NCBI GenBank assembly: GCA_031372065.1
Contig: JANMKN010000408.1
Location: 1 to 15,449, forward strand
Source: Abditibacteriaceae bacterium
Lineage (GTDB): Bacteria > Armatimonadota > Abditibacteriia > Abditibacteriales > Abditibacteriaceae
DNA: 15,449 nt
Direction: 5' to 3'
A program made the position numbers and the translations under genes. Shown here piece after piece: positions 1-15,449 of the stretch. Numbering within the stretch: the first letter of the stretch is position 1; the number at the start of each line of letters is the position of its first letter. The notes beneath the pieces are model-generated. The model did not search any database and was not told the DNA's origin. It saw nothing but the letters and a program-made list of their open reading frames with translations.

Positions 1-486
1 GACGATCTGGATGACGACGATTTCGATGGACTGGACGACGATTTGGCCGCTGAATTGGAAGCTGCGGAAGACGCACCGGATGATGACTTCACCACGTTAA
101 ACGAACTCATCAAATCCAGTCCTTTCGCCGATGCTCCCGAACGGCGCGATCTTCAAGCGCGGCGTTGCGCCAAGTGCTCCATTACATGGGATCGTCTGCG
201 TCAGGATGGACGTGCTGGTTGCGCCCATTGCTACGAAGCCTTCGCCGATCAATTGCACGAAGTAATGCAACGCGTGCAACACGCGCCGCACCATCAAGGC
301 AAAAAACCGCGCGCTGCCGAAAAACGACACAATCGTTTGGAGCATCTGCGAGCGCGGCGCGATCATCGTCTGGAAATGCTGAATCGCCGCTTGGACGAAG
401 CCGTGCGCGCCGAAAAATACGAAGACGCCGCCAAACTGCGCGACCAAATCAAAATGGTGGAGTCCACTATCGTTCAAGAAAATTAG
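1..486 (+). CDS. mcsA: McsA, activator of protein-arginine kinase (CxxC plus UVR domain), 5'-truncated
   Basis: The frame is open from base 1 (DDLDDDDFDGLDDD...). It has CAKC and CAHC zinc motifs, H-x-GK-x-P, and a C-terminal UvrB/C motif (EAVRAEKYEDAAKLRDQI). It lies directly upstream of mcsB. Confidence 0.85.
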   Translation, partial: DDLDDDDFDGLDDDLAAELEAAEDAPDDDFTTLNELIKSSPFADAPERRDLQARRCAKCSITWDRLRQDGRAGCAHCYEAFADQLHEVMQRVQHAPHHQGKKPRAAEKRHNRLEHLRARRDHRLEMLNRRLDEAVRAEKYEDAAKLRDQIKMVESTIVQEN

Positions 487-531
487 AGTGTGAAGTGTGA
501 GATAAACACTCCGTATTCGGCACTCTGCATT
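485..531. repeat. Degenerate heptamer inverted-repeat element
   Basis: GAGTGTG-AAGTGTG faces CACTCCG-TATTCGG-CACTCTG-CATT. This is the same heptamer type as 1964-2029 but more decayed. Confidence 0.5.
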
Positions 532-534
532 ACC

Positions 535-1719
535 ATGTCCCTTCCCTTTATTCCCACAGCTTTTGAGCGCACTGCAAAATGGATGCGGCGCGGCGGGCGC
601 GAAAGTGACATTGCGCTATCATCGCGCGTTCGTCTGGCGCGGAACCTGCGGCGCTACGAATTTCCGCATCACGCCTCACCTCAAGAACTGCTAAACGTGC
701 GTCATAAAACGTTTCTGGCCTTGGAAAACAATGTGGGCACGGCAGGCTTCAGCGAAGTGAAACTGCTGCCCTTCGAGGAATTTACCGGCTGGGAACGACA
801 AAGCCTGATTGACCGCCATCTGACTTCGCGCGAACACGTCAGCGAAGAACTCGCGCGCGGTTTGGCCGCGACGCCAGATGCCTCGCTTTCGATTTTGGTC
901 AACGAAGAAGATCATTTGCGCTTGCAAAGTCTCTTGCCCGGTTTGCAATTGGTGGCCGCTTTTGAATTGGTTGATCATGTAGATGACGCGCTGGAAAGTT
1001 ATTTCGACGTGCACGGCGGCGTGGCTTTTTCCGATGAATTTGGCTATTTGACGGCCTGTCCGACCAACGCGGGCACCGGAATGCGCGCCAGTGTGATGAT
1101 GCATCTTCCGGCTTTGGAAATTTCCAATAAAATCGAGCGCGCCCGCAAATGGGCCGAAGGCAAAGGACTCACGCTGCGCGGCACTTTTGGCGAAGGTTCC
1201 AAAGTGTGGGGCCATTTGCATCAGTTGTCGAACCAAGTCACGCTGGGTTTGGACGAAGCCGAGATTTTGATGGACGTGGAAAACGCCGCACAGGAAATTT
1301 GCATCATGGAACGACAAGCGCGTGCGGCGCTGCCGCTGCGACATTCCATCGAAGCGCGTGACCGCATTGGCCGCGCTTACGGCACATTGCGCTACGCACG
1401 GCGCATCGGTTGCCGCGAAGCCACAGAATGCCTTTCGCTTTTGCGTTTGGCGCACGAAATGAACTGGGCCAAAGGCCTGAATCGCCAGCGTTTCAATGAG
1501 CTTATGGTGTGGATTCGCCCGGCCTATTTGCAAGTTACTCATGGCCGCGCGATTCCCGGCCAAGAGCGCGACACCTTGCGCTGCGAATTGCTGGCGCCGC
1601 ACATTGCCAAGATCAAACTGGAAGCGGCCTTTCACGAAACGCCGAAACGTGAATCCCCGCCCGAAAATCCGTCTGGCGAGGATGAAACAAACGAAACCTC
1701 AAACGACGAACCCCTTTAA
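535..1719 (+). CDS. mcsB: Protein-arginine kinase McsB (ATP:guanido phosphotransferase family)
   Basis: Motifs SSRVRLARNL, VNEEDHLRLQ, GYLTACPTNAGTGMRASVMMHLP and QLSNQVTLG. ATG 535 is preferred over GTG 490, which lies in the repeat. Confidence 0.92.
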   Translation: MSLPFIPTAFERTAKWMRRGGRESDIALSSRVRLARNLRRYEFPHHASPQELLNVRHKTFLALENNVGTAGFSEVKLLPFEEFTGWERQSLIDRHLTSREHVSEELARGLAATPDASLSILVNEEDHLRLQSLLPGLQLVAAFELVDHVDDALESYFDVHGGVAFSDEFGYLTACPTNAGTGMRASVMMHLPALEISNKIERARKWAEGKGLTLRGTFGEGSKVWGHLHQLSNQVTLGLDEAEILMDVENAAQEICIMERQARAALPLRHSIEARDRIGRAYGTLRYARRIGCREATECLSLLRLAHEMNWAKGLNRQRFNELMVWIRPAYLQVTHGRAIPGQERDTLRCELLAPHIAKIKLEAAFHETPKRESPPENPSGEDETNETSNDEPL

Positions 1720-1730
1720 GGAGAACAGCC

Positions 1731-1964
1731 ATGACAGATGAAACAACTGCCGGAAAAGTGCAAATTACCATGTTGCCCGAAGGCCCCTACGAAGTAGTCG
1801 GCGAAATCGAAATGCTTGGTTTGAACGGCGAAGTTATCAAGACCAAAAAGAAGTGCTACCTGTGTCGCTGCGGCGCCTCTACGCACAAGCCCTTTTGCGA
1901 TGGCACGCATTCCAAAATCGGCTTCGACGCCGCTGCGGAAGCCGTGCCGGAAAGCAGGGAGTAA
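1731..1964 (+). CDS. CDGSH iron-sulfur domain protein
   Basis: LCRCGASTHKPFCDGTH motif and N-terminal 'GPY'. AAGGAG RBS at 1718-1723. Confidence 0.9.
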   Translation: MTDETTAGKVQITMLPEGPYEVVGEIEMLGLNGEVIKTKKKCYLCRCGASTHKPFCDGTHSKIGFDAAAEAVPESRE

Positions 1965-2029
1965 TGCGGAGTTCGGAATGCGGAGTGCGGAACGAAAACT
2001 CCGCATTCCGCATTCCGCATTCCGCACTC
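1964..2029. repeat. Heptamer tandem/inverted repeat hairpin
   Basis: Four (A/G)T(G/T)CGGA units (1964-1991), an 8-nt spacer, then four TCCGCA(T/C) units (2000-2027). It fills the whole CDGSH-coaX gap. Confidence 0.9.
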
Positions 2030-2032
2030 GAA

Positions 2033-2806
2033 ATGCTTCTCGCTCTTGATATTGGCAACACCAACATAGTTGCTGGCGTCTTTGAAGGCGCAATTTTGCG
2101 CGCGCAGTGGCGTCTGGCGACACAGCGTGATCGCACCGCCGATGAATTCGCGGTTTTCCTCAAAGTCGCGCTGGAAATCAAAGGCTTCACGTTTGGCGAC
2201 CTTGATGGCGTGGCGATTTCTTCTGTTGTGCCGTCGCTAACGCCGCAAGCCGCGCGCTTTGCCCGCGATTATTTGGAATGCGAACCTGTCGTTATCGGGC
2301 CGGAAACCGACACCGGACTCATCAACGATTATGATCGCCCACGCGAAGTCGGCGCGGATCGTTTGGTCAATGGTTTAGCGGCGTGGAAAAAATATGGCGC
2401 GGTTGTGATTGTTGATTTGGGCACCGCGACAACGGTTGATGCCGTTTCGCACGACGGTCATTATTTGGGCGGCGCCATCGCGCCCGGCATCGGCATTTCC
2501 ACCGACGCCCTTTTTCGCGCCGCTGCGCGCTTGCCGCGCGTCGAAATTACGCCGCCGCCCTGCGCTTTGGGCACCAATACCGCACATTCGATGCAATCGG
2601 GCATCGTTTTTGGCTATGCTGGGCTGATTAAAGAATTAGTAATGCGTTGCGTCGCCGAAGTCGAAGCCAAAGGCAACCCAAAGGTCACCGTCCTCGCTAC
2701 TGGCGGCCTCGCCGACCTGATTGCGCCTTTGGTTCCGGCCATTCACAAAATTGAGTCTGAACTCACGCTCGAAGGCTTGCGACTCATTTGGGAAAAGAAT
2801 CGTTAA
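2033..2806 (+). CDS. coaX: Type III pantothenate kinase
   Basis: MLLALDIGNTN start, plus VGADRLVN, VDLGTATTVD, GGAIAPG, ATGG and LTLEGL motifs. The track's extension to 1853 runs through the upstream gene and the repeat. Confidence 0.95.
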   Translation: MLLALDIGNTNIVAGVFEGAILRAQWRLATQRDRTADEFAVFLKVALEIKGFTFGDLDGVAISSVVPSLTPQAARFARDYLECEPVVIGPETDTGLINDYDRPREVGADRLVNGLAAWKKYGAVVIVDLGTATTVDAVSHDGHYLGGAIAPGIGISTDALFRAAARLPRVEITPPPCALGTNTAHSMQSGIVFGYAGLIKELVMRCVAEVEAKGNPKVTVLATGGLADLIAPLVPAIHKIESELTLEGLRLIWEKNR

Positions 2807-2925
2807 ATCTGTCTAAAATAAGAGTTATTTGTGGCCCGATAAATGCTCAAGCTTGTAATAAAAAGCCTCTCCGCTCACTCATTTCCAGTCCAGCATCTCC
2901 AGCGGATTGAGGAATTCTCCCTCTC

Positions 2926-3591
2926 ATGAAAAAACTTCGCGTTTTCATTGCCGATGATCAACAAGTCGTGCGCGAAGGTATCAAAATGCTCATCAATGCC
3001 CAGCCTGATATGGAAATTATCGGCGAAGCGGGTGATGGCGGGGAAGCACGGCGACTCTGCAAAGATTTGATGCCCGACATCGTTATCATGGACGTGTCGC
3101 TGCCCGATTTGAATGGCGCGCAAGTCACGGAGCATTTGCGCGTGGACAGTCCCCAATCGAAAGTGCTGGCGCTCAGTGCCTCTCAAGATGAAGCGCACAT
3201 TGAACAACTTCTGAATTCCGGCGCGACAGGCTATGTTCTCAAAAAAGCCATCGCCGAAGAATTAATCATTGCAATTCGCACCGTTTCGCGTGGCGGCATC
3301 CACATTGATCCTGAAATCGCCGACAAAGTTGTGAACGGCCTGCCGCTTTCTCAACACAATCACGCTTCCCTTCACAATCACGGCAACGAATCCCTCAGTA
3401 ACCGCGAGCAGGAAGTCTTGCGCTTGATCGCTTGGGGACACACCAACAAAGAAATCGCGACTCTTTTGCAATTGAGCGTGAAAACAGTGGAAAGCCATAA
3501 AACGCGCCTGATGGAAAAATTAGGCTTCGCCGCGCGCACCGATATTGTGCGCTATGCTTTGCGGCGTGGCTGGCTAAAAGAAGACTCATAG
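2926..3591 (+). CDS. NarL/LuxR-family DNA-binding response regulator (REC plus HTH); no kinase in the window
   Basis: REC domain: IADD, IMDVSLPDLNG, GYVLK. LuxR HTH: LSNREQEVLRLIAWGHTNKEIA...SVKTVESHK. Confidence 0.93.
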   Translation: MKKLRVFIADDQQVVREGIKMLINAQPDMEIIGEAGDGGEARRLCKDLMPDIVIMDVSLPDLNGAQVTEHLRVDSPQSKVLALSASQDEAHIEQLLNSGATGYVLKKAIAEELIIAIRTVSRGGIHIDPEIADKVVNGLPLSQHNHASLHNHGNESLSNREQEVLRLIAWGHTNKEIATLLQLSVKTVESHKTRLMEKLGFAARTDIVRYALRRGWLKEDS

Positions 3592-3664
3592 ACAGCCCAT
3601 AGCTAATATCAATGATTTTGCAGCGTGGTTTTACCAACGCGCAGAGGAATTTGGCGAAGAAATG

Positions 3665-3678
3665 CAGGGTTTTCCCTG
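3665..3678. promoter_or_regulatory. Candidate operator CAGGG-N4-CCCTG
   Basis: CAGGGTTTTCCCTG lies between the response regulator and the first Crp gene. The same motif recurs at 11232-11245. Confidence 0.45.
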
Positions 3679-3780
3679 ATGTAGCTCCATACGTTCTCAT
3701 GCAAAACTAACGAGGCGATTTTGGAGCAACACACTCTGCTTTTCACCCTCGCACAATCCCCTGCACTACAAAGGCATTTG

Positions 3781-4671
3781 ATGCCCAAATCAAAAGCGCT
3801 GACTTCTTCGTTGATGGTCGGCCAGATGGAAGCCAAAAACCAACATTTTCAGGCGCGCTCACCGCTTGGTTTAGTGAAGTTAGAGCCTAAATCTGACCCA
3901 ATCACCCACGAAGACCACAGCGATGCTTCCACATCAGCCTTTGCGCTGACGCCTCCTCAGAATTGGCTTTCAAATCGTCCACAAAATAGGATGCTCTCAC
4001 ATTTGCCGCACGATGTGTGGACGCGCATCCGGCCTTACATCGGGCATTCGCTGATGGTGCAAGGCCATGTAGTCATCGAACAAGGCCAGCGCGTAGAACA
4101 TATTTTTTTCCCGACAAGTGGTTTGGTGTCGCAAATTATCAGCGCGCCTTGTGGTTCGCGTGTAGAAACCGGTTTGATTGGACGCGAAGGATTATTTGGT
4201 TTAGCGGAAGGCCTAAACGATACGCCAGCAGTCACAAATTCCATCGTGCAAGTTGATGGAACGACTTGTTGGTTGCCGTCTGAAATTGTGCGCGCTGAAT
4301 TCAAGCGAAATGGGGCCGTTCAGTGCTGGTTGTTGCGTTATATGCAATGGCAAATGGCGCAAGCCACGCAAAACGTGCTTTGCAATCGCTTGCATTCCAT
4401 TGAGGAACGTTTAGCTCGTTGGCTACTCGCTGCGGAAAGTCGAATGGGCGCGAGTGCCATCACTGTTACACACCAAAATCTCGCTATGCTTCTGGGCACA
4501 CTCCGCTCACCAGTCACGATACGACTGGGCGAGTTCGAGCAACGTGGGCTGATTGAATGCAAACGGGGCCGTTTTTTTGTCTTAGACAGAACAGGTTTGG
4601 AACTCATGACCTGTCATTGCCACACCACCTTGCAGCAACTTGAAAAGCAGCATCGCTTAAATGATTTCTGA
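3781..4671 (+). CDS. Crp/Fnr-family transcriptional regulator (start uncertain: 3721, 3781, 3814 or 3826)
   Basis: QNRML..LP, FFPTSGLVS, IGREG, CNRLHSIEERLARWLL, THQNLAMLLG, and C-terminal LDRTGLE..TCHCH, typical of a widespread Crp/Fnr subfamily. Confidence 0.85.
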   Translation: MPKSKALTSSLMVGQMEAKNQHFQARSPLGLVKLEPKSDPITHEDHSDASTSAFALTPPQNWLSNRPQNRMLSHLPHDVWTRIRPYIGHSLMVQGHVVIEQGQRVEHIFFPTSGLVSQIISAPCGSRVETGLIGREGLFGLAEGLNDTPAVTNSIVQVDGTTCWLPSEIVRAEFKRNGAVQCWLLRYMQWQMAQATQNVLCNRLHSIEERLARWLLAAESRMGASAITVTHQNLAMLLGTLRSPVTIRLGEFEQRGLIECKRGRFFVLDRTGLELMTCHCHTTLQQLEKQHRLNDF

Positions 4672-4716
4672 TTGTCAGATTCCGCTGTAACCCCCAGTTC
4701 TATAAACTAATCCGCG

Positions 4717-5757
4717 ATGAAAATCGCAGGATTTAACGTTGAACCGAATTTAGTGTTGGCGCCGATGGCGGGCGTCACCAGCGCGCCGTTTCGCTTGCTA
4801 TGCCGTCGCTACGGCGCGGGCATGAGCTTTAGCGAACTGGTGTCTTCTGCCGCGCTTGTTATGGGCGGCGAAAAATCAAAAGAAAGATCGCATCAACTGG
4901 CGTGGTTTTTTGAAGAAGAACGCCCCGTTGCGGTGCAGATTTTCGGCGCCGACACCGATTTAATGCGCGAAGCGGCCACGATTGTCGCCGAAACCAAACC
5001 GGACGCCATTGATATTAATATGGGTTGCAGCGTGCCGAAAATCGCCAAATGCGGCGCCGGTTGTTTGCTGCTCAAAACGCCCGAACACGCTCAAGCCGTT
5101 ATTAAAGCGACTGTTGAAGGCGCCGCCGTGCATGGCGTGCCCGTAACAGTAAAAATGCGCGCCGGATGGGACGAAAACAACATTACCGCGCCCGAAGTGG
5201 CCCGTCGCGCCCAAGATGTCGGCGCTGTTGCGGTTTCCGTGCATCCGCGCACTGCCAAACAAGCCTTTACCGGCCATTCCGATTGGTCGGTCATTCGTCG
5301 CGTCAAGGAAAACGTCAGCATTCCCGTCATCGGCGGCGGCGATGTGCATAACGGGGCCGACGCCAAGCAAATGCTCGAAGAAACCGGCTGCGATGCCGTG
5401 ATGATTGGCCGCGCCGCGATGGGAAACCCATTTCTTTTCGCGCAAATCGCGCAATATCTCAAAGACGGCAGCGAAGCGCCCGAACCAACCGCCGACGATA
5501 AAATCAACACCGCTTTGTGGCACGCGCGCGAGTTGACCGTTCTCAAAGGCGAACACACCGCCATGAACGAAATGCGCCGCCACGCCGCGTGGTATACCAA
5601 AGGAATGCCCGAAAGTGCCCGCCTTCGTGACCGCCTGTGCCGCGTTTCCAGCATGACCGAACTCGAAGACATTTTAGCCGAAGCCTTGCGTGTCGCTCAT
5701 CAATACGAAGCCATGCGCGAAACCGGCGATATGTTAGCGGGCGCGACGTGGAATTGA
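4717..5757 (+). CDS. dusB: tRNA-dihydrouridine synthase DusB
   Basis: LAPMAGVT, VQIFG, DINMGC, PVTVKMRAGWD, GCDAVMIGRAAMGNP and MRRHAAWY motifs. Confidence 0.93.
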   Translation: MKIAGFNVEPNLVLAPMAGVTSAPFRLLCRRYGAGMSFSELVSSAALVMGGEKSKERSHQLAWFFEEERPVAVQIFGADTDLMREAATIVAETKPDAIDINMGCSVPKIAKCGAGCLLLKTPEHAQAVIKATVEGAAVHGVPVTVKMRAGWDENNITAPEVARRAQDVGAVAVSVHPRTAKQAFTGHSDWSVIRRVKENVSIPVIGGGDVHNGADAKQMLEETGCDAVMIGRAAMGNPFLFAQIAQYLKDGSEAPEPTADDKINTALWHARELTVLKGEHTAMNEMRRHAAWYTKGMPESARLRDRLCRVSSMTELEDILAEALRVAHQYEAMRETGDMLAGATWN

Positions 5758-5911
5758 ATCTTTTGATTGGGACGCGGAGCTACGCTATCTGCCCAAAGGG
5801 CACCCGAAACAGCTTTGATTTTCGCGGATTTTCTTGATCGGACGACCAAATGTATTACAACGGGTATTGGTTTTTAGGTCTGAATCCTCAAGCGCCATAA
5901 AACGATGCCTT

Positions 5912-6391
5912 TTCAGCAAAAAGCCGCGATCTTCCCGTTATTTTCTGCTCGCTCGCGGCTTTTTTGTGCAAGCACACAGAAAATAACGGGAAGATCGCGG
6001 CTTTTTGCTGCGACAGCGCACCTTTTTTTTCGCGATCTCGCAGTTATTTTCTGCGACTCGCCGTTATTTTCTGCTCACGCGCGGCTTTTTGCTGCGATGC
6101 CGCAGTTATTTTCTAACGCCTTCGCGGTTCAGAACTGTGTGCCTGCGGCTTTTTACTGCGGCAACGTGGAAAAAAGCCGCAAGCACGCAGTTATTTTCTG
6201 CGACGACGCAGATATTTTCTGCGCGCTCGCGGTTAATTTCCGCGACGACGCGGCTTTTTTCTGCGGCCACGCGGTTAATTTCTGCGCTGTCACAGTTATT
6301 TTCTCCGCCATCGCACCTTTTTTCTGCGACGTCACGGTTATTTTCTGCATTACCTCACCTTTTTTCTGCAAACTCGCAGTTTTAAACGGGA
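5912..6391. repeat. Array of about 23 degenerate palindromic 21-bp units (consensus core CGCAG-TTATTTT-CTGCG)
   Basis: Loop starts are at 5917, 5938, 5959, 5980, 6001, 6022, 6044, 6064, 6085, 6106, 6128, 6149 and 6170, then every 21 bp from 6191 to 6380. The array includes a perfect 34-bp inverted repeat (5914-5947 / 5977-6010). Confidence 0.9.
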
Positions 6392-6431
6392 AAGGCAAGA
6401 GGGCTTGGCAGACGGACAACACAAAAAGGCG

Positions 6432-6461
6432 CCTTGATATTACGAACAATCAAGGTAAACT
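6432..6461 (+). promoter_or_regulatory. Possible sigma70-type promoter of tdh-kbl with an overlapping dyad
   Basis: TTGATA (6434-6439), a 16-nt spacer, then TAAACT (6456-6461). It is overlapped by CCTTGAT-N10-ATCAAGG. Confidence 0.35.
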
Positions 6462-6473
6462 GAGCGACGATTT

Positions 6474-7502
6474 ATGAAAGCACTGGCTAAACAACACGCG
6501 GAGCGCGGCTTATCGCTCATTGATGTGCCTGAACCGGAAATTGGCATCAATGACGTGCTGATTCGCGTTGATCGCACCGGCATTTGCGGGACGGATTTGC
6601 ACATTTACAATTGGGACGAATGGGCGCAGAAGACTATTCCAGTTCCGATGGTTGTTGGCCACGAATTTGTCGGCGAAATCGTCGAAGTCAGCTCCAATGT
6701 GCATGATTTTTACGTCGGCGATGTGGTTTCGGCTGAGGGCCACGTTGTTTGCGGCCATTGTCGCAATTGTTTGGCGGGAAGGCGGCATTTGTGCGCCGAT
6801 ACCAAAGGTATCGGCGTCAATCGGCCCGGCGCGTTTGCCGAATTGATTTCCGTCCCGCAAACCAATGTTTGGCATCACGAAAAAGAAATTGACCGCGATG
6901 TGGCGGCGATTTTCGACCCGTTTGGCAACGCTGTTCACACGGCGCTTTCGTTCGATGTTTTGGGCGAAGATGTGCTGATTACCGGCGCCGGGCCGATTGG
7001 CATCATGGCTGTCGCGATTGCCAAACACGCGGGCGCGCGTTATGTCGTAATTACCGATGTGAATGATTATCGCTTGAATTTAGCCAAGCAAATGGGCGCT
7101 ACGGTGGCGCTTAATGTCAAAAACGGCAATTTAAGCGAAGTCAAACAGCAACTGGGCTTGAAAGAAGGCTTTGATGTCGGCCTTGAAATGTCCGGCAACG
7201 CGCAAGCCTTTTGCGGCATGATTGACGCCATGTGTCACGGCGGAAAAATCGCCATGCTCGGCATTCCGCCGACGCAGTTCGCTATTGATTGGAACAAAGT
7301 CGTTTTCAATATGCTGACGATTAAAGGCATTTATGGCCGCGAAATGTATGAGACTTGGTATAAAATGACGGTCATGCTGCAAAGCGGGCTGGACATTAAG
7401 CCGGTCATCACGCATCGCTTTCATTACACCGAGTTTGAGCAAGGCTTCGCCGCCATGAACAGCGGACAAGCGGGCAAAGTGATTTTAAATTGGAAGGATT
7501 AA
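6474..7502 (+). CDS. tdh: L-threonine 3-dehydrogenase
   Basis: [29 protein letters not shown] zinc site, [20 protein letters not shown]. Adjacent to kbl. Confidence 0.97.
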
Positions 7503-7605
7503 TAGAACACGGGTTTAACGGAAACGACACGGGTTTTCACGGAAAAATCTATCAACAAACCGTGTAAATCTGTGTCTTTTCTGCGTATGAAATCCGTGTT
7601 CTATT
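7501..7605. repeat. Long intergenic palindrome with AATAGAAC...GTTCTATT termini
   Basis: Perfect 12-bp terminal inverted repeat AATAGAACACGG / CCGTGTTCTATT. The arms are built from about four ACGG-centred 9-11-nt sub-repeats. Confidence 0.85.
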
Positions 7606-7611
7606 CTTCAA

Positions 7612-8796
7612 ATGAATTCTCATTTCACAGAGCATCTTAAAAAGCAACTCAGCGATATTCGCGCCGCTGGAACTTATAAAACCGAGCGCGTAATTACCAC
7701 GCCGCAGGACGCGCATATTAAAGTGGCGGGCGGGCGCGAGGTGCTGAATATGTGCGCCAATAATTACCTCGGTTTGGCCGAAAACCCCGACGTTATCGCG
7801 GCGGCGCATCGCGCTTTAGATGAATGGGGCTACGGTTTGTCGTCGGTGCGCTTCATTTGCGGCACACAAAGTTTGCACAAGCAATTGGAAGCGAAACTCA
7901 GCGAGTTTCTCGGCACCGAGGACACGATTCTTTATTCCTCCTGCTTCGATGCCAACGGCGGCTTGTTTGAAACCATTTTAGGCGCCGAAGACGCCGTGAT
8001 TTCCGACGAATTAAACCACGCCAGCATCATTGACGGCGTGCGTTTGTGCAAAGCGCAGCGCTTTCGTTACAAAAACAAGGACATGACTGATCTTGAAGCG
8101 CAATTGCAGGCTGCGCAAAACGCGCGCTTTCGATTAATCGCGACGGATGGCGTGTTTTCGATGGACGGCACCATCGCCGATTTGAAATCCATTTGCGATT
8201 TGGCCGACAAATACAAAGCCCTTGTGATGATTGACGATTCGCACGCTGTTGGTTTTATCGGCGCACGCGGGCGCGGCACCCATGAATACTGCGACGTGAT
8301 GAATCGCGTGGATATTATCACCGGCACGCTCGGCAAAGCGCTCGGCGGCGCCAGCGGTGGCTACACCAGTGGACGTAAAGAGATAATCGAACTGCTGCGC
8401 CAGCGCTCGCGGCCTTATTTATTTTCCAATACGCTCGCACCGCCGATTGCCGGTGCCTCGCTCAAAGTTTTAGAATTGCTTTCATCGTCACTGGAATTAC
8501 CTATTAAATTGGACGGCAACACGCGATTCTTCCGCGAAGGCATGACACAACTCGGCTTTAACATTGTGCCGGGAATTCATCCGATTACACCCGTCATGCT
8601 CGGCGATGCCGCGCTTGCCACCAAAGTCGCCGATGCCTTGCTCGAAAAAGGCGTTTACGTCATCGGCTTTTCGTTTCCCGTTGTGCCGCAAGGCAAAGCG
8701 CGCATCCGCGTGCAAATTTCCGCCGCTCATTCGCAGGGCGATTTGCAATTTGCGTTAAGTGCTTTCGGCGAAGTGAAAAACGAGATGAATCTTTAA
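7612..8796 (+). CDS. kbl: Glycine C-acetyltransferase (2-amino-3-ketobutyrate CoA ligase)
   Basis: [51 protein letters not shown] (PLP lysine) and [11 protein letters not shown] motifs. Confidence 0.97.
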
Positions 8797-8802
8797 TTCA
8801 TG

Positions 8803-8952
8803 AAACACAAAGAACACAAAGGTGGCACAAAAAACACTAAGATGACAACAGCAACGACCGTCAAGGCGCTTTTCTCTCAACATTCACCTTGCAAAACCAA
8901 TTTTCAATTTTTCCTTCGTGTTTTTTGTGCCACCTTTGTGTTCTTTGTGTTT
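8803..8952. repeat. Perfect 35-bp inverted repeat built from ACACAAAG-like sub-repeats
   Basis: 8803-8837 (AAACACAAAGAACACAAAGGTGGCACAAAAAACAC) is the exact reverse complement of 8918-8952, with an 80-nt spacer. Confidence 0.92.
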
Positions 8953-9765
8953 AATCTGTCTATGAGTCAACAAGTTCAAGCCGCGCCAGCGGTGGTCAAT
9001 CCGGCAATTAATCCGAAGGCGGCGCGTTCGGTGCATTTGGGTTATCCGGCGCCCGAAGGCACGTTGTTTTACAACGAAGCGACGGTGGAAGAATCGGTGC
9101 CCGGCAGCTATTTTATGGCGTGCGGTTTTCATCGCGGCTATTTTGGCATTCAGGAACTCGGCAACGGCAAAAAGGTGGTCTTGTTTTCAGTTTGGGACCC
9201 GACCAAAGGCGATAATCCGAACGCTGTGGCGCAGGAACACCAAGTGGAAGTCTTGAGCCAAGGCGAAGGCGTTGAAGTGTCGCGTTTTGGCGGCGAAGGC
9301 ACGGGCGGCAAAAGTATGTGGAATTACGATTGGAAAGTCGGCAACACTTACAAATTCCTCGTATCGGCCAAAGTGGACGGCGATAAAACCACCTTTGCCG
9401 GTTACTTTTTCGTGCCGGAGCAGCATCGCTGGCAACAAATGGCGACATTTCGCACCGCAACCGGCGGCGCGCCGCTCAAAGGTTATTATTCGTTTGTCGA
9501 AGATTTTCGCCGCGATGGAAAAAGCGCGGAAGAAATTCGTCGCGCGCGTTTTGGCAATGGCTGGATTCAAACCTTAACCGGCGATTGGATCGCTTTGCGC
9601 CGCGCGCGTTTTACCGCTGATGGCAACACGCAAATGCACATTAACGCAGGAGTTTCCGGCGAGGCGTTTTACTTGCAAAACGGTGGCGCGACGAAGAATA
9701 TCACTCCCCTACTCACTATATTGGAACGGCCTTTAAGCGGGCTTGATTTGCCGGAAATCAAATAG
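8842..9765 (+). CDS. DUF3472-like protein, probably exported (start uncertain: 8800, 8842 or 8962)
   Basis: ARSVHL.Y, FYNE.TV, SYFMACGF..GYFGIQ, VLFSVWD, FGGEGTGGKS and YSFVEDF resemble DUF3472 proteins. VQA-A could be a signal peptidase site. Confidence 0.75.
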   Translation: MTTATTVKALFSQHSPCKTNFQFFLRVFCATFVFFVFNLSMSQQVQAAPAVVNPAINPKAARSVHLGYPAPEGTLFYNEATVEESVPGSYFMACGFHRGYFGIQELGNGKKVVLFSVWDPTKGDNPNAVAQEHQVEVLSQGEGVEVSRFGGEGTGGKSMWNYDWKVGNTYKFLVSAKVDGDKTTFAGYFFVPEQHRWQQMATFRTATGGAPLKGYYSFVEDFRRDGKSAEEIRRARFGNGWIQTLTGDWIALRRARFTADGNTQMHINAGVSGEAFYLQNGGATKNITPLLTILERPLSGLDLPEIK

Positions 9766-9768
9766 TGA

Positions 9769-9863
9769 ATAGAACGCGAATTTCGCAAATTGCCGCTAAT
9801 TAGCGCAAATCTTTCTGAAAAATTTGCGTAGATTCGCGCTTATTTGCGAAATTTGCGTTCTAT
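9769..9863. repeat. Long intergenic palindrome with ATAGAAC...GTTCTAT termini
   Basis: The outer arms 9769-9790 and 9842-9863 are complementary at 21/22 positions (the exception is a G-T pair). Each arm has four CGCnAAT sub-repeats. Confidence 0.88.
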
Positions 9864-9874
9864 GAAAACAGCCA

Positions 9875-10723
9875 ATGAATACTTCCCTCGCTCCTCGTCC
9901 CAAACTCGCCATTTCTTCTTATTCTTACTGGCATTTTCGTGATCCAAAAATTCCAATAGAAGGCGTTATTGACCGCGCGGCGGCTCTGGGCGTTGAAGGT
10001 GTTGAAATTCTTCATCGTCAAATGGACAGCGAAGACAAAAGCTATGTGCAAAATCTCAAGCGCCGCGCTTTTGTCAATGGCTTGGATTTGATTTGCCTTT
10101 CGATTCATCAAAATTTCGTCTCGCCCGACAAAGAAAAACGCCAAGAGCAAATTGACCATACAGTGCGCTGCATTGAACTGGCATATGCGCTCGGCATTCC
10201 GTGCATTCGCATCAATTCGGGGCGTTGGAATACCGTCGCTTCGTTCGATGAACTGATGGCTTTGCGCGGCATTGAGCCGCCGATTGCAGGTTACAACGAA
10301 GACGACGCTTACAATTGGTGCATCGAATGTATGAACGCCTGCATGAGCAAAGCGCAAGAGTGCGGCGTGCTTTTGGCGTTGGAGAATCACTGGGGCTTAA
10401 CGCGCGAACCCGAAGGCGTTTTGCGCATCGTGGACGCCGTGAATTCGCCGTGGCTTGGCGTTTTAATGGATACCGGCAACTTTCTCGAAGCGCCTTACGA
10501 CAAACTCGAAATCATGGCACCGCGCACGGTTTTTGTGCAAGCCAAAACCTATTTTGGCGGCGGCGAATGGTATACGCTTGACCTTGATTATCATCGCATC
10601 GCTGCCATTTTGCGCGCTGTGAATTTCACTGGCTACATTTCACTGGAAATGGAAGGCAAAGAAGACCCCGATAGCGCCGTGCCAAAAAGCATTGAATTGC
10701 TGAGGCAAGCGTTTGATATTTAA
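9875..10723 (+). CDS. Sugar phosphate isomerase/epimerase (xylose-isomerase-like TIM barrel)
   Basis: GVEGVEIL, LALENHWG, DTGNF and GYISLEMEG metal-binding pattern. Confidence 0.88.
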   Translation: MNTSLAPRPKLAISSYSYWHFRDPKIPIEGVIDRAAALGVEGVEILHRQMDSEDKSYVQNLKRRAFVNGLDLICLSIHQNFVSPDKEKRQEQIDHTVRCIELAYALGIPCIRINSGRWNTVASFDELMALRGIEPPIAGYNEDDAYNWCIECMNACMSKAQECGVLLALENHWGLTREPEGVLRIVDAVNSPWLGVLMDTGNFLEAPYDKLEIMAPRTVFVQAKTYFGGGEWYTLDLDYHRIAAILRAVNFTGYISLEMEGKEDPDSAVPKSIELLRQAFDI

Positions 10724-10737
10724 GACCCCCTGAGATG

Positions 10738-10832
10738 AGCCACTACGCTTAGTTCGGCAAAAACGACGCTATTTTGGCCAAGAATTGCGTTGTTTTCGCG
10801 CTTGTTTTTGCGCCGCAGAAGGCGTAGCGGCT
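10738..10832. repeat. Imperfect nested inverted repeat (structured intergenic element)
   Basis: AGCCACTACGCTT / AGGCGTAGCGGCT (11/13) encloses AAAACGACGC...GCGTTGTTTT around TTGGCCAA. Confidence 0.55.
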
Positions 10833-10889
10833 ATTTCCCCCTGTTTCAAAACAACGCGGACGGGTAATAAGAAAACAGGAGGATTTATC

Positions 10890-11177
10890 ATGCATCCCAT
10901 TGTTATTCTGTTCCTGCTGTTTGCCGCGTTGGGCGTCGGTTATTTTCTGTGGGCCACCAAATCGGCCCTTGTCCTTGGCCCGCTGACCGCTTTGCGCGCA
11001 CAATTTGGCCTGTCAGACGGCGTGGTTGTGAAAATCGTCGTCGGAATTGTCGCGCTTTACATCCTTTATCAAATTTACGCCCTCGTCCAAACAGCGATGC
11101 ACAAACGTCAGGCCGATCAGCGCCTGCGCGACAACATGAAAGCCCAACAAGACAACCAATACACCAATCGTCGCTAA
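10890..11177 (+). CDS. Small hypothetical membrane protein (95 aa, two hydrophobic helices)
   Basis: AGGAGG RBS upstream of ATG 10890, two hydrophobic segments and a basic/polar tail. Confidence 0.7.
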   Translation: MHPIVILFLLFAALGVGYFLWATKSALVLGPLTALRAQFGLSDGVVVKIVVGIVALYILYQIYALVQTAMHKRQADQRLRDNMKAQQDNQYTNRR

Positions 11178-11229
11178 ATTCATTCAGCGGCACTATTCAG
11201 CGAATTCCCCTAATTACAGGCCGATTTCC

Positions 11230-11247
11230 TTCAGGGAATTCCCTGAA
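11230..11247. promoter_or_regulatory. Perfect 18-bp palindrome TTCAGGGAATTCCCTGAA (candidate operator)
   Basis: Exact dyad. A degenerate copy, TTCAGCGAATTCCCCTAA, is at 11196-11213. The core matches 3665-3678. Confidence 0.55.
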
Positions 11248-11345
11248 TTATCCATTTTCAGCCCAAAAATCATTGCTCAAAGCGTTCGCCTGTGCAATAA
11301 TGGCGCTATGTTCTGTGCTGCCGTCCAACTCTTGATGATTTGACC

Positions 11346-11597
11346 CTGAAACAGACTGTTCAAACAGCAAAGCAGACTGTTCAAACAGCAAAGCAGACTG
11401 TTCAAACAGCAAAGCAAACTGTTCAAACAGCAAAGCAAACTGTTCAACGCTTGAAACACACTGTTCAAGCGCTGAAGCAAACTGTTTGATGGTCAAAGCA
11501 AACGTCTTAACGCTTGAAACAAACGTCTCAAGGCTTCAAGCAAACGTTTCAACGCTTGAAACAAACAGCGAAACCGTTTCAATGTTTGCTTCAAGCG
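11346..11597. repeat. Array of 12 degenerate 21-bp units (idealised core TTGAAAC-AAAC-GTTTCAA)
   Basis: Exact 21-bp register from 11346. Units 2-5 are nearly identical (GCAAAGCARACTGTTCAA). The last unit (11577-11597) is inverted. Confidence 0.9.
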
Positions 11598-11660
11598 TTT
11601 TGTAGTATTGGTGGGGAAATCATTTTGTAGTTCGATTATTTTGCGAGGGGATGAGCCGCT

Positions 11661-12353
11661 ATGACCGAGGATTCGTCTGCCGCTGTATTGAGTGCAATGC
11701 CGTTGTTTCAGGGATTACCTGAGGCAACATTGAAGTATGTCGCCGACCACATGGAACGCCGCTGGTTCCCCAAGGGCATCACCTTATTAATGAAGCAGGA
11801 ACGCGGCCACAGCATTCTTTTTATCGAAAAGGGCCTCGCACGCGTGTGCGATAAAAGTTGCAAAAAAAATGAAGTTTTGATTGCTTTGTTGGGGCCGGGC
11901 GAGGTCATCGGCGAGATTCACGCTTTGGACGGCGAAGGCCACTCGGCGGATGTCATCGCCGCCCTTGATACCACTTGTTGGTTCATAGAAAAGAAAGTTT
12001 TCCTTGAATGTCTGCAAAAATTCCCCGATTTGATGATGAACCTGCTACGCCTAACGGCTAAGCGTTTGCGTCAATCCACAAATCAAATCGCCTTATTATC
12101 CACGCAGGACACACCGGGCCGACTCGCGCGCCAATTACAAATTTTAGGCGACCAATGTGGCGTTCCCACCGACGATGGCGGCATCGAAATCCCTCTTCCG
12201 ATTACGCAAGGCGATTTAGCCGCCTTAACCGGCACATCCCGTCAAAGCATCAACGCCGCCTTCACCCAATTTCGCTCGTTAAAGGCCGTTGATTACCGCA
12301 ATTGCCACTTCGTTATCCTTCGTCCCGACCTTCTCGAACAGCGTTGCCGCTGA
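11661..12353 (+). CDS. Crp/Fnr-family transcriptional regulator
   Basis: cNMP-binding-like domain (PLFQGL, LGPGEVIGEIHALDG..HSADVIA), C-helix RLRQST...RLARQL, and HTH ITQGDLAALTGTSRQSINAAF. Confidence 0.92.
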   Translation: MTEDSSAAVLSAMPLFQGLPEATLKYVADHMERRWFPKGITLLMKQERGHSILFIEKGLARVCDKSCKKNEVLIALLGPGEVIGEIHALDGEGHSADVIAALDTTCWFIEKKVFLECLQKFPDLMMNLLRLTAKRLRQSTNQIALLSTQDTPGRLARQLQILGDQCGVPTDDGGIEIPLPITQGDLAALTGTSRQSINAAFTQFRSLKAVDYRNCHFVILRPDLLEQRCR

Positions 12354-12365
12354 AATTCGCCCGAT

Positions 12366-12427
12366 TGTCAAAAATTTGACAGGGGGGTTGTCAAAAATTT
12401 GACAGGCACCCTGTCAAGTATTTGACA
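12366..12427. promoter_or_regulatory. Three tandem TGTCA-N6-TGACA boxes, 23-bp period (putative Crp-family operators)
   Basis: 12366-12381 TGTCAAAAATTTGACA, 12389-12404 identical, and 12412-12427 TGTCAAGTATTTGACA. Confidence 0.8.
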
Positions 12428-12446
12428 GCGAAACGCTGGACTTCTC

Positions 12447-12455
12447 TGAGATAAT
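12447..12455 (+). promoter_or_regulatory. Candidate extended -10 element (TG-A-GATAAT)
   Basis: It lies downstream of the third box. AGGAG RBS at 12477-12481 precedes ATG 12488. Confidence 0.4.
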
Positions 12456-12487
12456 CACATTGTCGTTCCGATTATCAGGAGAATTCC

Positions 12488-13141
12488 ATGCCCGATAGCG
12501 ATACGCCGCCAGACCCATTTGGCGATTTACTTACCAATTTCAACGACAAATTACAAAATGATGCCACCAAATACGGCGTCACGGCGGACGAATTAGACAA
12601 GCTCAACGAACTGGCGACGACCTATGTCACGAAGCGCCAGACCAAACGGGACAAAGCGCGCGAAGCCAATGCCGCAACAGCGGCGCTGAACACCGTAACC
12701 AAATCGGCCAGACCCTTTGTGAGCAAATTGCGGCAACGCATGAATTTGCACCCGGAGATGACCGACGAAAGCCGCCAGATTTATGACTTGACGCAACGTG
12801 GCGGCGCACGACCAACCTTGCAGTTGCCGGACGAAGCGCCGCTTTTGCGCCTCGATTTCGGCACACGCGGACGCATGACCATCCACGCCGGCCCCACCCC
12901 CGGCCAAGCCCGACGCAATGGCAAACCCAAAGGCGCTGTCGGCATTCTCGTGCAATGTCACGAAGGCGGCGTCCCGACCAGCGATAGCGAATGGCAACAT
13001 CTCGCTCAAGTCACCAGTTCACCGGTGACCCACCAACCCAGTAGCGGCACTCACACCTTCGCCTACCGTGCCTGCTACGTTGACCGCAAAGGCAATCGCG
13101 GCCCGTGGAGCCAAAGCGCCACCGGCACGATTTTGGGGTGA
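12488..13141 (+). CDS. Hypothetical protein: N-terminal helical region plus C-terminal fibronectin-III-like beta domain
   Basis: Good RBS. The N-terminal half is amphipathic helical. The C-terminal half has KP.GA.G, WQHLA and YRACYVDRKGNRGPWS, the last being a typical FN3-like closing motif. No signal peptide. Confidence 0.75.
   Translation: MPDSDTPPDPFGDLLTNFNDKLQNDATKYGVTADELDKLNELATTYVTKRQTKRDKAREANAATAALNTVTKSARPFVSKLRQRMNLHPEMTDESRQIYDLTQRGGARPTLQLPDEAPLLRLDFGTRGRMTIHAGPTPGQARRNGKPKGAVGILVQCHEGGVPTSDSEWQHLAQVTSSPVTHQPSSGTHTFAYRACYVDRKGNRGPWSQSATGTILG
12986..13138 (+). repeat. Direct repeat copy 1 (3' end of the hypothetical gene)
   Basis: 12986-13110 aligns with 14129-14252 with about 11 substitutions and 1 gap by manual alignment. 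Weaker similarity continues to about 13138 / 14279. Confidence 0.92.
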
Positions 13142-13163
13142 GGAGAAATCCGAAGAGGTTACA

Positions 13164-14120
13164 ATGGCACTTGGAGATGGAATCCGCAGAGATGGCATTC
13201 GTCGCAACATTGCGGCAGTTGATCCCGCAGAGAGAGCATTGCTTCGTGATGCCCTGCTTGAATTAAACCGCCGATTTTTCCTTGGAGGCAGAACCGACAC
13301 TCCAATTCCAGGTGGCGTCAGTTGGTGGTTCAAGCAAGATGAAATCCACCAGGCGACTCATGTGCATGGAGGCCCCGAATTCGTGCCGTGGCATCGAGAA
13401 CTCGTCAATCGAATGGAGCAGATGCTTCGGCAAATCAACCCGCAGCTTTCCCTGCACTACTGGGATTGGACCCAAGACCCTAGGGCCATTCCGAATGCCA
13501 ACTTGGGGGGAGGAACCAGAGGGACACTCAATCTGTTCACGCCGGACTTCATGGGCTACGGAGGTTCCACAAGACAGGTCATCGGTCCGCCTTGGCAGAA
13601 TGCTGCAGCGCCTTGGCGCAATGACGGATTCTACGTTCCGACGGCGAATCCTGACCGAGAAACATCTGACAACCCAGCAGACCCACCAAAAGCAGTGTTC
13701 CGGAGTGTTGCTGGAAATCCAGCTAACATTGCAGACGACCAAGACATCTTGGACGCGGTTGATTTTTCCGAAATGCGATTGCGATTGGAACTCGTTCACA
13801 ACGCCATGCATGGTTTCGTTAATATGGGCAGCCAGCACACATCTTTCAGGGATCCGTTTGTATTCCTCCTGCACTCGAATGTAGATCGTCTGTTCGCTCT
13901 TTGGCAAACCAACCCCATGCATCCTGAGCGATTGAATGCGAACACGGTTTATGGTTCAGAAAGTGACAACGCAGGTTTGAACAGTGGCATTGAACCATGG
14001 TCAGGCGTGCCAGCCACCGTCAGACCTTTTGCACCTCCAGAGAACCAACAGGTCGCCAAGACCTACAAAGACCCTACAGTAGTCAATCCACCCGATTACG
14101 ACACCAATCTTGGTGCCTAA
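13164..14120 (+). CDS. Tyrosinase-family (type-3 dicopper) protein
   Basis: CuA region IHQATHVHGGPEFVPWHR, then YWDWT, and CuB region HNAMH...M...SFRDPFVFLLHSNVDRLFALWQ. GAGG RBS upstream of ATG 13164. Confidence 0.9.
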   Translation: MALGDGIRRDGIRRNIAAVDPAERALLRDALLELNRRFFLGGRTDTPIPGGVSWWFKQDEIHQATHVHGGPEFVPWHRELVNRMEQMLRQINPQLSLHYWDWTQDPRAIPNANLGGGTRGTLNLFTPDFMGYGGSTRQVIGPPWQNAAAPWRNDGFYVPTANPDRETSDNPADPPKAVFRSVAGNPANIADDQDILDAVDFSEMRLRLELVHNAMHGFVNMGSQHTSFRDPFVFLLHSNVDRLFALWQTNPMHPERLNANTVYGSESDNAGLNSGIEPWSGVPATVRPFAPPENQQVAKTYKDPTVVNPPDYDTNLGA

Positions 14121-14128
14121 TCAACAAA

Positions 14129-14279
14129 AGCGAGTGGCAACATCTCGCTCAAGTCACCAGTTCACTGGTGACTCACCAACCACGTAGCGGCACTCCCCTT
14201 TAGCCTACAGTGCCTGCTACGTTGACCGCAAAGGCAATCGCGGCTTGTGGAGTTTTCACTCCACAAGAGCGATTATGGG
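14129..14279 (+). pseudogene. Direct repeat copy 2: degenerate fragment of the 3' end of the 12488-13141 gene
   Basis: It encodes SEWQHLAQVTSSLVTHQPRSGT, then a 1-nt deletion, then AYSACYVDRKGNRGLWS in the shifted frame. Confidence 0.85.
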
Positions 14280-14313
14280 CAATGAAAAACAAAATTTGCT
14301 GAAAAGGAATATC

Positions 14314-15449
14314 ATGAACACCAAATTCCAAGTCGAAAACTTGTTAGCGAAGAATCTTCAGAAAAAAGCGGCCCGCTGCGGTTTGCTGCTTGTTGTTGCC
14401 TCGTTGTCCGCAACTTGCACATGGACAGAACCGGCCTCGGCGGCAGAGAACGGAAACCAAGCCAATACTGATGTCACCATCAATCTGCCTGCAACACCCG
14501 GAGAATCTACCGTCACTCGCACACAAAAGGACAAAGACGGAAAAGAAACCACCGATACAATCGTCCAAAGCATCCCAGAGCCTGAACCAGATGAGCCATC
14601 GTCTCCACCGGATCCAGAAAAGGCTCAAGTGAGACTAAATATTTGGGCAATTCAAATTGCGGGAAATCGGGGAAAAGACTTGACGGAACAGGTGCTTAAG
14701 GCAAATGAAGCGGTTTCAAAGGTGCAGTCTCAGATAACTGCCATTCCTTATGCTTGGGCTGACGCAGTGCGATTGCATGGGACAGATACGGATTTCAGTG
14801 GTTACAATAAATATGTCCTAAAGGGACTACATGATCTTGGTTTAGATGTCCGGACCAACCGTCAACCAACTTTAATCGAAACCGTCATTTTGACCGGTGC
14901 TGCAAATTATGAAACGCGGACGAAGATTATATTAGAATTAGAAAATCAGATGGGAGGAGTCAAATTAACAAACTTGCGGAATGTGTTTCATGTAGATTCT
15001 GACCCTAAGAATCTTGGACAGGAAGATGTTAAGAACATTCGACGCATCAAGTCAGAACATGAAACTCTTCTAAGAGTTTCAACTAACTTAAAAAGTGGCA
15101 CTGACAAAAGGAAAGCTTATTACAACGGCATCGCAGATGCCCAACTAAAAGCAGCCTTAGTAGAAGGCCTAACCAAAGATGTCAATGACATCTTTCTTAC
15201 TCCGCTTTTAACAAATTTACAAAACGGCGCGGGTATCACCTCGAAAGCCAAAGGAATCTCATTTGTTGGTGAAACGAGTTTGGTAGTATCTGATGGTAAA
15301 GAGGGCATCCAAGACACCAAATTAAGAGGATATGTTAATACTGCACTCCCGCCAACGGTCAGCATCGCAGACCTGATGGAAGGTCTAAAAGCACCAAACT
15401 TTCTTGCCAAACTCGAAAAATTAGCCCCGCAACCGACGCCAATTTTTAC
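14314..15449 (+). CDS. Large secreted protein, 3'-truncated; possibly a divergent secretin-like (type II/III secretion system) protein
   Basis: Manual translation from ATG 14314 (AAGGA RBS) is stop-free to the window end, over 370 codons. It has a signal peptide KKAARCGLLLVVASLSATCTWTEPASA-A, a Pro/acidic linker, then AQVRLNIWAIQIAG, reminiscent of the first secretin strand. The secretin call is tentative. Confidence 0.75.
   Translation, partial: MNTKFQVENLLAKNLQKKAARCGLLLVVASLSATCTWTEPASAAENGNQANTDVTINLPATPGESTVTRTQKDKDGKETTDTIVQSIPEPEPDEPSSPPDPEKAQVRLNIWAIQIAGNRGKDLTEQVLKANEAVSKVQSQITAIPYAWADAVRLHGTDTDFSGYNKYVLKGLHDLGLDVRTNRQPTLIETVILTGAANYETRTKIILELENQMGGVKLTNLRNVFHVDSDPKNLGQEDVKNIRRIKSEHETLLRVSTNLKSGTDKRKAYYNGIADAQLKAALVEGLTKDVNDIFLTPLLTNLQNGAGITSKAKGISFVGETSLVVSDGKEGIQDTKLRGYVNTALPPTVSIADLMEGLKAPNFLAKLEKLAPQPTPIF

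Follow-up and report, generated by a model that had tools for sequence, protein, structure and literature searches.

Does a gene end that recurs between unrelated genes mark the entry point of a dedicated cassette system, or is it what ordinary recombination leaves behind? The question arises from the window, the whole 15,449-nucleotide stretch analyzed here, which is one entire contig and ends inside an open reading frame (ORF). Its parts follow one another in the order, and at the coordinates, of the original prediction: a tandem array, a Crp/Fnr-family regulator gene, operator-like boxes, a helical and fibronectin type III (FN3)-like gene, a tyrosinase gene, a repeat of the FN3-like gene's 3' end, and a large ORF. 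That prediction proposed a regulated expression platform with integron-like logic. Our preferred reading, to which we assign a probability of roughly 0.6, treats the locus as a chromosomal slot of variable content, a hotspot where homology-anchored insertions collect behind a probable Class II Crp promoter. We call the partial copies of the gene's end stubs, and the genes downstream cargo.

The Anchor Gene and Its Predicted Promoter

The locus begins with a noncoding tandem array (11349..11566, no strand assigned) with a 21-bp period and approximately 10.5 units. The first 4.6 copies are 98% alike, early units carry the dyad CTGTT-CA-AACAG, and an inverted repeat with 24-bp arms (11551..11599, likewise unstranded) closes the array. 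The genome holds 268 arrays of period 21/42, compared with 0–12 for control periods, and 19 of its 24 helical+FN3 paralogs have an array within 700 nt. Thus, the 21-bp array belongs to the helical+FN3 gene family generally. Our literature search found no description of helical+FN3 genes with phased 21/42-bp arrays, and nothing on Abditibacteri fibronectin repeats or on upstream intergenic 21-bp repeats at bacterial fibronectin type III genes.

The FN3-like gene itself (12488..13141, + strand), one of 25 full-length paralogs in the genome, specifies a 217-aa protein that matches no Pfam family over cut-off, fn3 included. Its AlphaFold model (pLDDT 94.7) places a helical hairpin at residues 10–98 and seven strands at residues 119–215, and the best Foldseek matches of the model are FN3 domains. 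PF00041 occurs in 32% of the members of its Atlas cluster (score 0.95). As modeled, the protein carries a fibronectin type III fold, a seven-stranded beta-sandwich. The window gene shares its protein family and array period with the other paralogs. It differs from them in two respects: a Crp gene and boxes separate the array from the gene only here, and only here is there a 3' stub.

The regulator gene (11661..12353, + strand) encodes a cNMP-binding fold and a Crp-type HTH, both over the Pfam cut-off (cNMP_binding, 3.8e-17; HTH_Crp_2, 1.6e-13), and matches no NCBIfam equivalog at cut-off. The protein belongs to a genus-level clade and has the recognition helix SRQS. A His occupies what we take to be the position of the cAMP-binding Arg of E. 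coli Crp. Downstream lie three TGTCAA-N4-TTGACA boxes (12366..12427, unstranded) that start at 12366, 12389, and 12412, a period of 23. They are the sole three perfect boxes in 6.14 Mb and form the only 23-spaced box pairs at up to 3 mismatches; the genome scan found no wider box regulon, the triple box being unique to the window. The same layout exists at five loci of the genus, and a -10-like hexamer follows the last box by 21–22 nt at all five paired-box loci. In the window, that predicted hexamer is GATAAT (12450..12455, + strand), 22 nt after the last box; a generic sigma-70 scan returned no promoter at the locus. With transcription predicted to start at about 12461, the last box would be centered near -42/-41.5, a predicted Class II position, and the FN3-like gene probably lies behind a Class II Crp-activated promoter.

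CooA sites and Class II Crp/Fnr promoters provide the comparison (PMC5957442, PMC545781). In the accessible portions of these sources, the CooA consensus is TGTCGGCNNGCCGACA, and the window boxes are likewise 16-bp palindromes with its TGTC...GACA ends; the predicted position of the last box is that of the Class II promoters, near -41.5. In contrast to the promoters covered there, putative boxes stand here in twos or threes, at 23-bp spacing, directly after the regulator's stop codon. Our literature search returned no paper joining CooA, TGTCA, and the recognition helix.

The upstream parts are separable. Specifically, the array is typical of helical+FN3 genes, and in another genome (G001), Crp and boxes precede a metallopeptidase gene, with neither FN3 gene nor array. 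A box-pair scan of GTDB genomes yielded 33 loci, of which a single one, a window-type locus, has an FN3 gene and a close Crp. It is likely that the Crp and box unit entered by insertion and so parted the FN3 gene from its usual array. The neighborhoods of distant homologs, which the original prediction had proposed to score, were free of Crp genes, boxes, and substantial 3' copies at all 40 loci.

Foreign Cargo Behind the Gene End

The first cargo gene (13164..14120, + strand) encodes a tyrosinase (Pfam 1.6e-24) that shares 72% identity with a protein from a Variovorax plasmid. It stops two codons past its motif; all 30 longer relatives inspected continue into further domains. The gene ends 8 nt before the window stub (14129..14280, + strand), a dead copy of the final 51 codons of the FN3-like gene that is 90.4% identical over 125 nt, has a 1-nt deletion, and contains a frameshift and a stop codon. 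The second cargo ORF (14314..15449, + strand; at least 378 aa, truncated by the contig end) has a low GC of 0.45 and a GC3 of 0.41, versus 0.53–0.62 in core genes. It has no match in Pfam, NCBIfam, PADLOC, or PHROGs and no usable Atlas match. Judged by eye, a hydrophobic N-terminal stretch may direct its secretion. Identity and GC mark the cargo as foreign. Among 11 proteins searched, PADLOC matched none and PHROGs matched one, a GH19 protein; no integrase occurs among the cargo ORFs.

Each cargo gene had been predicted to start 25–35 nt past a repeat and to possess its own RBS. The spacing holds for the large ORF, which starts 33 nt past the stub, and not for the tyrosinase, which starts 22 nt after the FN3-like stop codon. 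Purine-rich, RBS-like runs do precede both.

The Same Slot in a Relative

A search of the rest of the window's genome (G000) for a third copy of the repeat, as the original prediction had suggested, gave none. Among 31 genomes of the class, clear DNA copies occur only in G003, a second genome of the genus, with one 27-nt match in G022; two metagenome scans and a viral scan found nothing. The locus can therefore be viewed in context in two genomes, G000 and G003.

The comparison with this relative, likewise proposed at the outset, is informative. G003 shares the flanks, the array (shorter and diverged), the Crp gene, the TGTCA boxes, and the helical+FN3 gene (72%). Its cargo is completely different, and two further stubs, A and B, lie within it. 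Cargo gaps there measure 18, 33, and approximately 42 nt, and three of the six cargo ORFs have no stub ahead of them. The stubs span different parts of the gene, approximately codons 167–217, 147–192, and 187–214 for the window stub, A, and B, respectively. Likeness to the gene in the same genome is 91% for the window stub and 94% for stub A; to the gene in the other genome, it is 81% and 84%, respectively. Because each is closest to the gene beside it, these stubs arose separately. Stub B retains a family-type tip, which is lost from the gene as it now stands in G003. Of the proposed platform, a conserved upstream module and site with variable, co-oriented cargo stands, and the unity of its parts does not.

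Could the stubs have formed at home? It is improbable that local tandem duplication of the gene and its neighbor, followed by deletion and unrelated insertion, generated this locus with no strain-to-strain transfer. The closeness of two of the three stubs to the gene of their own genome is what such duplication would produce, and the window stub, with 7 synonymous and 19 nonsynonymous substitutions, shows no synonymous excess. Against these points, stub B is nearer to the family-type tip than to its own gene, and the identity and GC of the cargo show it to be foreign. In the extreme form of this account, a single chance duplication, which the original prediction had allowed for, one event is excluded by three stubs in two genomes and a likely fourth (P0008).

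Gene-End Stubs Across the Genome

The stub is not peculiar to this gene. Across the genome, 27 of 3,882 genes are followed within 6 kb by a noncoding copy of their own last 150 nt, compared with 1 for middle segments, and the stub-plus-insert pattern recurs at 22 other, unrelated genes. Given this recurrence, the claim that cargo enters at the FN3-like gene's 3' end because that end is special, in the manner of an integron, finds no support. In the 23 other curated stubs, 132 of 259 substitutions leave the amino acid unchanged, and 133 lie in third codon positions, which fits diverged alleles rather than pure decay; this synonymous excess points to foreign alleles and likewise argues against tandem duplication. 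In a test of allele origin, stub B and the pooled 23 other stubs look to be alleles of an origin other than that of the rebuilt gene; this is not evident for the window stub, with the substitution counts given above. One empty site is evident: in G002, ackA joins directly to the next gene, and the same site in G000 contains an insert plus a stub. At two further sites examined for an empty state, nuoI-like and rluD-like, the flanks are not syntenic and so carry no information. By eye, the other stubs share no common junction motif. ComEC and DprA are present in the genome; because 10 of 14 control genomes pass for them too, they carry little weight.

The 3'-end copies are, therefore, likely ordinary recombination scars and not the marker of a dedicated platform. 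The notion is that DNA from a relative, bearing the gene end and its own cargo, would pair with the resident gene. The far end of the incoming DNA would join illegitimately inside that gene, upstream of the stop codon; alternatively, a circle could integrate through one crossover. In either case, the gene would be rebuilt, its old end left as a stub, and the old cargo pushed downstream. Insertions would recur in the slot because cargo arriving there is likely co-transcribed from the predicted Crp-activated Class II promoter. Several points count against this model: no locus-specific empty or donor site appears in the two genomes that give the locus in context; the window stub departs from the 23 others in its substitutions and its folding; and a pure scar would not lead one to expect hairpins toward the gene's 3' end to be kept between both intact genes, as they are.

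Hairpins in the Gene and in the Stubs

The conserved hairpins form a string in the coding 3' third of the FN3-like gene (12929..13129, + strand). Only 1 of 120 simulations matched their conservation between the window and G003 genes. Two compensatory pairs support them, and GCAA/GAAA loops connect the hairpins of both intact genes. In the window stub, which folds as four or five separate hairpins, the stems are perfected to 9, 13, and 10 bp, and one loop is inverted.

These features bring in a different account, which we regard as unlikely: a dedicated cassette platform in which the hairpin string is functional and stub plus cargo form a selected, self-contained unit that is added, excised, or exchanged under Crp control. 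The hairpins might then act, though we doubt it, as an mRNA leader, a processing or stabilizing signal, or a single-stranded recombination site. In favor of a platform, the stub changes improve folding: none of 600 random placements did as well for the window stub (RNA, + strand), and 38 and 20 of 600 did for stubs A and B, respectively. The gain persists in the portion of the window stub that other contigs confirm (5 of 2,000 as good on the + strand, 0 of 2,000 on the - strand). The compensatory pairs and shared loops favor a platform as well. Furthermore, the homology of all three stubs sets in where a predicted hairpin has its foot. Every cargo ORF seen at the locus in either genome has the orientation of the gene; among the 23 other inserts, at least 6 run opposite to theirs.

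Other observations weaken this account. Template switching leaves stem perfection, compensatory change, and loop inversion and, according to the accessible part of the source, yields an equal pattern without selection (PMC8794818). The window stub's folding z is -6.7, versus -1.9 to +1.0 for the 23 other stubs, none of which is hairpin-perfected; these are a weak control because only the window stub derives from a strongly palindromic segment. When synonymous shuffles serve as the reference, the last third of the gene gives z values of only -1.7 and -1.6, and some unrelated homologs score lower. The perfected hairpins vary from stub to stub, half of the G003 cargo ORFs have no stub ahead of them, and Rfam gave no match in the window, L007, or L008. 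The proposal that FN3 3' ends are generally structured is unsupported across the 25 genes. DGR-type hypermutation of the stub was also rejected, as its changes lie mostly at C and not at A.

Either template-switch mutation or selection for an RNA leader could explain the stub hairpins. Under the preferred reading of a recombination scar, imperfect palindromes already present in the noncoding stub were likely perfected by template switching, and the products may or may not be selected as mRNA stem-loops ahead of cargo. One observation favors the scar reading: in another study, a contig of 151 nt matches the gene's last 116 nt exactly and departs from the window at the stop codon. The contigs of other studies contain no joint between gene end and stub, and such contigs cannot show its absence.

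Relation to Known Systems

One close parallel is the arrays ascribed to homology-facilitated illegitimate recombination (HFIR). A conserved-anchor recombination mechanism is proposed for T6SS immunity arrays in Vibrio, as far as the accessible part of the source extends (PMC5361080). At the window locus, too, a conserved upstream anchor gene is followed by accumulating, variable foreign DNA (G000 versus G003), with orphaned pieces between units whose junctions are variable and nonhomologous, and with no fixed core or dedicated recombinase. Unlike in those arrays, the cargo consists of separate ORFs after the stop codon rather than immunity genes or exchanged toxin tips; the stub copies the anchor gene's very end, one stub being hairpin-perfected; and the anchor lies behind a predicted Crp promoter. 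Orphan Rhs/CDI 3' cassettes are reportedly ascribed to HFIR. Classical HFIR usually deletes recipient DNA; we infer a duplicating geometry at this locus.

Integrons comprise IntI, attI, attC, and Pc, and use one upstream promoter to serve co-oriented cassettes with structured attC spacers; attC clusters that lack an integrase also exist. The window locus is alike in its single (predicted) upstream promoter, its co-oriented ORFs with their own RBS, and its repeated structured spacers, and new genes probably also enter at the head. In contrast to attC sites, the spacers here are pieces of a protein-coding gene with neither YAAC/GTTR ends nor fixed boundaries; they are missing between several cargo genes, and no integrase is linked. 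Islands that integrate at the 3' ends of tRNA/tmRNA genes, dusA, or rlmH/SCC offer a second parallel: the target gene is rebuilt, its end is duplicated past the insert, and elements accumulate in tandem, as here. In contrast to such islands, the inserts contain no integrase and no short, fixed att core was found, the duplications measure approximately 80–150 nt with shifting ends, and the pattern occurs at 22 unrelated genes.

These comparisons bear on whether a site-specific recombinase from an integron or island acts in trans on a core inside the gene's 3' end, which strikes us as a slim prospect. IntI (TIGR02249) exceeds the cut-off in all four genomes of the genus, on contigs other than those of the locus (G000:C351 and G003:C103). 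Stubs A and B overlap by approximately 14 nt around one motif, and so could be a single stub split by insertion, and stub B folds to one long, imperfect hairpin. Yet that hairpin has no GTT/AAC ends, and the locus contigs (C265, C228, and C248) contain no integrase match, IntI included. The stubs contain no attC-type RYYYAAC...GTTRRRY ends paired in one bottom-strand hairpin. Rather than one site per cassette with a fixed crossover, there are three boundaries that differ, and the other stubs, judged by eye, have no common junction motif, which tells against a recombinase as well. The genus's real integron has canonical YAAC...GTTR repeats, unrelated to the stubs and with no sequence in common. 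Thus, the integron-like logic originally proposed finds no support.

Concluding Remarks

Gene-end stubs bracketing small inserts are common in this genome, at more than 20 genes, and provide a countable footprint of integrase-free gene capture. At one locus, such capture recurs behind a predicted regulated promoter and thereby mimics an integron. The locus also exposes a probable Crp-type regulon, with a clear promoter layout, in an unstudied genus. It is a tentative idea, with the odds well against it, that the hairpin string is a selected RNA or ssDNA element and that each end duplication gives cargo a ready-made leader. If true, this would be a recombinase-free, Crp-controlled cassette system with domesticated gene ends as spacers. 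If hairpin remodeling was selected, dead gene ends would be functional spacers; if it was mutational, the stub would preserve, in unusually clean natural form, the traces that repeated template switches left in a bacterial chromosome.

The Locus and Its Variable Cargo

All parts that the original prediction placed in this contig, one of 410 in a 6.14-Mb genome (here G000), are present. Specifically, a 21-bp tandem array (11349-11566) precedes, on the forward strand, a Crp/Fnr gene (11661-12353) and the gene for a 217-aa protein (12488-13141), with three TGTCAA-N4-TTGACA boxes at 23-bp spacing between the two genes. A tyrosinase gene (13164-14120) follows, then a 152-nt dead copy, or stub, of the 217-aa gene's end (14129-14280), and finally a large ORF (from 14314) interrupted by the contig end. 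The 217-aa protein is predicted to fold into a long helical hairpin and a seven-stranded sandwich, for which FN3 domains are the top structural matches. Its wide, unnamed family has 364 representatives at E up to 0.001, and a search of 401 genomes from the phylum matched it in 51.

A close ortholog of this FN3-like gene exists only in G003, of the same genus, among 40 relatives searched; a profile search of 27 genomes of the family returned the same two genomes. The flanking genes, the array (shorter in G003), the Crp gene, the triple box, and the FN3-like gene (72% identical) follow one another in G003 as they do in the window. Its cargo, the ORFs behind the FN3-like gene, is entirely different: an NlpC/P60-like gene (weak Pfam match, E 0.026), stub A, 136-aa and 481-aa ORFs, stub B, 283-aa and 429-aa ORFs, and a GH19 lysozyme-like gene. 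An insertion element, presumably IS3-like, which has terminal inverted repeats and is flanked by a target duplication of 4 nt, breaks the NlpC/P60-like gene (L007:12383-12801 plus L008:1-411) and thus joins the two fetched G003 loci, L007 and L008. Beyond G003, the metagenomic protein P0008 starts with family residues 155-187 and ends as an unrelated ORF, and hand reading of the protein suggests that its middle is a frameshifted FN3-like gene end. A homolog, P0003, and a Crp homolog, P0166, are both recorded on one 7,182-nt contig, probably a third locus of this type. Finally, one short contig (151 nt) from another study's run is identical to the FN3-like gene's last 116 nt, and the alignment ends at the stop codon. 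Thus, the proposed variable cargo and repeated stubs are real.

Several REP-like inverted repeats, of which related elements abound in the genus, lie between genes and at gene starts in the window (1956-2029, 7507-7616, 8779-8976, and 9769-9863). In G003, a REP-like palindromic element (L007:11300-11560, with related copies at 5583-5637 and 6035-6087) separates the Crp stop codon from the boxes.

A Predicted Crp-Activated Promoter

Five loci of the genus (the window, L007, L167, L110, and L169) have two or three boxes that are spaced by 23 bp and terminate in GACA-GC; a -10-like hexamer lies 21-22 nt past the last box. This arrangement would place the last box near -41.5, where Crp sites of Class II promoters lie (PMC5957442). 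The box ends are similar to the CooA consensus (PMC545781). We infer that an activator promoter drives the FN3-like gene and its cargo. At L110 (3069-7217), a perfect box pair lies upstream of a gene for a 1,338-aa protein with a weak, below-cut-off Secretin_N match, likely a further target of this Crp clade. In G001, the gene behind the Crp ortholog and its two degenerate boxes encodes an astacin-like peptidase, and neither an FN3 gene nor an array is present. Array, Crp gene with boxes, and FN3 gene are separable.

Arrays are common upstream of helical+FN3 genes across G000, which has 25 full-length paralogs, the window's included. Of the other 24, 19 carry an array of period 21, 42, or 63 no more than 700 nt upstream; the background, taken from random ORFs with 600-nt windows, is 24 of 567. 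In up to 10 kb of downstream sequence, none of the 24 shows a second copy of its 3' end, though several are close to contig ends. At 40 fetched loci of more distant homologs, there is no Crp gene (0/40), no TGTCA box within 3 kb upstream (0/40), and no 3' copy beyond one marginal 36-nt match. In all, 268 tandem arrays in G000 have a period of 21 or 42, every one with a private sequence; control periods give 0-12. Twenty of the 268 adjoin curated FN3 genes. Literature searches on CooA/TGTCA recognition, Abditibacteri fibronectin repeats, and 21-bp arrays upstream of FN3 genes found nothing.

Arrays also lie upstream of several other small families of uncharacterised protein, ~150, 240, and 330 aa long (e.g., on contigs C102, C107, C125, C166, and C277). 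Between dusB-like and tdh-like genes in the window (5914-6390) lies another 21-bp array, which is degenerate, contains an inverted repeat with 43-bp arms, and has no FN3 gene adjoining. Related arrays occur on C69, C88, and C232; at the corresponding place, G003 carries a different element. At 7-8 kb upstream of the module, the window also encodes a LuxR-type response regulator and another Crp-family protein (2926-4671), unrelated to the first. In one Prolixibacteraceae genome, TGTCA-N6-TGACA units make up a 23-bp-period repeat that is present in nine or more copies, as many as seven in tandem (on L105, L106, L112, L113, L115, L117, L118, L121, and L128); it is unrelated to the window locus and looks like a dispersed repeat family.

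Gene-End Stubs and the Integron Comparison

Integron-like logic had been proposed for the locus. IntI scores above cut-off in all four genomes of the genus, on contigs other than the locus's. In G000, a complete integron (C351:1-3900) has IntI divergent from a short-ORF array that runs past the contig end, and its long canonical YAAC...GTTR attC-type repeats have no similarity to the window stub. Unlike these repeats, the stubs lack YAAC...GTTR ends, and three of the six G003 cargo ORFs have no stub in front. By these sequence features, the locus is not an integron.

Nor are stubs peculiar to the FN3-like gene: when the 3,882 predicted genes of G000 were scanned, the final 150 nt recurred as non-coding sequence within 6 kb downstream for 27 of them (controls: middle segments, 1; 5' ends upstream, 7). 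In curation, six of 28 rows were removed (three for tandem paralogs on C368, one for a doubtful ORF on C280, and two for copies <300 nt away from the gene); with two further stubs included, the set comprises 24 stubs at 23 genes, counting the window's. The inserts measure 0.4-2.7 kb and lie in either orientation, with toxin-antitoxin-like, Fic-like, restriction-modification-like, and membrane ORFs by eye and no shared junction motif by eye. The stub-bearing genes are both core and accessory (including, as read here, ackA-, nuoI-, rluD-, and gatA-like), and at least two others have more than one stub; C67 and C168 bear several each. Among the other 23 stubs, 133 of 259 substitutions fall at third positions and 132 are synonymous, which suggests derivation from diverged alleles. 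An empty site was sought at three genes, and the comparison was informative for the ackA-like gene only: in the relative G002, that gene and its downstream gene are contiguous, and the 226-nt end occurs once. L077, from a more distant genome, contains the C-terminal halves of two helical+FN3 genes (2739-3035 and 4167-4433) at a distance of 1.4 kb; they have no DNA similarity and may be broken genes or old stubs.

Stub Origins and Hairpins

The window stub is 91% identical to its own gene and 81% to G003's; stub A is 94% identical to G003's gene and 84% to the window's. Stub B matches the window's gene at 88% over 83 nt and its own at 85.5% over 62 nt; it retains the family-type tip WSESA, replaced in G003's gene and still found in one member of that gene's own 90% cluster. 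Boundaries fall at approximately codons 167-217 (window), 147-192 (A), and 187-214 (B). Stubs A and B have ~14 nt in common and could be a single stub that a later insertion divided. The stubs arose separately, with no fixed ends.

The repeated segment is predicted to fold as a string of hairpins, and the changes that set the window stub apart from the gene, 24 substitutions and one deletion, improve them, yielding stems of 9 bp, 13 bp, and 10 bp; the last contains two double changes, and its loop reads as the reverse complement of the GAAA in stub B. Folding energy is -68.2 kcal/mol for the stub and -55.6 for the gene; the same changes placed at random give -40.9 +/- 4.1 (0 of 600 as good). 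G003's stubs show the same tendency, more weakly (38 and 20 of 600). Shared structure in the 3' third of the two intact genes is kept better than chance (1/120; 5' third, 29/120; middle, 47/120), with two compensatory pairs. The stub's middle (14166-14209) is known from the window assembly alone; one public contig reads like the gene in this stretch, which is most likely the product of a collapsed bubble in assembly, and the part confirmed by other contigs still shows the folding effect (5 and 0 of 2,000). These features could reflect a dedicated hairpin-based cassette system, which we consider unlikely. Synonymous shuffles of the 3' third reach only z -1.7 and -1.6, and the other curated stubs, of which 0 of 23 reach a folding z of -2, are a weak control, beginning from less palindromic DNA. 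Moreover, template switching by itself gives stem perfection, compensatory changes, and loop inversion (PMC8794818).

Probable Gene Capture Without an Integrase

We favor, at a probability of roughly 0.6, the reading that the locus is a genuine slot for repeated insertion behind a promoter that Crp probably activates, the process that built it being common in G000 and of a known kind. In a search confined to longer forms (E up to 1e-60), 698 proteins have the window tyrosinase as their N-terminal domain; among plasmid proteins, the best matches come from Variovorax (72%) and Rhodococcus (65%). The window tyrosinase ends two codons past a motif where 30 of 30 inspected relatives go on, and 8 nt before the stub, which fits an illegitimate junction. 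Near its N-terminus (13176-13205), DGIRR is doubled, the copies using different synonymous codons; the doubling, absent from all 30 relatives printed, may be a junction of two alleles. Anchored insertion of this sort is proposed for T6SS immunity arrays in PMC5361080, which cites the same mechanism for orphan Rhs strings. Gene-end stubs behind inserts are a likely footprint of integrase-free gene capture and, found at over twenty genes, merit a cross-genome survey.
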